This document shows positions 1-64,000 of a stretch of DNA of 64,000 nt, piece after piece. The notes under the pieces were generated by a model. That model saw nothing but the letters and a program-made list of their open reading frames with translations. It was not told the origin of the DNA and did not search any database. The stretch lies in IMG/VR virus record IMGVR_UViG_3300009499_000008, positions 15,675 to 79,674 of that record; one strand, 5' to 3'. The stretch is from a virus. The position numbers were made by a program, and so were the translations under genes. How positions within the stretch are numbered: the stretch's first letter is position 1; each line of letters starts with the position of its first letter.

Positions 1-33
1 CTTCAGGACGAACTCGACGAGGCTTATGATTCT

Positions 34-243
34 ATGGAGACAGTAGGCTCCTATCACGAGGCCCAAAACAGAAGGCTACACGCAGAACTCAGCCAGGCGG
101 AGTGTGAGACGCTGCGTGAGCGCAACAGGAACTCCAGTCGGCAGTTTGAGCGCGACCACGTATTGCGTGACCTGGAAACAGCCCGCCGAAGGGGAGATGA
201 ATGGGGACATCGGCGTGCCATGAACCGACTCAGAGACCTTTAG
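34..243 (+). CDS. Hypothetical coiled-coil protein (probably 5'-truncated by window)
   Basis: ORF; frame is open back to position 1. Confidence 0.6.
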   Translation: METVGSYHEAQNRRLHAELSQAECETLRERNRNSSRQFERDHVLRDLETARRRGDEWGHRRAMNRLRDL

Positions 244-258
244 CGAGTAGAAGGAGGC

Positions 259-546
259 GTGATGCCGAAGACCTGTAGAACGTGCGGGTTCGCTGCTTTG
301 GCCAGAGAGTGTAACCTGCGCCATATCTGGGTCGGTGATACGGAACTCTGTGGAGATCACAAGCCGCGCGAGAAGCCGCTGCTGGTGGACGCGCTTGCTA
401 CCACAGCCGAACTTTTGCTAGAGAAGATGGATAATATCGGAGACGGGATGCTATTCAACCTGGACATCCTGGAAGCAAGAGACACCTTGCGGAAATCCCT
501 GGCCCGTTACAAGGAGGAGGTGGGCGATGACGAAGAAACTGAGTGA
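259..546 (+). CDS. Small Cys-rich hypothetical protein
   Basis: AGGAGG SD; CxxC...C...C. Confidence 0.7.
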   Translation: MMPKTCRTCGFAALARECNLRHIWVGDTELCGDHKPREKPLLVDALATTAELLLEKMDNIGDGMLFNLDILEARDTLRKSLARYKEEVGDDEETE

Positions 547-991
547 GAGACTTCCTATGCAACTATCTTGTGAGGAAGGCTGGAAGATGGATGTCGTGGA
601 TTTGGCAAATTGGCTCAAGGAACTGGCCCAACAAGTAGAGGCCCTGGAGCCAGAGGACACCGATGCGACCATCCGCAAGTTGCGCGTAGAGAGGCTTGAT
701 TTGCGTGTAGAACGTGATGACATAGACCAAAAATGTTCGGAAGTGGAGCATGAGCTTACTGAGGCCAAGAAGGAGTTGGAGTCCTATACCGATTCCGTCA
801 ACGCCGACGCCGAGATCGGGCGACTGGTGCGGGGGATGCGACCAGGAGCAAGCTTATACCGCGATCCCAATCGCCTGTCTGTTCTTTGTTGGTGGGGCCT
901 CCATTCCCACCCCTATATCTGCCAAAAGACGGACGACCCCACTGAGGCCCTGCAAGCACTACAGGAGGTGGGTGATGGCGAACTGCCATAA
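527..991 (+). CDS. Hypothetical coiled-coil protein
   Basis: GGAGG SD; N-terminus resembles ORF 5951. Confidence 0.7.
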   Translation: MTKKLSERLPMQLSCEEGWKMDVVDLANWLKELAQQVEALEPEDTDATIRKLRVERLDLRVERDDIDQKCSEVEHELTEAKKELESYTDSVNADAEIGRLVRGMRPGASLYRDPNRLSVLCWWGLHSHPYICQKTDDPTEALQALQEVGDGELP

Positions 992-1244
992 CTGTGCTTG
1001 GCACGAGCATTTGAGGGATCACTGCGAACTAGAATCGGGCTATCCAAACAGGTGCGATGCATTCAGACGAAAGGGGCCGCCACTCTGGCAATGCATTCTC
1101 TGCGTCGCTGCAATCTTGGGCATCTACGTGCTTCTGCTCTGGATGGAGAACGCGCCCGCCGAGGACTTGCGCTTCGTCTTGCTCGCAGTGCCATGTGCGT
1201 TGGTGGCCGGATTGTGGGTACGTCGAGTGAGGAGGGAGAGATGA
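975..1244 (+). CDS. Small membrane protein with N-terminal Cys motif
   Basis: AGGAGG SD before ATG 975; CxxC plus two hydrophobic helices. Confidence 0.65.
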   Translation: MANCHNCAWHEHLRDHCELESGYPNRCDAFRRKGPPLWQCILCVAAILGIYVLLLWMENAPAEDLRFVLLAVPCALVAGLWVRRVRRER

Positions 1245-1360
1245 AGTGTCAGGATTGGGTGATACTCGCTTCCGTGGTAGCGTTTGTGCTAGGCATACTC
1301 GCTAGCTTTGGGTTTCGGCAGATTGCCGCAAGACTAATCAGGTGGTGGTTTTTCGAATAG
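1241..1360 (+). CDS. Small membrane peptide
   Basis: ATGA overlap, SD, one TM helix. Confidence 0.6.
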   Translation: MKCQDWVILASVVAFVLGILASFGFRQIAARLIRWWFFE

Positions 1361-1369
1361 GAGGATGAG

Positions 1370-1684
1370 ATGAGCGAGGAACAAGCGTGGAGACGGCAAC
1401 TCAAAGGCGTTCGGGCATTTGTGGAGACATTGAAAGAGCCAGAAGCTGAGGAAAGAGAGACCATTGCGGGTAAGTTCGCCGAGGCCCTGGGTTGCCTGGA
1501 GGATGCGGCCTGCTATCTTCGGGACATCGACAAACAGTATGACGTAATCTATCCCGATGATGAGTGTGAGTATCCTGAGTTGAAGTTCTGGTTCGCTCTT
1601 GATGGCGTCATCAAGCCCTTGGAGGCCCTCCAGAAGGGGCTAATGGCCGTCGAGCCGCTTGTGCCCAAGGAGGAAACAGTATGA
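1370..1684 (+). CDS. Hypothetical protein
   Basis: AGGAGG SD, ORF. Confidence 0.7.
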   Translation: MSEEQAWRRQLKGVRAFVETLKEPEAEERETIAGKFAEALGCLEDAACYLRDIDKQYDVIYPDDECEYPELKFWFALDGVIKPLEALQKGLMAVEPLVPKEETV

Positions 1685-2088
1685 AACGCCCTATCTGTGT
1701 CAAATGCCAAACAGAGTTCCGAAATATCAAGAGTGGAATTGCGGTGATCGATATGTTTTCAGACCCCCCAGAGCCATATCAAGTATGGTTGGCTGACTTA
1801 TTCGAGTGTCCGACTTGCAAGACACAGATTGTAAGCGGATTTGGGGATAGACTATTGGTACGCCATCACGATGTTGACTTCAAACAACATCTCCGGTTTC
1901 TACGAGAAAGATTTGAGGTACGCAATTATGAACACCCAGAGGATGCCAACCCTGTGCCAACGACAAAGAACGAAGCCCTCCAACGGTTGGTAGAAGCCAT
2001 AGGTCGTCACGAACCAATGGCAAACGATCCTGCCATCATCGACGCCATCAATGCCATTGAGGACATCCTATGTAAAAGGAGCGAATAA
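1681..2088 (+). CDS. Zn-ribbon hypothetical protein
   Basis: CxxC...CxxC; ATGA overlap. Confidence 0.7.
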   Translation: MKRPICVKCQTEFRNIKSGIAVIDMFSDPPEPYQVWLADLFECPTCKTQIVSGFGDRLLVRHHDVDFKQHLRFLRERFEVRNYEHPEDANPVPTTKNEALQRLVEAIGRHEPMANDPAIIDAINAIEDILCKRSE

Positions 2089-2089
2089 C

Positions 2090-2254
2090 ATGCCAATCTA
2101 TCGTTTTGTTGAATCAGGCGTTTTCTCTGTCTTAGTTGAGGTAGAGGCTTCTAACGAAGAAGAGGCCCTCGAACTCATCGAAGACGGTGAGGGCAAGGAA
2201 GTAGAATCGCTGGAGTATTATGGTGTTGAATTTGAACTTGTGGAAGTCATATAA
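2090..2254 (+). CDS. Small acidic hypothetical protein
   Basis: AGGAG SD; VEVEASNEEEA motif typical of small phage proteins. Confidence 0.65.
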   Translation: MPIYRFVESGVFSVLVEVEASNEEEALELIEDGEGKEVESLEYYGVEFELVEVI

Positions 2255-2263
2255 GGAGGAGAC

Positions 2264-2683
2264 GTGACTAAGAAAATGATGAATGCAGCGGCGACTCAGG
2301 CACTAGCTGACGTAAACACAAGTAAGATGCGTATTCAGGCATTTCAATTTGTTACCCACAAGATGGAACTGGGCACGCGCACGGCGCATTTGAGAAATGC
2401 GATTGATACCATCTATCTTGAGCTACAACGACAATTGAATGACGCCCATAGCCGACTGCTCCTGTGGGGGGCAATGTTAGACGGACAAACGAAACATATA
2501 GCGCGAAGGCTGGCCTACAAACGCTTCCTGCGTGAAGGTATGGCCATCATGCAATACTTGGAGCCAGATGCTGCCTCGCCGTTTCGATATTCCGTTGCCA
2601 ACTATGAGGAATTTCGGGCCGAGTTAGATACACTCAAGGCCGAGATCGCAGCCGAAGATAGCGAGGAGGGGACGGGGTGGTAA
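2264..2683 (+). CDS. Hypothetical protein
   Basis: AAGGAGG SD, GTG start. Confidence 0.7.
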   Translation: MTKKMMNAAATQALADVNTSKMRIQAFQFVTHKMELGTRTAHLRNAIDTIYLELQRQLNDAHSRLLLWGAMLDGQTKHIARRLAYKRFLREGMAIMQYLEPDAASPFRYSVANYEEFRAELDTLKAEIAAEDSEEGTGW

Positions 2684-2886
2684 CAAACAAGCCCAAGCAA
2701 GGTCTCGACGCGGCTGGCTTCCTGCTGCTGGCTGAAGGGCATTTGGTGAAAGCCAGAGAGGACTTAAGGAAGAATTGGTCGCTGAGTAAGGTTTCCGTAA
2801 TTGGCTTGATAGGAGTAGCTATTACGGCCATTAGCATTAGCCTGAAGCTGTTGATGCAAGAGAAGGAGGAGCTATGCAAGCTATAG
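2677..2886 (+). CDS. Small helical protein (paralog family with 2874 and 3160)
   Basis: HLVKARE motif. Confidence 0.6.
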   Translation: MVTNKPKQGLDAAGFLLLAEGHLVKAREDLRKNWSLSKVSVIGLIGVAITAISISLKLLMQEKEELCKL

Positions 2887-3050
2887 AGGAGCTGTGCGAG
2901 GCTTTGAGCCACTTGGCATATGCAAGAGAAAATCTGGCAAATACACCGAAGACCCGAAGAATCGCTTGGGCATGCCTGCAAAGCCGCTTCGCCGATAGTT
3001 CTATCAGGCGCGCCCTGAAGCTACTCAAGGAGGAAAACGAGAGGCCATGA
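2874..3050 (+). CDS. 58-aa helical protein MQAIEELCEALSHL (not in ORF track)
   Basis: AGGAGG SD; manual translation; paralog of 3160. Confidence 0.7.
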   Translation: MQAIEELCEALSHLAYARENLANTPKTRRIAWACLQSRFADSSIRRALKLLKEENERP

Positions 3051-3172
3051 CACTCGATTGGTTTTGTCTGCATTGTCTTCATCGCTTCACACATCAGTTT
3101 ACGCGATGTCCAAATTGCGGCTGGTTGGCAGTTATAATCTATTCACCAGAGGAGGAGCCATGCAAGCTATAA
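3047..3172 (+). CDS. 41-aa Zn-ribbon peptide (not in ORF track)
   Basis: ATGA overlap; CLHC...CPNC. Confidence 0.6.
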   Translation: MTLDWFCLHCLHRFTHQFTRCPNCGWLAVIIYSPEEEPCKL

Positions 3173-3333
3173 AGGAGCTGGAGAAGGCCCTGGAGCACTT
3201 GGTGAAAGCCCACGAGTTGCTGTCTGAACAGACACCCAAGTCTGGTGAGGAAGCGCCTGAATATAAAACAGGATGGGCCATCCATTGGACTAAACATGCG
3301 ATAAGAAAACTCAAATGGCAAGAAAAGAAGTAA
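3160..3333 (+). CDS. Small helical protein MQAIKELEKALEHL
   Basis: GGAGG SD; paralog of 2874. Confidence 0.7.
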   Translation: MQAIKELEKALEHLVKAHELLSEQTPKSGEEAPEYKTGWAIHWTKHAIRKLKWQEKK

Positions 3334-3338
3334 TTACA

Positions 3339-3443
3339 ATGAAAGGCATCCAAGTTGGTGATGTATTGATACAACGCTCATTCCAGACATTGTGGGCGGT
3401 GGTTGAGATGGAGCCTGATCTTCAAATTCGCTTGGCACTATGA
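3339..3443 (+). CDS. 34-aa hypothetical peptide
   Basis: Fills the gap; IQVGDV motif; weak SD. Confidence 0.4.
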   Translation: MKGIQVGDVLIQRSFQTLWAVVEMEPDLQIRLAL

Positions 3444-3452
3444 GGAGGAAAC

Positions 3453-3791
3453 ATGCCAATCCCAGTAGATTTCGTCGGCACAGTGTCAAAGGGTTCTATT
3501 AACAATGAAGACCTCATCAAGACTTTCATGGCTTTCCTCGACTATTATTGGCCTGTACGAGCAGAGGATTTCCGTTGGGAATTCTCTGAAGTTTTCGACT
3601 CTTTGAAGAAGCCCACTCATTGGACTGAGGACGGCTGGAAGCCACCAGAATATATCAATGAGCTTGCAGCACACCTCATCTATGGAGAGATTTGGGATGC
3701 CTTAAATGAGTTGGCCCCGAACGGGTATCAGTTCTGTGAAAACCCAAAAGACTTTACCGACTTTGGCTATTGGGAGGTAAAAGGAGGCTGA
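3453..3791 (+). CDS. Hypothetical protein
   Basis: GAGGAGG SD; ends DFGYW. Confidence 0.75.
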   Translation: MPIPVDFVGTVSKGSINNEDLIKTFMAFLDYYWPVRAEDFRWEFSEVFDSLKKPTHWTEDGWKPPEYINELAAHLIYGEIWDALNELAPNGYQFCENPKDFTDFGYWEVKGG

Positions 3792-3792
3792 A

Positions 3793-4149
3793 ATGGGATA
3801 CTACACCGATTATGAAATGGTTCCAGCTAGACATCGTTGTGAGTGTTCTTATGCAACATATCTAGCGATTGGAGAATTCACTGAAGCCACGAAAGTCGAT
3901 GGTTGGTCGTATTTAAGTGATGTTTGGCGTGGTGCAGGTGCTGGACTTACATGGTATAACCACCGTGAGGACATGGTTAAGCTCTCTGCCGCTTTTCCCG
4001 ATGTACTATTTACCTTATGGGGTCGTGGTGATGAGTCAGATGACTTGTGGAAACAATATTTCCTCGGTGGTAAATGTCAGGTGGCAGAGGCGATCATCAC
4101 TTATCCCGACTTTGATGAAGGAGAATTAAAAGATGTCAACCTTACCTGA
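3793..4149 (+). CDS. Conserved phage hypothetical protein
   Basis: MGYYT...WY...DM..LS..FPDVLFTL.GRGDE pattern. Confidence 0.75.
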   Translation: MGYYTDYEMVPARHRCECSYATYLAIGEFTEATKVDGWSYLSDVWRGAGAGLTWYNHREDMVKLSAAFPDVLFTLWGRGDESDDLWKQYFLGGKCQVAEAIITYPDFDEGELKDVNLT

Positions 4150-4519
4150 ATTAGTGATGGAAGTTACTCAAAGGTTACATGAGGAAGTTGATCGAACTCT
4201 CGATTCACACGCCTTCGACGTAGACGGCACTTTCAACGATTTCATCGAGTATGTGATTCCCCGAAGAAGTAGAACATTGATGAATCTCGCTGCGAAACAT
4301 CTATTTCTCGCAACTCGTAATGTAGATGGGAAAGTCACACCCACACCTGCAACATTGGTTTATGACAACTTATATGACTTTCTCTTGGGTGTTTTGCAGA
4401 AAGAATTTGACTCTTTAGGAAGATTGTGTCCATCTTGCTATGGCGAGGGAGTTCTTCACGCTGACGGAGTTCCGCCTATTGGCTGTCGTAAGTGCTGGGG
4501 TAGTGGAGAAATTGAGTAG
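4133..4519 (+). CDS. Hypothetical protein with DnaJ-type Zn finger
   Basis: CxxCxGxG twice at C-terminus. Confidence 0.7.
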   Translation: MSTLPELVMEVTQRLHEEVDRTLDSHAFDVDGTFNDFIEYVIPRRSRTLMNLAAKHLFLATRNVDGKVTPTPATLVYDNLYDFLLGVLQKEFDSLGRLCPSCYGEGVLHADGVPPIGCRKCWGSGEIE

Positions 4520-4568
4520 CACGTGCAAAGATATGGCTCTCTTTTGCGATCAACATTTAGGAGGAAAA

Positions 4569-4808
4569 ATGATCCTAAAATGCCCTAACTGTGACACTGA
4601 ACTCCGCTTGATGGTCATGCTCACGTTCGTAGATGTTCAAGCCAAGGGCGTGATCGATGAAGGTGGATTGGCCCACTTCGCCTTCGGGAACACAGGTGTT
4701 AGGGCGAGAGACAAAGTAGACTCCATCTATTGTCCGAATCCTGATTGTGACTGGACTTTCGGCGACCCGTGGGAATTTTTAAACTTGGAAGTAAAGAATA
4801 ATGAGTAA
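4569..4808 (+). CDS. Zn-ribbon protein
   Basis: AGGAGG SD; CPNC...CPNPDC. Confidence 0.65.
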   Translation: MILKCPNCDTELRLMVMLTFVDVQAKGVIDEGGLAHFAFGNTGVRARDKVDSIYCPNPDCDWTFGDPWEFLNLEVKNNE

Positions 4809-5094
4809 GCTTGAAGCAGCTTTGCGAGACCTTTATTATTTTCGGCGTGATCCAAGAATTCTGATGATTGAATCTTTCCAGAAAGAGCCTCATACCTATG
4901 TAAAAGTAGCCATCAACGACGGCAAGCATGACATAATAATACAGGAGATAGCAACATATCCCTTTGCCTTTCGTGGTCACGAAAAGGAAGCAATGGTAGC
5001 TGCTATGCAGAATGTTCTCAAAAAAGCAGCCGATATTATTATAGAGCAAACACTCGCGCCAGTGATTGCAGAGTTTTCTAGTGCCCCTGTGTGA
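4801..5094 (+). CDS. Hypothetical protein
   Basis: ORF overlapping neighbours. Confidence 0.65.
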   Translation: MSKLEAALRDLYYFRRDPRILMIESFQKEPHTYVKVAINDGKHDIIIQEIATYPFAFRGHEKEAMVAAMQNVLKKAADIIIEQTLAPVIAEFSSAPV

Positions 5095-5500
5095 CAGGTG
5101 CGGTCGAGAATTCGTCGATTTCTGCAAGCCTTGTGCAGCGCAAGTAGTAGTGCGCAATCTCAAGCACAAAGGCTCATTACGTGGTGTAGTCAAGAGTCCA
5201 AAGCAAAGTAGACAGGCGCGGGCTAAAGCTTTGATCGAGTTAGATGATCCTGAGTTGGCTATCAAAGTAGCTCTCACAGATAATGATATGCACTTACGCA
5301 GGGCGGCTTTGATGCTTGTCAGAGATAAAGGAATCTTGATGGAGGTCGCTTACACCGATGAAGACTGGCGAGTTAGAGAGACTGCGATTCGTTGTCTAAG
5401 AGATAAAGACTTACTCAAGGAAGTTATGCGTGATTTCGCAAAGGAGAGCACCAATTATAGGTTCGCGCAGGAGTGTTTAGCGAATTTGACAAATCGTTGA
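5081..5500 (+). CDS. HEAT-like repeat protein with N-terminal Zn finger
   Basis: CDRC...CKPC; repeats D.D..LR.AA...(V/L).D...L..VA. Confidence 0.7.
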   Translation: MPLCDRCGREFVDFCKPCAAQVVVRNLKHKGSLRGVVKSPKQSRQARAKALIELDDPELAIKVALTDNDMHLRRAALMLVRDKGILMEVAYTDEDWRVRETAIRCLRDKDLLKEVMRDFAKESTNYRFAQECLANLTNR

Positions 5501-5514
5501 TATTGTGCTAGTAT
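5486..5514 (+). promoter_or_regulatory. sigma70-type promoter TTGACA-17-TAGTAT, extended -10 TG
   Basis: Exact -35, 17-bp spacer, upstream of a non-coding gap. Confidence 0.8.
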
Positions 5515-5519
5515 ATGGT

Positions 5520-5644
5520 CAGCTTCCAAGGCTGTTGTGTCTCTTGGGCCAGGGTGCCTCGGCTGGCAACCCAGGTGTGCTAACCTGGGCGAGGCAGGAC
5601 ATTTAGGGTTCGGAGCGGTTCTTGGCTTCCTCAAGGGCCGCTCT
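5520..5644 (+). ncRNA. Candidate structured leader RNA
   Basis: Stems TGCCTCG/CGAGGCA, CCCAGGT/ACCTGGG and a 13-bp hairpin 5612-5644. Confidence 0.45.
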
Positions 5645-5664
5645 GAGCAAAGGAGAAATTAATT

Positions 5665-5967
5665 ATGGGCATTCGATACATTCTTACAGTAACGTGTCCT
5701 CAATGCGGATTTGAGGACGATGACGTTCCATTTGCTCCAACCTGCGACTTCGTGGATTGGAAATGTCCCGAATGTGGTTTCGTCGTTGACTTATATGGGT
5801 TGACTGGAATCACCTATGAGGATGCCTCCAGTGCTAAGGAAATCGCCGAAATCTGTTCTCGATTTGGTTCGGCAGACGAAATTCTAAAGGGGGGATGTCC
5901 CTTCGACTTATCTGTATACTGTGGAAAGTGCCCAGCCGGAAAGGCTAACGATGACAAAACTGAGTAA
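5665..5967 (+). CDS. Zn-ribbon hypothetical protein
   Basis: AAGGAG SD; CPQCG...CPECG. Confidence 0.7.
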   Translation: MGIRYILTVTCPQCGFEDDDVPFAPTCDFVDWKCPECGFVVDLYGLTGITYEDASSAKEIAEICSRFGSADEILKGGCPFDLSVYCGKCPAGKANDDKTE

Positions 5968-6436
5968 GCGAATGCCAGATACGAATTATGTAGCAGGAAT
6001 GGGAGAGTGGCTCAAAAAGTTGGCTGAATACGTCGAATTCATTGATCGACGTGAACAAGGATTACGTGAAGAAGCAGCTTGGAAAAAGAAAACTGAAAAA
6101 GCTGGGATTGAATACGAACCACAAACCTACGACGAAGCCATAGCATTATGTAAAGGTTGGCCGCGTGCGGCGTTTGGTTATGACATTTCTTGGGAGAAAG
6201 ATAAGTGGCCTGAGTTATGGAAGGAAATGATCGAAGCTAGATGCAAAGGAATTTTGTATTTAGATGAAGATAGCTGGGTATTCAGTTTTCCGTCTTATTT
6301 ACATAAAGATGTAATGATGTCCGCTTTTCCTTCTTTCAAATTTAGAGGTTCCACACCTGGTCGTGCTGTTTGTCGGACTTATATATGTTGCCAAGGCCAT
6401 GCTGACTGGGCTGAGAGGTTGTCTAAAGATGACTGA
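5951..6436 (+). CDS. Hypothetical protein (C-terminus ABA-sandwich-like)
   Basis: N-terminus similar to ORF 527; GSTPGRAVCR. Confidence 0.6.
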   Translation: MTKLSKRMPDTNYVAGMGEWLKKLAEYVEFIDRREQGLREEAAWKKKTEKAGIEYEPQTYDEAIALCKGWPRAAFGYDISWEKDKWPELWKEMIEARCKGILYLDEDSWVFSFPSYLHKDVMMSAFPSFKFRGSTPGRAVCRTYICCQGHADWAERLSKDD

Positions 6437-7370
6437 AGTTCCGAGTTACACCAAAGTATTGACTCTAGGGGCACAGGGCACAGAGCGCGCCTTGATAGGG
6501 CCAGTAGTCGTCCAGGAAAAGGTGGATGGTTCTCAATTTTCCTTCGGTGTTGATGCTAATGGCCATATCGCCTGCCGTAGCCATCATAAACAACTTTTGT
6601 TGGATGCACCTACTAAAATGTTTGCACCCGCTGTGGAGCACATTTTAGAAATCAAAGAATGCTTGCAAGAGCTTTGTGTTGGTTGGACCAACTGTTGGTT
6701 CTATTGTGAGTATCTACAGAAGCCTAAGCATAATACTCTCGCTTATGCAAGAGTGCCGTATAATCACCTGGCACTCTTTGATGCGAATATCGATGGAAAT
6801 TGGATTGCAAACTTGAAATGGTATGCAAATCAGTTAGAAATTGACATAGTGCCTGAACTCCATCGTGGAGAAATTACCGTCGATGAACTCAAAGCATTAT
6901 TGACAACGCCAAGTTTTTTAGGTGGCCAGACGGTAGAGGGTTTAGTAATCAAGAACTATAACGAATTAATCGCCATCGGTGGACATACCTACCCCGTGTT
7001 TTGCAAGCTCGTCAATGAAGAATTCAAGGAGCGTCATCAGAAGGATTGGAAGAAGCGTAGCTCCAAAGGGAAGTTGGAAGATTACTTAGAATCGTTCCGC
7101 GTAGAGGCTCGATGGATTAAGGCCATCCAGCGAATGCGCGAGGAAGGGACTTTAGAATACCAACCTAGAGACATCGGCACTCTAGTCAAGTTGGTGCAAG
7201 CAGACATAAGAGAAGAGGAGACAGAAAATATTAAAGAAGAGCTTTACAAGTTATATATAGGAGCTATCACTCGCACAGCCGTTCGTGGACTGGCTGAATG
7301 GTATAAAGCACAACTCTTTTCGAGGCAACTGCTGAATGGAGAGGTCGTAGATGTTAGCACCACGGGATGA
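6429..7370 (+). CDS. ATP-dependent RNA ligase, Rnl2-like nucleotidyltransferase
   Basis: EKVDG motif I, CE, FD, EGLVIK motif IV, K motif V. Confidence 0.8.
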   Translation: MTEVPSYTKVLTLGAQGTERALIGPVVVQEKVDGSQFSFGVDANGHIACRSHHKQLLLDAPTKMFAPAVEHILEIKECLQELCVGWTNCWFYCEYLQKPKHNTLAYARVPYNHLALFDANIDGNWIANLKWYANQLEIDIVPELHRGEITVDELKALLTTPSFLGGQTVEGLVIKNYNELIAIGGHTYPVFCKLVNEEFKERHQKDWKKRSSKGKLEDYLESFRVEARWIKAIQRMREEGTLEYQPRDIGTLVKLVQADIREEETENIKEELYKLYIGAITRTAVRGLAEWYKAQLFSRQLLNGEVVDVSTTG

Positions 7371-7635
7371 TGCGCCCGTAAAAACCATGACTGAGTATCA
7401 TCAACGGTATAGTAAAGGGCGGCTTATCTCTTTGGGATGGGAGGCATATTGCAGGGATTGTGGTCGAGGAATAAAGCTGCATACGATAACTCGACAGGCA
7501 GTAAGGCAACAATTACTCAGTATAGGATGGCGTCCCGAAAAGATCAAGGGCTATGATCTTGAACAATGGATTTGTCCTAGCTGCCTTCCAACATTTGGAT
7601 ATCAGGAGGCCATCGATGCCAGCACCACTGACTGA
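7351..7635 (+). CDS. Zn-finger hypothetical protein
   Basis: CRDC...GW...ICPSC. Confidence 0.7.
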   Translation: MLAPRDDAPVKTMTEYHQRYSKGRLISLGWEAYCRDCGRGIKLHTITRQAVRQQLLSIGWRPEKIKGYDLEQWICPSCLPTFGYQEAIDASTTD

Positions 7636-8026
7636 CGAATGGATTGAGGAGCAATTGAAGCTGTGTGAGGCAGCATCGCAGGGGCCTTGGCGCGATGGCT
7701 TTGATGACGGTAGTGGCCGAATCGACGATCACAGTGGAGCATATATCACCTTTGGAAAACTCAATCAGTTTGGGTTGCCTCAATATATCATTGATGGTGG
7801 GAACAGCGAATACGACTTTCCAAAAGGCGTCCTAAAACAGGAGAACGTAGACTTTATCATAGCTGCTCGTGCGGGCTACCCTAAAGTGTTAGAAAGACTT
7901 AGGATTTTGCAGAAAGTAATAGATAATATAGCCGCCTATACAGAGGCTCGGCAGTTTCAATCTTATTGTGAAATGATTTTTTCCGCATTAAGTAAATTCC
8001 GTACTGATAATTCCATATTAATATAA
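7616..8026 (+). CDS. Ead/Ea22-like protein
   Basis: L..L.EAASQGPW...DFIIAAR. Confidence 0.65.
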   Translation: MPAPLTDEWIEEQLKLCEAASQGPWRDGFDDGSGRIDDHSGAYITFGKLNQFGLPQYIIDGGNSEYDFPKGVLKQENVDFIIAARAGYPKVLERLRILQKVIDNIAAYTEARQFQSYCEMIFSALSKFRTDNSILI

Positions 8027-8042
8027 ATAGAGGAGACAAAGT

Positions 8043-8276
8043 ATGAAAAGAATACTACAACGAATGATCGGCGTAGACATCGAGAGTTGGGAGAAAACTG
8101 GGCAACTAGTTGAAGAGGGAAGAGTCAGGTCGCGGGCAGGATTCATTCGAGACGCGCATATGAAATATCTAGGGGAATTTCTTGTATATGATTCATTGAG
8201 CGTCGAGGAAAAACGTGCTATTCTAGTCAAGGAATTAGAGGAACTCTTAGAGCGGTTGAAAATGCTGGCTTTATAA
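8043..8276 (+). CDS. Ribbon-helix-helix (CopG-like) DNA-binding protein
   Basis: LVEEGRVRSRAGFIRDA pattern. Confidence 0.6.
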   Translation: MKRILQRMIGVDIESWEKTGQLVEEGRVRSRAGFIRDAHMKYLGEFLVYDSLSVEEKRAILVKELEELLERLKMLAL

Positions 8277-8291
8277 AGGGGTGAACTGAAG

Positions 8292-8723
8292 ATGTCTGAG
8301 AAAACTGACATTGAGTGGCAGAGTCTGAACGTCCGCATCGCACGGAAGATTATGGGGTGGTTCAAATGGGATGAACTGCCAGCGGAAGCCCGCAAAGCAT
8401 ACTGGGCGATAATGGAAGAGGAGCCAGGCGACTGGACTCTGGGTTACTGCCATGAGAAATGGTGGTTCCTTGATGACTCTGATTGTCCCGACTGGGAGTA
8501 TTCAATCGAAGAGTGGCAGCCCCACAACGATTTGACCCAGGCGATAAAGGCACGTGATCGTATTGCCTCATGGGGATTTGATTGGTGCATCTCTCGATGG
8601 GCAGGGGCTCCGCAGATACAGGTATTATTTATGCGTGGCGCAGAACATTACGACGGCTATGCTGATACAGATGCTAAAGCTGTCTGTTTAGCAATCGAGA
8701 ATTTCAGGGAGGCGAACTGTTAA
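8292..8723 (+). CDS. Phage ABA-sandwich domain protein
   Basis: LN..IA.KIMGW...W.P..D..QA...A.AVCLA. Confidence 0.7.
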   Translation: MSEKTDIEWQSLNVRIARKIMGWFKWDELPAEARKAYWAIMEEEPGDWTLGYCHEKWWFLDDSDCPDWEYSIEEWQPHNDLTQAIKARDRIASWGFDWCISRWAGAPQIQVLFMRGAEHYDGYADTDAKAVCLAIENFREANC

Positions 8724-9397
8724 TAGCAACCAGAATCGCTGATTCCTTCTTTGCCATTTGCGAAGCACGTGCTTTGAGACCGTGTTTTGTTGCTTCTCAC
8801 TTAGTGACGGAGCACTCGTTCGTTTTAGACCCTGACTTGATCAAACCTTGGAAGCGTCTATTATCTCCAAGCTGTCGGGAATTGCAACTTTCAAGAAACG
8901 CACGCGAGACGGTTCGTGATCTATCTATCTTATATGAATGCTCTAAGCAAGTCATCTTGACTACCTTGATTCAACAACATCTGCCTGTTTTAGAATTTTC
9001 CTTAGTGGCCTACCCAGTCTTAGAAAAGCTTTCACACAGCCCATTTAGATCGGATGTAGGCATTTACATAGACATTTACGAAGTTCTTACCAATCTAGCA
9101 AGACAAGAAAAGGTCTCTCGTTCTAAGTTAGCTGGAGCCATATTCAGTTCTTTAGATAGAGATACCGTCTTTGGAATTGCTGTGTCACCGAGGTTTCGGA
9201 CTTATACAAAGCAGCTACACGATACGGCTGTGCCACTAAAGATTCCTGAGTCGTTCTATATCATTCTTAGAGAGACGAAGGATCGATATAAAACTGCAAT
9301 GTGTTCCTTGGCCTCTTTCATCCTTTACGAGGAATTCGAGAACACAGAGTCGATTGAGTTGAAAACAGATTGGCGTAGCCTTTTGTGCAACTTATAG
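8717..9397 (+). CDS. Tandem ribbon-helix-helix repeat protein; start uncertain (CTG 8717 or TTG 8774)
   Basis: 3-4 RHH-like segments; GGAGG at 8708-8712. Confidence 0.5.
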   Translation: MLIATRIADSFFAICEARALRPCFVASHLVTEHSFVLDPDLIKPWKRLLSPSCRELQLSRNARETVRDLSILYECSKQVILTTLIQQHLPVLEFSLVAYPVLEKLSHSPFRSDVGIYIDIYEVLTNLARQEKVSRSKLAGAIFSSLDRDTVFGIAVSPRFRTYTKQLHDTAVPLKIPESFYIILRETKDRYKTAMCSLASFILYEEFENTESIELKTDWRSLLCNL

Positions 9398-9636
9398 TCT
9401 TAATTATACTCTTGACCGGACTATGGATTTCCTTTGTCCTGCCATGTATTTTATCAAAGATAGAGAGACCTGCGATGAACCTAGAGGCGCTAAAGCTAGA
9501 ACTAGAGCCAAAGATAGAACTAAAGATCGACGGACCAGATTTCTATGAATATGTAGATGGGGATCAGATTGTCAGAGCGGAGAAAGGATCGGTGATGTAT
9601 ATGATAATCCATCAAAGTTTGAATCGAAGGAGATAA
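9385..9636 (+). CDS. Membrane-anchored hypothetical protein
   Basis: N-terminal TM helix. Confidence 0.6.
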   Translation: MQLIVLIILLTGLWISFVLPCILSKIERPAMNLEALKLELEPKIELKIDGPDFYEYVDGDQIVRAEKGSVMYMIIHQSLNRRR

Positions 9637-9637
9637 T

Positions 9638-10063
9638 ATGACTATTAGAGACGATGTAATCCAGCGTTTGTTGAAAATCCCTGATGAAATCGAAGCTGCC
9701 GAGCAGCATTGTATTGATGGGCAAGTACACTTAGCTGAGATAAAACGTGTTAACGTAGAATCAGCACGGCGGGCTTTACAGCGAGCAGAATTTGAGGCCA
9801 GTGCTTTAGCTTATGGCTTGGATGATCCTGAATCGGCGAAAGTGAGGGGACGCAACGCAGAGATTCGAAAGATTGAACTTGGTCGATTTTTGTGTCAAAA
9901 CAGAGGAGTAATCGCTGCACAACGGATAGTAAATTTAGCAGCAAAAGACATTACTATAGCAGAGGCTGACTTAGCAAGGTTAGAAGCAAGATTACATGGG
10001 AGGCAGAATCAATTGAGAGCTGATATAGCTCTCGCACAACTCTTAGGAGGAAGAGATGACTGA
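9638..10063 (+). CDS. Coiled-coil hypothetical protein
   Basis: AGGAG SD; GRNAEIRK motif. Confidence 0.7.
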   Translation: MTIRDDVIQRLLKIPDEIEAAEQHCIDGQVHLAEIKRVNVESARRALQRAEFEASALAYGLDDPESAKVRGRNAEIRKIELGRFLCQNRGVIAAQRIVNLAAKDITIAEADLARLEARLHGRQNQLRADIALAQLLGGRDD

Positions 10064-10808
10064 ATTGGTTGTACAGGGAGAGCAGTTGCCAGATATTCCA
10101 GAGATCCCTGAAGATCTCGTCGGAGCTGGTATGGAGGACTTTGAGAGGGCAGATTTGATAATCCCTCGTTATATGAGGAGGGAGTCTCTTTCAAAGATCA
10201 CTGAGGGTGAGTTGGGTTGGTTCATCAACAACGTCACCAGAAGCGCAAAGGAGGAAATCAAGGCAGTATTGTTGCGATTCACTCATGGTAGAGCTATGTT
10301 TGATTCGAAAGGCAATCTTATGTGCTCCAGCGACAACGCCCATACTCCAAGGGAGCGGTTTGCTGGCGAGTATGCTAAAACTTGTGCCGAGTGTGAACAC
10401 GCCAACTGGGGCAAGGATCGAACCAGGCCAAAGTGCCCGATCATGTATAACTTCCTCTGTTGGGACTTGGAGGAGGATACTCCCTTCATGTTGTCTATGC
10501 GCGGTATGAGCGTTAGACACGCGAAGAGAGTTCTGAGCGAATTCAAGCTTCGCTTCAAGTCTGTCCTCTTTGCCAGACCTGTGACGATTTCCTCGATTGG
10601 CCCGATCACAGGGGACATTGGCAGTTGGCACGAAACGGTGATTGCCGTCGATGAAGAAGCTGCTAAGACGTATGATTGGCGGCCTTTTTACCAGAAATTC
10701 CTCGAACTCCAAGAATTCCAAGTCACTGCAGAGGCCGAAGAGATCACTGAGACTGATGAAGAGGCAGAGTCAATCGAAGAGGAGGAAGGTGAGGATATTC
10801 CAGTGTAG
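10056..10808 (+). CDS. Putative ssDNA-binding/annealing protein
   Basis: C...CxxC...C Zn motif; very acidic tail ending EDIPV. Confidence 0.6.
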   Translation: MTELVVQGEQLPDIPEIPEDLVGAGMEDFERADLIIPRYMRRESLSKITEGELGWFINNVTRSAKEEIKAVLLRFTHGRAMFDSKGNLMCSSDNAHTPRERFAGEYAKTCAECEHANWGKDRTRPKCPIMYNFLCWDLEEDTPFMLSMRGMSVRHAKRVLSEFKLRFKSVLFARPVTISSIGPITGDIGSWHETVIAVDEEAAKTYDWRPFYQKFLELQEFQVTAEAEEITETDEEAESIEEEEGEDIPV

Positions 10809-10809
10809 T

Positions 10810-10838
10810 TTGACGGCTAGTTCTTTTTGTGCTACCAT
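10810..10838 (+). promoter_or_regulatory. sigma70-type promoter TTGACG-17-TACCAT, extended -10 TG
   Basis: Near-consensus, same TGTGC-TA context as the 5486 promoter. Confidence 0.75.
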
Positions 10839-10843
10839 AGTAT

Positions 10844-10950
10844 GCAACCCTCGTTGACGAGGTGGGATGGCCTCCACCCCTCACGGTGAATGCGGCGTAA
10901 CCACCGTGTTGAAGTTCGCTGCAACAATATACTAAGCAACGAGGGTTTGC
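10844..10950 (+). ncRNA. Candidate multibranch structured RNA
   Basis: 11-bp closing stem 10846-10856/10937-10947 enclosing 2-3 hairpins. Confidence 0.5.
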
Positions 10951-10979
10951 CTTCTAAAATATGGAGATAGGGAGATTCT

Positions 10980-11447
10980 ATGGATCATGCTGAGGCATTG
11001 GAGACCTCCGAAGCAAAGTTAATGATGCTCCACGAGATTATGTGGGAGACCGACGCTTACATAATGGGTGGGAAGCTGGAAGATATTCCGAGACCTCACA
11101 TCCGTAAGTGGCCCACCAGCAAACAACGTCGGATCGTAGATGTCAGGTTCGCGGACTATAAATGGAGAGGCTACCAGCACATCTACGTGGACATCGTGGA
11201 GGAGTTCAACTACCTCTGGGACATGCAGACCAACTGGCCGCATAATGGGAAAGGATGTTGGAGGGAGGCATTCGATGACTTTGATGGTCAAGGACGCACA
11301 TTCCATAAGCGCTTCAACCAGCGGTTGGAGGCGGAAGCTTATGCTAGGGAAGTCTGCATTGAGAACTTTTCGTCTGAGACCCACGAAATCCTCAGAAATT
11401 GTTCGCCCGTAGAAACTGACTTCTATTACAGACGTGAAGGTGACTGA
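10980..11447 (+). CDS. Hypothetical protein
   Basis: GGGAG SD, ORF. Confidence 0.7.
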   Translation: MDHAEALETSEAKLMMLHEIMWETDAYIMGGKLEDIPRPHIRKWPTSKQRRIVDVRFADYKWRGYQHIYVDIVEEFNYLWDMQTNWPHNGKGCWREAFDDFDGQGRTFHKRFNQRLEAEAYAREVCIENFSSETHEILRNCSPVETDFYYRREGD

Positions 11448-11514
11448 TGATTTTGGTGCAGGCGGAGTCGTCTGACCGCTGCCCATCGACATCGGCCATA
11501 AGAGAGGAGCATAG

Positions 11515-11817
11515 ATGTTGGCACAAAAGGCAACATCAATACGACCCAACCAGTTGACTCTGGCAATGCAGGAAGCTATTCTCATGATAGGATTCGGCGT
11601 CTCCGCTGGCCCAGATGGTTACTACTCCCTCGACGATCCAGGCGAACGATTAAATCTGCGCAGTGCAGAGGCATTAGCCAGACGTGGTTTGATCTACTAC
11701 TTCATCAGCGGCGGGGCTCCTATGCGCGGGAACCTGAGACTGACGCCAATTGGTGAAGCGTTGTTCGAAGAAATCCGCGAACTGCACTACACAGCAAGAA
11801 AACCGTCACTCTTCTAA
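11515..11817 (+). CDS. Winged-helix-like protein
   Basis: LT..Q...L, ALARRGLI, RLTPIG. Confidence 0.6.
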   Translation: MLAQKATSIRPNQLTLAMQEAILMIGFGVSAGPDGYYSLDDPGERLNLRSAEALARRGLIYYFISGGAPMRGNLRLTPIGEALFEEIRELHYTARKPSLF

Positions 11818-11829
11818 ATGAGATAAAAT

Positions 11830-14346
11830 TTGCTCCTCGAAAATATATTCGCCGACCTGAAAACCAACGAACAAATCTTGGTCACTCATCGACCCTCCGC
11901 AGAGAAAGGTCTTCTGCCTGGGACTTTAGTGAACGACGTTGTAAGTGCCCTTGCTTATCAAGATCAATACAAAGACTGCTGTTGCTTTTTTGGCGTAGCT
12001 CCTCGTATCAGGGGCCAAAAAGAGGTGATTAGCAGGGTCACTTGTGTATGGGCCGATGTAGACGATAAAGATTTTGGCTCATCGGAAAGTGCCAAGACAG
12101 CCATCCAAGAAGTCCCTGCACTTCCTACCTGTATTATTTCCAGCGGCCACGGTTTCCATGCTTATTGGAAATTACAAACTGCAGTAACCCCTAAAAGGGC
12201 GCAAGAGATCATGCGTGCTTTCTGCAACGCCATCGGATCAGACCCAACGCATCATGCAGGATGGCGTTTGCGCATTCCAGGAAGTATAAACTTTAAGGAA
12301 CCCGATCAGCCAATCCCTGTAAAAGTCATCGAATTCAACGAGCATCTAGCCTACGACTCCAACGATCTTTTGAGACTTTGCAAAGTTGTACAAAAAAGCA
12401 AGGACATGATGTGGTCTACAGAACTCCACAACAAAAAACTCTGGGAGTATCGTTCTCGCAGCGAACGCGATCTAGCCGTAATAATGGAGTTAGTAAGGTG
12501 CAAGATCTCCGACGCTGGGATAGAGCAACTATGTTTATCGCTTCCGTTTGGTGAAAGAATCCAAGAAGACGGTGGCCTCCGACTTTTACACAACTACGAT
12601 CTTCCAAAGGCGAAGGATCGTGCAAATCGAATACTCTCAACAAGTTTTCAAGAAAGTGCAAGTCACTGCTATTGGTACATCACAGATACCAAACGTAAAA
12701 AAGTAAGTACGTTCGTGATAAAACCAAAAAAGCTCCTAAGATCAGTCGAAAGCGGCGAAGATATAATTTTTGGTGGTGTGCAATCGCTCGATGGAGAAGT
12801 CGCTAGTCAAGCATTTCCTCGATCAGTATTCAATTCGACGATGAACTTTCTAAAACAGACAAAAAATGCTTCCTGGCAATGGTTGGGGACAGACTTTGAG
12901 ATACGTAGCCTTCTTCCAGCACTCATGGAGCGTCTTAGGGAGGATGATGCGCCCACAGCTTATGGAACTCAAATTTTAGGAAGGCAAAAAGATTTTTGGG
13001 TCACACAAAATATGACCTTCGACGCTAAAAGATTATACGAGGGCGATGATACTCCTTATGTCTACATCCCTACAGGCCGCAATCCACCCAAGCTGACTTA
13101 TGAGTTCCCTGATTCGGCGAAGTATACAAAGTTGATACAAAATATCTGCAAGTATCTACCAAGGATAAATCATGCCGATGTAATGACTACTATCATTGGG
13201 TGGTTTTTTGCAGCCCCATTAGCTACGGTCTTTAGAGAGGCTAAGATTCATTTCCCACACCTAAATATCGTAGGAACCACTGGCAGCGGTAAGACAACTA
13301 CTGTAGAGAGCATATTCTTGCCTTTATTTGGCTATGATCCTCCAACGGCTTACTCTTATCACATGACAAGGTTTAGTTTAATTTCTTTATTCAGTTCTAC
13401 CAACGCAGTCCCAATCTCCTTTGGTGACTACAGAGCCATAAGTCGTTCTCAACGACACGCTGATTTCCTCGATATACTGCGTACTGCATATGACTGGCAG
13501 GTAGATGTACGAGGGAGGTCAGATCAAACAACGACAGAGTATCCACTCATTGCCCCTGTGTGTGTCGATGGTGAAGATGCTTTGGACGATACTACAGGCG
13601 CTATCAAAGAACGTGCTTTAATTGTATATCTTCATCCAGACACTATCAAAGAGGGCAGTCCTCGTTATAAAGCTATGCAGACGTTGATCAAATATCCTTT
13701 GAGACTCTTCGCAGGTAGGTATATCCAATTTACTTTGGAATACAAACAAAAGGAGATTTCTGAAATGTTCGATGATGCTATGTCTGAGTTGTTTACGGTG
13801 TTTCCAGAAGTCCTACCAGACAGATTGCGAAAAAATCTCGCCGTCGCTGTAGTAGGAATCAAGTCATATAATGAATTCGCTAGGAGATATGGGGCAAAGA
13901 TGATAAATTGGGATAGAGCGGACTTTATGGCTACTCTAGACAACATCATGTTGAAGACAGTCACAGGGGGTACACGAATTGCGGTGGATAGTTTCGTCGA
14001 AGACGTGGTAAACTACGTGTCCTTGCGTAGCAGTCCAGAGCGGTTTAAGTGGCTTTATGACGATGAAGCAAATATCCTCTGGATACAAATTTATGCAGCG
14101 TGGGGTTGGTGGAAGACAGAGCGATCTCGACAGGGACGTGGCAGCATGGAATACAAGTCTATCGTGATTCAATTAGAGGAGCGTCAGAAGAAGTATGTGA
14201 TCGGAACTAAGGCTATACCCATCTCTGGTGAGATGCGCAGATGCACTGGCATCCATCTAGGACGCTGTTTCAAGTGTGGATTAGAAGTACCCGATAGACT
14301 CTCGTTACACGAAGAAATCGGTGACATCGGAGAGGATTACACATGA
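11830..14346 (+). CDS. Primase-helicase (RepB-type AEP primase plus P-loop helicase)
   Basis: WADVD, SSGHGFHAYW, RIPGSIN; Walker A GTTGSGKTT. Confidence 0.85.
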   Translation: MLLENIFADLKTNEQILVTHRPSAEKGLLPGTLVNDVVSALAYQDQYKDCCCFFGVAPRIRGQKEVISRVTCVWADVDDKDFGSSESAKTAIQEVPALPTCIISSGHGFHAYWKLQTAVTPKRAQEIMRAFCNAIGSDPTHHAGWRLRIPGSINFKEPDQPIPVKVIEFNEHLAYDSNDLLRLCKVVQKSKDMMWSTELHNKKLWEYRSRSERDLAVIMELVRCKISDAGIEQLCLSLPFGERIQEDGGLRLLHNYDLPKAKDRANRILSTSFQESASHCYWYITDTKRKKVSTFVIKPKKLLRSVESGEDIIFGGVQSLDGEVASQAFPRSVFNSTMNFLKQTKNASWQWLGTDFEIRSLLPALMERLREDDAPTAYGTQILGRQKDFWVTQNMTFDAKRLYEGDDTPYVYIPTGRNPPKLTYEFPDSAKYTKLIQNICKYLPRINHADVMTTIIGWFFAAPLATVFREAKIHFPHLNIVGTTGSGKTTTVESIFLPLFGYDPPTAYSYHMTRFSLISLFSSTNAVPISFGDYRAISRSQRHADFLDILRTAYDWQVDVRGRSDQTTTEYPLIAPVCVDGEDALDDTTGAIKERALIVYLHPDTIKEGSPRYKAMQTLIKYPLRLFAGRYIQFTLEYKQKEISEMFDDAMSELFTVFPEVLPDRLRKNLAVAVVGIKSYNEFARRYGAKMINWDRADFMATLDNIMLKTVTGGTRIAVDSFVEDVVNYVSLRSSPERFKWLYDDEANILWIQIYAAWGWWKTERSRQGRGSMEYKSIVIQLEERQKKYVIGTKAIPISGEMRRCTGIHLGRCFKCGLEVPDRLSLHEEIGDIGEDYT

Positions 14347-14358
14347 GAGGAGGGATTA

Positions 14359-14610
14359 ATGGAAGAGTGGGGCATTTGGGATGGTGGTGAATGGTGGACC
14401 GACAAAAATGGCTTAGTTTTTCATACCACTGCAAAAGAGGTGGCTCTAGCTCAATTAGACTATATCTGGGAGCATTGGTTAACCAGAGATGGCGTGGGGC
14501 ATTTCTCGGTCAAGTCTTTCCAAACAGGAGAAGTGATTCGGATTGTACACCCTGGATTGGCCCATGCAAAGTGGGAATATCGAGTGGCTATGGAACATAG
14601 GAGGATGTGA
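14359..14610 (+). CDS. Hypothetical protein
   Basis: SD, ORF. Confidence 0.65.
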   Translation: MEEWGIWDGGEWWTDKNGLVFHTTAKEVALAQLDYIWEHWLTRDGVGHFSVKSFQTGEVIRIVHPGLAHAKWEYRVAMEHRRM

Positions 14611-14611
14611 T

Positions 14612-14818
14612 ATGCAAACACCAACTATATTAAGAGTCAGCTTGGAGCCTTTCAGCCCAGCCTGCGGCGGGGGTTTGGAAATGCAGGAGGATGTTTGGAC
14701 GGTGTATGATATAAACACCAACAAACCCATAGGCTTTGCATTGCTCTGCCCGTGGTGTGGAAAGGCGTTGAAGACTTCAGAAGTCGGTTGGCGAGAGAGG
14801 AAAGAGGAGGAACGATGA
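14612..14818 (+). CDS. Small Cys-containing protein
   Basis: AGGAGG SD; CPWCG. Confidence 0.6.
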   Translation: MQTPTILRVSLEPFSPACGGGLEMQEDVWTVYDINTNKPIGFALLCPWCGKALKTSEVGWRERKEEER

Positions 14819-15027
14819 CTTGGAAAGATCTTTGGCTTCCCTTAGCAAACGTAATTATGTTCTTTGTATTGTTTGGGAGTGCTCAATTTATCAGTGATAG
14901 TAATCCTGAAGAAGCTACGAGGCGTAGAATTCATGCTTTATGTTGGCTCAACTTAGGCTTTTTATTACTAGCGATTGCGGTTCTCAGTCACTTGGGAATA
15001 ATCATTCCTGTTGGAGTTATACCGTGA
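14815..15027 (+). CDS. Small two-TM membrane protein
   Basis: ATGA overlap; two hydrophobic helices. Confidence 0.6.
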   Translation: MTWKDLWLPLANVIMFFVLFGSAQFISDSNPEEATRRRIHALCWLNLGFLLLAIAVLSHLGIIIPVGVIP

Positions 15028-17273
15028 CTGACTGCGCCTCCTGCCCACTTCAAGGTCAGAAACTCGTCTACGGGAATGGACCTGATAAGCCGCGTTACGT
15101 CGTAGTCGGTGAAGGCCCTGGGCGTGAGGAAGATAGGCAGGGTAAGGTCTTTGTGGGCGCAAGTGGTCAGCTTCTCCACAGGGCTATCAAACTCGCTGGT
15201 TTGACTGATATTTTCTTCACTAATACAACGTTTTGTTATCCAACTGATACGAAATATAAAGTCCCTGCCGCTCATTGTTGCCGTGAGCGTTTGATACAAG
15301 AGATTCGAGAACACGAGCCTGAACTGATCATCACTCTGGGAGCCATTGCTACAGATATTCTATTAGGTAAGGAGGCTGGAATCACCTTGCGTCGTGGTCG
15401 CGTATCTTACTCTGAAGAACTAGGGGTTGAAGTCTTACCTGCTATTCATCCTGCCGCTGTGCTTCGTGATATAAATTACTATAGAGACGTTTTGTTTGAT
15501 TTGAAGAAGGCACGTTTTTGGTTTATGCCTTCCTATCGTAGTAGTTACGATTTATCTCAACCAGATGTCGATTGGTCTATCGTCGATGATCCAAAGCAAG
15601 TATTCGATGCTTTATCGAATTCACCGATGGCTGTCTTCGATATTGAAACTTCCAGTCTTGATCCCCTAGACTGCGAGATCCTCTGTGGCGTCGTAGCTAC
15701 TAAAGAAAGCATCTTGGTTCTTTCAAAGACTCTAGCCAACAACGTTTCCTTTATGACTTCATTGGCTGAGTACGATACGTGTTGGATTGGGCACAACTTT
15801 AAGTTCGACCGCAAAGTATTGAAGGCACGCCTTGGCGTAGATTTCCAATTCGATTTCGATACTATGTTAGCTCATTACATCCTCGATGAGCGCACTAAGA
15901 AACGTAAGGGTAATCACGGCTTGAAGCATCTTGCAAGAGTTTATTTGAATGCCCACGACTGGGATGTGAAGCTCCCCAGAAAAAAGAGTTATGCTGATTT
16001 GTCACAGGAGGTGCTTTATAAGTATACTATGTGGGACGGTTTCTATACGTATAGATTGGCAGAATACTTTATAAAAGCCCTTGAAAGATATCCTAAGCAA
16101 CGAGCTGTTGTGGATAATATCTTAGTACCACTTGCAAATGTCTTGGCAGATGTGGAGCTCTTTGGTACTAGAATCGATCTTGCCGAGGTGCAACGAGTCG
16201 ATGAACAACTCGGCGGTGAGTTAGAACAGCTACGAATCTATCTTAGAGAATTGGCTGGACACGAATTCAATCCTAACAGCACCCAACAACTGGCAAAGAT
16301 TTTGTTTGATGAATTCAAACTACCACAAATCAAGAAACGTTCCACTGACAAAGAAGTATTGGCTAAACTCAAAGGACATCCTTTTGTAGAGGAGTTACTT
16401 AAATATCGCAAATTGAAAAAGTTACACTCCACCTATGTTGTTTCTCTGGCAAAGGATGCACACAGTGGCAGGGTACACACGCAATTTCATATTCCTGGCA
16501 CAGTCACAGGACGATTGAGTTCCAGAGGGCCAAACTTACAAAATCAGCCTGCTGATACACCACTTATTCGTAACTTCTTTGTCGCTGATGAAGGTATGAA
16601 ACTTATTTATGCTGACTTGTCTCAAGCAGAATTTAGAGTGATGGCCATCTTATCTGGCGATCCCTTCCTAATAAATACATATAAAAAGGGCGGGGATCTC
16701 CATGATGAGATGGCCAAAACTCTCTTCGGCCCAGACTTCAATCCTGTGGAACGAGGGATAGCTAAATCCTGTAATTTTGGATTAGCCTATGGTATGGGTA
16801 TAAAACGTATGGTAACTAATGTCAATGTTCCTGGTGTTGACTACTATCAAGCTGAACGAATTGTCCGAGAATACTTTACTAGAATTCCTCGTTTTGTACG
16901 CTGGCGCGAGGAAATCCAAAATAGGATCATCAAAGACCGTTATTTAGAGACTTCTCTGGGTAGGCGTAGGCGTTTTCCCTACATATCCAGAAGATTCAGA
17001 GGAGAAGTCTTTCGTCAAGGAATCAACTTCTTACCTCAATCAATCGCTAGCGACATTACCGTGCTTTCTTTGATAAAGATCGCGCAAAAAACTCAAGTAT
17101 TACTTACCGTCCACGACTCAATATTATGTCAAGCACCCAAGGAGATCGCACAAGAGATAGTTACTGAGATCGCTGAAATCATGCAAACTACAGCAGCAGA
17201 AGTCTGCGGTGACAGAATACCATTTTTAGTTAGCATCGCCGTCGGCGATAGATGGGGGGAATTAGATGTCTAA
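15024..17273 (+). CDS. polA: Family A DNA polymerase with N-terminal uracil-DNA glycosylase (family 4-like) and 3'-5' exonuclease domains
   Basis: CxxC, GEGPG, HPAA (UDG); DIET, HNFKFD, YTMWD (exo); TGRLSS, DLSQAE, KxxNFGLAYG, VHDS (pol). Confidence 0.92.
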   Translation: MTDCASCPLQGQKLVYGNGPDKPRYVVVGEGPGREEDRQGKVFVGASGQLLHRAIKLAGLTDIFFTNTTFCYPTDTKYKVPAAHCCRERLIQEIREHEPELIITLGAIATDILLGKEAGITLRRGRVSYSEELGVEVLPAIHPAAVLRDINYYRDVLFDLKKARFWFMPSYRSSYDLSQPDVDWSIVDDPKQVFDALSNSPMAVFDIETSSLDPLDCEILCGVVATKESILVLSKTLANNVSFMTSLAEYDTCWIGHNFKFDRKVLKARLGVDFQFDFDTMLAHYILDERTKKRKGNHGLKHLARVYLNAHDWDVKLPRKKSYADLSQEVLYKYTMWDGFYTYRLAEYFIKALERYPKQRAVVDNILVPLANVLADVELFGTRIDLAEVQRVDEQLGGELEQLRIYLRELAGHEFNPNSTQQLAKILFDEFKLPQIKKRSTDKEVLAKLKGHPFVEELLKYRKLKKLHSTYVVSLAKDAHSGRVHTQFHIPGTVTGRLSSRGPNLQNQPADTPLIRNFFVADEGMKLIYADLSQAEFRVMAILSGDPFLINTYKKGGDLHDEMAKTLFGPDFNPVERGIAKSCNFGLAYGMGIKRMVTNVNVPGVDYYQAERIVREYFTRIPRFVRWREEIQNRIIKDRYLETSLGRRRRFPYISRRFRGEVFRQGINFLPQSIASDITVLSLIKIAQKTQVLLTVHDSILCQAPKEIAQEIVTEIAEIMQTTAAEVCGDRIPFLVSIAVGDRWGELDV

Positions 17274-17469
17274 ACTTATGCCAAACTTAGTCGAGGCAAA
17301 TTGTGGAAGCTGTGCTCACTGTGAGCGACTTTACTATGAAGACTTTATGGGATTTCTTCTGGAGACTGCTTCCGCTGATAGAAAACAGCTTGCTTTGGGG
17401 CGTTGTATTTCCAAAAATTTATTGGTGACATTAGTGAGTTCCTGCAAGGAATGGAAAGATACAATATGA
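17266..17469 (+). CDS. Small Cys-rich protein
   Basis: CxxCxxC...C...C. Confidence 0.6.
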   Translation: MSKLMPNLVEANCGSCAHCERLYYEDFMGFLLETASADRKQLALGRCISKNLLVTLVSSCKEWKDTI

Positions 17470-18074
17470 ACAATATACAACTTTATCACGGTGACTGCTT
17501 AGAAGTGATGAAGATGCTGCCTGATGCCTCTGTGGACGCAGTAATAACTGATCCTCCATATCTACGAAAGTATCTTCCACTATATGGTCTGATGGCGGCA
17601 GAATTACCAAGACTACTCAAACGAGGAGGTAGTTTATTGGCAATAGTGCCCCACTATGCAATGCCAGAAGTTTTAACTATGGTAGGACGGTATCTCAAAT
17701 ATCGCTGGATATGTTGTATGTGGCAGATGGTTGGGAATCATCCGCGTATGGCGATGGGAATAGAAGTAATATGGAAACCTATAGTATGGTGGGTGAATAA
17801 AGCATGGCCGCAGAGACGTGGTTTTGTTCGAGATGGCTTTGAGAATGTACAACCTACAAAGTTATTACATAAATGGGAACAGTCTTTGAGTTGGGCTGAG
17901 TATTGTTTGCGATTTGTACCAGCGGGAGCCGCTGTGATCGATCCTTTTATGGGTAGCGGAACAACTGGCGTGGCCTGCATCCAAGCGGGGCACAACTTTA
18001 TCGGTATTGAGATCGATGAGGGATATTTTAACGTCGCCAAGCAACGCATCGAGGAGGCGCAACGAACATGCTAA
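17466..18074 (+). CDS. DNA N6-adenine/N4-cytosine methyltransferase (beta class)
   Basis: DPPY then DPFMGSGTT, GIEID. Confidence 0.9.
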   Translation: MNNIQLYHGDCLEVMKMLPDASVDAVITDPPYLRKYLPLYGLMAAELPRLLKRGGSLLAIVPHYAMPEVLTMVGRYLKYRWICCMWQMVGNHPRMAMGIEVIWKPIVWWVNKAWPQRRGFVRDGFENVQPTKLLHKWEQSLSWAEYCLRFVPAGAAVIDPFMGSGTTGVACIQAGHNFIGIEIDEGYFNVAKQRIEEAQRTC

Positions 18075-20140
18075 CAACAATCAAAAAACGCGACGGAAGA
18101 GTAGTCACATTCAATCAACAAAAGATAACTAATGCTATTTTCAAAGCTGCACAATCAGTCGGCGGCGATGATATGTCGCTTGCAGTGCATAATTCTAACG
18201 ACGTTCTTCGTGTGCTCAGAGAACGCTTCAACACAAATACGCCTACTGTGGAAGACATCCAAGACGTTGTTGAGGAAATCCTCATCAAAAATGGACACGC
18301 CAAGACTGCTAAGGCATATATTCTATACAGGGACTTACACAGAAAGCTCAGGGATGTCCGCGCATTGATAGATGCCAACGAACTTATCAACGGTTACTTG
18401 GATAGGACCGATTGGAGAGTACAAGAGAACGCTAATATGGGATATTCCTTACAAGGACTCAATAATCATATATTCACTGAAGTAAACCGCACTTATTGGT
18501 TGAATTCTTTGTATCCACGAGAAGCTAGAGACGCACATATCAGTGGTGATTTGCACATCCACGATCTTTATTTGCTCGCGCCATACTGCACAGGATGGGA
18601 TTTAGAGGACTTGCTTATCATGGGCTTTGGTGGTGCTCCTGGTAAGTTAGAGTGCGCTCCTGCAAAACATCTTTCATCTGCTTTAGGACAGGTGGTGAAC
18701 TTTTTATACACAGTTCAAGGTGAGGTAGCTGGAGCAATTGCTTTCTCTAATTTCGACACCTTACTCGCTCCTTTTATTTCTTTTGATAGTTTGAGCAAAC
18801 AAGAGGTGCGACAGCAGCTTCAAGAGTTCATCTTTAATATGAATGTGCCTACACGGGTGGGCTTCCAATCGATATTTTCTAATATCACTTTAGATCTTAT
18901 CGTACCAGAACATCTAAAAGAGGAAAATATAATCATTGGCGGTGAGGCATATGATGAAGTATACGGAGACTTTCAAGCGGAGATGGACTTACTGAATGAG
19001 TGCTTGCTCGAAATTATGTTAGAAGGCGATGCTGCTGGAAAGCCCTTTACTTTCCCTATACCTACAGTGAATATCACCAAAGACTTTGATTGGGACAACC
19101 CACGATATAATCCCCTGTGGGAAATCACTCGAAAGTATGGCATTCCTTATTTCGCCAATTTCGTCAATTCCAACCTCTGCCCTGATGATGTGAGAAGTAT
19201 GTGTTGTCGATTGCAACTTGACATAACCGACCTAATGCGTCGCGCAGGGGGCTTATTTGGTTCAGCCCCTTCAACAGGCTCCATCGGAGTAGTAACGCTA
19301 AATCTTGCTAGAATAGGCTATTTGACCAAAAACAAGGAGGAATTTCTTCAACGAGTCGGCGAACTCATGGACGTTGCCAAAGACAGTCTTTTGACTAAAC
19401 GAAAGATCGTAGAACAATTCACTGAGCAGGGGCTTTATCCCTACTCGAAGCACTACTTAGTTTACACCAAGGAGCGTTTCGGCGGCTGGTGGAGTGGCCA
19501 TTTCAATACTATAGGCTTGTGTGGTATGAACGAAGCTATGTTAAACCTTTTGAAGAGGGGTTTAGTTTCAGCAGAGGCTAGGAGTTTCTCTAAAGAAGTT
19601 TTGGAGTTTATGAATGAGAGACTCTTGCAATATCAAAATGACACAGGGCAATTATTCAACCTCGAAGCCACTCCAGCGGAGAGTACAGCTTATCGCTTCG
19701 CTCTTTTAGATAAAGCAGCCTATCCTGATATAATCACCGCTGGAGAAGATACGCCATATTACACGAATAGCACACAGTTACCAGTGAATGCCACCGACGA
19801 TCTATTTCAGGCACTTGAATGGCAGGATGAAACTTTGCCCTTGTACACAGGTGGAAGTGTCTTTCATGCCTTCTTGGGTGAGCAGATGCCCTCCGCCACC
19901 GCTGTGAAGAGTCTCGTGCAGAAGATAGCCACAAAGTTTAGACTTCCCTATTTTACAATAACTCCGACGTTTTCCATCTGCCCGAACCACGGTTATCTGA
20001 ATGGCGAAAAAGAGGAATGTCCTAACTGTAATGAGAATCCATTGATTTACAGTCGCGTGGTCGGCTATCTGCGGCCTGTGAGTGAATGGAATGCTGGAAA
20101 GGTCAGTGAATACAAAGATAGGAGGGTATTTGAGATATGA
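18068..20140 (+). CDS. nrdD: Anaerobic (class III) ribonucleoside-triphosphate reductase with ATP cone
   Basis: KRDGR ATP cone, SMCCRL, EATPAE, CPNC, YSRVVGYLRPV glycyl-radical loop. Confidence 0.95.
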   Translation: MLTTIKKRDGRVVTFNQQKITNAIFKAAQSVGGDDMSLAVHNSNDVLRVLRERFNTNTPTVEDIQDVVEEILIKNGHAKTAKAYILYRDLHRKLRDVRALIDANELINGYLDRTDWRVQENANMGYSLQGLNNHIFTEVNRTYWLNSLYPREARDAHISGDLHIHDLYLLAPYCTGWDLEDLLIMGFGGAPGKLECAPAKHLSSALGQVVNFLYTVQGEVAGAIAFSNFDTLLAPFISFDSLSKQEVRQQLQEFIFNMNVPTRVGFQSIFSNITLDLIVPEHLKEENIIIGGEAYDEVYGDFQAEMDLLNECLLEIMLEGDAAGKPFTFPIPTVNITKDFDWDNPRYNPLWEITRKYGIPYFANFVNSNLCPDDVRSMCCRLQLDITDLMRRAGGLFGSAPSTGSIGVVTLNLARIGYLTKNKEEFLQRVGELMDVAKDSLLTKRKIVEQFTEQGLYPYSKHYLVYTKERFGGWWSGHFNTIGLCGMNEAMLNLLKRGLVSAEARSFSKEVLEFMNERLLQYQNDTGQLFNLEATPAESTAYRFALLDKAAYPDIITAGEDTPYYTNSTQLPVNATDDLFQALEWQDETLPLYTGGSVFHAFLGEQMPSATAVKSLVQKIATKFRLPYFTITPTFSICPNHGYLNGEKEECPNCNENPLIYSRVVGYLRPVSEWNAGKVSEYKDRRVFEI

Positions 20141-20367
20141 ATCTCTATGAAATTACAACTGGTGGTTGGGGTGAGAGTTATCTGCGAGCCTATGCTTGGG
20201 CAGCGTCTGAGGAGCAAACTCTAAAGATGGGAGAGAAAGAATATGGTATGTCCTTTGATACACCCTTTAGTGATAGACGATTATTAATTAAGATCCGTTT
20301 GCTTTTCAGTGATGATGCTGAACCATTTTGTACACCATTTAGTGATACTGGATTTGACGATGAGTAA
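20137..20367 (+). CDS. Hypothetical protein
   Basis: ATGA overlap. Confidence 0.6.
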   Translation: MNLYEITTGGWGESYLRAYAWAASEEQTLKMGEKEYGMSFDTPFSDRRLLIKIRLLFSDDAEPFCTPFSDTGFDDE

Positions 20368-20407
20368 TGCACCCAAAATAGGGGCAATTGCACCCAAATC
20401 AGGTGCG
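20368..20407. repeat. Tandem pair of 19-bp imperfect palindromes (copies 1-2)
   Basis: TGCACCCAAAATAGGGGCA-AT-TGCACCCAAATCAGGTGCG. Confidence 0.75.
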
Positions 20408-20422
20408 CCCAGAGGAGGAGCG

Positions 20423-20719
20423 ATGAAACTGACTGAGCCACAGAAGCAGGTGCTGAGGACGATGCTGGAGTTTGACAGCATAATCTCTGTGGTTCCTTGG
20501 GGCGGGCGATGGGACATATCGGCGATTCCCGATTTAGAGTATGGACCATTCCGACCGCGTGTCGCGACTCTGCGCGTCCTCAGGCGGCTGGGACTCTTGC
20601 ACCGCGAGCCTATAGGCGGCCTCGAATTTGAATTCTCCCTCGCCCCCAAGGGCCGCGAGATTGCCGAGGAGTTGCAGGATGAGCCTGGAGGCTCTGCCAG
20701 GGGTGTACGAGGTCAATGA
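20423..20719 (+). CDS. Winged-helix-like protein (similar to 11515)
   Basis: LTEPQKQVL, TLRVLRRLGLL, SLAPKGRE. Confidence 0.65.
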   Translation: MKLTEPQKQVLRTMLEFDSIISVVPWGGRWDISAIPDLEYGPFRPRVATLRVLRRLGLLHREPIGGLEFEFSLAPKGREIAEELQDEPGGSARGVRGQ

Positions 20720-20762
20720 GTGCGGGCTTGTCCGACGGGGCAAGCGGATAGGCGGGGCTTGA
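20679..20762 (+). pseudogene. 27-codon NUMOD4-like homing endonuclease remnant
   Basis: GAGGAG SD; LPGVYEVNECGLVRR then early stop. Confidence 0.45.
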
Positions 20763-20780
20763 CAGCGAGAAGGAGGACAC

Positions 20781-21056
20781 ATGCTGAAGGTAGGTGATCG
20801 AGTGAGAATCTGTCTAGGCAGTCATTTCTCTAGGCTACCATCGCGTCTCATTGGGCAGGGGGGAATAATCATATATCTCGAACCGCAGGAATGTGAGTTC
20901 CCAATGCAGATAGTGCATATTGATGGCGAAGGCGAGATTGACTGCTATAAGGATGAACTGGAGCTCGTGCTGGCAGGCGAGGAACAAGAGGAAGCTGCTG
21001 AACGAGCCCAGGCCAAGACTCTGCTGAACGCGCTAGATGAAATCTGGGGCATATGA
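20781..21056 (+). CDS. KOW/SH3-like small protein
   Basis: LKVGDRVRI...G.I...ELEL. Confidence 0.65.
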   Translation: MLKVGDRVRICLGSHFSRLPSRLIGQGGIIIYLEPQECEFPMQIVHIDGEGEIDCYKDELELVLAGEEQEEAAERAQAKTLLNALDEIWGI

Positions 21057-21070
21057 GGCCCCGCGCTAAC

Positions 21071-21110
21071 CGTACCCAAATCGGATACGATTGCACCCAA
21101 AATGGGTACA
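21071..21110. repeat. Tandem pair of 19-bp imperfect palindromes (copies 3-4)
   Basis: CGTACCCAAATCGGATACG-AT-TGCACCCAAAATGGGTACA. Confidence 0.75.
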
Positions 21111-21123
21111 GAAAGGGAAGATT

Positions 21124-22758
21124 ATGACAGGAATTTCAATAATTCAAGGTGATGTTATTGAGGTTCTCAAGGATTATCCAGATGAGTCTTTCACCGCTTG
21201 TTTCTGTGATCCGCCATATGGCCTCAAATTTATGGGTAAAGAATGGGATCACGGTGTTCCAGCAATTCCTTATTGGGCAGAGGTACTACGTGTGCTCAAG
21301 CCTGGCGCAGTGCTCATGGCATTTGGAGGCACGAGAACTTGGCATCGGTTGGGAGTGGCCATTGAGGACGCGGGATTCGAGTTGTTCGATACTATGATGT
21401 GGCTTCATGGACAGGGATTTCCGAAATCTCATAGTATTGGGAAAGCGCTGGACAAGGCGGCTGGCGCGGAACGAGAGGTGATAGGGCAAGCAGATCGCAG
21501 AAGTGGCCCTGGTCGTCATATGGCTGCCTTGGCTGGACATCGTGGCGAGAGTGTCATCCCAAACATCACTGCACCCGCCACCGACGCCGCCAAGATCTGG
21601 GAAGGTTATGGGACTTCCCTTAAGCCCGCCTGGGAGCCAATCCTCCTAGTTCGCAAACCCCGCACCGCGACGTATGCGCAGACTGCGATGGAGCACGGTT
21701 CTTCTGCTCTCAACATCGACGGTTGTAGAATTGCCAGTGCCAAACCCCATGTCATCAATACATGGGATGATGGCGCTAAACCTTTTGGTGATGGTGCAGG
21801 GCATCCCTTTACAGGTCGTCAACAAAGTGGAAGATGGCCAGCGAATTTGATACTTGACGAAGTAGTGGCGGAGATGCTGGATGCACAACAGAAAGGAACC
21901 TCACGGTTTTTCTACTGTGCAAAAAGTTCACGACGAGAAAGAGATGCAGGATTAGAAGAGTTTGACAGTACGGAACAAGTATGCTATGATGAAACTCTAC
22001 CACTAACCGAACAGGAGAGTTTATCATGGGAAAGCACGGGCCTCATTCAAGCCATCCAAGTGGCTACGGATGGACTACAAAGAAGGGCTATCATCGTTTC
22101 TGCCTTTGGAATCCTGCCACCAAAAGTAGTAGACTTGTGCTTGCTCATGTGTATGTTTGGGAGAAAGCCAATGGGTCGATTCCTACAGGCTCTACTTTGC
22201 ATCATATCAACGGCGACAGGCAAGACAATCGCATTGAAAATCTACAACTTGTTACATTCTTGGAGCATAAGCGAATCCACAGCGGATGTGAACTCCGAAA
22301 TGGTGTATGGTGGAAACCATGTAGCATCTGTGGAGAATTCAAACCAATTATCAAAGAACATTGGTACTTCTCCAAAGAAGGTTGGCCTCTCTATGGAAGA
22401 TGTAAACCGTGCCACATCAAAATTGTCGTCATCAAAAAGCGTGCTCGAAAAGCTAGACAAAAGATGCAGACGTAAACCAGCGCACCCAACCATAAAGCCG
22501 CTTGCTCTTTGTAAATATCTAGCCACTCTCATCATCCCACCAGAAGAGTATCGAGACGATGCTAACCTCCTGATCCCCTTCGCTGGTGTAATGAGTGAAG
22601 CAATCGGAGCACTCTTAGCAGGGTGGAGAAATATCACCGCGATTGAACTTGAGAAGGAATATTGTGAGATTGGTCAAAAGCGTATTGATTGGTGGGTTGT
22701 CAAAATAAAAGAAACTGGACTAACCGATCCTAAAGCTATTCTAAAGAGAGGAAGCTGA
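21124..22758 (+). CDS. DNA amino-methyltransferase (beta class) with about 170-aa in-frame insertion
   Basis: DPPY, GFPKS, LKPAWEP, GRWPAN, SRFFYCAK, HPTIKP, IPFAG; insert between AGLEEFD and HPTIKP. Confidence 0.85.
   Translation: MTGISIIQGDVIEVLKDYPDESFTACFCDPPYGLKFMGKEWDHGVPAIPYWAEVLRVLKPGAVLMAFGGTRTWHRLGVAIEDAGFELFDTMMWLHGQGFPKSHSIGKALDKAAGAEREVIGQADRRSGPGRHMAALAGHRGESVIPNITAPATDAAKIWEGYGTSLKPAWEPILLVRKPRTATYAQTAMEHGSSALNIDGCRIASAKPHVINTWDDGAKPFGDGAGHPFTGRQQSGRWPANLILDEVVAEMLDAQQKGTSRFFYCAKSSRRERDAGLEEFDSTEQVCYDETLPLTEQESLSWESTGLIQAIQVATDGLQRRAIIVSAFGILPPKVVDLCLLMCMFGRKPMGRFLQALLCIISTATGKTIALKIYNLLHSWSISESTADVNSEMVYGGNHVASVENSNQLSKNIGTSPKKVGLSMEDVNRATSKLSSSKSVLEKLDKRCRRKPAHPTIKPLALCKYLATLIIPPEEYRDDANLLIPFAGVMSEAIGALLAGWRNITAIELEKEYCEIGQKRIDWWVVKIKETGLTDPKAILKRGS
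21962..21990 (+). promoter_or_regulatory. Intragenic sigma70 promoter TTGACA-17-TATGAT with extended -10 TG
   Basis: 11/12 consensus, 35 bp upstream of the nested HNH ATG. Confidence 0.8.
22026..22475 (+). CDS. HNH endonuclease nested out of frame within the methyltransferase gene
   Basis: AGGAG SD at 22013-22017; HVYVWE..NG.IP....HHINGDRQDNRIENL; C-terminal CxxC...CxxC. Confidence 0.88.
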   Translation: MGKHGPHSSHPSGYGWTTKKGYHRFCLWNPATKSSRLVLAHVYVWEKANGSIPTGSTLHHINGDRQDNRIENLQLVTFLEHKRIHSGCELRNGVWWKPCSICGEFKPIIKEHWYFSKEGWPLYGRCKPCHIKIVVIKKRARKARQKMQT

Positions 22759-23162
22759 TGTTAATCCTAGCACTTGACCCAGGAGAAACCACGGGCTATG
22801 TCGTCGCCGAGATCGATGGACTCGATTACGACATAAAAATCAGTGGGCAATTTCCTAATTGGCAAATGCTTGAGGCGTTGATAACTTACTGGTTGCCAGA
22901 TAGAATCATCTATGAAGCATTTTATCTCTCACCACAGATAGCCAAGTACAAGACTCGAAGCACTCTACCAACTGTGGAAGTCATCGGAGTACTCAAATTT
23001 CTTGCTTGGCAATACTCAACTCCATTAGTAGCCCAGCCGCCATCAGCTAAGGAGCTTGTGTCATTGCCACGTTACATCGCTGGCGTTTCTGGCCCACACG
23101 CTAGAGACGCTCTAAGACATTTGATTGCTTATTTAAGATTAAGAGGAGGAAATCAAACGTGA
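22758..23162 (+). CDS. RuvC-like Holliday junction resolvase
   Basis: ILALDPGETTG, IYE, HARDA. Confidence 0.8.
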   Translation: MLILALDPGETTGYVVAEIDGLDYDIKISGQFPNWQMLEALITYWLPDRIIYEAFYLSPQIAKYKTRSTLPTVEVIGVLKFLAWQYSTPLVAQPPSAKELVSLPRYIAGVSGPHARDALRHLIAYLRLRGGNQT

Positions 23163-23371
23163 AATGCCAAAATTTTAGCCGTTATAAACGTAGATTCTTT
23201 TCTCAGCGTTGCAAAGGATCGGCGAGGGTGACACTCACTTTAGAATGTCGTGAGGAAGAGAAAATAGTTTTGGAGCTTTGCAACGCCTGCGCATATGCAA
23301 TTGCTAAAGATGCTCTAGGACTTGGATGGAGTGCGAATTTGAAAAGGGTGCATAGAGAGGAGGCCAAATGA
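23159..23371 (+). CDS. Small Cys-containing protein
   Basis: GGAGG SD; LCNAC. Confidence 0.6.
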   Translation: MKCQNFSRYKRRFFSQRCKGSARVTLTLECREEEKIVLELCNACAYAIAKDALGLGWSANLKRVHREEAK

Positions 23372-24210
23372 AAATCGTTAGCTATTCGCAGCTTCGTAGT
23401 CTCACTCGTTGTCGGTGGCAATGGGGTATAAGATATTTAAAGAGGCTTTACTCAAAAGAGCAAAAGGATTATATGGGTATTGGCAAGCTCGTCCACAATG
23501 CCCTAGCGCAATTTTACGGACTTGGAGAAATCAATTGGGAAGTGCTTCGTTCTGAGTTTATGGGAGATTTAAGACCAGAAATACTTGCTGAAAGTAAACG
23601 GGTTGTAGCTGCTTATTTAGTAAGCGGTAAGGCAGAATTTCCTGGTCGGATTTTGGGAGTGGAATTCCCCTTTCAAGTTAGACTTCCCTTCGATGTAATC
23701 CTAGTGGGTTGGATTGACCTGATAACTAAGATAGATGGTAAGATTTGGCTCTGGGATCATAAGACGTCTTCTAGGATGACTAAGCAAATTACCCATCCTG
23801 AGAGAGATCAGCTATCTCTTTATGCTTGGAGTTTGATGAAGCTGGGCGCTCCTATAGGCGGCTTCGGCGTAAACCGTCTTATTTATACGAAAAAGCCAAA
23901 TTTTGCTAGGTTTTCTGAGGAGGTGAGTGATGCTGGCTTGGCTCTGCGAAGCAAGAATTTTATGGCTAGTTATAAGGCGCTCCCATCAGAAGATATTATA
24001 ATGATCGATCTTCCGAGATCTTTTCAGAACGACTGTGATTTTCGCTGTGACTATAAAGAGTTATGTAAACTCGATCTTTATGGTAAAACAGGGGAACTAC
24101 ATCGATTAATTGCTGAGGAATTTCGCTACTCTGAACGCGGTGATACTGCGGCATATCTGGAGAAATACAATACTGAGTTGCCTGCGTGGTGGTTGGAAGA
24201 GGAGGAATGA
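23368..24210 (+). CDS. PD-(D/E)XK Cas4/RecB-like exonuclease
   Basis: SYSQL...C, G..VH, GWID, DHKT, QL..Y, C...C.Y..LC. Confidence 0.85.
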   Translation: MKIVSYSQLRSLTRCRWQWGIRYLKRLYSKEQKDYMGIGKLVHNALAQFYGLGEINWEVLRSEFMGDLRPEILAESKRVVAAYLVSGKAEFPGRILGVEFPFQVRLPFDVILVGWIDLITKIDGKIWLWDHKTSSRMTKQITHPERDQLSLYAWSLMKLGAPIGGFGVNRLIYTKKPNFARFSEEVSDAGLALRSKNFMASYKALPSEDIIMIDLPRSFQNDCDFRCDYKELCKLDLYGKTGELHRLIAEEFRYSERGDTAAYLEKYNTELPAWWLEEEE

Positions 24211-24539
24211 TGAAGACTTGGTTTGAGTTGCTTCGGGCGACATTCTGGCATGGATTCATGTTTAGTCTATTGAAGCCAAAAGCTACGACGAAACTGGGTG
24301 GGCTTTTAGGCTATATCGGTCGTGATTTGGTCAGCAAGGCGGCAGTAGATGCTGATTCCTTGCTCAAGCATGTTCTGCTGGCCTATCTCTGTGATTTGGA
24401 AAGCCATCGGTGTTTTGGGAAGACTATCACTGGGGCTACTTGGATACGTGCACCAAAGGGCGGACCATATCCCAAGGAACTACCACACGCATTGCAGTGG
24501 ATGGCGAATCGTGGAGCTAGTATCACGCCAATAGTATAG
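24207..24539 (+). CDS. Panacea/SocA (DUF4065)-like protein
   Basis: LLK.VLLAYLCDLE....FGKTITG..W....GGPYP. Confidence 0.55.
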   Translation: MMKTWFELLRATFWHGFMFSLLKPKATTKLGGLLGYIGRDLVSKAAVDADSLLKHVLLAYLCDLESHRCFGKTITGATWIRAPKGGPYPKELPHALQWMANRGASITPIV

Positions 24540-24544
24540 AGATT

Positions 24545-26239
24545 ATGATTAAGCTTCTTCCTAAAACCAATAAATACACACCGAAGTTATTTGTATTCGG
24601 CGCAGCCGCTGCTCCGACGTGGCGAATGCTTGAGGGAATCACAGGTGTGAAAAAATGCCCCACAGGGATAGTCCTTCCTCTCAATGCCCGATTATGTGAG
24701 CTTGTGTACTGGACGACCAAAAGCCCTCTCGATCCAGGTGTACAGGCATGGTACAAAGAAACCATTGCTGAGGAGAATCGAAAAATACAACTCTTACTTA
24801 GGGAAGACGCTTCCCTGCATCATCCGAATGCTAATCGCCTGTGGCCATTCCAGAGAGTTTCTGCTGATTTCATCGTTAAGACGAAACGCGCTCTCTTAGC
24901 ATCCGACATGGGCGTTGGAAAGACGGCAACAACCATCATAGCTGTTGAAGAGAGTACACAAAATGACAAAGTATTAGTAATCTGTCCAAATTCGTTGAAG
25001 ACTTGGTGGAAGAAGGAAAAACAAGCATGGACTGCTTTCCCTAATCAGCCAATTACTATAGTCGAGACGAAGACGCGGAGAGATATACTTTCTGTATATA
25101 GTGATGGCTGGCTCATTGGTAATTATGCACAGGTGAGAGCCGAGGCTAAGTCCATCAGTCAGCAAAGCATTTATTCAGGATCTAAACAGTTTAATATCAA
25201 TATCCTTAGAGAACGATCTCTTTACTTCTCGACTGAGTGGGACTGGCTCATCCTCGACGAAGCGCAGACTATCCGAAATAGAAAGACGCAAATCGCCTAC
25301 TTGACAAAGCAACTGAAATTCAAGAATTGCTGTCTTCTCACAGGTACACCTTTTGGCAATGATCCATCAGAGTTATGGTCACTCCTAAATTTCATCAATC
25401 CAAAAAAGTATACCAGCTTCTGGCGCTTCTTTGAATTATACGTTGATTACGACCAAGATTATTGGGGCACTAGACACATCAAAGGTGTAAAGCGTCCTAA
25501 ATTATTGCGGAGAGAGCTGGCTCCTAGAATGATTCGTAAGACGAAAGCGGAAGTGATGCCTTTCTTGCCTGAAAAGCTCTATCAAACTATCCCCCTTGAA
25601 TTATTACCTCGGCAAAATAAGCACTACGACGATATGGCAAAGAAGTTCTATATTGAGCTTTCAGAGACGAAGAAACTTTACGCCGTGAACGTCATTTCGA
25701 TGATCACACGCCTTCGACAAATTCTAAGTACTCCAGCAAATTTCGACTTGCCCGACGAAAGCGTCAAGCTCGACGCCGCATTAGATATTATCCTCGGCAC
25801 AGATAATAGAATTGTTATATTCACAGCCTTTAGAAAAACTGTAGAAGCCCTGTGTAAACGGTTAACTAAGAATAAGATCTCCCACACAAAAATATGGGGC
25901 GGGATGACCTCTGAGCAAGTGAGCCAAGCGGAGGCAGAGCTGAACGCTGGTGAAATCAAAGTTTTAGTAGCAACTTTGCAGGCTGGTGGTGTGGGGCTTA
26001 ACTTAGTCGGGGCGAATGTAGCTATCTTCGTAGATCGCCACTATAATCCAGAAAAACAGAGACAAGCAGAAGATAGACTACACCGTGGCGGACAAACACA
26101 AAAAGTACACATAATCAATCTTTATTGCTCAAATACTGTAGACGACATGGTGGAAGCAATTTTGAGTAGAAAAATCAGTATGCAAACGGCTGTGTTAGGT
26201 CCAGCGTTTTTAGAAGACTTGAAAAGGAGATTAAAATGA
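24545..26239 (+). CDS. SNF2-family helicase
   Basis: DMGVGKT, DEAQ, LTGTP, GVGLNL, QAEDRLHRGGQ. Confidence 0.92.
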   Translation: MIKLLPKTNKYTPKLFVFGAAAAPTWRMLEGITGVKKCPTGIVLPLNARLCELVYWTTKSPLDPGVQAWYKETIAEENRKIQLLLREDASLHHPNANRLWPFQRVSADFIVKTKRALLASDMGVGKTATTIIAVEESTQNDKVLVICPNSLKTWWKKEKQAWTAFPNQPITIVETKTRRDILSVYSDGWLIGNYAQVRAEAKSISQQSIYSGSKQFNINILRERSLYFSTEWDWLILDEAQTIRNRKTQIAYLTKQLKFKNCCLLTGTPFGNDPSELWSLLNFINPKKYTSFWRFFELYVDYDQDYWGTRHIKGVKRPKLLRRELAPRMIRKTKAEVMPFLPEKLYQTIPLELLPRQNKHYDDMAKKFYIELSETKKLYAVNVISMITRLRQILSTPANFDLPDESVKLDAALDIILGTDNRIVIFTAFRKTVEALCKRLTKNKISHTKIWGGMTSEQVSQAEAELNAGEIKVLVATLQAGGVGLNLVGANVAIFVDRHYNPEKQRQAEDRLHRGGQTQKVHIINLYCSNTVDDMVEAILSRKISMQTAVLGPAFLEDLKRRLK

Positions 26240-26643
26240 AAGTATACTTAGCAGGTAATGTTCATACTGATTGGCGTCAGGCGGTCATAGATCATTGTCC
26301 TGACATTGAATTCCTTCAACCTTATAAGGATGCTCATGGTCGTTTTGTGGTTACTGAGGAAGGTGTTAGCTTATTGCCTCCTACTCACTTTACATTGCGA
26401 GATCTGCTATTCGTTGACAATAGTGATATAGTTTTTGGATACATTACTCCATATGGAGAGCATAGTAGACATCACGGCCTAATGATCGAGCTTGGTTATG
26501 CAAAGGCTCTTAATATACCAATCGTTCTTGTATGCGAGATCCCAGAATTCGATATGGCCACGGCGATTGCAAACGTAGTTTTCGGCTCCTTAGTAGAAGG
26601 AGCACAATTCTTAAATTTCCTAATTCGGGATAACCCAATCTAG
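26236..26643 (+). CDS. Nucleoside 2-deoxyribosyltransferase / nucleotide N-hydrolase-like protein
   Basis: KVYLAG, DL..VD.SDIV, G..IELGYA.AL..P. Confidence 0.75.
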   Translation: MKVYLAGNVHTDWRQAVIDHCPDIEFLQPYKDAHGRFVVTEEGVSLLPPTHFTLRDLLFVDNSDIVFGYITPYGEHSRHHGLMIELGYAKALNIPIVLVCEIPEFDMATAIANVVFGSLVEGAQFLNFLIRDNPI

Positions 26644-26661
26644 ATAGAAGAGATCAAAGCT

Positions 26662-27066
26662 GTGAATTTATTAGCTTTCCTATTTGCATTTTTCCAACTC
26701 ATCGACAAAGAAGCCATCTGCACTTGGTACGGTGAGGAATTTCTTGGTCAACGTCATGCGGCGAGTTGGCATCAACAAACTCCAGTAGGTTTTCCAGAAG
26801 TAGTCACTAGGACTCACTTTGGCGTCGCTGCACCGCCAGATATTCCCTTTGGAACAAGATTGTTCATCACTAGATTAGCCCCGTGCAATCCTCTCTGCTC
26901 ACAGGAGTATAATAATACGTCAATCATAGTAACCGTAGTAGACCGCAAAGCCTCCTTAGCACAGGGTAGTTACGATCTATGGCCCGCTGCGGCTAGGGCA
27001 CTTGGTTTTGGCCCATCCTTTGATGGAGACATTGGTTGTATCAAGATTAGGGTTGTTTCTTTATAA
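26662..27066 (+). CDS. RlpA/DPBB-like secreted protein (possible lytic transglycosylase)
   Basis: Hydrophobic N-terminus, TWYG, AA...PFGT, V.V.DR, DL..AAA..LG. Confidence 0.7.
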   Translation: MNLLAFLFAFFQLIDKEAICTWYGEEFLGQRHAASWHQQTPVGFPEVVTRTHFGVAAPPDIPFGTRLFITRLAPCNPLCSQEYNNTSIIVTVVDRKASLAQGSYDLWPAAARALGFGPSFDGDIGCIKIRVVSL

Positions 27067-27916
27067 GTGTCGTGAAGAGATTTGTAGCCTCTTTATTAGC
27101 AACGATGTGAGCGAAATTGGATTGACCTCTATTTAATCTTCGGAGCCAGTCTACTCGTTCATACAAAGAAGAATAGTCAAGCCGACCTCCAGCCTCAAAA
27201 ACTTCTCTTAAATAATTAGGTTTGGTTTTAGCTATCACATAGCAACCCGATTTTTTGTGAGGATTGCTTATTCTATTGACACTCCAAGTAGTGCATGTTT
27301 GCAGCAGAGGACCAGCATGTAAACTACCTAATTGTTGTCCAATAGATTTTGAGATCCGTGATAGATATCCCTCGATGTGATTCAGGTTGAATCCAACATG
27401 ATATTTCTTAGGGATTGATTGTAGCCAATATTCTAAGTCCTTCTTTCGATAAAAACTACCATTCTCGTGAAAGATATAATTATAGGGAAAGCCTACTTTC
27501 CAAGGAGCAATCCAATGTCTTTTATGAGGGAGTGCCTTATCAAGAGTCCACAGGTCAGCTCCAATGCACCAACTCCAGACACAGATCTCTGGCTCCTCCT
27601 GTATGATCTTGATAATCTCACTATATGATGCTTTTCTGAAGAACATCATATCATCCACCATAAGAGACACAAATTCATTGCCTTGAATCTGTTCCAAGAT
27701 CAGATTCCATAAACCTCTTCTACTTTGATAGACAGTTTGACATCCCAGTTCTTTATCTATAATTTGATAAGACTTTCGATACCTTTCATCAGGGAGCCTA
27801 CACAAAATTCGAATTTGTTCTGGTTTTAGATCGGTGTTGTCTAAGAGTGACTTCACCAGTCCCCAGAGTTGAAACGGTCTATTCCAGGAAAAGATTATTT
27901 GAACAAATTGTGACAT
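27047..27916 (-). CDS. GT-A-fold glycosyltransferase-like protein
   Basis: IIFSWNRPFQL..L..S, VDD. Confidence 0.65.
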   Translation of the reverse strand: MSQFVQIIFSWNRPFQLWGLVKSLLDNTDLKPEQIRILCRLPDERYRKSYQIIDKELGCQTVYQSRRGLWNLILEQIQGNEFVSLMVDDMMFFRKASYSEIIKIIQEEPEICVWSWCIGADLWTLDKALPHKRHWIAPWKVGFPYNYIFHENGSFYRKKDLEYWLQSIPKKYHVGFNLNHIEGYLSRISKSIGQQLGSLHAGPLLQTCTTWSVNRISNPHKKSGCYVIAKTKPNYLREVFEAGGRLDYSSLYERVDWLRRLNRGQSNFAHIVANKEATNLFTTLIKKQP

Positions 27917-28743
27917 ACTATCCCTGCTTTATCAAGAGCACTTTCTTTCACTCGAAGAGGATGCTTGCTCAAAGCAAACAGCCAACTATCTTTATGATTT
28001 AATATATAATCAACATCTTCTTTGTAAAACAAATCCAGAAAAGGCTTTATTATCGGAAATGCTACTAGCGACAAATTTCTAGCTCTCGAATCTCTAATCC
28101 AAAGAGATTTCCAGCCAAATCGATGATAGTAGCAGGAGTTTGGCATAACTACCATTTTGCAACCAGTAGCCAGTTGGCGAATACCAAACCCCCAAGATTC
28201 AATTGCACCAGCTCCGACAGGATATCCACCAGCCCTCTTCCAAGAGTTCTTGGTAAATAGATAATTGCCACTATTTATAGGCACTCTACCCCCCATTAAG
28301 CAATCAGCTAGAGTAGTTATTCCCAGTTTAAAGACCCATCTTTTCTCAATTTTATTTGTATCCTTTTTAAAGTAGTCTAATCTCTGGAATGCTGCTACAT
28401 CTGCATCAGAATTGAACAAAAATTCTTTTAGCTTGCAAATGCTATTTGATGCTAGGATATTATCTGAATCCAAACTGAACAGTATTGGATTCTTGGCAAC
28501 AGTTATTCCAGTATTTCTGGCTACAGGACATCCTCGATTTTTGATATGCTCAAGGAGTATTATTACTGGATATTTTATTTGTAGAGTCTTTAAAACCTTA
28601 CCTGTATCATCAATTGAGCCATCATTGACGATGATTAATTCATCTCCAGAATCGAAATTACCATCAAAGACTGATTCGACAGTTTCTCGTATCATAGTCG
28701 CACAGTTGTATGCGGGAATGACAAAACTAATATGCTTAATCAT
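27895..28743 (-). CDS. Glycosyltransferase family 2
   Basis: SFVIPAYN, VNDGSID, ARNTG, LDSD. Confidence 0.9.
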   Translation of the reverse strand: MIKHISFVIPAYNCATMIRETVESVFDGNFDSGDELIIVNDGSIDDTGKVLKTLQIKYPVIILLEHIKNRGCPVARNTGITVAKNPILFSLDSDNILASNSICKLKEFLFNSDADVAAFQRLDYFKKDTNKIEKRWVFKLGITTLADCLMGGRVPINSGNYLFTKNSWKRAGGYPVGAGAIESWGFGIRQLATGCKMVVMPNSCYYHRFGWKSLWIRDSRARNLSLVAFPIIKPFLDLFYKEDVDYILNHKDSWLFALSKHPLRVKESALDKAGIVCHNLFK

Positions 28744-29594
28744 TTCAGGACCTCCAACTCTTTAAAAACATATCTGCACCACTTGCCAAACATCAGATCT
28801 TGATACCACATTGTTTTAGCAGATTTTCCCATTTGTAACAGTCGTTTTATTGAATAAGAATTTAGAATATTTTCAGCCCCCTCAATTGACCCTGTGTAAA
28901 AACTTGCTTGATCCCAATCTAAGAATGTCTTAAAGGGACGATTATCTATATCACTGATAAAGAGAGGTACTATTCCTAACTGCATTGCCTCATAGAGTCT
29001 GAAAGAAGTACATCCATATCCCCGTGGACAAAGAGCAATATAAGACTGAAGCATTTGTTTGGCAAAGAAAGCAGAACCTTTATTACCATCTTGTATATCA
29101 ACATCTTTTCTTCTACCTAAAGAATTCTGCATTTCAAATCGAATTGGGTGTGTTCTTAATTTCCCGATAAAAGAAGCCAACCATCTTTTTGCAGGTTTGG
29201 GAGAAGGAGTCTCATGTGAATAACTTACCAAAGGTATATCGATACCCTCTCCCTTGCTGGATGCAAGAAATTGGATAGTTCTACCAAGATCGGCTAAAGT
29301 ACCATCAGCATGTTGACAAACTGTAAAAGTTTTTTCTTCATTGAGAATCACCTTCGATACTTGTTGCTGAAAGAACTCCTGTCTTATCAATCGGTGTTGA
29401 TAGCGAGTCCAATATACGGGAAGATAATGCCAGTCGGCAGTATCGAATTGAGTCGTGATAAGTCTTGGATTCTGCTCAAGATATTTGAGAAAGTCTTGCT
29501 CGATGCCATAATCCTTCTTATTATGCTGTGGATAGACATTCCGCAGGGCTGGGGGCTGGAGTTCGGTGGGTACTGGTAAAATAAATATCCTCAT
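28740..29594 (-). CDS. Exostosin-like glycosyltransferase (GT47)
   Basis: SFIG...HPIR, LCPRGYG..SFRLYEAMQLG.VP. Confidence 0.8.
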   Translation of the reverse strand: MRIFILPVPTELQPPALRNVYPQHNKKDYGIEQDFLKYLEQNPRLITTQFDTADWHYLPVYWTRYQHRLIRQEFFQQQVSKVILNEEKTFTVCQHADGTLADLGRTIQFLASSKGEGIDIPLVSYSHETPSPKPAKRWLASFIGKLRTHPIRFEMQNSLGRRKDVDIQDGNKGSAFFAKQMLQSYIALCPRGYGCTSFRLYEAMQLGIVPLFISDIDNRPFKTFLDWDQASFYTGSIEGAENILNSYSIKRLLQMGKSAKTMWYQDLMFGKWCRYVFKELEVLK

Positions 29595-30295
29595 ATTAGT
29601 TCCATATAACACATCCAGGTATACCAGCGTGCCTCATCAAAGTAAACTTGCAAATAATGGTACTCAACACTTTCATACAGAGGCTTGGGCGTAGGATAGA
29701 TATCCCACTTATGACCCCACCGCGTCTTTTCCATTTTGAATACGGGCGGGAATTCGTAATATACTTTTAAGATATCTCTCAGATAATTAGCATCTTCGTC
29801 TCCTTTTGCGAAAGCCTGCTTGAGGGTGTAACAATCACCTTGACCTGGGGGATAGTTATCCTCAAACATCAATGTTTTGAATCCATTTTCTTGGGCAAAC
29901 TTTACCCTCTCTACTGCATCTTGATGGTCATCAAAGAAACACAGGGTTTCCTCTTTTGATATGTCACTCCAGTCTATGTGGAAAAAATCCTCAATGTGAT
30001 AAATCACTTTTTCAGAAATGTATTCTCTTTGCCACAAATGGGGATCTATAGAGTGTATTTCTGAATCTGGGGACGCTTTTTCAAAGAACCAAGTACCTTG
30101 CCCCTTAAAAACCCCGCTTTCTATGATATACTTTGGTTTTAAAAACTGTGCAGCGAACCACGCGATAAACATATGTGGAGATCTCATTCCCCCAAAGTTA
30201 TTTTTAATGGGTCTATCTTTGCGAAGTTCAGAGAATTCTTTCAGTTTACTCCTCAAGCCATCCCTCGTCCATCGTACTACGCCAATCGTATTCAT
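29591..30295 (-). CDS. SAM-methyltransferase-fold protein of glycan loci
   Basis: IIESGVFKGQGTW, SID, FFDDH. Confidence 0.6.
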   Translation of the reverse strand: MNTIGVVRWTRDGLRSKLKEFSELRKDRPIKNNFGGMRSPHMFIAWFAAQFLKPKYIIESGVFKGQGTWFFEKASPDSEIHSIDPHLWQREYISEKVIYHIEDFFHIDWSDISKEETLCFFDDHQDAVERVKFAQENGFKTLMFEDNYPPGQGDCYTLKQAFAKGDEDANYLRDILKVYYEFPPVFKMEKTRWGHKWDIYPTPKPLYESVEYHYLQVYFDEARWYTWMCYMELI

Positions 30296-31635
30296 TTGAC
30301 TAAGCTCGCTGAGATACTCCCAGATCTCTGCATTCCGTATAAGAGTTCCGCAGCCACCTCCCATCTGAAATTCTGTAGTCTAAGCTTTTGCCCTAGTGTC
30401 AGAGGCAACTCAAGCAAAACGTGGACTATGGCCATCGGGATTTGGTGCTTCACTAAGAAGAACCACCACTTATGGAGGCGATTAATTTGTTTCGCGCTGG
30501 GGATAGCAAGGACAGTATCTTCGTAGAAGTTCATGCACTCAGTGTCTTTATCAATCAGTCCCTTCTGAACACAATCTTTCCACAAGTCTGTTTTGGGAAG
30601 GGGCTGAAAGATGGACACTGAGGAGTCGATCGGGTCAATCATTTGGTTGTATCTTAGTGTCTCCAACGCATCTATGAGCGGATTAGAAACGGGAAGCCCA
30701 ATCATGTTTTGTAGCCTTACCTTGATTCCTAACGTCTTACAGGCTTCGCAGGCTTCCTCCACCTGCCGATTCGTGATATTGCCCCTACGAAGAAACTTCT
30801 GTGTCTCAGGACTAGCCGATTCGAGGGCAATGTTGAGGAACGAACAGCCTGCACCAGCCATGATTCTAAGAATCCCATAATCAACATTGTTGGCTCGGAT
30901 CGAACCGCAAAAAGATAGACCAACCTCTTTCTTATACTTCTCGCAAAACTCAAACAACCAAGCATGATTCCCTGCCAAATCATCGTCATTGAAATAGACC
31001 AGTTCCAAACCGTAGGCTTTTCTAACGGCCTTAATTTCCTCAATCATCTTGTCGGGTGAAACTCTTTGATAGAACTTATGCCTCTCGCTTCGATAAAGCT
31101 GATGAAAGAGATGATTGAAACAGTACTTGCAGCTGTAAGGGCAATCTCTACCTGCAATGAATCGTTTCATTCTGGCTTCGCCGAATTCTTTGTACTTATA
31201 GAGAATAGACCTATCGGGAGCGGGTATAGCGTTGACATCCTCTGGAATATGCCCTCTCACAAGTTTCTCTTGTGTCTCGCCCTCCACAATGCCAAGAATA
31301 ACACCCTCGCCTGGGCCTTGCACAACGAAATCAATGTCTGGATCAGAGAGACCTTGTTCGGGAAAGAAAGTAAAGTGCGGCCCTCCCATCACGGCGATAA
31401 ATCTGTGTCTCTTCTTAAGTTCTTTGTTCTTTTCAATAAACCAAAGATGCTCTCCTGTCGTTACTGAATACATGACAAAATCGACATGACTCCGCTGGAG
31501 GTAAAGATCAGCACTATCGACGTCATCCTGCACCATGTCAACAGTATGTCCTGCATCTTTCAGAATTCGTGCTAGATACAACATTCCTAGCTTGTCTGTT
31601 CTAAGTTTCTTTTCAATAAACAGTATAGAACTCAT
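30292..31635 (-). CDS. B12-binding radical SAM enzyme
   Basis: GGPH.T, V.GPGE, CPYSCKYC, F.DD. Confidence 0.88.
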   Translation of the reverse strand: MSSILFIEKKLRTDKLGMLYLARILKDAGHTVDMVQDDVDSADLYLQRSHVDFVMYSVTTGEHLWFIEKNKELKKRHRFIAVMGGPHFTFFPEQGLSDPDIDFVVQGPGEGVILGIVEGETQEKLVRGHIPEDVNAIPAPDRSILYKYKEFGEARMKRFIAGRDCPYSCKYCFNHLFHQLYRSERHKFYQRVSPDKMIEEIKAVRKAYGLELVYFNDDDLAGNHAWLFEFCEKYKKEVGLSFCGSIRANNVDYGILRIMAGAGCSFLNIALESASPETQKFLRRGNITNRQVEEACEACKTLGIKVRLQNMIGLPVSNPLIDALETLRYNQMIDPIDSSVSIFQPLPKTDLWKDCVQKGLIDKDTECMNFYEDTVLAIPSAKQINRLHKWWFFLVKHQIPMAIVHVLLELPLTLGQKLRLQNFRWEVAAELLYGMQRSGSISASLVK

Positions 31636-32654
31636 AATATCCCCCTAACATCGCCACACCACGCCTTCCCCAACTCACAGACGATAGAGGGCAGATACTC
31701 TTTGCCATTGAGATGCTCATATAAGCGTTCAAGTTTGTCTAATACCGTGCCCTCACCCAAATTAGCAGTTAGTAAGTCTTCGCAGAATTTAGTAGTATAT
31801 CTCATACCAAAGATCTCATCTTGAAGGTTCTGCCACAGATCGTGAGGATTGCGTTGCTGCCATACGAAGGGTGGTCCATAATACACAGAGTAATCAAATG
31901 TCCGCATAATTCTCTGGGCAACATATGATCCCCAAATATCGTCGTAGCGGCCAACTCCCGTCCACACCATGAATAGGGGTGCCACCTCAGCTACATAGGC
32001 GGTGTTCTGTGAGTTCGTTGGTGCAAACACGCTGGGATCAACGCACAAACCTCGCTGGGCTATCTCCGTGATCTGGTGCACTTCAGGACGGTTCGTAATC
32101 CGCTCCATTGCATCAATATCGGGGTCTCCAAGCCACAATCCAGCCGCTACGCCAATCTTAGTTGTTTGGACGTGATGCATAATATAGGTATGCTCCACGG
32201 GTCTTTTATCATACGGGAAGCCACGATGGTAGATAGGCGGAATCATATACTCACCAATGTTGAACCACCCATTATCACTATTGACCTGTAAACCATTGAA
32301 CGGCTGCGTCAGCACCCTAATAAAAGTAGCGAAGTAGCTACGGTCCAATGGAATATTGTCATCGTCGATAGTGATAATGATATCAGCTCCATACTTGATA
32401 GCCTCAAGGAGTGCAATATTCCGACGCATGATTCGATTCCACCCGATTAGCTTACTACTTCGATAGCCTAGTTTCTCTTGGTCCACGTCGCTATAGTAGA
32501 TTGCGTTGCCCAACGTCGATACCAAAGCTTGTACCTCATCGTGAGGTGTTCTGCGATCACCCGTGACGAAGAACATAACATCCTTGTCCAGCTCTCGGTA
32601 GAGCTCCAGGATCCTTGGTACGTAGATAGTCGTCGTGATAAGTGCGAGCTTCAT
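31632..32654 (-). CDS. RGP/STELLO-like (GT75-related) protein
   Basis: ITTTI, RN, IDDDN, RGFP, DPDIDA, NSQNT, RYDDIW. Confidence 0.7.
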   Translation of the reverse strand: MKLALITTTIYVPRILELYRELDKDVMFFVTGDRRTPHDEVQALVSTLGNAIYYSDVDQEKLGYRSSKLIGWNRIMRRNIALLEAIKYGADIIITIDDDNIPLDRSYFATFIRVLTQPFNGLQVNSDNGWFNIGEYMIPPIYHRGFPYDKRPVEHTYIMHHVQTTKIGVAAGLWLGDPDIDAMERITNRPEVHQITEIAQRGLCVDPSVFAPTNSQNTAYVAEVAPLFMVWTGVGRYDDIWGSYVAQRIMRTFDYSVYYGPPFVWQQRNPHDLWQNLQDEIFGMRYTTKFCEDLLTANLGEGTVLDKLERLYEHLNGKEYLPSIVCELGKAWCGDVRGIL

Positions 32655-33442
32655 GCGACATCCTCCAAATGGTATTTCTCAAAGTTTTGTGGTCCCCCAT
32701 TTCTCACTATATTCCCCGCAGCTTCCCCCTGTGAGGACATCTTTCGGTTCCTTCGATGCGTCTCAGATTTGGTCTGCTGATGAGAGTGAAACTGATGTAA
32801 CAGTTTGAACTGCTTTCCCCAGAACTTCTGATAACCTAGAAGATTGAGTCGCATCATCATATCGTTATCTTGCCAACCCCACCCGCTCATTCTTTCATCA
32901 AATCCACCTATTGCTACTATCGGCTCCTTCTTTATCATTAGGAAGTCCCCATAGGAAGAAAGGTTATGCCACTGTCCAAAGCCTCGATCAATCAGAAACT
33001 TGGAAGGAGCACTCTGGAAAATCGTCTCCTCGCTAGAAAGCTCAAAACTCGTAAGCCAATCCTGCCCTAACGAAGTAAGATCAAAACGACGCCAATAGAT
33101 TTGTAGCTTCTGGGGCTGTTTCTTCTCAACGATAGTATGAATGATACTCAACAAGTCTGGAGCTACGATATTATCGCAGCTCATAAGTATCAGGTTCTTT
33201 GCCCTCGCATTGGCAATTCCAGCATTGAATGATACGCAGTTAATGAAAGCATCACTCTCTGGGTTAAGACGAACAATCCTGATTCGGTAATCATCAGGAA
33301 CCGCGATTCGAGGCTCGGATCCATAGTCTACAACGATGATTTCAAAGCTAGGATAGTCCTGCCATAATACGCTTTTCAGACATCTGCCGAAAGCATCCTG
33401 TCTGTCCCTGACTGCAATAATAAAGCTATAGTCAGGTTTCAT
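32651..33442 (-). CDS. Glycosyltransferase family 2 with GT7-like C-terminus
   Basis: VVDYGS, GGFDE...GWG.QD.D. Confidence 0.85.
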   Translation of the reverse strand: MKPDYSFIIAVRDRQDAFGRCLKSVLWQDYPSFEIIVVDYGSEPRIAVPDDYRIRIVRLNPESDAFINCVSFNAGIANARAKNLILMSCDNIVAPDLLSIIHTIVEKKQPQKLQIYWRRFDLTSLGQDWLTSFELSSEETIFQSAPSKFLIDRGFGQWHNLSSYGDFLMIKKEPIVAIGGFDERMSGWGWQDNDMMMRLNLLGYQKFWGKQFKLLHQFHSHQQTKSETHRRNRKMSSQGEAAGNIVRNGGPQNFEKYHLEDVA

Positions 33443-33446
33443 TGTG

Positions 33447-34160
33447 TTAAGTCTTCTTAATTAGGTCAACACACCAAACACAGAACTGAGTGCCTTGTAG
33501 TTTGACTACCATTTCTTCCGTGCCGAACCCTGGGAAGAGGAAGATCTCCTCTACAATAGAGAACTTTGGCAGCTCGGCTAGAATTTGATGCTTAGTAAAA
33601 ATCCTATGAGCGTTAAAACGAAGCATAAATGTATGACTTATGTTTGTGCCCAATAGGAAGTGCCCCCCCGGTCGAAGCACACGAGAGATTTCCTTGAGAG
33701 CCTTGACACTGCCAAGTGGGTCTAGTTTGTCGCCGTACCGTCCCAACCCGATATGTTCTAGCACGCACAGGTTACTTAGGAGATCTACGGAATTGTCGGC
33801 AAGCGGAAGATTGATAATTGAAGCCTTCCTGCAATCCAGATTTGGTAGAGAGACATTAATAGGTCTTACATCAAAACTAGTAGTCGGACACAGCATAGAG
33901 AAGATTCCCACAAGGAGTGCCGCCGAACCTATATCAACCATGCTTTTTGGTCGGATCTCAAGAACCCTCTTGAAGGCCCATGTATCTTGGCGGAAATAGT
34001 ATCCATCCACACGAGTCGTAGAAGTTTTTTCACCAAGACGTGGATATGGAATTCCCCCCTTTTCCGCTCCTGGAAGTTTCATATAGGCTACATAATCTCT
34101 ATGGTACTCTTCCATCATTTCTTTCTTATTCACAATTGTAATCTCCTGATGATCTGACAA
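33447..34160 (-). CDS. SAM-dependent methyltransferase (DUF268-like)
   Basis: VDIGS, EHIGLGRYGD.LDP.G, RVLRPGG, FNAHR. Confidence 0.8.
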   Translation of the reverse strand: MSDHQEITIVNKKEMMEEYHRDYVAYMKLPGAEKGGIPYPRLGEKTSTTRVDGYYFRQDTWAFKRVLEIRPKSMVDIGSAALLVGIFSMLCPTTSFDVRPINVSLPNLDCRKASIINLPLADNSVDLLSNLCVLEHIGLGRYGDKLDPLGSVKALKEISRVLRPGGHFLLGTNISHTFMLRFNAHRIFTKHQILAELPKFSIVEEIFLFPGFGTEEMVVKLQGTQFCVWCVDLIKKT

Positions 34161-35251
34161 ACTCTGTTGATTTCATCTGTGTCTATGGAAGTACCAGTAG
34201 GCAGACAGAGTGTTCGCTGAACTAAGCGTTCAGTCTTGGGCAGTGATAAGCCATCATAGAAAGAGCGATATGGTTCCATACGATGACAGCCCGGATAAAA
34301 ATAACGTCGAGCAAGCACACTCTTGGCATGCAATGCTTCAAGTAAACGGTCACGATTATCTACTTCTAAGACGATATATTGATAGTTGCATCTTTCAGTT
34401 TCGTCATAGGTGATGAGATGAATCCCAGACACATCACCTAGTTCTTGTTGGTATCTCTTATAGTTACGATAGTTGACGGCAACGAATTCATCAAAGCTTT
34501 CCAATCCTGTTAGTCCCATCGCTGCCGATACCTCACTCATTTTACCATTGATGCCAAGACTGATAACATCATCATAGCCTGCAAAACCAAAGTTTTTCAT
34601 CAGACGAGCTTTGGCGGCTAGTTCATCATCGTTAGTAACTATTGCCCCCCCTTCGAAAGTATTGAGAATCTTTGTAGCATGAAAACTAAATACTTCAGCA
34701 TCGCCAAAGCCGCCGATCATTCGCCCCTTGTGTGAACATCCAAAGGCATGAGCGGCATCAAACAAAAGTTTCAAATCCTGCTGCTGTGCGATCTTAGTTA
34801 GTGCCTCTGTGTCACAGGGTCGTCCCCATATATGGACGCCGATAACGCCTGTAGTGCGTAGTGTAATCAGTTGCCTCATATGATTTGGATCGATGTTATG
34901 TGTATGTGGATCAATGTCACAGAAGACTGGCGTTATTCCCAGCCACTGCAAGGCGTGAGCTGTGGCGATAAAGGTAAATGATGATATGATGACTTCGCCA
35001 GTTAGTCCTAACGCTCGAATGGCGATTTCCAGTGCAGTAGTACCATTACAAGTGGCAATACAATGCTTAACTCCCACAAAGTCAGCAATCCGTTTTTCGA
35101 ATTCTTGTATATAGCGACCATTATTTGTAAGCCAGCGCCTATCTAGAAGATCGTTGATACGCGCCAGTAGGCGTTCCCGATTGCCAATGTTCGGGCGACC
35201 AACATGGAGCCTCTCTTGAAACGCAGGGAGATCCCGTATGTGTGCCTTCAT
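34130..35251 (-). CDS. DegT/DnrJ NDP-sugar aminotransferase (VioA/DesI-like)
   Basis: NGT.AL, FDAAHAFG, SFHATK PLP lysine, EGG. Confidence 0.92.
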   Translation of the reverse strand: MKAHIRDLPAFQERLHVGRPNIGNRERLLARINDLLDRRWLTNNGRYIQEFEKRIADFVGVKHCIATCNGTTALEIAIRALGLTGEVIISSFTFIATAHALQWLGITPVFCDIDPHTHNIDPNHMRQLITLRTTGVIGVHIWGRPCDTEALTKIAQQQDLKLLFDAAHAFGCSHKGRMIGGFGDAEVFSFHATKILNTFEGGAIVTNDDELAAKARLMKNFGFAGYDDVISLGINGKMSEVSAAMGLTGLESFDEFVAVNYRNYKRYQQELGDVSGIHLITYDETERCNYQYIVLEVDNRDRLLEALHAKSVLARRYFYPGCHRMEPYRSFYDGLSLPKTERLVQRTLCLPTGTSIDTDEINRVCQIIRRLQL

Positions 35252-35868
35252 CCACGTAGCTCCTGCTGCTCCCTCTTGAATGCAGGGATATAGTTTCCAT
35301 CCGTGTCATAGAATTCGTTACGCAATTGGGTCTCAAGTTCCAGAATATGCTCCTTGGGGCGAGACTTGATCGCTTTTGCGGGCGACCCAACGTAGACCGT
35401 CCACGGCGCGCAATCTTTCTTCACGAGCGAATTTGCTCCGACGACTGCTCCTTCTCCTATTATCACGCCAGGCAGAATAACTGCTTCTGCTCCAACAATC
35501 GCGTGCTTCTTGATATAGACGACGGAGCGAATCGGCACACGATAGGGGAACGGAATTGCTGAACCTGTTAGACACCCGCCAGAATAGTCCTCGTTGCCTG
35601 TGAAAATCCTCACACCACTTGACAGAGTAGTGAAATCGTCCATTACAAATTCGCCACCGCCAGTGATGGATGTAAAAGAGGCGATATGCACAAAGCTACC
35701 AATGACAGTCCTTTTGCCACCCATGATGAAGACGAAATCATCTATGATGACTGAATCACCGATGGTAATGACTTCTGGCGACACTATTTTTGCCAACGGC
35801 CAGATGATTATATCCTGCCCTACGCTGGCAAACCCTAAAGCATACGCCTGATTCGTCACATTCATCAA
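35248..35868 (-). CDS. Hexapeptide-repeat sugar acyltransferase
   Basis: Left-handed beta-helix repeats; ILPGV.IGEGAVVGANS, GSPAK. Confidence 0.9.
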   Translation of the reverse strand: MMNVTNQAYALGFASVGQDIIIWPLAKIVSPEVITIGDSVIIDDFVFIMGGKRTVIGSFVHIASFTSITGGGEFVMDDFTTLSSGVRIFTGNEDYSGGCLTGSAIPFPYRVPIRSVVYIKKHAIVGAEAVILPGVIIGEGAVVGANSLVKKDCAPWTVYVGSPAKAIKSRPKEHILELETQLRNEFYDTDGNYIPAFKREQQELRG

Positions 35869-35889
35869 CCTCTTTAGGCGACCATATGC

Positions 35890-35928
35890 CTATCCTGGAT
35901 AACCATGTACTCCATAGAAGAAGCTCAA
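35890..35928 (-). pseudogene. Orphan 3' end of a homolog of the upstream gene
   Basis: LSFFYGVHGYPG* versus MDFFIGIHEYEG*. Confidence 0.55.
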
Positions 35929-35929
35929 A

Positions 35930-36502
35930 TCAGCCTTCATATTCATGGATTCCTATAAAGAAATCCATAGTGGATGTGTCTTGGCCAACCACCCAAATGC
36001 GAACCCAAGCCTTGGTTCCAATAACGACATTTCTAGTCTGTATCATAAGTATTGTTTCTTGTCCCTGAACACTCAATGGCTTGAAGACAAATTCGCTGTA
36101 TGTTCCAGCCGTCAACGCATCAGCACCGCTAGCTCCTAGAGCGAACTGGACGAGGTGAGTTGCGTTTGCACTCTCTAGAGCAACGACCATAATCCGGTGA
36201 GGATCGTAAGTTGCCTTTCCTACATCTGCCGGAGTATCATCAGATCCGAGAACTTGAAGCCAGCTACCCCAGGCAAGGTTTCCGGCATCGGCCTGAAAAG
36301 CGCTGACTGTGGTTCCGATCCTGTCTGCTACGTGTGTCTCGCCAACCGGAACTCCGGCAGCCCCGAACCAACGCTCATATGAATGCAAGTGGCGCTCGGC
36401 CTCTTCCGCTAAATAACCTATGCTCCCTGGCGTCCCAAGCAATCCATCAGCAGCCTCAGAGTCTATTTTAGGAATATCTTCAGTACCTCTCCAAAAAACC
36501 AT
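35930..36502 (-). CDS. Hypothetical beta-rich (virion-like) protein
   Basis: AGGAGG SD; late operon. Confidence 0.7.
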   Translation of the reverse strand: MVFWRGTEDIPKIDSEAADGLLGTPGSIGYLAEEAERHLHSYERWFGAAGVPVGETHVADRIGTTVSAFQADAGNLAWGSWLQVLGSDDTPADVGKATYDPHRIMVVALESANATHLVQFALGASGADALTAGTYSEFVFKPLSVQGQETILMIQTRNVVIGTKAWVRIWVVGQDTSTMDFFIGIHEYEG

Positions 36503-36511
36503 GATATCCTC

Positions 36512-37042
36512 CTAAACTAGCAGTGTCGCTGATACGCTGTATTCGATAGCATCAGCGTCAGCGTGTTGCATGATTAATCGCCAAACAAGCCCCAACCTGA
36601 GATTCACTGCCTCAGTGTAGTTGCCTCCAAAGCCGATTCCTCCAATATCGAAGAGATAAGTATACGAACCAGCCGCTGTGATAGCCGCTGCTGCCGACCA
36701 AACGGAGAAATATACTCCACTGATACTATCTCTTATTTGTAACACTGGAGTAATCGACGGTGTATCTGTTACGGCATATACTCGCACGAATAGAATCAAG
36801 CCTCTTCCATAGGAATTGAGTTGATCTCCACTATTAGCCTCAGTAATGCGAATCTCTCGCGGTAGTAACGTTAGATCGGCATTACCTCCACCAGGCAAGA
36901 TACTTCCTGGGTTGGCTGGAGTGAATAATTCCTGCTCATTAGAATCCACAGGGATTGAAGCACGCAGTTTCGCACCCTTTCCCTCAGCGAAATCAACGAT
37001 CCATTCAACTATCCCATCAGGCCCAAAGATTTTTCTAGCCAT
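36512..37042 (-). CDS. Hypothetical beta-sandwich (virion-like) protein
   Basis: ORF, beta-strand pattern. Confidence 0.65.
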   Translation of the reverse strand: MARKIFGPDGIVEWIVDFAEGKGAKLRASIPVDSNEQELFTPANPGSILPGGGNADLTLLPREIRITEANSGDQLNSYGRGLILFVRVYAVTDTPSITPVLQIRDSISGVYFSVWSAAAAITAAGSYTYLFDIGGIGFGGNYTEAVNLRLGLVWRLIMQHADADAIEYSVSATLLV

Positions 37043-37262
37043 TATTCAATCTCTGAGTGCGGTTTTGATCTATCGTATGCTGTGTTTTGCTACCCATCCA
37101 GAAACTTAAGACTATGAAGACGAGTTTTTCGAGATCAGATGGCATTTCTCGTCCAGTTACCCAGATATAGGCCGCAACTCCTAACACTCCTATAGTAATA
37201 AAAGCCTGTAATACTATCGAACGTTCTAGTAAATCCAATAATTTCAATCCAAATTCTTTCAT
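37035..37262 (-). CDS. Holin-like protein
   Basis: 75 aa, two TM helices, FWMGS motif. Confidence 0.7.
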   Translation of the reverse strand: MKEFGLKLLDLLERSIVLQAFITIGVLGVAAYIWVTGREMPSDLEKLVFIVLSFWMGSKTQHTIDQNRTQRLNNG

Positions 37263-37263
37263 G

Positions 37264-37545
37264 TTATTCTTCCTCTAGTGTAGTTTTCAATATATTATTC
37301 GCCGCTTGGCGAAGTATCGCTGCTATCTTTGCCTTTCCGATTAAATTGTTTGGCACAGGGTATACCATGAGTCTACCTTGGAGGCTTTCATAGATGACTG
37401 TAACTACAGAAAATGAAACCCTCGTGAAAGGATCGACATTCTTAGACAGCGCACCGCGTAATTCTATATTCTCATCATTAGCCTCTCGGAGGGCTTCTTC
37501 TAGCTCTTTGATTTGTTGTTGAAGCGACTCATTATCCATCGACAT
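37264..37545 (-). CDS. Hypothetical coiled-coil protein
   Basis: ORF. Confidence 0.6.
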   Translation of the reverse strand: MSMDNESLQQQIKELEEALREANDENIELRGALSKNVDPFTRVSFSVVTVIYESLQGRLMVYPVPNNLIGKAKIAAILRQAANNILKTTLEEE

Positions 37546-37954
37546 CAGCTCCAGAGATTGCTTCGTTGACGGCCTTGTATAAAGCCCCTATGCAGACTTG
37601 GAGTTCCAGTGCTATACCAATGGTGATAGATGTAACAGTACCAGTCATTGGATTAGTAGTATTTACTTTACTCCAATCGTGCCCTTTGAGACGGTCGCGG
37701 AGCCATGTCAGATAAATTTCGTCGATCCTAACAGTTACTGGCTTCTCATCCGCTTCGAGGACTTTGGAATACTGAAGAATACCTTTCTCAGAGTTATCTT
37801 GCACCCACTTTTGGACGAAGGCAAGACTCAACTTCTCATAGAACTCCAACCCTTTCGCAACCATCTCTACATCTGTCCCACTATGAGGACGTTTAAGGAA
37901 CAATTGTAGCGCATACCTCGCAGGAAATGATACCGTGATTTTCTTCAGTGCCAT
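37532..37954 (-). CDS. Hypothetical protein
   Basis: GGAGG SD. Confidence 0.65.
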   Translation of the reverse strand: MALKKITVSFPARYALQLFLKRPHSGTDVEMVAKGLEFYEKLSLAFVQKWVQDNSEKGILQYSKVLEADEKPVTVRIDEIYLTWLRDRLKGHDWSKVNTTNPMTGTVTSITIGIALELQVCIGALYKAVNEAISGADVDG

Positions 37955-38027
37955 TATATCCTCCCTATACTGTCTCTTTCGGCCCTACAAGGCCCCAATC
38001 AGGCGTTCCGTGGGGCATGAAGCCTCT

Positions 38028-38834
38028 TTAGGTCTCCAGGGTCATCTTGAAGCCGCCGACTGAAACATAGATGTCGTCACCTGCCACGCATCCGATAAAG
38101 GTCGCGTACACGTCCCAACCCTCCTCCAGCGGCTTCCAGCCTTGCCAGTCAACAGTCTCGAAGATTGGAGGGCTGTTCCTGACTCTCAGGTTCTCATAGG
38201 TAGGAGCCAGCCTGCAAGTGAGTATAATCCGAGTGCAAACTGAGACGTCGTTCGCGGCTGCAACGTGGGTCAAGACCCAGACCTCGCCTGCGGGCACGGC
38301 GGCAGCAACAAGCGTGTTGTCTCCTAGTGCTGCGTTCAGGTCTCTTACTCGCTCGCTCCACATTCCGCTGTAGCTGAATAGCTGATCCTCGCCCCGCACC
38401 TGGAGCCGGTCGGTGGCCACAGATTCTAGCGCGGCCACCAGGTTGTCAATCAACTGAAGCGCGGTAGTCTGTATCTGCTGTTCGGCTAGGGTTGCAGCGC
38501 CACTCGGAAAGTTGTGTATAGACTTGCCATCAGTGATTAACACATATCCAGCGGCCAAAGAATAATCTTCTGGAGTCAATCTCCGCGCAACTCCTGCATT
38601 TGGAGTGAGATAGAGATTCACTGCTCTAGCAACTGCACCAGTATTGACTAAAACAATTGAACTGACTCCTATACCGTCAGCAGGAGCTGTATACAGATCA
38701 CCAATGGCGGCTGGAAGTTGTCCATCGGCGAGTTGCGTTGCAACTGTGCCTACAAAGCCAAAGATTAGATAATCGACCTCATTAATAACAGGTGCGTCAC
38801 CTCTTATCTTGTCTCCATTGTCCAGTGCGATCAT
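38028..38834 (-). CDS. Tail-associated protein
   Basis: Position; LYTAP...IVLVNT.A.A..V.L beta-sandwich pattern. Confidence 0.6.
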   Translation of the reverse strand: MIALDNGDKIRGDAPVINEVDYLIFGFVGTVATQLADGQLPAAIGDLYTAPADGIGVSSIVLVNTGAVARAVNLYLTPNAGVARRLTPEDYSLAAGYVLITDGKSIHNFPSGAATLAEQQIQTTALQLIDNLVAALESVATDRLQVRGEDQLFSYSGMWSERVRDLNAALGDNTLVAAAVPAGEVWVLTHVAAANDVSVCTRIILTCRLAPTYENLRVRNSPPIFETVDWQGWKPLEEGWDVYATFIGCVAGDDIYVSVGGFKMTLET

Positions 38835-38846
38835 GTTGCATTCCTC

Positions 38847-39389
38847 CTATGAAAGTAAAATCGCCCATTTTATAGAATCCCTCATCCCCACCCCCAGCGC
38901 GTGTACATGGTCTCGATGTGAGAAGATCAAAGATGTTCCCGGAGCAGCCGCTGCAACGACATCTGCTGGATTAACTACATCAAGTGCAGTTTTCCATGAG
39001 GGTCTTAACTCTGCATTGTCTATTCCTAATACATTCCGCACATTAGCAGCGGGAACGGCGATGGCCAATCGAGACCATCTAGGTGTGACGTTGCCTATAA
39101 TGACATCACCATCGACGACAGCAGCCGCCAAGGTATCTGTATGAGATGTGGATAATAATACATGCCTTGCATTAAGTGTATAATCAGCATTAGCGCCACC
39201 GTCTACTCCGACTAAGCCATCGCCAGCGACGAATCGCCTCTCAGCAGTCAACACAGCGTGGAGAGCCAATGTTAAATATTGTGCATTGATTACGCTGCCT
39301 GGACCAACTACCTCAGCATACTCTCTAGTCTCCAAGGCGCGTAATCTTTGGTGTATTTCTCGTATAGTCTTTTGCAATACAGATGGCAT
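38847..39389 (-). CDS. Tail fibre-like protein
   Basis: N-terminal coiled coil RLRALETRE; DHVH motif. Confidence 0.65.
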   Translation of the reverse strand: MPSVLQKTIREIHQRLRALETREYAEVVGPGSVINAQYLTLALHAVLTAERRFVAGDGLVGVDGGANADYTLNARHVLLSTSHTDTLAAAVVDGDVIIGNVTPRWSRLAIAVPAANVRNVLGIDNAELRPSWKTALDVVNPADVVAAAAPGTSLIFSHRDHVHALGVGMRDSIKWAILLS

Positions 39390-40789
39390 CAGAGTAAATC
39401 CTCTGGTATGAATAGGAAGGTCGGTCTTATTTCCTCGCCAGCACTTCCTAAAAGAATATGTGCTTCTACTACTTTCATATTATAATCAATTTCTCTGTAG
39501 CGTCCAGTTACTAAATCGCCTACGTTCCAGTCTCTTCCATACTGAGTCCCCTCAGTAGGGATTCCTTGGAATTCGAAAGTAAACATCTCCTTGTTTTCCA
39601 TAAGGAAGGCATCTCCCATAGCATTCAATGCCGCTGTATTGATATTTTGTGATCCCTCAAGGAAAGCCTCGATTCGATTCCACGGGGAGTCGAACTGAGC
39701 ATCGTAAAGGCTGAAGCGTTCGACGATCTCTCTAGCTGCTCCAATACCGTCACCAGCAACATAAGCCATCGTAGTCTCCGCAATACGATCCGTCACAATT
39801 CTGGGGTTGACCATATTCCCTCGTTGAAGGGAGAATATCGTAGGCACGTTGCCATCGACATTGCCCACTCTACGGTCTAAGCCAATTCTAGGATAGTATA
39901 CATGAAAAGTCAATGTAGGCCCTATGCGATCTACATCGAAGTCTGCTCCAAGCTCTGAAAGAATCTCTATTTCATCAGAAACTCCCACGCCTCGTAAATT
40001 TCTAGTTACAGCAGCCCCCTGATTAGTGTCAGCTTCCACAGAAAAGTTAGCAAATTGTCTCAATCCATCCAAAGCTGAAGAACCTAATTGAAATCGTGCT
40101 AGTTCACGCATTACATCTGTAAAAGCGTCAGTCCTGCTAAAAAAGGCGCTTGCTGCATCTGGTCTGATGATTCGGCGTTTTACCATCGATTTAAGATCTG
40201 GACCCAAGGAAAGATAGATCTCTTTATCTGCGCTATCTACAAGAAATTCATGTCGTCTGTGAAAACCCTCAAAATCGGTATACCACTCTCCGTTAGGATA
40301 CTTGCGTCTAACTTGAACGAATCTATCTAAAGCGAACTCTGAAGATCGTGTTGCAAGAACTCTGAGACGAAAGTTACCATAATTATGGTGTCCTTGGCCA
40401 TTGACACTTTTTATATATTCTAAATTTTCAAAGCCTCCAGCATCATCGAATAAAGCAAGCTGCGTACCATCATGATCGTAAAGGATCACTTGATAACGGC
40501 CCATCAATTCAGGCGGTACGATACAAGGCACTACTGGTATTGGTATCGGAGGTGGAGGAGGTGGAGGAGGCGGAGCATCCTCCTCTACATAATCCACCTC
40601 AAGTAATATTTGAGTAACACGCCGCTCTTCGGTTGCATCCTGATCGACTTCGGCAAGTACTTGAGTGATACGACGATCTGTGTCTTGGATCTGATCGATC
40701 TCTGCCAAGACTTGAGTGATACGACGATTGGAATCCTGTTCCTGATCGATCTCGGCTAAGAGTTGTGTAATGCGTCTTTCGTCGCCCAC
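39389..40789 (-). CDS. Minor tail protein (ReqiPepy6 Gp37-like hub) with N-terminal repeats
   Basis: G.DR, YVAG.G.G..R, RIE.F, YGRDWNVGDLVT. Confidence 0.75.
   Translation of the reverse strand: MGDERRITQLLAEIDQEQDSNRRITQVLAEIDQIQDTDRRITQVLAEVDQDATEERRVTQILLEVDYVEEDAPPPPPPPPPIPIPVVPCIVPPELMGRYQVILYDHDGTQLALFDDAGGFENLEYIKSVNGQGHHNYGNFRLRVLATRSSEFALDRFVQVRRKYPNGEWYTDFEGFHRRHEFLVDSADKEIYLSLGPDLKSMVKRRIIRPDAASAFFSRTDAFTDVMRELARFQLGSSALDGLRQFANFSVEADTNQGAAVTRNLRGVGVSDEIEILSELGADFDVDRIGPTLTFHVYYPRIGLDRRVGNVDGNVPTIFSLQRGNMVNPRIVTDRIAETTMAYVAGDGIGAAREIVERFSLYDAQFDSPWNRIEAFLEGSQNINTAALNAMGDAFLMENKEMFTFEFQGIPTEGTQYGRDWNVGDLVTGRYREIDYNMKVVEAHILLGSAGEEIRPTFLFIPEDLL
40580..40780 (-). repeat. Four 51-bp (17-aa) coding repeats RR(I/V)TQ(V/L/I)LxE(I/V)D
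   Basis: Visible in DNA and protein. Confidence 0.9.
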
Positions 40790-40790
40790 A

Positions 40791-41810
40791 CTACCTCACC
40801 ACCACGCCAGCTTCTATGGCGTTAACTTCGTCTTCCGTCCAATCCTGTCCAGTATCGGGGCTAGTGCCCAAAACTTCTGGGTGATAATCATACGATCTAT
40901 CGTATGGAACGTCGTCACCTTGATGATCGACTCCATAAAGTCGCAGCAAACGAGCAAAATCTCCCCCCTGTGATACAGTATTATAAGCTCTACATAACCA
41001 CTGTACCGCTGCAATATTAGCAACTTGTCCAGGTGTAATAACTAAATCTTGCATTGTATAGGTATCTTTTAAATCTGTCGTAGCTTGCTCGACGTAAGCA
41101 GCGTCGTCATCTGGAGGGACTTCATTTACTGCAGCCCAGTTAGCTCCAGCACTTGGTATCAGTTGTGTATAGTTGCCTGCACCAGTTGGCACAAGTCCTA
41201 CAATGCCTCCAAGTCCAGGCCAAGAATTATTCCTGATTCCATGAATACTATTAATCACCAAATCATCATAATATCCATAGCAAACATATCCACCATCGGA
41301 ATAAGATGCTCCCCATACTATCACCAAGACCTCATCATCTGCGTCAACTTGAGTATCTCCTGAGAAGTCGATGACCTGCACACCATCGATCCTAACCTGA
41401 ATCACACCAACAGCATTGTCTATGAGCACGCGGATTTCAATGCAGCACCAAGCATTAGTAGGCACGACACCACCAGAGACTATCAATGCGTCATTATGAT
41501 CGCCTAGTCTAACTAAGAAGACGCTATCAGCCTGCCGTACTTGAAAGGTAAGTAATTTAGCTCCCAGATTATCAAGTAAAGTACAAAATGTACGATCATT
41601 GCTTCCGCCTGTCATATAAAGACCGATTCTAAAGAATAATTCTGTGTATCCAGTTCTGAGAGTTAACCATGCACGATCATCCGCACTCGGTATATGCAAG
41701 GAATAAGCACCTGTACGTGCCTGCGCAGCAGATATAACCGCTGCACTATCGACGCGAGGAAAGACATCTAGTGAACCAGCTTCTAGACCACTCATCCACA
41801 GTCTGGTCAT
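40791..41810 (-). CDS. Tail protein, LamG/lectin-like, paralog B
   Basis: M.RLWMSGLEAG.LD, YYDD, EVPPDDD. Confidence 0.7.
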   Translation of the reverse strand: MTRLWMSGLEAGSLDVFPRVDSAAVISAAQARTGAYSLHIPSADDRAWLTLRTGYTELFFRIGLYMTGGSNDRTFCTLLDNLGAKLLTFQVRQADSVFLVRLGDHNDALIVSGGVVPTNAWCCIEIRVLIDNAVGVIQVRIDGVQVIDFSGDTQVDADDEVLVIVWGASYSDGGYVCYGYYDDLVINSIHGIRNNSWPGLGGIVGLVPTGAGNYTQLIPSAGANWAAVNEVPPDDDAAYVEQATTDLKDTYTMQDLVITPGQVANIAAVQWLCRAYNTVSQGGDFARLLRLYGVDHQGDDVPYDRSYDYHPEVLGTSPDTGQDWTEDEVNAIEAGVVVR

Positions 41811-42814
41811 CGTATTTTCACTCCCAATTCCATACCATTGACAGCAGCAACGAGCCATGCACCTACGGCTTCAGGATCTTCATCTAGAATCTCAGGATAG
41901 TAATCGTAATCAGCATCGATTGCAATGTCCGCTCCTTGATGATCTACTCCACCAATACGCAGAATTCGTGCGATTTCTGGGTTGCCAACAAGATCTGATT
42001 TGGCCCTTGCAAGCCACTGCACCGCTGCAATCGTCCCTGTAGCTACCAAGTTAGAAGCCGCATAACTATCATGATCATCGATGAGAGTATCGAAGACATA
42101 TGATGTATCATCATCTGGTGGTACTTCGTCTACGTCCTCCCAGTTGGCTTCTGCACCACCAGGGACTCGCTGTAGGTCGGTGCTAAAGCCTGCACCAGTC
42201 GGGAAGATCGCTGGTATGCCTCCACGACCGATCCAAGAAGCGTTCACAACACCAGAAGTATCGTTGAAGGCAATGTCGTCATAATAACCGGGACAACCGT
42301 TAGCTTGTGCTCTCCCAAGCCAAAAGCTTCGGACGTTAGCATTGGCCGTCTGTTGGGTATTTCCTGCAAAATTAATAACTAGCATACCATCCACTTTGAG
42401 CTGAAAGACTCCGTTGGCATTATCAACAAGTAGACGAAACTCAATGCAGTGCCATCTGTTTTGATGCATCTCTCCACCCACGCCGATGACCGTACCGTTA
42501 TAAGCTCCTCGTTTGGCAACCAAAATCCCGGTCCTATTTGGTAATGTGATCGTGAATTGTATGCCCCCTACACTATCAAACAAGGATATGACTTCCGCGT
42601 TAACCCCTTGTGAGTTATGGCGAAGGCCAATTCTGCCAAAGATCTCGGTTTCGTTAGCAGGAAAAGCAGATCCAACCGCATCGGTAGCACCACTGGCCTC
42701 TAGCGAATACGTTCCTGTACGAGCCTGAGCGTTCGTCACTACAGGGCTAAATGCCTGAGAATCGAAAATATCGAGATGTCCTGCTTCAAGACCACTCATC
42801 CATATTCTTGCCAT
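41807..42814 (-). CDS. Tail protein, LamG/lectin-like, paralog A
   Basis: M.RIWMSGLEAG.LD, YYDD, EVPPDDD. Confidence 0.7.
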   Translation of the reverse strand: MARIWMSGLEAGHLDIFDSQAFSPVVTNAQARTGTYSLEASGATDAVGSAFPANETEIFGRIGLRHNSQGVNAEVISLFDSVGGIQFTITLPNRTGILVAKRGAYNGTVIGVGGEMHQNRWHCIEFRLLVDNANGVFQLKVDGMLVINFAGNTQQTANANVRSFWLGRAQANGCPGYYDDIAFNDTSGVVNASWIGRGGIPAIFPTGAGFSTDLQRVPGGAEANWEDVDEVPPDDDTSYVFDTLIDDHDSYAASNLVATGTIAAVQWLARAKSDLVGNPEIARILRIGGVDHQGADIAIDADYDYYPEILDEDPEAVGAWLVAAVNGMELGVKIR

Positions 42815-42824
42815 AATATTTACC

Positions 42825-44444
42825 TCACCAAGAAATGTGTGAAACTTGATCCCATTGATCGATGGGACATTTTACGATGCCGCCCATAAATGGCTGAATC
42901 CTGATTCCCTTGTGATCAAATGTGTCACGCAGAGGTGCACCAAGATTATTCTTCTTAGCATACAATGGAAAGGCATGTGTCGGAGTATGAGGCACACCGA
43001 TAGAGTTCCAAGCCAAATCACGAATCTCTTCGTCGATTGGGCCGTCTGAAGGTGGTGCTGGCAATGGTCCTATCGCCCTGATAATGCTCCGCGCCGCGCC
43101 TTCATCGTGGCCGAAGGAAATCCATTCTGATTCGGGACCCCAATCGAATAGGAGCAAACTCTTGAGCCAGGGGAATTGCTGTGCTCGGCGCTCGCCCTCT
43201 GCAACCTCTTGAAAGTAGGTCGCGGGATCACAGAGCGTGAGCCAGCCAGTCTTTGGGGCGTGGCCTGACTTCTCTGGTGCTATACCGCCGTCCACGCCCC
43301 ACTCAGTCACCAGCAGCTTCAGCTTCGATACGTCCACGCCCAATTGTCGCCACATCTCCACGTCCCATTCGATACGGCCCAGGGCGTGCCAACGACCCAG
43401 CGGCCCCTCAACTCCTGGCCGCCAATAGGCGTGCAAGCCTACGTAGTGCCCCAGAGCGACAGCCACCTTTACTGCTGGGGCCAGCTGTTGTAGCTTCCAT
43501 GCACTCACACCTGTGTCGCCCGTCTGATTGTCTCCAGGGTTCCCTTCTGGCAGATCAAGAATGACTAGTTTGATTCCACTAGCAGATGCCTCCCGCATAG
43601 CCCCGATGGAGTAGGCGCAGAGGTTTGCCAAGCCCTCATTGGAGTTACAGTCTGGCTCATTTGCCAGGGAGTAACAGGTCGCCCACGGTCTCTCGCGCCA
43701 AGCGAAAAGCATAAAGCGCATAAAGTCCCTGCCACCCTCTTCCCCCCTGGGCACGAATTGATCATCAATCTTGTCTGTGTGTATTCGCACAATCTTATTG
43801 GGGATGCGCGGCATGGGGTCAGGGCCAGCGGGTGGGTCCACGAACTTCACCCAGTTGCTATCCAAGTCTATCAACGCCTGTTGCATCCACGGCTCGATCT
43901 TCTGTATGTGTGCCGATGTCTTTGTCATACTCTTTCTTCTCCCGTAATTTCCTAGCCACGCAATATCTTTATAGTAAAAGTCTAAAATCGCTCTGCAAGT
44001 CCAGCCTTTCTCGGCCATTGCTTGCGCTCCATATTGGCACAAGCCCCTACTGTGGCCGTGTTTAACTCTTCCACAGGGGCACTTGGCGACTCGAAGCCAC
44101 TTGCCCCAATCATCAAGAGTCTTTCCGCCGCACGAAGCATGATACCAAGTAGGAACTAACTTCCTCTGATACAGTCCCACGATGCCACGGGTAGCTTCAA
44201 CGATTGCATCCGTCCGTGCCATGCGTTTCGCTGGGTTGAATACTTGATCTCGTGTGTCAGCGTAGACAAATCCTCGCTCGACCACTTTTGCTAGGCCATA
44301 AGTACGAATGACATGAGCTTGAGCTCTTAGTGCCTCTTTGTGCCAATGTGAAGGCATTTCCGCTGGAAGTACAGCCTTCACATACTCCTCGATATTCAAA
44401 GCAAGAAGATTACTACCATCTATGGCGACTTTTATAATAGGCAT
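42825..44444 (-). CDS. SpoIID/LytB domain plus clan GH-A-like hydrolase (endolysin or virion hydrolase)
   Basis: EEYVKAVLPAEM, EALRAQA...RTY, GH..GLCQYGA; NEP and TEWG glutamates. Confidence 0.75.
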   Translation of the reverse strand: MPIIKVAIDGSNLLALNIEEYVKAVLPAEMPSHWHKEALRAQAHVIRTYGLAKVVERGFVYADTRDQVFNPAKRMARTDAIVEATRGIVGLYQRKLVPTWYHASCGGKTLDDWGKWLRVAKCPCGRVKHGHSRGLCQYGAQAMAEKGWTCRAILDFYYKDIAWLGNYGRRKSMTKTSAHIQKIEPWMQQALIDLDSNWVKFVDPPAGPDPMPRIPNKIVRIHTDKIDDQFVPRGEEGGRDFMRFMLFAWRERPWATCYSLANEPDCNSNEGLANLCAYSIGAMREASASGIKLVILDLPEGNPGDNQTGDTGVSAWKLQQLAPAVKVAVALGHYVGLHAYWRPGVEGPLGRWHALGRIEWDVEMWRQLGVDVSKLKLLVTEWGVDGGIAPEKSGHAPKTGWLTLCDPATYFQEVAEGERRAQQFPWLKSLLLFDWGPESEWISFGHDEGAARSIIRAIGPLPAPPSDGPIDEEIRDLAWNSIGVPHTPTHAFPLYAKKNNLGAPLRDTFDHKGIRIQPFMGGIVKCPIDQWDQVSHISW

Positions 44445-44446
44445 AT

Positions 44447-45418
44447 CTAGCTATCTGCTGTATAAGTGACTAACCATCCAGGGCAGTAAACGATGGCATT
44501 GACTGAATCCGCTGGATCAGTTGCATCTCGAAGAGTGAGAAAGTTAATCATATCACCTATTGCCGCATTAGGTAAGGGAGTAGACATAATGCAATTTCGT
44601 TGATTCAATGTAACCGCAATCGCCTGATTCACCGCATTAAATTCGGCAAAATGAGTATCCCAAAGTTGAGCACAAGCTCCATAACTAGCACCAAAGTATA
44701 CCATAGCATTTCCAGTTGCATCAGGAATTATAACTGTTTGAACTACCATATCGCTCACAAAGTCTTCAGGAACCATAGTAAAACCGAAGGTTTCTTGTGT
44801 TTGCGCGTCTTTAAGTTTATAGCCTTTCCATGCCTCCTCTTCATCTGCACCATGAGCAGGAACGAAAAATCTACGTGTTCTAGCCCCTAAACCAGTACCT
44901 ACAGTGATAAATTCTCGATCATCTGACTGAATAGTTACGACGCCTGCATCACTGATATTGATTTGATAAAGCGGTATTTCCCAAAGCACGCCATCAGTCT
45001 GAGTCACTGCTGGTGCAGCGGCATTCTCGGCAGGATTGATGAGACGAATAAGACGTATAGTTTGGGCTAATTGAATTGCTGGATCTCTTGCTGCACTATT
45101 AATATTCGCCCAAGTACTGGACAAAACGATTCTATCCCGTCGCCAGTTACCTGCGGTTGCGCTTACTGGTGCAAAATCTACATTAGCGGTATTTCTATAC
45201 CATTTTCCTTTGACTAAAGCAGCACCAGAAGCGATACGGAACTGATTAGCGCCAAGAATCGACCCAGCCAAATCTCCACCACGATTAGCCAAAACGCCTA
45301 AATTGACATCTGAGTTGAACATATCCTCAAATTGATCATCCCACTCAGATGCGTTGTAAGGTGCTCTTACAGCGTCACCCACTGCAACGCCATCCCACGG
45401 GCCACTCGTCTCTGCCAT
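44447..45418 (-). CDS. Baseplate/tail-tip protein
   Basis: G.ALV.GKWY.N, RRDRIVL, WEIPL, D.R.F. Confidence 0.7.
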   Translation of the reverse strand: MAETSGPWDGVAVGDAVRAPYNASEWDDQFEDMFNSDVNLGVLANRGGDLAGSILGANQFRIASGAALVKGKWYRNTANVDFAPVSATAGNWRRDRIVLSSTWANINSAARDPAIQLAQTIRLIRLINPAENAAAPAVTQTDGVLWEIPLYQINISDAGVVTIQSDDREFITVGTGLGARTRRFFVPAHGADEEEAWKGYKLKDAQTQETFGFTMVPEDFVSDMVVQTVIIPDATGNAMVYFGASYGACAQLWDTHFAEFNAVNQAIAVTLNQRNCIMSTPLPNAAIGDMINFLTLRDATDPADSVNAIVYCPGWLVTYTADS

Positions 45419-45427
45419 ATTGTCCTC

Positions 45428-46333
45428 CTAAATACCTAAATATCTATTGAACCACTCTATTCTGGCCTGTCCTGAACTTCCCAAATTTACGCCAAAAAAG
45501 TAAATATCATTTAATCCACTTGGAGCTAACGGGCTAGGATCTAAATGAAATGTTCCCAAATCTGAATCACTGCTCAAATAGCCAAGTAGATTCTCATCCA
45601 TATTATTAGTTACAGTTTTAATTCCTGGAGTAGTATCTATCGTAACTACCTCTCCAGCCGCTACAGCATAATTGAGTTTCAATCGCTCGCCAGTAGTTTG
45701 ATTCTCCACCATAGGACCTTCCATAGAACCAGTAAAGATAATCATTGGATGAGAAATCCAATTTCCCCCATTTATCACAGTTACTATTTCTGATAGAACA
45801 TTGTTCACTCCAAACATTATCGGAAACGCTGCTGGAAGAATGAGCCACTGTTCTATATCCGCGCCAGATACTTCCTCCCCCTGTGGTGGACTATACCACA
45901 CTGGATCGTAAGCGATCAAACGAAAAGCGATTCCTTGAGTTTCTGGTTGAATTTGTCCAACGGTACTCGCAGTAAAGCCTGCGTCGAATACGGTATTTCG
46001 TAATTCATAGATAGTTCCATCATCGAAAAGGATTTGAAACTTGAACGCCCCCAGCAAAGGATTCATTAACTCGATCATCTGAGTCCGCAATGCCCACATC
46101 TGTGGCCTATCACAGCCTCGTAAGTGCATTGTCACCTGTACTATTCTCGGCCTGAGCACAGTGCCCAGCAGAGTCTCCCCATGTTGAAATGGGGAACGAG
46201 AAGTCCTGTGCTCTAAACGAGGCATGGCTAATCCACTGACCTCTATAAGAGGCATAGGCCATTCTAACCAAGTTTTGTCATCACAGGCTGTGACAATGCG
46301 GAAAGTCTCGCCTTTTCGATGTCTAACGCGCAT
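45428..46333 (-). CDS. Distal tail protein (Dit-like)
   Basis: Follows TMP; P.QHG, AYDP.WY, N.G....P, RYLGI end. Confidence 0.8.
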   Translation of the reverse strand: MRVRHRKGETFRIVTACDDKTWLEWPMPLIEVSGLAMPRLEHRTSRSPFQHGETLLGTVLRPRIVQVTMHLRGCDRPQMWALRTQMIELMNPLLGAFKFQILFDDGTIYELRNTVFDAGFTASTVGQIQPETQGIAFRLIAYDPVWYSPPQGEEVSGADIEQWLILPAAFPIMFGVNNVLSEIVTVINGGNWISHPMIIFTGSMEGPMVENQTTGERLKLNYAVAAGEVVTIDTTPGIKTVTNNMDENLLGYLSSDSDLGTFHLDPSPLAPSGLNDIYFFGVNLGSSGQARIEWFNRYLGI

Positions 46334-49300
46334 AGGATAACATTAACTCCACATCATCTACTATAGTCGCTGGAGATTGTGTATCACTATAATGAGCTTC
46401 TAATTGAATTGTAGGTCCAGGTGTTCCAGTAGGTACTACTATGATTGGCGGTGTAGGTGCTGGCACTGGGGCTGGCACAGTTGGAGTCGCGGCAGCACCA
46501 GTAGTTGCTCCTCCTTTCATAATGAGAGGAAGCTCCATAATCTTTTCTAGGGTCTCCAATCTTTTCTTTTCTACTTCCAATTGTTCCTTCTCCAACTTTA
46601 GAGTAGCTTCTGTCATATCTTTTATAGATTGCATAAAGCCTAACTCTGTTTCTTTTTCATAGATTATATCCTGTATAACAGTCAGTTGATCTTTTAACAA
46701 TCTAATGCGCGCATCATAGTCTTGCTTAATGATCTCTGCATGAGTCTCAGCTAGGTCACGTATATCTTCCCACAGGGAAATTTCAGTCTCAAGGGCTATC
46801 CGAGTTTCAGTTTGTCGTAGACGTGCTAACTCTAACGCATCACGTGCGTTTTGGATTCTTGTCTCTTCTTGAAAAATTAAGTCTCCTATAGCTAAGAGTT
46901 CATCTTCTAACGCGCGAGTTCGCTGTTCAGCGAGTTCGTCGAAGGCATCGAGTCTACGCTGCGCCTGTTTGACTTCTTCTTCGGCCATTCGCCGTTGTTG
47001 CTCTAAAGCTATTCTAGCAGCCGTTTGTCTGGCCTCCTCCAAACGGAGATTTTCGCGCGCAAAAGTTACTCTATCTTCTTCTAAAGTGATGGCATCGACG
47101 AGCATTTGTAAACGTTCTCGTAAGGGTTCTAATTGTTCATCCAAGACATCTCGTATATCACGCAATCTTTCACGCTCGTTCTTAGTCTGTTTATTTAGAG
47201 CTTTCATCTCCTGCTGTCGGATGGCAAGTTGATCTTGCATGACAGCCGCTTGAGATTCCATTGTAAGGAATCTGGCAGAGGTAACACGCTGCAGAATCCG
47301 ATTACGCTGCTGCTCCATGAATATTTCATGGTTGACTATATCAAGACGCTTTCTATCGGTATCGATGATGTCTTGTAAAGCATCCCTTTGCTTTTCCAAA
47401 GCACGGAGATGTCTTTCGATTCGTTTCTGCTCTATCTCGGAGAGACGTTCCATCCTGTCAATTTGTCTCTCGATTTCCCTTCGCTGTCTCCGAAGCGGAA
47501 TCAATACCAGATCTGCATCGGCGCTGATCTGAGTGAAAGCATCTCGCAGAGGCCACAGGGCTTTATCTAGGGCGTAGACTTGATCTTCGATTCCTCGCAA
47601 GGATAATTCTGCCGCTTTATGGACATTCTCCAGAGATCGACGTTCGAGCGCGATCCGTCTTTGCAGCAAATCTAATTGCCGTTGTAGGGATCTCTCCTGT
47701 GCTCTTAGTGGAATGAGTATCTCAGCAGCAGAAGCCTCGACTCGTCGTAAAGCGAATTCATAAGGCTGCAATGACCTATCCAAGTCTTTGGAAATATCAT
47801 TGAGTAGATCGAGTTGTGCCTGTGCATTTTTGAGAGGTCCTTCAGCCAACTCTTCAGCAGCATCCGCCTCTCTCTGCAAGAGCACGATAGATCTTTGAAG
47901 CGATTTCTCCTGTTGCTGCAATGGGATAAGGACTAGTTGCGCTTTTAATCTTTGAGTCTCAAAAGACTTTTCTAAAAGGCTCAAATCAACATCGATTCGA
48001 CGAATCTGCGAATCAATTCCTTCAATCAGACCCTCTACAAAAGCTTCTCCTGTGCGTCTTCCTGCTTGTGCAGCCTCGTCTTCAACTTCTCCAAAGACTC
48101 TTCTAAACCATCGTACAAATTGTTCGGCAAGCTCTCGTTCGGGACCTACGAAGGGCCTCATTATAAGTGCCTTATTTATTCTCTCTAAGGAGTCAACGGC
48201 TTCATCTATAGGAGCACCTCGCAGATCTTTAATCAGTTTAATAACGCCACCAATTGCAATAGCAAGGGCGGCTAAACCCGCAACGACTAAACCAATCGTT
48301 GGAAGAGCAGCTGCCAATTTTGCAGCGAAAACAGCAAATCCAGCCGTCCTCAAACCAGCCAATAACACAACAGTAGCACTCGATACACTAAGAATAGCAC
48401 CAGCTAGAAGCGTTAATGTTGATATAGCTTTTTGAGCGTCTTTAGGTAATCCTCTCAACCACCTCGAAAAAGCATTCGCAGTTTTGAGAACTTCGATCCA
48501 AGAGGGAAGTAATGCCTCACCAAAGTTTTGTTGTAACTGTTTAACTTGAAAGTTGTATATTTCAAGTTGTCCCGTTCCAGACTCCAGTAGTTTATTTTCC
48601 ACGCCTTGTAATTTATTAGTTCGTTGTATAACCGCATTCAATATTGCTTGTCTGCGTTCCCGTTCTGTTAGAAGTTGTGCGTCCAATTCCATGCTTTTGG
48701 CGAGTGTATCAAACATTCGATTAGCACGTTGCCCCAAATCTAGCTGTCTCAACTGCCTCGGCGTCATATTTATGATGGCGTCAGTTAAGACCTCAGTGGC
48801 TCTTGCCCAGCTCAAAGTAGAAATCACAGATGCGCGGATACCAGCGAGCCTAATATCGGAGGCTTGAGTGAGATCAAGTTCGGCACTGATCAATCGAGCA
48901 ATTAATCGAGTAGATTCTCCTCTGGTTAAGTTGAGTTCTTGCAGTTCTGCTATTTCGGCTTCGATAAGGTCCCTATTGACACTCATGTTTTCGGTGAGTA
49001 CTTCTAACGCTACCGAGGATTTTTCAACGCCTAAAGATGCCTTCAAATTATTACTATTGAATTTTATAAGCGCCGCACTCACCACGCCTAATGCAATTCC
49101 TAGTGCATAATAAGCGCGTGCCTGCCTTCCCGACTCAGCGGTGGCCAAGGCTTGTTCAGCACGGGTAGTCGCCATTTGTGCTCTAAGTAACTTTAGTGCA
49201 TCTCTCTCTGATTTAAGTACAGGTAAACCAGCAGCTTGTGCCTTAGTAAGCCGTTCCTGCTTTATAGCGGCTCGTAGAGATTTTTCAGCAGTATCAACAA

Positions 49301-49406
49301 AAGATTTAGATGTACGTTTTACAGCCGTCTCAAAGCGAGCCACCTGTGTTTGCGCCCAAGCAGCGTTTTTTACTATAAAGTCTAAACCGAATGGAAGTAA
49401 AGCCAT
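46323..49406 (-). CDS. Tape measure protein
   Basis: 1027 aa helical, hydrophobic segment, between chaperones and Dit. Confidence 0.85.
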   Translation of the reverse strand: MALLPFGLDFIVKNAAWAQTQVARFETAVKRTSKSFVDTAEKSLRAAIKQERLTKAQAAGLPVLKSERDALKLLRAQMATTRAEQALATAESGRQARAYYALGIALGVVSAALIKFNSNNLKASLGVEKSSVALEVLTENMSVNRDLIEAEIAELQELNLTRGESTRLIARLISAELDLTQASDIRLAGIRASVISTLSWARATEVLTDAIINMTPRQLRQLDLGQRANRMFDTLAKSMELDAQLLTERERRQAILNAVIQRTNKLQGVENKLLESGTGQLEIYNFQVKQLQQNFGEALLPSWIEVLKTANAFSRWLRGLPKDAQKAISTLTLLAGAILSVSSATVVLLAGLRTAGFAVFAAKLAAALPTIGLVVAGLAALAIAIGGVIKLIKDLRGAPIDEAVDSLERINKALIMRPFVGPERELAEQFVRWFRRVFGEVEDEAAQAGRRTGEAFVEGLIEGIDSQIRRIDVDLSLLEKSFETQRLKAQLVLIPLQQQEKSLQRSIVLLQREADAAEELAEGPLKNAQAQLDLLNDISKDLDRSLQPYEFALRRVEASAAEILIPLRAQERSLQRQLDLLQRRIALERRSLENVHKAAELSLRGIEDQVYALDKALWPLRDAFTQISADADLVLIPLRRQRREIERQIDRMERLSEIEQKRIERHLRALEKQRDALQDIIDTDRKRLDIVNHEIFMEQQRNRILQRVTSARFLTMESQAAVMQDQLAIRQQEMKALNKQTKNERERLRDIRDVLDEQLEPLRERLQMLVDAITLEEDRVTFARENLRLEEARQTAARIALEQQRRMAEEEVKQAQRRLDAFDELAEQRTRALEDELLAIGDLIFQEETRIQNARDALELARLRQTETRIALETEISLWEDIRDLAETHAEIIKQDYDARIRLLKDQLTVIQDIIYEKETELGFMQSIKDMTEATLKLEKEQLEVEKKRLETLEKIMELPLIMKGGATTGAAATPTVPAPVPAPTPPIIVVPTGTPGPTIQLEAHYSDTQSPATIVDDVELMLSYAR

Positions 49407-49624
49407 TATTTCCGGGCCTCTGTGTCAATCATATTTTTCAGCCTGTAATGCGCCACGATCTGCGCCTTCTCTACTTGTGAAAGTCGTTGAAACTCGTGCC
49501 AAGGAGTAAGCGCAAATCTGGCGGCTTCTCTGTATTCATAGTTTCGACTATATCGAATCTCCGGTCCCTTCTGAATCGTCTGCTGTAGATGCCTGATCGA
49601 TGTCCCGTTTACGCTCACGTTGAA
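49406..49624 (-). CDS. Tail assembly chaperone C-terminal extension (frameshift product)
   Basis: No SD; overlaps upstream ORF in +1 frame; W.EF..L...EKA.IVA. Confidence 0.6.
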   Translation of the reverse strand, partial: FNVSVNGTSIRHLQQTIQKGPEIRYSRNYEYREAARFALTPWHEFQRLSQVEKAQIVAHYRLKNMIDTEARK

Positions 49625-50156
49625 ACCGGGCTATTGCGGCTGCAACTTCCTCCTCGGAGACTCCAGAAAGTCGCATACTCTCCTCTTGAAGTTTTACTAA
49701 ATCATTCGTAGAAATAGCCACACGGTATCGCAACCAAAGAAGTCTTCGCAAAGTCTTTTTCGTTGGGATCTCTATACCCAGATCAGAAAGTTCCTCTTCC
49801 CACTCGTCGTCTTCCTCGTAAGCGACGACATCAGATGGGAGCTGTAAGACTTTGATGCCCCGCAGGAGCGTCAAGTTAAGCATAGCATCACTAAGTACTT
49901 TGTCGCGTTCTTCCACAGCGGTCAAGTAGTCTGGATCGCTCAAATTTGCCTCTCTGATCATTTTACCTCTGACGTCTGTTTCGAGGATTGGAGGCTTCGG
50001 CTCTGGATATTGGGAGAATAGGGCTTGCAGCACCATATCTGGCACAGGCTTCGCTTCTACGATAGCACCGCTCACTAAAGTGAGCACAGATTTCTCTGCT
50101 TCTTGTCCCTCTTTATCGAGGACTTTCCCAGCAAGTTCATCAGCAATACGACTCAT
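49548..50156 (-). CDS. Tail assembly chaperone
   Basis: AAGGAGG SD; between tail tube and TMP. Confidence 0.75.
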   Translation of the reverse strand: MSRIADELAGKVLDKEGQEAEKSVLTLVSGAIVEAKPVPDMVLQALFSQYPEPKPPILETDVRGKMIREANLSDPDYLTAVEERDKVLSDAMLNLTLLRGIKVLQLPSDVVAYEEDDEWEEELSDLGIEIPTKKTLRRLLWLRYRVAISTNDLVKLQEESMRLSGVSEEEVAAAIARFQRERKRDIDQASTADDSEGTGDSI

Positions 50157-50174
50157 TTTTCCTCCTTACTTATT

Positions 50175-50201
50175 GGGGGCGAGGCTTTCGACCCCACCCC
50201 C
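50175..50201 (-). terminator. GC-rich hairpin after tail tube gene (attenuator or mRNA stabiliser; no U-tract)
   Basis: GGGGGTGGGGT-CGAAA-GCCTCGCCCCC. Confidence 0.5.
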
Positions 50202-50210
50202 GTATCAAAT

Positions 50211-51719
50211 TTATCCCTCACCTACAACAACTATCCCGTCCAAAAGTGTTCTGTAGCCGCCAGCCAAAACAAAATTCGGATCTCTGCAAACCGCGAGTTC
50301 AGTGATTGCAAGATTGTCGGGGATAGAAGAAGCTTCCTCCTCCGGAACGATGTACCACGAATTGCCATTATCAAGGCTCCGCAGTATCCTCCCGTCGCTG
50401 GTTGCGCTTGGCGGCGTGCCAACCTCATCAAAAGCATAAGCCATATAGAGCACTGAAGAGTTGACATAACCATAAGAAACGATGTCGAAGACGATACCGT
50501 TTCCGTCGCCAGGGAATTCCTTTCGTACCCAAGCTCCAGCCGCGTTTAAGGTATAGTATTGAAAACCATCTGCGCCACCAGTTAACCAGTGATACGGAGT
50601 TCGCATCCAAATGGTATGAAGATCCGAGGCAGTAGGCGATGTAGCCGCCGCAGCCCAAGTAAGACCGCCATTGAGTGTGACCACGACCGCACCATTTTCG
50701 CCGACGGCCACGATATTTCGCCCAGTCGCAGCGTGAACATCCAGAAGATTCTCTCCACCAGCAGCAACACCCGCATCCTGCACTTCATAAGCTGCGGCAG
50801 AAGTGATGTTATCTGTAAAGTAGATATAGCCATTTTGCCCAACGATCCAAATCTGTGTCGGAGAGATTGCAAAGATTGCCAAAGGCAACGCTCCGACTTC
50901 GAATACATTGGGTACTTCGGTCCAAGTGTCGAGATCAGAAAGCTCTGCATAGTGCAATCCCGTAGAACCATTCGAGACTATAGCTACGCGACTCCCGACA
51001 CAAGCCATCCCTGAGACATCTGCGTCATGGAGCGTGTCTATATCCCACTCGTTCCAGGTCAAGCCCTTGTCTAGAGATTCAAGTAGCTCAGGAAGATCAT
51101 AAGGAGAGCCTGCAACTGCTGCTGTAGCAGCCAGTAGCCTTCGACAACCCTCAGATTCCCAGCCACATTCGCCACAGGATAAGTCGTCACAGACGGCTAC
51201 AGCCAAAACTGGCGTGTCTGTTTCATCACCAGCGCGTTCAGCGTAAGTCATTCTTCTGATGAAGATGCGCGTCCAAGAAGTTATTGCTGCAGTGAGCATA
51301 ATCAAAGCCTCATCAGCAGGCTCCAAAGAGGAAAGTTCATCTGAAGATTCCTCCGTGAGTCCAGAACGCTCGAACTTGATGATTATCTCCCACCCTCTAT
51401 TGAAATCTGTGGGATCAGCACATCTTCCATAGTGCACATCCAAATCAAAATCGCATTCTTGTTCAAGAATTTCATTGACAAGCCCAAATCTAGCATCCAC
51501 AGATGTAGTGGGAAGTCCACCTTCACCTCTGATTACGTCTACCACCTCATATCGTCCATACGCTTCAGGAGAGGGACAATACACAGGTGTTAAATCACCA
51601 TGAGACTTAGTATAACCTCCAACTCTTGCACAACCGAGATAGATATTGTTATGAGCAGGATTTCGATAGGGCTGAATAAAAGCCCTTCCTTGCCCTCTTT
51701 TCCAGTAAATGTCTGTCAT
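50211..51719 (-). CDS. Major tail (tube) protein with C-terminal BNR/YCF48-like beta-propeller
   Basis: Position; S.D.G.TW repeats; AGGAGG SD. Confidence 0.7.
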   Translation of the reverse strand: MTDIYWKRGQGRAFIQPYRNPAHNNIYLGCARVGGYTKSHGDLTPVYCPSPEAYGRYEVVDVIRGEGGLPTTSVDARFGLVNEILEQECDFDLDVHYGRCADPTDFNRGWEIIIKFERSGLTEESSDELSSLEPADEALIMLTAAITSWTRIFIRRMTYAERAGDETDTPVLAVAVCDDLSCGECGWESEGCRRLLAATAAVAGSPYDLPELLESLDKGLTWNEWDIDTLHDADVSGMACVGSRVAIVSNGSTGLHYAELSDLDTWTEVPNVFEVGALPLAIFAISPTQIWIVGQNGYIYFTDNITSAAAYEVQDAGVAAGGENLLDVHAATGRNIVAVGENGAVVVTLNGGLTWAAAATSPTASDLHTIWMRTPYHWLTGGADGFQYYTLNAAGAWVRKEFPGDGNGIVFDIVSYGYVNSSVLYMAYAFDEVGTPPSATSDGRILRSLDNGNSWYIVPEEEASSIPDNLAITELAVCRDPNFVLAGGYRTLLDGIVVVGEG

Positions 51720-51730
51720 TTTATAACCTC

Positions 51731-52921
51731 CTAAGTTAAGGCGTATCCTACGCCCAAGTATTGCGAAACTATCAACCATGCCTCCCAAGCCCCGTTTTTA
51801 GGCCCAAATGGAGCTGTTAGCTGCTCAAAAGCGACGGGGCGTTCTGGCCGAGATTGCCATTCTTCTGCCAACTTCTCAGCTCCTCCACATCCACATATCG
51901 GTTCGGTAAGCAGCGCAGTTGCGAGGGCTGCCACAGCTCTATCAAAGGGCGCAGACATCCAACCTTTAAAATCTACTGGAAATCCTGCCCTATAATAGAG
52001 ATTAGCATAGTAAGCCTCATCTGTGATATTGAAATATGCAGCCTGCCATTTCGATGTAACACTGTCCCATACTGCAGGGACTGGTGTAACAATCCCCAGA
52101 TTCGGATTTCTTGCCCTCAGCACTCCAAATGCTGTTGCGAAATTTATCATAGTACTTCTCTCCCATTCAAAAACTATGGGAGCAAAACTTGTTCCAACTT
52201 CCGATGTATGAATATCATACACGAGCACTTCCTCTAAAAAATTGAGCGGATTATCGCCGTCTATGACAGCCCCATCATTCCAAAGATGAGGATGCACAAA
52301 TTGCGCACTATGTCCTTCAATCACTATCTGTGTACTCGTAAGTGCTATCTTGAGTCCACGAATACGTTCGACTTCATCTGTGTTAGTCGAAGGAAAAACA
52401 CCGATTCTTTCCTTGGTCAGCAATGTATTCGCATTGATATAAGGAACAACGACTCTAGCAGTTTCAGGAAAACCATCACCAGTTAAATCGAGGAGATGTA
52501 CTATATACCAACCACCAATTGCATCTATTTTCTTTCTTCCACCCTCTATAAAATAGCCGTATCGCGTCGTAATCGTCTTTCGTCGATCTTGATTTTGCGC
52601 TGGATAATATATCGTTCCATAATTAGTCAGTACTCTATCCTGTCTTGGATAAATATGCCTCTCAGCTTCAAACCATTGTGGAGCTGGTGAAAATTCGACC
52701 TCATTCAATATCATCCGTTCAGCCTGTGCAAGGGCGCGCGCCAACCCCTCTCTAGAAGCTTTGCCTTTATCCATCCAATCATATTGATACCAAATGGATT
52801 CACAATGTGATACCACAGGGAAAGCAAGACATCTCACTTGATTGAAATGTCTAGGATCAAGCCCTAGAATTTCTGCATAATGATCCAGGCTTAACAAAGT
52901 AGGCGTATCTGCTCTAGCCAT
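51731..52921 (-). CDS. Head-tail adaptor/connector-like protein
   Basis: Position; AL.QAE.MI, Y.AG, A..ALA. Confidence 0.6.
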   Translation of the reverse strand: MARADTPTLLSLDHYAEILGLDPRHFNQVRCLAFPVVSHCESIWYQYDWMDKGKASREGLARALAQAERMILNEVEFSPAPQWFEAERHIYPRQDRVLTNYGTIYYPAQNQDRRKTITTRYGYFIEGGRKKIDAIGGWYIVHLLDLTGDGFPETARVVVPYINANTLLTKERIGVFPSTNTDEVERIRGLKIALTSTQIVIEGHSAQFVHPHLWNDGAVIDGDNPLNFLEEVLVYDIHTSEVGTSFAPIVFEWERSTMINFATAFGVLRARNPNLGIVTPVPAVWDSVTSKWQAAYFNITDEAYYANLYYRAGFPVDFKGWMSAPFDRAVAALATALLTEPICGCGGAEKLAEEWQSRPERPVAFEQLTAPFGPKNGAWEAWLIVSQYLGVGYALT

Positions 52922-53146
52922 CTAACCCTCCAAAACCACAAAATCAGACAAATGATTAAAATAATCCCTGTCACGAGCCTTGACTAATTTAGTTGCATTT
53001 GCACCACCACCGAAACGATAGATGCCCCCTGTTGGAGTTTTGTAAGTTCTAGATCCCAAAAGAGTTCCCGTATACTGAACGGTCAATAATCCGTCAGTAT
53101 TCCTCGACTTTGGATTATTCAATTTTTTCCTGCATCTACAGCCCAT
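52922..53146 (-). CDS. Small head-module protein (shared domain copy 3)
   Basis: MGCRC; YTG...GSRTYKTPTG..YRF. Confidence 0.75.
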   Translation of the reverse strand: MGCRCRKKLNNPKSRNTDGLLTVQYTGTLLGSRTYKTPTGGIYRFGGGANATKLVKARDRDYFNHLSDFVVLEG

Positions 53147-53379
53147 TACACCACCTTGAACTGATCTAATTGCTGAGTGAAATAATAAACATCATCTTTC
53201 AGAACGGAAAATGTTGTGCGATCCTTTCCATCAAATCTATATCGATTTCCAAGGGGTGTATTCACTGTTCTCGAACCTCGGTTATCTCCAATATATTCAA
53301 GAATTACGATAGTCCGTCCTCGCAAATCTGGAGGCCGACTCCTCAGACTAGAAAGGTTTTTCCTACAACCACAACCCAT
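53146..53379 (-). CDS. Small head-module protein (shared domain copy 2)
   Basis: MGCGC; YIGDN.GSRT..TPLGNRYRFDG. Confidence 0.75.
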   Translation of the reverse strand: MGCGCRKNLSSLRSRPPDLRGRTIVILEYIGDNRGSRTVNTPLGNRYRFDGKDRTTFSVLKDDVYYFTQQLDQFKVV

Positions 53380-55956
53380 CTACTGAACCTCGACAACTTG
53401 AAAATCCAACATTCGTTCAAAAAAGTGTGCATCCTTGACAGGAACCCAAGATTCGCGTTTACCACGACCATCAAATCTATAACGATTTCCCAGAGGAGTC
53501 TTATAAGTCCGTGCTCCCATGTTATCCCCTGTGTATTTGATTAATACTTTCGTTGGTTTTGGCACATCCTTTTTCTCTGTTTTCTTATGGCCCAATAAAG
53601 GATCTCCAGGCAGTATTACTAATCCAGATTCTTTAGGAGGCAGCGCCTCTAAAGTAGCATATCTCTGTCTGAACTCCTTCATCAATTCTGGAGCGTTGTC
53701 GAGACACTCTTCTCTCCTCTTTCCACTCTCATAATGATAAGAAAACAATGACTCAGGAACTCTTATTCCATGATAACCTTTATGAGCTAATTGTACAGTG
53801 TAATCCCAATCTTCCCAGACAGGAATATCCTCATTGAATCCACCAACTTCGTCAAAAGCTTCCCTTGGATGAAGAAAAGTGATGACGAATAAAGCCTGCT
53901 TTTTTAGCCGCTCAAAGTCCCACGCCTCCGCCTTATGAATTTTTCCTTCTGGTAACGATACCCAGTCTGTATAGATAATAGATTTTGGTCTGACGGCAGC
54001 AACCTTTAAAGTCTGCCGCAAAAAGTGCTTGTCTAATTCATCATCTGCGTCTAAGAAGAGTAGGCACTTCCCTCGTGCATGTTGCACACCCAAATTTCGT
54101 GCAGCACTGACGTTACCGTACTTTCTTTTTCTCCGCCAAATTATAAATGGGTAACGCTCAACATAAGGTATTATACCATACTTTTTGATTTTCCCCAAAG
54201 TTGTATCGTCTACTACAATCAGTTCCCATCTTGAATCAGTCTGTGCCTTCACCGATTCGATGGCCTTCACCAAAACTTCTTCGTGTCCATCACCGACAGG
54301 AATGATAATGGAAACCAACGGCTGGTCGTAACTGAACACAGGGTGAGAGTAGTTTTTTGGAGTTGCAACGCTGGCAAACGGCTGTGGCCCACCATTAGCA
54401 GCGGAAATATAATTCAACCAGTTAGGTTCTTTCTCTTTTGTTTTGTTAGAGACACTATCTTTATGAATACGATAGATCATCGTCGGTGCTTGTGAGGCGT
54501 GTATGGAAGTGAAACCACATAGCCCGATATTAGTCCACAATTCGGCATCTTCCCCAAGTGTGAAATGAGTTTTGTACCCTCCAGCCCTGAAAAAAGCGTC
54601 TCGACGAAGCAGGTTACAAGAGGGTACTTGATTTCGTCTCTGTAACTGCGCGGCGAAATCGAAGCCGTTGGGCCAACTTCCTCTGACAGATCCACGGGGG
54701 GTGTGAAGCTCAAGACTGCCAAAGGAGATCCCTATAGAACGATCCTCTAATAAGGGAGGGAGCAGTGTTTCCAAGAACTTCTCTTTCAAAGTATCGTCAG
54801 CATCTAAAAAGCACAAGAACTCGCCCTTGGCCTCCATCGCACCCCTATTCCGTGCGTTCGCTACTCCACGGTTGGACTGTGCTAGGACTTTAAATTTTGG
54901 GTCGTGATCGACGGCCTCGTTAATTTTTATTAAGGAATCATCTTTAGAACCGTCATCGATTATCAGACATTCCCATCCAGTAAAAGATTGTGCTTTTACG
55001 GAATTGATAGCGTCCACGACGTAATCGGCATAATTGTAACAAGGGATTATTATTGTAATCTGTGGGCCTTTATGCTCTTTTAGTGCTGACTCATAGACTT
55101 CGACGTATTTGGGGATAATGTCTTTCCAGTCATGTTTTAAGGCTTCTTGTCGAGCGGCTTTGGACAATCTGTCAAAGTTTTCGATACAGTAGCGTAGTCC
55201 TGTCACAGTGTCAGTATAGTCATCTGGCTTGGCTAGATAACCCGTGACTTTGTGTTTGACCAATTCGACTGCATTCCCCCAAGCCCAGGCCAAGACGGGC
55301 ATTCCTGCTGCGAAGGCTTCGAGAATCCCAATCCCAAACGTCTCTTTTGTCGATCCAAAGTAGATACCATTCTTGTAGAGAATTTCCTTCATAGTCTCAT
55401 AGGGTTGAAGACCCAGCACGTCTAAATTTTTGGCTGGGGAACCGAAAGTGGACAGAAACTTCACATCAGGGCATAGGGTAGCCAGTTTCTCTACGGGCGC
55501 GGGAGTACAGACAGCATCCACTCGATTTTTATTGAACACAACAGTCATTGATTTATTTGTGGAAGGTTCTTCCCACTCATCAAGATTAATTCCATGTGGC
55601 ACGATGATTGGGCAGAATCCCATATCTCTGATGAACATCTCTCCGACCCACGGGGACGGGACTGTAACCTTTTTTACTTTTCGAACTGCCTCGATTATTC
55701 TTTTGTTAGATTTCGACATCCACCTTGGAAGAGAAAACTCGCCCGTGGGATAGAGGCCATGATTGTGGAGAACGTGAGGTATTGTATCAGCGAAGGGCAA
55801 AACATGCGCGGCCAAGATTTCCGCTTCTAGAGGACCCTCAACGATTTCTACAGATTTTGGTAAGTGACGCCTTTGCTCAATTACGACGCGTTCGACCCCT
55901 GTGATGGACTTTTGTGAGGGATCAATAGTTGGTGTAGGACTAAGGAAGAGTTTCAT
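53380..55956 (-). CDS. Trifunctional glycosyltransferase GT4+GT2+GT2 with C-terminal shared domain
   Basis: ETFGIGILEAFAAGMP; IIIPCYNY..DDGS..LDADD; IIIPV..DD..LDADD..WEDWD; YTGDNMGARTYKTPLGNRYRFDG. Confidence 0.88.
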   Translation of the reverse strand: MKLFLSPTPTIDPSQKSITGVERVVIEQRRHLPKSVEIVEGPLEAEILAAHVLPFADTIPHVLHNHGLYPTGEFSLPRWMSKSNKRIIEAVRKVKKVTVPSPWVGEMFIRDMGFCPIIVPHGINLDEWEEPSTNKSMTVVFNKNRVDAVCTPAPVEKLATLCPDVKFLSTFGSPAKNLDVLGLQPYETMKEILYKNGIYFGSTKETFGIGILEAFAAGMPVLAWAWGNAVELVKHKVTGYLAKPDDYTDTVTGLRYCIENFDRLSKAARQEALKHDWKDIIPKYVEVYESALKEHKGPQITIIIPCYNYADYVVDAINSVKAQSFTGWECLIIDDGSKDDSLIKINEAVDHDPKFKVLAQSNRGVANARNRGAMEAKGEFLCFLDADDTLKEKFLETLLPPLLEDRSIGISFGSLELHTPRGSVRGSWPNGFDFAAQLQRRNQVPSCNLLRRDAFFRAGGYKTHFTLGEDAELWTNIGLCGFTSIHASQAPTMIYRIHKDSVSNKTKEKEPNWLNYISAANGGPQPFASVATPKNYSHPVFSYDQPLVSIIIPVGDGHEEVLVKAIESVKAQTDSRWELIVVDDTTLGKIKKYGIIPYVERYPFIIWRRKRKYGNVSAARNLGVQHARGKCLLFLDADDELDKHFLRQTLKVAAVRPKSIIYTDWVSLPEGKIHKAEAWDFERLKKQALFVITFLHPREAFDEVGGFNEDIPVWEDWDYTVQLAHKGYHGIRVPESLFSYHYESGKRREECLDNAPELMKEFRQRYATLEALPPKESGLVILPGDPLLGHKKTEKKDVPKPTKVLIKYTGDNMGARTYKTPLGNRYRFDGRGKRESWVPVKDAHFFERMLDFQVVEVQ

Positions 55957-56515
55957 CTTTCTCCTTTAACATAGAATGTTTATAAACCCATGAGATCCAC
56001 ATTAAGAATTCATCTTGTGTCATAGTATTTTTCGCTTTATTACACGTACTGCAGCAAGGCACGACATTATCGATTTCATAGCCGCGCTCATTATCTACTC
56101 GATCTAATCCATTGAAAGAGCATAGCCCATTATATACTGAACTTGATCGTAAAGAGGGTGCTGCACCACAATAATAACATGGTTGGGATGAAAGTTCCTC
56201 AACCTGATCGGCTGTTAGACTCCAAACGTAATCTCTTTGTTTTGCTGAATGCTTCAATATAGTGATTAAGCGATTAAGCGTCGCAACTTTATTGGACAAT
56301 TTACGTGTCTTGTTATATGCTTTTGTTCTCTCATTCCTTAAGCAACCACAACTTTTAGTGGAGCCGTCTCGAAGGCTACTTCCGCGTATAATAACTTCAT
56401 TACCACAAGTGCAATGGCATAACCACATAGCTGCTTTATGCTTATACCCTACTTGCTGTAATATAGTCAGCCTTCCATATTGATTGTCAATCTCATTAAT
56501 AACTGACCGTCCCAA
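55940..56515 (-). CDS. Free-standing HNH endonuclease
   Basis: YGRLT, WLCHCTCG, TKSCGC, CYYCG, GLDRVDN..GY...NVVPCC..CN. Confidence 0.88.
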   Translation of the reverse strand: MGRSVINEIDNQYGRLTILQQVGYKHKAAMWLCHCTCGNEVIIRGSSLRDGSTKSCGCLRNERTKAYNKTRKLSNKVATLNRLITILKHSAKQRDYVWSLTADQVEELSSQPCYYCGAAPSLRSSSVYNGLCSFNGLDRVDNERGYEIDNVVPCCSTCNKAKNTMTQDEFLMWISWVYKHSMLKEKDETLP

Positions 56516-56530
56516 TATAACCTCCTTCTC

Positions 56531-64000: not shown

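What the first reader, a model, noticed from the sequence alone, without database searches (positions are those of the whole stretch)
21960..22500. Self-expressing HNH endonuclease hidden out of frame inside an uninterrupted DNA methyltransferase gene (candidate splicing-free homing element)
Seen: a near-consensus promoter (TTGACA 21962, 17 bp, TG-n-TATGAT 21985), an AGGAG SD (22013) and a complete 149-aa HNH plus Zn-finger ORF (22026-22475) lie wholly inside the MTase CDS, in the -1 frame. The MTase frame has no stop across all 150 overlapped codons; with uniform base use that is roughly (61/64)^150, under 1e-3. The HNH often uses ATT/ATC/GTC codons that avoid stops in the host frame (ATT GTC GTC ATC AAA at 22422). 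The insert fills the segment between SRFFYCAK...AGLEEFD and HPTIKP, and the HNH stop is 7 nt before the His codon. Established: homing endonucleases normally spare their host gene by being in an intron, in an intein or free-standing. Here there is no room for intron core helices and no intein terminus. Inference: the element spares its host by being read through as a dispensable loop of about 170 aa while expressing itself from another frame.
Basis: partly seen in the sequence, partly recalled or inferred. Interest (0 to 1): 0.92.

Follow-up and report, generated by a model that had tools for sequence, protein, structure and literature searches.

The report
Hidden HNH gene inside phage methylase
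A selfish HNH nuclease gene with its own promoter sits in a shifted reading frame inside a phage DNA methyltransferase gene, which is translated straight through it without splicing; this design was first published in 2025, and this is a new, widespread lineage of it.

Summary
A 149-aa HNH_3 plus zinc-ribbon ORF (22026-22475) lies in the -1 frame inside an unbroken 544-aa PF01555 methyltransferase ORF (21124-22758). It is preceded by TTGACA-17-TATGAT and an AGGAG Shine-Dalgarno (SD) site.

- All 17 non-redundant nested relatives keep the host frame stop-free. All 8 free-standing relatives carry 1-10 stops in that frame.
- dN/dS is 0.05-0.22 in the HNH frame and about 1 in the host frame over the same bases.
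- The methyltransferase segment downstream of the insert is still under purifying selection (0.10-0.23).
- The HNH is more conserved than its hosts, which indicates horizontal movement.
- Promoter and SD are conserved across elements.
- No intron (Rfam) or intein (Pfam) signal was found. AlphaFold2 gives the insert pLDDT below 50 and the HNH 89.

The design is already published as the ShiLan domain (Arsenault, Gosselin and Gogarten 2025, PMC11855218). This scan has also reported it on other DNA (e1-4365169, e1-3550319).

This element differs from ShiLan in:
- HNH family
- insertion site
- frame offset
- its canonical promoter and SD

Expression, read-through at the protein level and homing are inferred. 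None has been tested.

The parts
21124..22758 (+). Host DNA methyltransferase ORF (544 aa), uninterrupted. Its TGA stop overlaps the ATG of the next ORF at 22758.
   Evidence: Pfam N6_N4_Mtase E=3.7e-10 spanning residues 25-518. It is 72-79% identical to insert-less homologues P0001-P0010.
21124..21960 (+). MTase N-terminal part: DPPY catalytic motif at 21208-21219, target-recognition region, and the RFFYCAK...ERDAGLEE segment.
   Evidence: Alignment A1. AlphaFold2 core pLDDT is 85-97.
21961..22482 (+). Inserted element, about 522 nt or 174 host codons (F280-A453). The boundaries are uncertain by a few bases because both ends overlap host-type codons.
   Evidence: Absent from most homologues, where the loop is 4-60 aa. 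The host-frame translation matches no Pfam family and has pLDDT below 50 over residues 279-455.
21962..21990 (+). Sigma-70-type promoter: -35 TTGACA (21962-21967), 17-nt spacer, TG-extended -10 TATGAT (21985-21990).
   Evidence: 11 of 12 matches plus TG. TTGACn-17-TATAAT is conserved at the same place in 8-10 related elements, with the -10 A2 and T6 positions invariant. A relative in run X2 has G>A at 21988, which gives TATAAT.
22013..22017 (+). Shine-Dalgarno AGGAG, 8 nt upstream of the HNH ATG.
   Evidence: GGAGG or AGGAG lies 6-9 nt before the start codon in L016, L046, L047, L048, L052, L054, L055, L061, L041 and L042.
22026..22475 (+). HNH homing-endonuclease gene (149 aa): HNH_3 core (His59, His60, Asn68, Asn72, His81, His85) plus a C-terminal CxxC...CxxC zinc ribbon (Cys99, 102, 126, 129).
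   Evidence: Pfam HNH_3 E=7e-17. The listed residues are invariant in 16 relatives. dN/dS is 0.05-0.22. AlphaFold2 mean pLDDT is 89, and the best solved match is I-HmuI 1u3e (E=3.5e-3, prob 1.00).
22483..22758 (+). MTase C-terminal part (HPTIKP motif and the SAM-binding region). It has no start codon of its own nearby and can only be made by reading through the insert.
   Evidence: pLDDT is 86-94. The equivalent part in other invaded alleles has dN/dS 0.10-0.23.

Best explanation
This is a compact mobile cassette made of promoter, SD and HNH gene, inserted in the variable loop between the ER-x-AGL segment and the HPTxKP motif of a phage beta-class N6/N4 DNA methyltransferase.

The cassette expresses an I-HmuI-like HNH_3 homing endonuclease from its own start in the -1 frame. 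Ribosomes translating the methyltransferase read straight through the same DNA in the host frame. This adds a loop of about 174 aa with an unconstrained sequence and no confidently predicted structure, and then goes on to make the essential C-terminal SAM-binding domain. Selection removes stop codons from the host frame but does not otherwise constrain it. No RNA or protein splicing is involved.

The nuclease presumably cuts insert-free alleles near the conserved HPTVKP-coding sequence, and repair then copies the cassette in (homing).

Shown here from sequence: the architecture, selection in each frame, the conserved expression signals, the patchy distribution, and the HNH being more conserved than its hosts.
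Inferred: transcription from the internal promoter, a full-length active methyltransferase, and the cleavage specificity.
For: 1. Stop-free host frame. In loci found by searching the HNH frame only, all 17 nested clusters (90% identity) have 0 host-frame stops and 2-20 stops in the third frame. The 8 free-standing relatives have 1-10 stops in the equivalent frame. One of them, L056, is over 60% identical to nested ones.
2. Selection by frame. dN/dS is 0.05-0.22 in the HNH frame and 0.7-2.7 in the host frame over the same nucleotides.
3. Downstream domain. The MTase C-terminal part in invaded alleles has dN/dS 0.10-0.23. The window's C-terminal part has no nearby start codon of its own.
4. Movement. 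HNH identity exceeds host identity: 97% against 55% for L048/L061, and 78% against 42-52% for window/L016. Most homologues lack the insert.
5. Expression signals. TTGACn-17-TATAAT and GGAGG are conserved across elements.
6. No splicing apparatus. Rfam at E up to 10 finds no intron. Only about 65 nt lie 5' and 7 nt lie 3' of the ORF. The host-frame insert matches no Hint or intein family. In L018 and L051 the HNH stop lies inside the V-K codons of HPTVKP, so the ORF is not confined to a removable insert.
7. Structure. AlphaFold2 gives the MTase core pLDDT 85-97, the insert below 50 and the HNH 89.
8. Precedent. The same logic is published for the ShiLan domain (PMC11855218).
Against: - There are no expression data. 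No RNA run holds this sequence.
- For the window alone the statistic is modest. P(open) is 3e-3 with phage codon usage, and only 0.15 if the ORF's own, already biased, codon usage is used. The strength comes from the comparison.
- The host bacterium is unknown, so the sigma-70 reading of the promoter is an assumption.
- A 174-aa loop containing a hydrophobic stretch could impair the enzyme. Activity of the full-length MTase is untested.
- Rfam can only exclude known intron families.
Confidence: 0.8

Rival explanations
1. The host frame is kept open to preserve uninterrupted translation, not methyltransferase activity. The benefit would be avoiding polarity and keeping translational coupling to the downstream gene. 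The full-length protein could then be inactive or dispensable.
For: The MTase TGA (22756-22758) overlaps the ATG of the next ORF (22758), the usual arrangement for coupling. The ShiLan authors note that this methylase is not essential in related phages.
Against: The C-terminal MTase part of invaded alleles is under clear purifying selection at the protein level (dN/dS 0.10-0.23). It keeps the HPTxKP and SAM-binding motifs. Mere ribosome transit would not require this.
Confidence: 0.1
2. The insert is removed from the mRNA by an unrecognised, very compact or ORF-overlapping self-splicing intron, and the open host frame is incidental.
For: HNH genes are common in phage group I introns. Rfam only knows described families. 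Another element at the same site (L164) does break the host frame and may be intron-borne or a split gene.
Against: No Rfam hit at E up to 10. Only about 65 nt plus 7 nt lie outside the ORF. An intron would not need an open host frame, yet 17 of 17 lineages keep one. In some lineages the HNH ORF runs into the host's HPTVKP codons.
Confidence: 0.05
3. The insert is an atypical intein that is spliced out of the protein.
For: The same HNH clade does sit out of frame inside true inteins in other hosts: L041/L042 in a ParB-methyltransferase at HP|T.KP, and L062/L064/L069/L084 in another host.
Against: The window's host-frame insert has no Hint or intein Pfam match. It has no N-terminal Cys/Ser block, no C-terminal His-Asn and no following Cys/Ser/Thr. 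Only about 25 host codons lie outside the HNH overlap. The host-frame sequence evolves neutrally.
Confidence: 0.02
4. The open frame is chance, or the methyltransferase is a recently disrupted pseudogene.
For: For this one locus, P(open) is only 3e-3 to 0.15, depending on the null model.
Against: 17 of 17 nested lineages are open against 0 of 8 free-standing relatives, at HNH divergence down to about 40% identity. The C-terminal domain is under purifying selection.
Confidence: 0.02

Closest known systems
ShiLan domain: hidden out-of-frame HNH endonuclease in mycobacteriophage DNA methylases (Gosselin et al. 2023, PMC9957025; Arsenault, Gosselin and Gogarten 2025, PMC11855218). It is annotated in phage Applejack as gp54/gp55 (PMC12613952).
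   Same: - Same host gene family: the window MTase is 39-47% identical to Applejack gp54.
- A same-strand HNH ORF lies wholly inside the MTase ORF in another frame.
- The host frame is stop-free.
- No intron or intein is detectable.
- The stop codon lies at the very end of the insert.
- The host-frame insert is predicted with low confidence.
- I-HmuI is the best structural match.
- The distribution is patchy, as expected for homing.
   Different: - The HNH family is unrelated: HNH_3 of 149 aa here, against a classical HNH of about 195-209 aa with flanking zinc fingers (blastp E=0.1).
- The insertion site differs: before HPTxKP here, after GSGFPKS in Applejack.
- The frame offset differs: +2 here, +1 in the Applejack annotation.
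- This element has a near-consensus promoter and an SD. The ShiLan authors found no RBS and proposed leaderless GTG initiation.
- The phage here is an uncultured one from a subsurface metagenome, not an actinophage.
Pacc40 gp60 insertion: a second hidden nuclease ORF in a divergent actinophage methylase, with free-standing relatives beside methylase genes in phages Sashimi and Tiff81 (PMC11855218, section 3.6).
   Same: Nested and free-standing members of one nuclease clade are both associated with methylase genes. Here the free-standing relatives L001, L056 and L059 abut MTase genes.
   Different: Different host MTase family, different site and different nuclease clade. No sequence comparison with Pacc40 was made here.
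[quoted passage not shown]
   Same: A homing nuclease is encoded in frame 3 relative to a host-frame polypeptide that must stay open. Relatives of the window's HNH occur in this arrangement in L041/L042 and in L062/L064/L069/L084.
   Different: In those cases the read-through peptide is removed by intein splicing. The window has no intein. The nuclease family also differs (HNH_3, not endonuclease VII-like).
Free-standing homing endonuclease genes of T-even phages (seg and mob genes), including mobE, which splits nrdA in Aeromonas phage Aeh1 into two genes. This comparison is from my own recollection of Friedrich et al. 2007 and was not checked here.
   Same: An intron-less, intein-less homing nuclease gene with its own expression signals, inserted in or next to a conserved phage gene.
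   Different: Those genes either sit between host genes or break the host gene into separately translated pieces. Here the host ORF stays continuous.

Membership tests
Hidden out-of-frame HNH insertion in a phage DNA methylase (ShiLan-type architecture) | A complete HNH ORF on the same strand, wholly inside the methylase ORF, in a different frame. | tested here: met
Hidden out-of-frame HNH insertion in a phage DNA methylase (ShiLan-type architecture) | The host frame has no stop across the insert, beyond what chance would give. | tested here: met
   P(open)=3e-3 for the window. 17 of 17 nested lineages are open, against 0 of 8 free-standing relatives.
Hidden out-of-frame HNH insertion in a phage DNA methylase (ShiLan-type architecture) | No detectable self-splicing intron or intein. 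| tested here: met
   Rfam finds none at E up to 10. Pfam finds no Hint or intein in the host frame. Unknown intron types cannot be excluded.
Hidden out-of-frame HNH insertion in a phage DNA methylase (ShiLan-type architecture) | Patchy presence among homologous methylases, with the element more conserved than its host (mobility). | tested here: met
ShiLan domain proper (homology to the published element) | The same HNH lineage and the same insertion site as in ShiLan or Applejack. | tested here: not met
   blastp E=0.1 between the two HNH proteins. The insertion sites are about 170 host residues apart.
Pfam HNH_3 (PF13392) His-Me finger endonuclease | A profile match above the curated cut-off, with the catalytic His, Asn and His residues conserved. 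| tested here: met
   61.2 bits against a cut-off of 24.8. H59, H60, N68, N72, H81 and H85 are invariant. The best fold match is I-HmuI.
Pfam N6_N4_Mtase (PF01555), beta-class DNA methyltransferase | A profile match, with the DPPY motif N-terminal and the HPTxKP plus SAM-binding region C-terminal. | tested here: met
   40.6 bits against a cut-off of 26.7, covering profile positions 3-220. Motifs are seen in alignment A1.
Group I intron carrying an HNH ORF | A conserved catalytic RNA core (P3-P9) flanking or overlapping the ORF. | tested here: not met
   No Rfam match. Only about 65 nt plus 7 nt of non-ORF sequence are available.
Intein | N- and C-terminal Hint splicing blocks, a terminal His-Asn, and a nucleophile at +1. 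| tested here: not met
   No Hint match. The insert ends ...RKPA|HPT.
Active homing endonuclease | Site-specific cleavage of the insert-free allele, and copying of the element into it. | not testable with these tools
   Only indirect support: the HNH is more conserved than its hosts and its distribution is patchy.

The most novel reading that the evidence does not exclude
One HNH_3 clade occupies three life-styles around DNA methyltransferase genes: free-standing beside them, nested bare in the -1 frame, and nested in the -1 frame inside inteins. In the bare form both ends are built from host codons. The -35 box sits on the conserved G-L-D codons, and the stop codon sits inside the His-Ser or Val-Lys codons of HPTVKP. 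If these forms are evolutionary steps of one lineage, the clade documents how a free-standing homing gene enters a coding sequence. It would also show how inteins gain or lose endonucleases, with read-through loops as the intermediate stage.
Probability: 0.3. Interest if true: 0.65.

Novelty: new member of a known kind. Interest (0 to 1): 0.45.

Why it matters
Homing endonuclease genes were long thought to survive inside essential or useful genes only by hiding in introns or inteins. Read-through of an out-of-frame insert is a third strategy, and it has so far been described only for actinophage methylases.

This lineage adds three things.
- The strategy is widespread in uncultured phages and arose with an unrelated HNH family at another site of the same enzyme.
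- It comes with quantitative evidence that selection acts only to keep the host frame open, and with canonical expression signals. This gives a simpler answer than leaderless initiation to the published open question of how such hidden genes are translated.
- Gene callers miss these nested ORFs, so they are under-annotated.

Tried and rejected
DNA for P0013, P0055 and P0076 could not be fetched, so their inserts are known only from the host-frame protein alignment.
- Megablast of 18000-26000 against cultured phages found nothing.
- tblastn of the HNH against cultured phages found only distant free-standing HNH genes and no nested relative.
- Mycobacterium phage Lilac gp101 looked like a candidate from its length. 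It carries only a LAGLIDADG intein.
- No RNA holder is listed for this sequence, so expression could not be examined.
- Laying contigs of runs X1 and X2 gave three things. X1 is probably the source sample. X2 holds a 92%-identical contig spanning both junctions, much deeper cover on the flanks than on the insert, and one contig joining 21888 to 22489. Contig depths sum over organisms and the joint is imprecise, so this is only a hint of insert-free relatives.
- A profile search of PDB sequences with the HNH alignment found nothing at E of 0.01 or better.
- A null model using the ORF's own codon usage gives P(open)=0.15. I set it aside because that usage is itself shaped by stop avoidance.

Full report
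**What is there**

The window is part of a complete 79.7-kb uncultured virus genome with terminal repeats. The genome was apparently assembled from a subsurface metagenome.

An ORF at 21124-22758 encodes a 544-aa PF01555 N6/N4 DNA methyltransferase (MTase) with no internal stop. Inside it, shifted one base back, a 149-aa ORF at 22026-22475 matches Pfam HNH_3 (E=7e-17). It ends with a CxxC...CxxC zinc ribbon.

- TTGACA at 21962, a 17-nt spacer, then TG-n-TATGAT at 21985. This is the best promoter-like site in 3 kb.
- AGGAG at 22013, 8 nt before the ATG.
- A TAA stop that ends 7 nt before the His codon of HPTIKP.

Neighbouring genes are NrdD upstream, and a PD-(D/E)XK nuclease and an SNF2 helicase downstream.

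**Is the open host frame more than chance?**

I held the HNH protein fixed and drew synonymous codons from this phage's own usage. This predicts 4.7 host-frame stops and a probability of 3e-3 of having none. Uniform synonymous choice gives 1.7e-3.

None of 893 149-codon windows from the phage's other long ORFs has an open +1 frame.

NTA/NTG codons, the only ones that can create a host-frame stop, are depleted: 8 of 28 against 54% phage-wide (p=0.006). Each one that remains is followed by a safe base.

With the ORF's own codon usage as the null, the probability is only 0.15. The single-locus case is therefore suggestive, not decisive.

**Comparative evidence**

Most homologous MTases have only 4-60 residues between the AKAS..ER segment and HPTVKP, so this is a naturally variable loop.

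I searched IMG/VR with the HNH frame only, which is unbiased with respect to the host frame.
- It returned 17 non-redundant nested relatives (90% clustering).
- In every one, the frame one base forward of the HNH is open across the whole HNH and belongs to a 435-996-aa ORF.
- In every one, the third frame has 2-20 stops.
- Eight free-standing relatives have 1-10 stops in the equivalent frame. One of them, L056, is over 60% identical to nested ones.

Selection differs sharply between the frames.
- dN/dS is 0.05-0.22 in the HNH frame.
- dN/dS is 0.7-2.7 in the host frame over the same nucleotides.
- The host-frame peptide therefore drifts freely and only its openness is maintained.
- The MTase segment downstream of the insert in invaded alleles has dN/dS 0.10-0.23. 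It is still translated and useful. In the window it has no start codon of its own.

The HNH is much more conserved than its hosts. The figures are 97% against 55% for L048/L061, and 78% against 42-52% for the window and L016. This indicates horizontal movement between diverged MTase alleles.

**Expression signals**

The roughly 65 nt upstream of the HNH start are not under HNH coding constraint. Even so, TTGACn-17-TATAAT and a GGAGG-type SD are conserved in register across 8-10 elements, and the critical -10 positions A2 and T6 are invariant. A 92%-identical relative in another metagenome has TATAAT exactly.

Both ends of the element are built on host codons.
- The -35 box lies on the host's G-L-D codons.
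- In several lineages the HNH stop lies inside host codons. In L018 and L051 a TAA lies within the Val-Lys codons of HPTVKP. In five others a TAG lies within His-Ser codons, which explains why invaded alleles read HSTVKP.

**No splicing apparatus**

- Rfam at E up to 10 finds no intron.
- The host-frame insert matches no Pfam family, Hint included.
- AlphaFold2 models the MTase core at pLDDT 85-97 and the C-terminal domain at 86-94. Residues 279-455, the insert, fall below 50.
- The HNH frame folds confidently (mean pLDDT 89), and its best solved match is the homing endonuclease I-HmuI.

**Relation to what is known**

This architecture is published. The ShiLan domain of mycobacteriophage methylases was recognised in 2025 as an out-of-frame HNH that the methylase reads through, with no intron or intein detectable (PMC11855218). 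It is now annotated in phage Applejack (PMC12613952).

The window's MTase belongs to the same family as Applejack gp54 (39-47% identity). The elements differ in four respects:
- The HNH proteins are unrelated (blastp E=0.1).
- The insertion sites are about 170 residues apart.
- The frame offset differs.
- This lineage has a canonical promoter and SD. The ShiLan authors found no RBS and proposed leaderless initiation.

Out-of-frame nucleases inside inteins are also reported, for an endonuclease VII-like family (bioRxiv 10.1101/2025.01.02.630785).

Earlier notes of this scan describe the same kind on other genomes. I found the paper independently before reading them.

**Wider picture**

The same HNH_3 clade occurs in three settings:
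- free-standing next to MTase genes (L001, L056, L059);
- bare-nested in several PF01555 subfamilies, including a high-GC one (L040);
- nested in the -1 frame inside true inteins. L041/L042 are in a ParB-MTase at HP|T.KP, and L062/L064/L069/L084 are in another host. Hint domains are confirmed.

A different nuclease (DUF559/Vsr-like) occupies the same MTase site in L164, and there it breaks the host frame. The site is a hot spot for homing elements.

**Verdict**

It is a new lineage of a kind published in 2025, not a new principle. Transcription from the internal promoter, the full-length active MTase and the homing activity remain untested.

Noticed in passing
L164:3100-4214: At the same MTase site (after ...ERNKGLEG) the host frame hits a stop. 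A 245-aa DUF559/Vsr-like endonuclease ORF with zinc-finger repeats follows, and the HPTVKP C-terminal part resumes in another frame. This is a different homing element that does break the gene, either as a split gene or as an intron.
   Followed up: partly
L041:1164-3200, L042:1146-3218, L062:324-3311, L069:1782-3308, L084:1-726: Relatives of the window's HNH lie in the -1 frame inside true inteins, with Cys-start Hint blocks and a ...HN|T or ...DN|C end. These inteins sit in a ParB-methyltransferase and in a second, terminase-like host. [quoted passage not shown]
   Followed up: partly
L051:78-2237: One MTase carries two elements. An in-frame LAGLIDADG domain (Pfam E=3e-6) lies near the N-terminus with no obvious intein blocks, and the nested out-of-frame HNH lies before NSHNTVKP.
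   Followed up: no
window 21968-21984, and the same place in L018, L045-L048, L052, L061: The 17-nt spacer between the -35 and -10 boxes is partly palindromic in many elements (for example GTTATCTAAC and GTACATGTAC). It could be an operator for autoregulation, or part of the nuclease's recognition site.
   Followed up: no
L045, L046, L047, L052, L054 3' junctions: Invaded alleles read HSTVKP or HATVKP, not HPTVKP, because the HNH TAG or TAA stop overlaps the His-Ser or neighbouring codons. This parallels the Pro-to-Thr/Ser change at the ShiLan insertion site reported in PMC11855218.
   Followed up: partly
P0048 and P0007 (alignment A1): P0048 has a different insert of about 190 aa, flanked by a degenerate duplicate of the RFFY..AKAS motif. 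P0007 has an extra segment of about 90 aa after DKMAG, near the site used by the ShiLan domain. No DNA was available to check their other frames.
   Followed up: no
window 22756-22760: The MTase TGA stop overlaps the ATG of the next ORF (22758-23162, no Pfam match). This suggests translational coupling, which is the basis of the polarity rival.
   Followed up: partly
L124/L125:3318-3527: In another homologue the MTase frame ends early, after ...LAGWLDENA. A cysteine-rich ORF starts there, so a further inserted element may lie at a third site.
   Followed up: no

What the first reader, a model, noticed from the sequence alone, without database searches (positions are those of the whole stretch)
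52922..53550. A ~55-aa domain shared by the triple glycosyltransferase C-terminus and two small head-module proteins: candidate virion docking tag
Seen: GT tail IKYTGDNMGARTYKTPLGNRYRFDG...V..KD..FF....DFQVV; ORF 53146 LEYIGDNRGSRTVNTPLGNRYRFDG...V..DD..YF....QFKVV; ORF 52922 VQYTGTLLGSRTYKTPTGGIYRFGG...V..RD..YF....DFVVL. The two stand-alone copies start with MGCxC plus a basic linker, and all three are tandem just upstream of the head-tail adaptor. Inference: a small capsid- or neck-binding module was fused to the GT to tether the enzyme to its substrate, or the small proteins are adaptors or acceptors. This links the glycan genes physically to morphogenesis.
Basis: partly seen in the sequence, partly recalled or inferred. 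Interest (0 to 1): 0.8.

Follow-up and report, generated by a model that had tools for sequence, protein, structure and literature searches.

The report
Shared tag on phage glycosyltransferase
A phage sugar-adding enzyme ends in a small, previously undescribed domain that the phage also makes as free mini-proteins, in relatives from a second start site inside the enzyme gene. This is the layout phages use to steer a head protease to the capsid, so the domain is probably an address label, but no binding has been shown.

Summary
A ~55-aa domain occurs exactly three times in this complete 79.7-kb phage genome: ORF74, ORF77 and the C-terminus of the 858-aa GT4-GT2-GT2 enzyme (pairwise BLASTP E 1e-13 to 8e-17). 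All three are under purifying selection and translationally coupled, directly upstream of a 396-aa protein whose model matches phage head-to-tail adaptors.

The domain has no significant Pfam, NCBIfam, PHROG, PDB or GenBank-phage match. About 50 metagenomic relatives exist, either as small M-x-C-x(0-2)-C + linker + domain proteins or as the same module after a GT2 domain.

New here:
- In seven distant relatives the whole module sits in frame inside the GT gene, behind a conserved Shine-Dalgarno + ATG (a nested gene), and no free copy exists.
- Where the GT tail has lost the Cys motif (window clade, L010), one or two free genes follow.
- Six cellular GT2 relatives lack the tag.

The best reading is a shared targeting or co-assembly module, like protease/scaffold nested pairs (lambda C/Nu3). 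The free form sits where YqbF sits in PBSX-like phages and weakly resembles it in fold.

The binding partner, presence in the virion and the role of the Cys pair are all untested. I rate it a new variant of a known kind, of moderately high interest.

The parts
53380..55956 (-). 858-aa triple glycosyltransferase (GT4 + GT2 + GT2) that carries the tag at its C-terminus
   Evidence: Pfam Glycos_transf_2 E 8e-52 (two stretches), Glycos_transf_1 E 9e-16, Glyco_transf_4. Homologues of 860-908 aa with the same tail occur in 10 phage records.
53383..53571 (-). GT-borne copy of the ~55-aa beta domain (residues ~796-858), without the Cys motif and without an internal Met
   Evidence: HMM positions 18-82 at residues 791-857. 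E 8e-17 to ORF77. dN/dS 0.075.
53146..53379 (-). ORF77: free form, MGCGC + basic linker + beta domain. Sister of the GT tail in the tree.
   Evidence: AF2 model has order b1-b2-b3-b4-a1-b5, pLDDT 78. Tree support 96/97 with the GT tail. GAGG lies 8 nt before the ATG.
52922..53146 (-). ORF74: second free form, MGCRC + basic linker + beta domain. An older paralogue.
   Evidence: Start overlaps the ORF77 stop (TAATG) with AAGGTGG upstream. dN/dS 0.187.
51731..52921 (-). 396-aa head-to-tail adaptor-like protein with a large beta-rich insertion and invariant H25, C40 and C343-x-C345. A candidate docking partner.
   Evidence: VIA-wide top hits are phage connectors/adaptors (JBD30, Mu, HK97 gp6, YqbG; Z 5.6-6.7) aligned to the N- and C-terminal helices. 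The ESM Atlas gives leads to Phage_connect_1/HCP. Invariant residues come from 9 homologues. The model is low-confidence (pLDDT 57).
50211..51719 (-). ~502-aa presumed major tail protein with a BNR/Ycf48-like propeller. Always follows the adaptor-like gene in relatives. A candidate glycosylation target.
   Evidence: Pfam PSII_BNR E 2.5e-8. Position is directly before the chaperone pair and tape measure. Homologues are conserved in all loci. The likely true start is the ATG at 51719, because homologues are 502 aa.

Best explanation
The ~55-aa beta domain is a portable targeting or co-assembly module. This phage lineage makes it in two forms: attached to the end of its large glycosyltransferase, and free as a small protein with an N-terminal M-x-C-x(0-2)-C motif and a flexible linker. 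In most relatives one gene gives both forms: the full GT-tag protein, and a short tag-only protein started at a conserved internal ribosome-binding site and ATG. In the window's clade the nested gene became separate genes and was duplicated (ORF77, ORF74), and the GT kept a copy without the Cys motif. Both forms carry the same domain, so they should bind the same thing: each other, or one site on the nascent head or neck. The adaptor-like gene comes next, and the free form sits where YqbF sits in PBSX-like phages. A few enzyme molecules would then be brought to where many free copies assemble, as a head protease is brought into the procapsid by the domain it shares with the scaffold (lambda C/Nu3, herpesvirus UL26/UL26.5). 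Shown: homology of the three copies; restriction to phage GT tails; the conserved internal SD+ATG; the either/or pattern of nested versus free genes; purifying selection; the adaptor-like neighbour. Inferred: that the internal start is used, that the domain binds a structural protein or itself, and that this serves virion glycosylation.
For: (1) Three significant paralogues and no others in the genome. (2) A profile search of 1.84 billion representatives returned 57 hits. Four are repeat-protein false positives, 14 carry the module after a GT2 domain in several architectures (triple GT, double GT2, single GT2), and most of the rest are small free proteins with Cys at position 3. (3) Ten other IMG/VR phage records, down to 34% GT identity, keep the order GT cluster, GT-tag, adaptor-like, tail-tube-like, chaperone, tape measure. 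(4) In six of those records (L008, L009, L011-L014) and one MAG contig (L016) the full M-x-C..C module lies in frame inside the GT gene. A perfect 5-nt SD lies 3-6 nt before that ATG in 6 of the 7, against 6 of 417 other in-frame ATGs and 12 of 65 gene starts. In 9 of 14 fused representatives Met sits exactly two residues before the first Cys, and in 3 more V or L does. (5) Whole-record scans: records with a nested start have one copy only. Records whose GT tail lacks the motif have one (L010) or two (window clade) extra free genes. (6) ORF77 and the GT tail are sister groups (96/97), so the free genes arose by local duplication. (7) Six cellular GT2 relatives lack the tag. (8) The small-domain model's rank-2 structural match of 48,161 chains is YqbF (Z 4.1, rmsd 1.7 A over 44 residues), and the next gene's model matches YqbG and other adaptors. 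The order capsid, YqbF, YqbG is documented for PBSX-type phages (PMC11526630).
Against: No experiment or complex prediction shows binding to anything. Fold matches are weak: Z about 4 is below the tool's stated noise level, and the YqbF Pfam model does not match. Use of the internal start is inferred from sequence only, and no RNA data exist. All loci with readable context belong to one broad phage lineage, so synteny with the adaptor is phylogenetically confounded. The Cys motif and the HHH_5/E3_binding tails found in some relatives are not explained by simple docking. The 492-aa 'capsid' protein is unverified.
Confidence: 0.5

Rival explanations
1. The free small proteins are the glycan acceptors or carriers. 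Their flexible N-terminal arm (Cys pair, often an S/T/P/G-rich linker) would be S- or O-glycosylated. The GT's own copy of the domain would pair with them to present that arm to the active sites, and the glycosylated mini-protein would then decorate the virion.
For: The Cys pair sits at a fixed position 3 in every free form that has it, and residue 2 is mostly small (G, A, S, P; V once), which as a rule favours Met removal (the Met-removal rule is my own knowledge). Linkers in many relatives are S/T/P/G-rich. GT2 enzymes that S-glycosylate Cys exist (SunS type; own knowledge). The phage carries about ten GT domains next to these genes.
Against: No Ser/Thr/Asn in the domain is invariant. The window's linkers are basic rather than S/T-rich. 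14 family members lack the Cys motif. Nothing shows the proteins are modified. This rival is compatible with the docking reading and does not exclude it.
Confidence: 0.2
2. ORF74/77 are ordinary head-completion or packaging accessory proteins of the YqbF / lambda gpFI positional class, with no role in glycosylation. The fusion to the GT would be a by-product of tight translational coupling, through loss of a stop codon.
For: They lie between the head genes and the adaptor, like YqbF (PMC11526630) and gpFI. gpFI bridges the capsid and the terminase-DNA complex (PMC13595911). There is weak fold similarity to YqbF. Some relatives carry HhH tails, as YqbF carries a helical C-terminal domain (the YqbF architecture is from my own knowledge).
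Against: The fusion recurs after GT2 domains in at least three different architectures and is kept over a divergence at which synonymous sites are saturated. In the window clade the GT keeps its own copy, which is the most conserved of the three (dN/dS 0.075), although free genes exist. No free-standing copy was found away from a GT in any record with readable context.
Confidence: 0.15
3. The free form is a regulator of the enzyme. It would be a competitor or built-in inhibitor that shares the GT's C-terminal domain and titrates its binding site or blocks its activity until assembly.
For: The nested in-frame arrangement has a strong internal SD, implying an excess of the short form.
Against: There is no evidence of toxicity or any need for inhibition of a GT. 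The either/or pattern and the conserved position before the adaptor fit assembly better.
Confidence: 0.08
4. The module binds nucleic acid (basic linker, Cys pair as half of a zinc knuckle, HhH tails in relatives) and brings the GT to DNA, for example for DNA sugar modification or for packaging with the genome.
For: The window's linkers are basic. HHH_5 follows the tag in several GT fusions and free forms.
Against: Linkers in most relatives are acidic, Pro-rich or Gly-rich, not basic. Two Cys alone do not make a zinc finger. The gene sits in the structural module. HhH and E3_binding modules also mediate protein contacts.
Confidence: 0.05

Closest known systems
Nested in-frame protease/scaffold gene pairs (lambda C/Nu3, Mu I/Z, herpesvirus UL26/UL26.5)
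   Same: An enzyme and an abundant short protein share one C-terminal domain because the short one starts at an internal ribosome-binding site in the same frame. The shared domain gives both the same assembly address. A conserved internal SD+ATG is seen in relatives here.
   Different: The enzyme is a glycosyltransferase, not a protease. The shared part is a ~55-aa beta domain with a Cys-pair leader, not a helical scaffold. In the window itself the nested gene has been replaced by two separate genes. Expression of the short form and capsid binding are untested.
YqbF of Bacillus subtilis PBSX/skin-type prophages (PDB 2HJQ, Pfam PF14553)
   Same: A small protein encoded between the capsid gene and the gp6/YqbG-type adaptor gene (PMC11526630). 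Its N-terminal domain is the rank-2 structural match of the ORF77 model (Z 4.1, rmsd 1.7 A, 44 residues). The next gene here matches YqbG and other adaptors. Relatives of the tag carry small helical C-terminal modules (HHH_5, E3_binding).
   Different: There is no sequence match to PF14553. The Z score is in the noise range. YqbF has no Cys-pair leader and no known link to glycosyltransferases. Its function is itself unknown.
Virion glycosylation by mycobacteriophage glycosyltransferases (Che8 type; own knowledge)
   Same: Phage-encoded GT genes that plausibly modify capsid and tail proteins. The GT cluster here lies inside the structural operon.
   Different: To my knowledge those GTs have no described docking domain or nested partner. 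Here the cluster is far larger, and no glycosylated protein has been shown.
Lambda gpFI packaging chaperone (PDB 2LSM)
   Same: A small protein encoded between the capsid gene and head-tail joining genes, with a flexible linker and a small C-terminal domain that contacts the capsid (PMC13595911).
   Different: The structural match is insignificant (Z 2.7). There is no sequence similarity. gpFI is not fused to an enzyme.

Membership tests
YqbF family (Pfam PF14553) | Match to the family HMM | tested here: not met
   No hit of PF14553 to the genome at E <= 10, nor to any of 39 family members at E <= 5.
YqbF family (Pfam PF14553) | Same fold as the YqbF N-terminal domain (2HJQ) | tested here: inconclusive
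   VIA-align Z 4.1, rmsd 1.7 A over 44 residues, rank 2 of 48,161 chains, but below the tool's noise guide of Z 7-8. Foldseek did not list it.
YqbF family (Pfam PF14553) | Gene placed between the capsid gene and the gp6/YqbG-type adaptor gene | tested here: met
   ORF77 and ORF74 directly precede the adaptor-like 396-aa gene. The reference order comes from PMC11526630. The capsid gene upstream is unverified and is separated from them by the GT cluster.
Nested in-frame genes with a shared C-terminus (lambda C/Nu3 type) | In-frame internal start codon with its own ribosome-binding site inside the longer gene | tested here: met
   Met in relatives L008, L009, L011-L014 and L016: perfect SD in 6 of 7, against 6 of 417 background ATGs. 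Not met in the window itself, where the short forms are separate genes and the GT tail has no internal Met.
Nested in-frame genes with a shared C-terminus (lambda C/Nu3 type) | Both the long and the short product are made | not testable with these tools
   No RNA or proteome data; no RNA run is listed for this sequence.
Nested in-frame genes with a shared C-terminus (lambda C/Nu3 type) | The shared domain binds the capsid or another assembly partner | not testable with these tools
   No complex prediction tool was available and no experiment exists.
HK97 gp6 / SPP1 gp15-type head-to-tail adaptor (applies to the 396-aa neighbour) | Adaptor helical fold | tested here: inconclusive
   21 of the top 30 VIA-wide hits are phage neck, connector, adaptor or portal-tail entries, including HK97 gp6 and YqbG. 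But Z is only 5.6-6.7 and the model pLDDT is 57. Pfam found nothing.
Phage virion glycosylation systems (mycobacteriophage type) | Glycans attached to capsid or tail proteins by phage GTs | not testable with these tools
   Only the presence of GT genes in the structural module is shown.
Lambda gpFI | Fold of the gpFI C-terminal domain (2LSM) | tested here: inconclusive
   Z 2.7, rank 23.

The most novel reading that the evidence does not exclude
A previously undescribed address-label system for a virus-modifying enzyme. A new beta domain, made both free (from a nested start or from duplicated genes) and on the end of a multi-domain glycosyltransferase, would co-assemble on the nascent head or neck beside the adaptor, with its Cys pair bridging copies or partners through a metal ion. 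This would place the enzyme on its structural substrate. It would be the first docking tag known for virion glycosylation and the first nested-gene targeting pair outside protease/scaffold systems.
Probability: 0.35. Interest if true: 0.8.

Novelty: new variant of a known kind. Interest (0 to 1): 0.65.

Why it matters
How phage glycosyltransferases find their structural substrates is unknown. A small portable domain that marks both the enzyme and an abundant partner would make that question testable with pull-downs, virion mass spectrometry and tail deletions.

It would also extend the nested-gene targeting logic of head proteases to a second enzyme class. It would define a new domain family, roughly 50 clusters at 50% identity with no database name. 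It would give a possible handle on the long-unexplained YqbF-position genes between capsid and adaptor genes. A ~55-aa capsid- or neck-binding tag could also be useful for displaying cargo on phage particles.

Tried and rejected
**Searches that gave nothing for the domain**
- Pfam, PHROGs and NCBIfam gave no significant family. The only lead is a weak match to phrog_24467, of unknown function: 5 of 39 members with best E 0.05, and E 0.006 in a single-genome scan.
- A PDB sequence profile search found nothing at E <= 10.
- Foldseek against PDB and BFVD found nothing at E <= 0.001. The top weak rows were GINS B-domains and PsaD.
- tblastn of ORF77, of a tag+HhH relative and of the whole GT against 50,697 GenBank phage records found no match to the tag. 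GT matches stop before residue 790.
- The word-based search for longer fused forms found none, but the exhaustive profile search did.

**Context searches that failed**
- Several related-loci scans failed or found nothing, so the context of most distant free-standing members is unknown.
- Cluster look-up showed that distant members are unnamed metagenomic proteins on short contigs.

**Other dead ends**
- No RNA holder is listed for this sequence, so the question of expression stays open.
- The 492-aa 'capsid' protein could not be identified by Pfam, PHROGs or PDB profile.

**Ideas set aside**
- Eukaryote-style N-myristoylation or palmitoylation of MGC: the host is prokaryotic and many relatives have A, P or S at position 2.
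- A lipoprotein signal: there is no signal peptide or lipobox.
- An intermolecular zinc site shared with the adaptor's invariant CxC: attractive but untested. The adaptor has its own invariant Cys and His that could complete that site by itself.
Full report
**Setting.** The window is bases 15675-79674 of a complete 79,674-bp IMG/VR virus record with direct terminal repeats. The best DNA holder is a subsurface metagenome. On the minus strand the order is:
- small and large terminase and other head genes, across the genome ends;
- a 492-aa protein of unverified identity;
- a run of glycosyltransferase and methyltransferase genes;
- an HNH gene;
- the 858-aa GT4+GT2+GT2 enzyme;
- ORF77, then ORF74;
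- a 396-aa protein;
- a ~502-aa BNR-propeller protein;
- the tail chaperone pair, the tape measure and Dit.

- The two small ORFs and the last ~63 residues of the GT align over ~55 residues with 19 invariant positions. Pairwise BLASTP E-values are 8e-17, 1e-13 and 3e-13.
- A family profile finds these three places and nothing else in the genome.
- Each small ORF has 12-13 homologue clusters at 66-87% identity.
- Against a relative with saturated synonymous sites, dN/dS is 0.135 (ORF77), 0.187 (ORF74), 0.075 (GT tail) and 0.098 (396-aa neighbour).
- The genes are coupled (TAG-ATG, TAATG, TAG-ATG), each with a Shine-Dalgarno sequence.

**What the domain is.**
- No library names it. Pfam, PHROGs and NCBIfam give nothing significant, PDB sequences give nothing, and GenBank phages give nothing.
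- An exhaustive profile search of 1.84 billion cluster representatives returned 57 hits. Four are repeat-protein false positives.
- The others are of two kinds. The first kind is small proteins that begin M-[G/A/S/P/V]-C-x(0-2)-C, continue with a variable low-complexity linker and end in the domain. The second kind has the same module directly after a GT2 domain, in triple-GT (~860-1020 aa), double-GT2 (~620 aa) and single-GT2 (268-499 aa) proteins.
- Some members add a C-terminal HHH_5 or E3_binding module. One protein has the domain repeated in tandem.
- The AlphaFold model built with a 39-sequence alignment has pLDDT 78. The N-terminal arm is disordered and the fold order is b1-b2-b3-b4-a1-b5.
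- Foldseek finds no significant match in PDB or BFVD.
- The independent VIA-align scan of 48,161 chains gives Z 4.2 for a primase domain. At rank 2 it gives the N-terminal domain of B. subtilis YqbF: Z 4.1, rmsd 1.7 A over 44 residues. These Z values lie within the tool's stated noise range.

**Context in relatives.**
- Ten other IMG/VR phage records were recovered (L005-L014). GT identity to the window runs from about 80% down to 34%.
- All keep the order GT genes, large GT ending in the tag, homologue of the 396-aa protein, homologue of the ~502-aa protein, chaperone, tape measure.
- Seven loci came from a scan of bacterial and archaeal genomes for relatives of the tag-adjacent GT2. Six lack the tag. 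The seventh is a 2.9-kb MAG contig that repeats the phage arrangement.

**A nested gene.**
- In L008, L009, L011, L012, L013, L014 and L016 the GT tail contains the complete module, including the Cys motif. That motif is preceded by Met: LMACSSC, LMGCGC, RMPCGC, FMACSSC, LMSGCEGC.
- The DNA before that ATG reads AAGGAG, AAGGAG, AGGAG, AAGGAGG, GGGAGG, GGAG and GAGGAG, mostly 3-6 nt upstream.
- A perfect 5-nt SD precedes 5 of the 6 tag ATGs scored (L016, added, makes 6 of 7). The background is 6 of 417 other in-frame ATGs in long genes of the same loci, and 12 of 65 gene starts.
- The peptides encoded across the SD differ (GKETL, GGEQEL, GRREL, TREER, REETL). This points to selection on the RNA rather than on the protein.
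- Among 14 fused representatives from the global search, 9 have Met exactly two residues before the first Cys. Three more have V or L there, which could be GTG or TTG starts.

**An either/or pattern.**
- Whole-record scans show exactly one copy in each record of the nested type.
- There are two copies (GT tail without the motif plus one free gene) in the L010 record.
- There are three copies in the window clade.
- In the tree ORF77 is sister to the GT tail (support 96/97) and ORF74 branches earlier. The window's tandem trio is therefore a local resolution and duplication of the nested arrangement.
- Every phage examined can thus make both a GT-borne and a free form.

**The neighbour.**
- The 396-aa protein has no Pfam hit, and its model is poor (pLDDT 57).
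- Even so, 21 of the top 30 VIA-wide hits are phage neck, connector, adaptor or portal-tail entries. They include JBD30, Mu gp36, HK97 gp6, YqbG, Bxb1 and P74-26, with Z 5.3-6.7. They align to the N- and C-terminal helices around a ~240-residue insertion. The ESM Atlas points the same way.
- In PBSX-type phages the order capsid, YqbF, YqbG is documented, and YqbG is the gp6/gp15-like connector (PMC11526630).
- So two adjacent genes here give their best weak structural matches to two adjacent genes there. I count this as a lead that raises the YqbF comparison above chance. It is not proof.
- Nine homologues of the 396-aa protein share invariant H25, C40 and C343-x-C345.

**Mechanism.**
- An enzyme and an abundant short protein sharing one C-terminal domain through an internal in-frame start is the layout of lambda C/Nu3, Mu I/Z and herpesvirus UL26/UL26.5. 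In those pairs the shared domain carries the protease to the capsid interior (established knowledge).
- By analogy, the tag gives the GT and the free protein one binding specificity, either for each other or for one site on the head or neck. This is my best reading, at about 0.5.
- It does not say what is bound, and it does not explain the Cys pair. My guesses for the Cys pair are metal-bridged pairing or a site of modification.

**Rivals.** All remain open and are laid out with tests in the rival section:
- the free forms are the glycan acceptors;
- they are YqbF/gpFI-class head accessories whose fusion to the GT is incidental;
- they regulate the enzyme;
- the module binds DNA.

**Limits.** There are no expression, proteome or binding data. 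All contexts that could be read come from one broad phage lineage.

Noticed in passing
window 51731-52921 (-) and homologues in L005-L014: The adaptor-like 396-aa protein has invariant H25, C40 and C343-x-C345 across nine homologues at 25-82% identity, which suggests a metal site. Homologues in L011-L014 add a four-Cys knuckle (CxC...CxxC) in an insertion. At ~400 aa it is about three times the usual adaptor size, because of a beta-rich insertion at residues ~80-320.
   Followed up: partly
window 55940-56515 (-): A 191-aa HNH-like gene sits between the 430-aa GT and the triple GT. A homologue is present in L007 but absent from the otherwise collinear L005, so it looks like a mobile homing endonuclease inside the GT cluster.
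   Followed up: partly
L008:8316-8630, L009:8408-8716, L011:9119-9412, L013:9184-9519, L014:1508-1792: In the relatives with a nested start, a conserved ~95-110-aa membrane protein (Pfam DUF1360, E 5e-5) lies between the GT-tag gene and the adaptor-like gene. The window has no counterpart there.
   Followed up: partly
L008:10399-10695, L009:10703-10999, L013:10744-11040 and longer forms in L011, L014: A conserved ~98-aa protein (motif GPPSL..LGLP.E...RLHN.L) lies between the adaptor-like and tail-tube-like genes in the distant lineage. It is absent at that position in the window.
   Followed up: no
window 50211-51788 (-): The listed TTG start of the 525-aa BNR-propeller protein overlaps the previous gene by 58 nt. 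Homologues are 492-502 aa, so the real start is probably the ATG at 51719 (MTDIYW...).
   Followed up: partly
protein P0063 (292 aa, metagenomic): One relative appears by eye to carry three tandem copies of the beta domain (two scored by the profile) followed by a helix-hairpin-helix-like tail, with no GT and no Cys motif.
   Followed up: no
IMG/VR record holding L005 (G008): This close relative of the window's phage is classed by IMG/VR as a provirus, so its flanks might reveal the host. I did not examine them.
   Followed up: no
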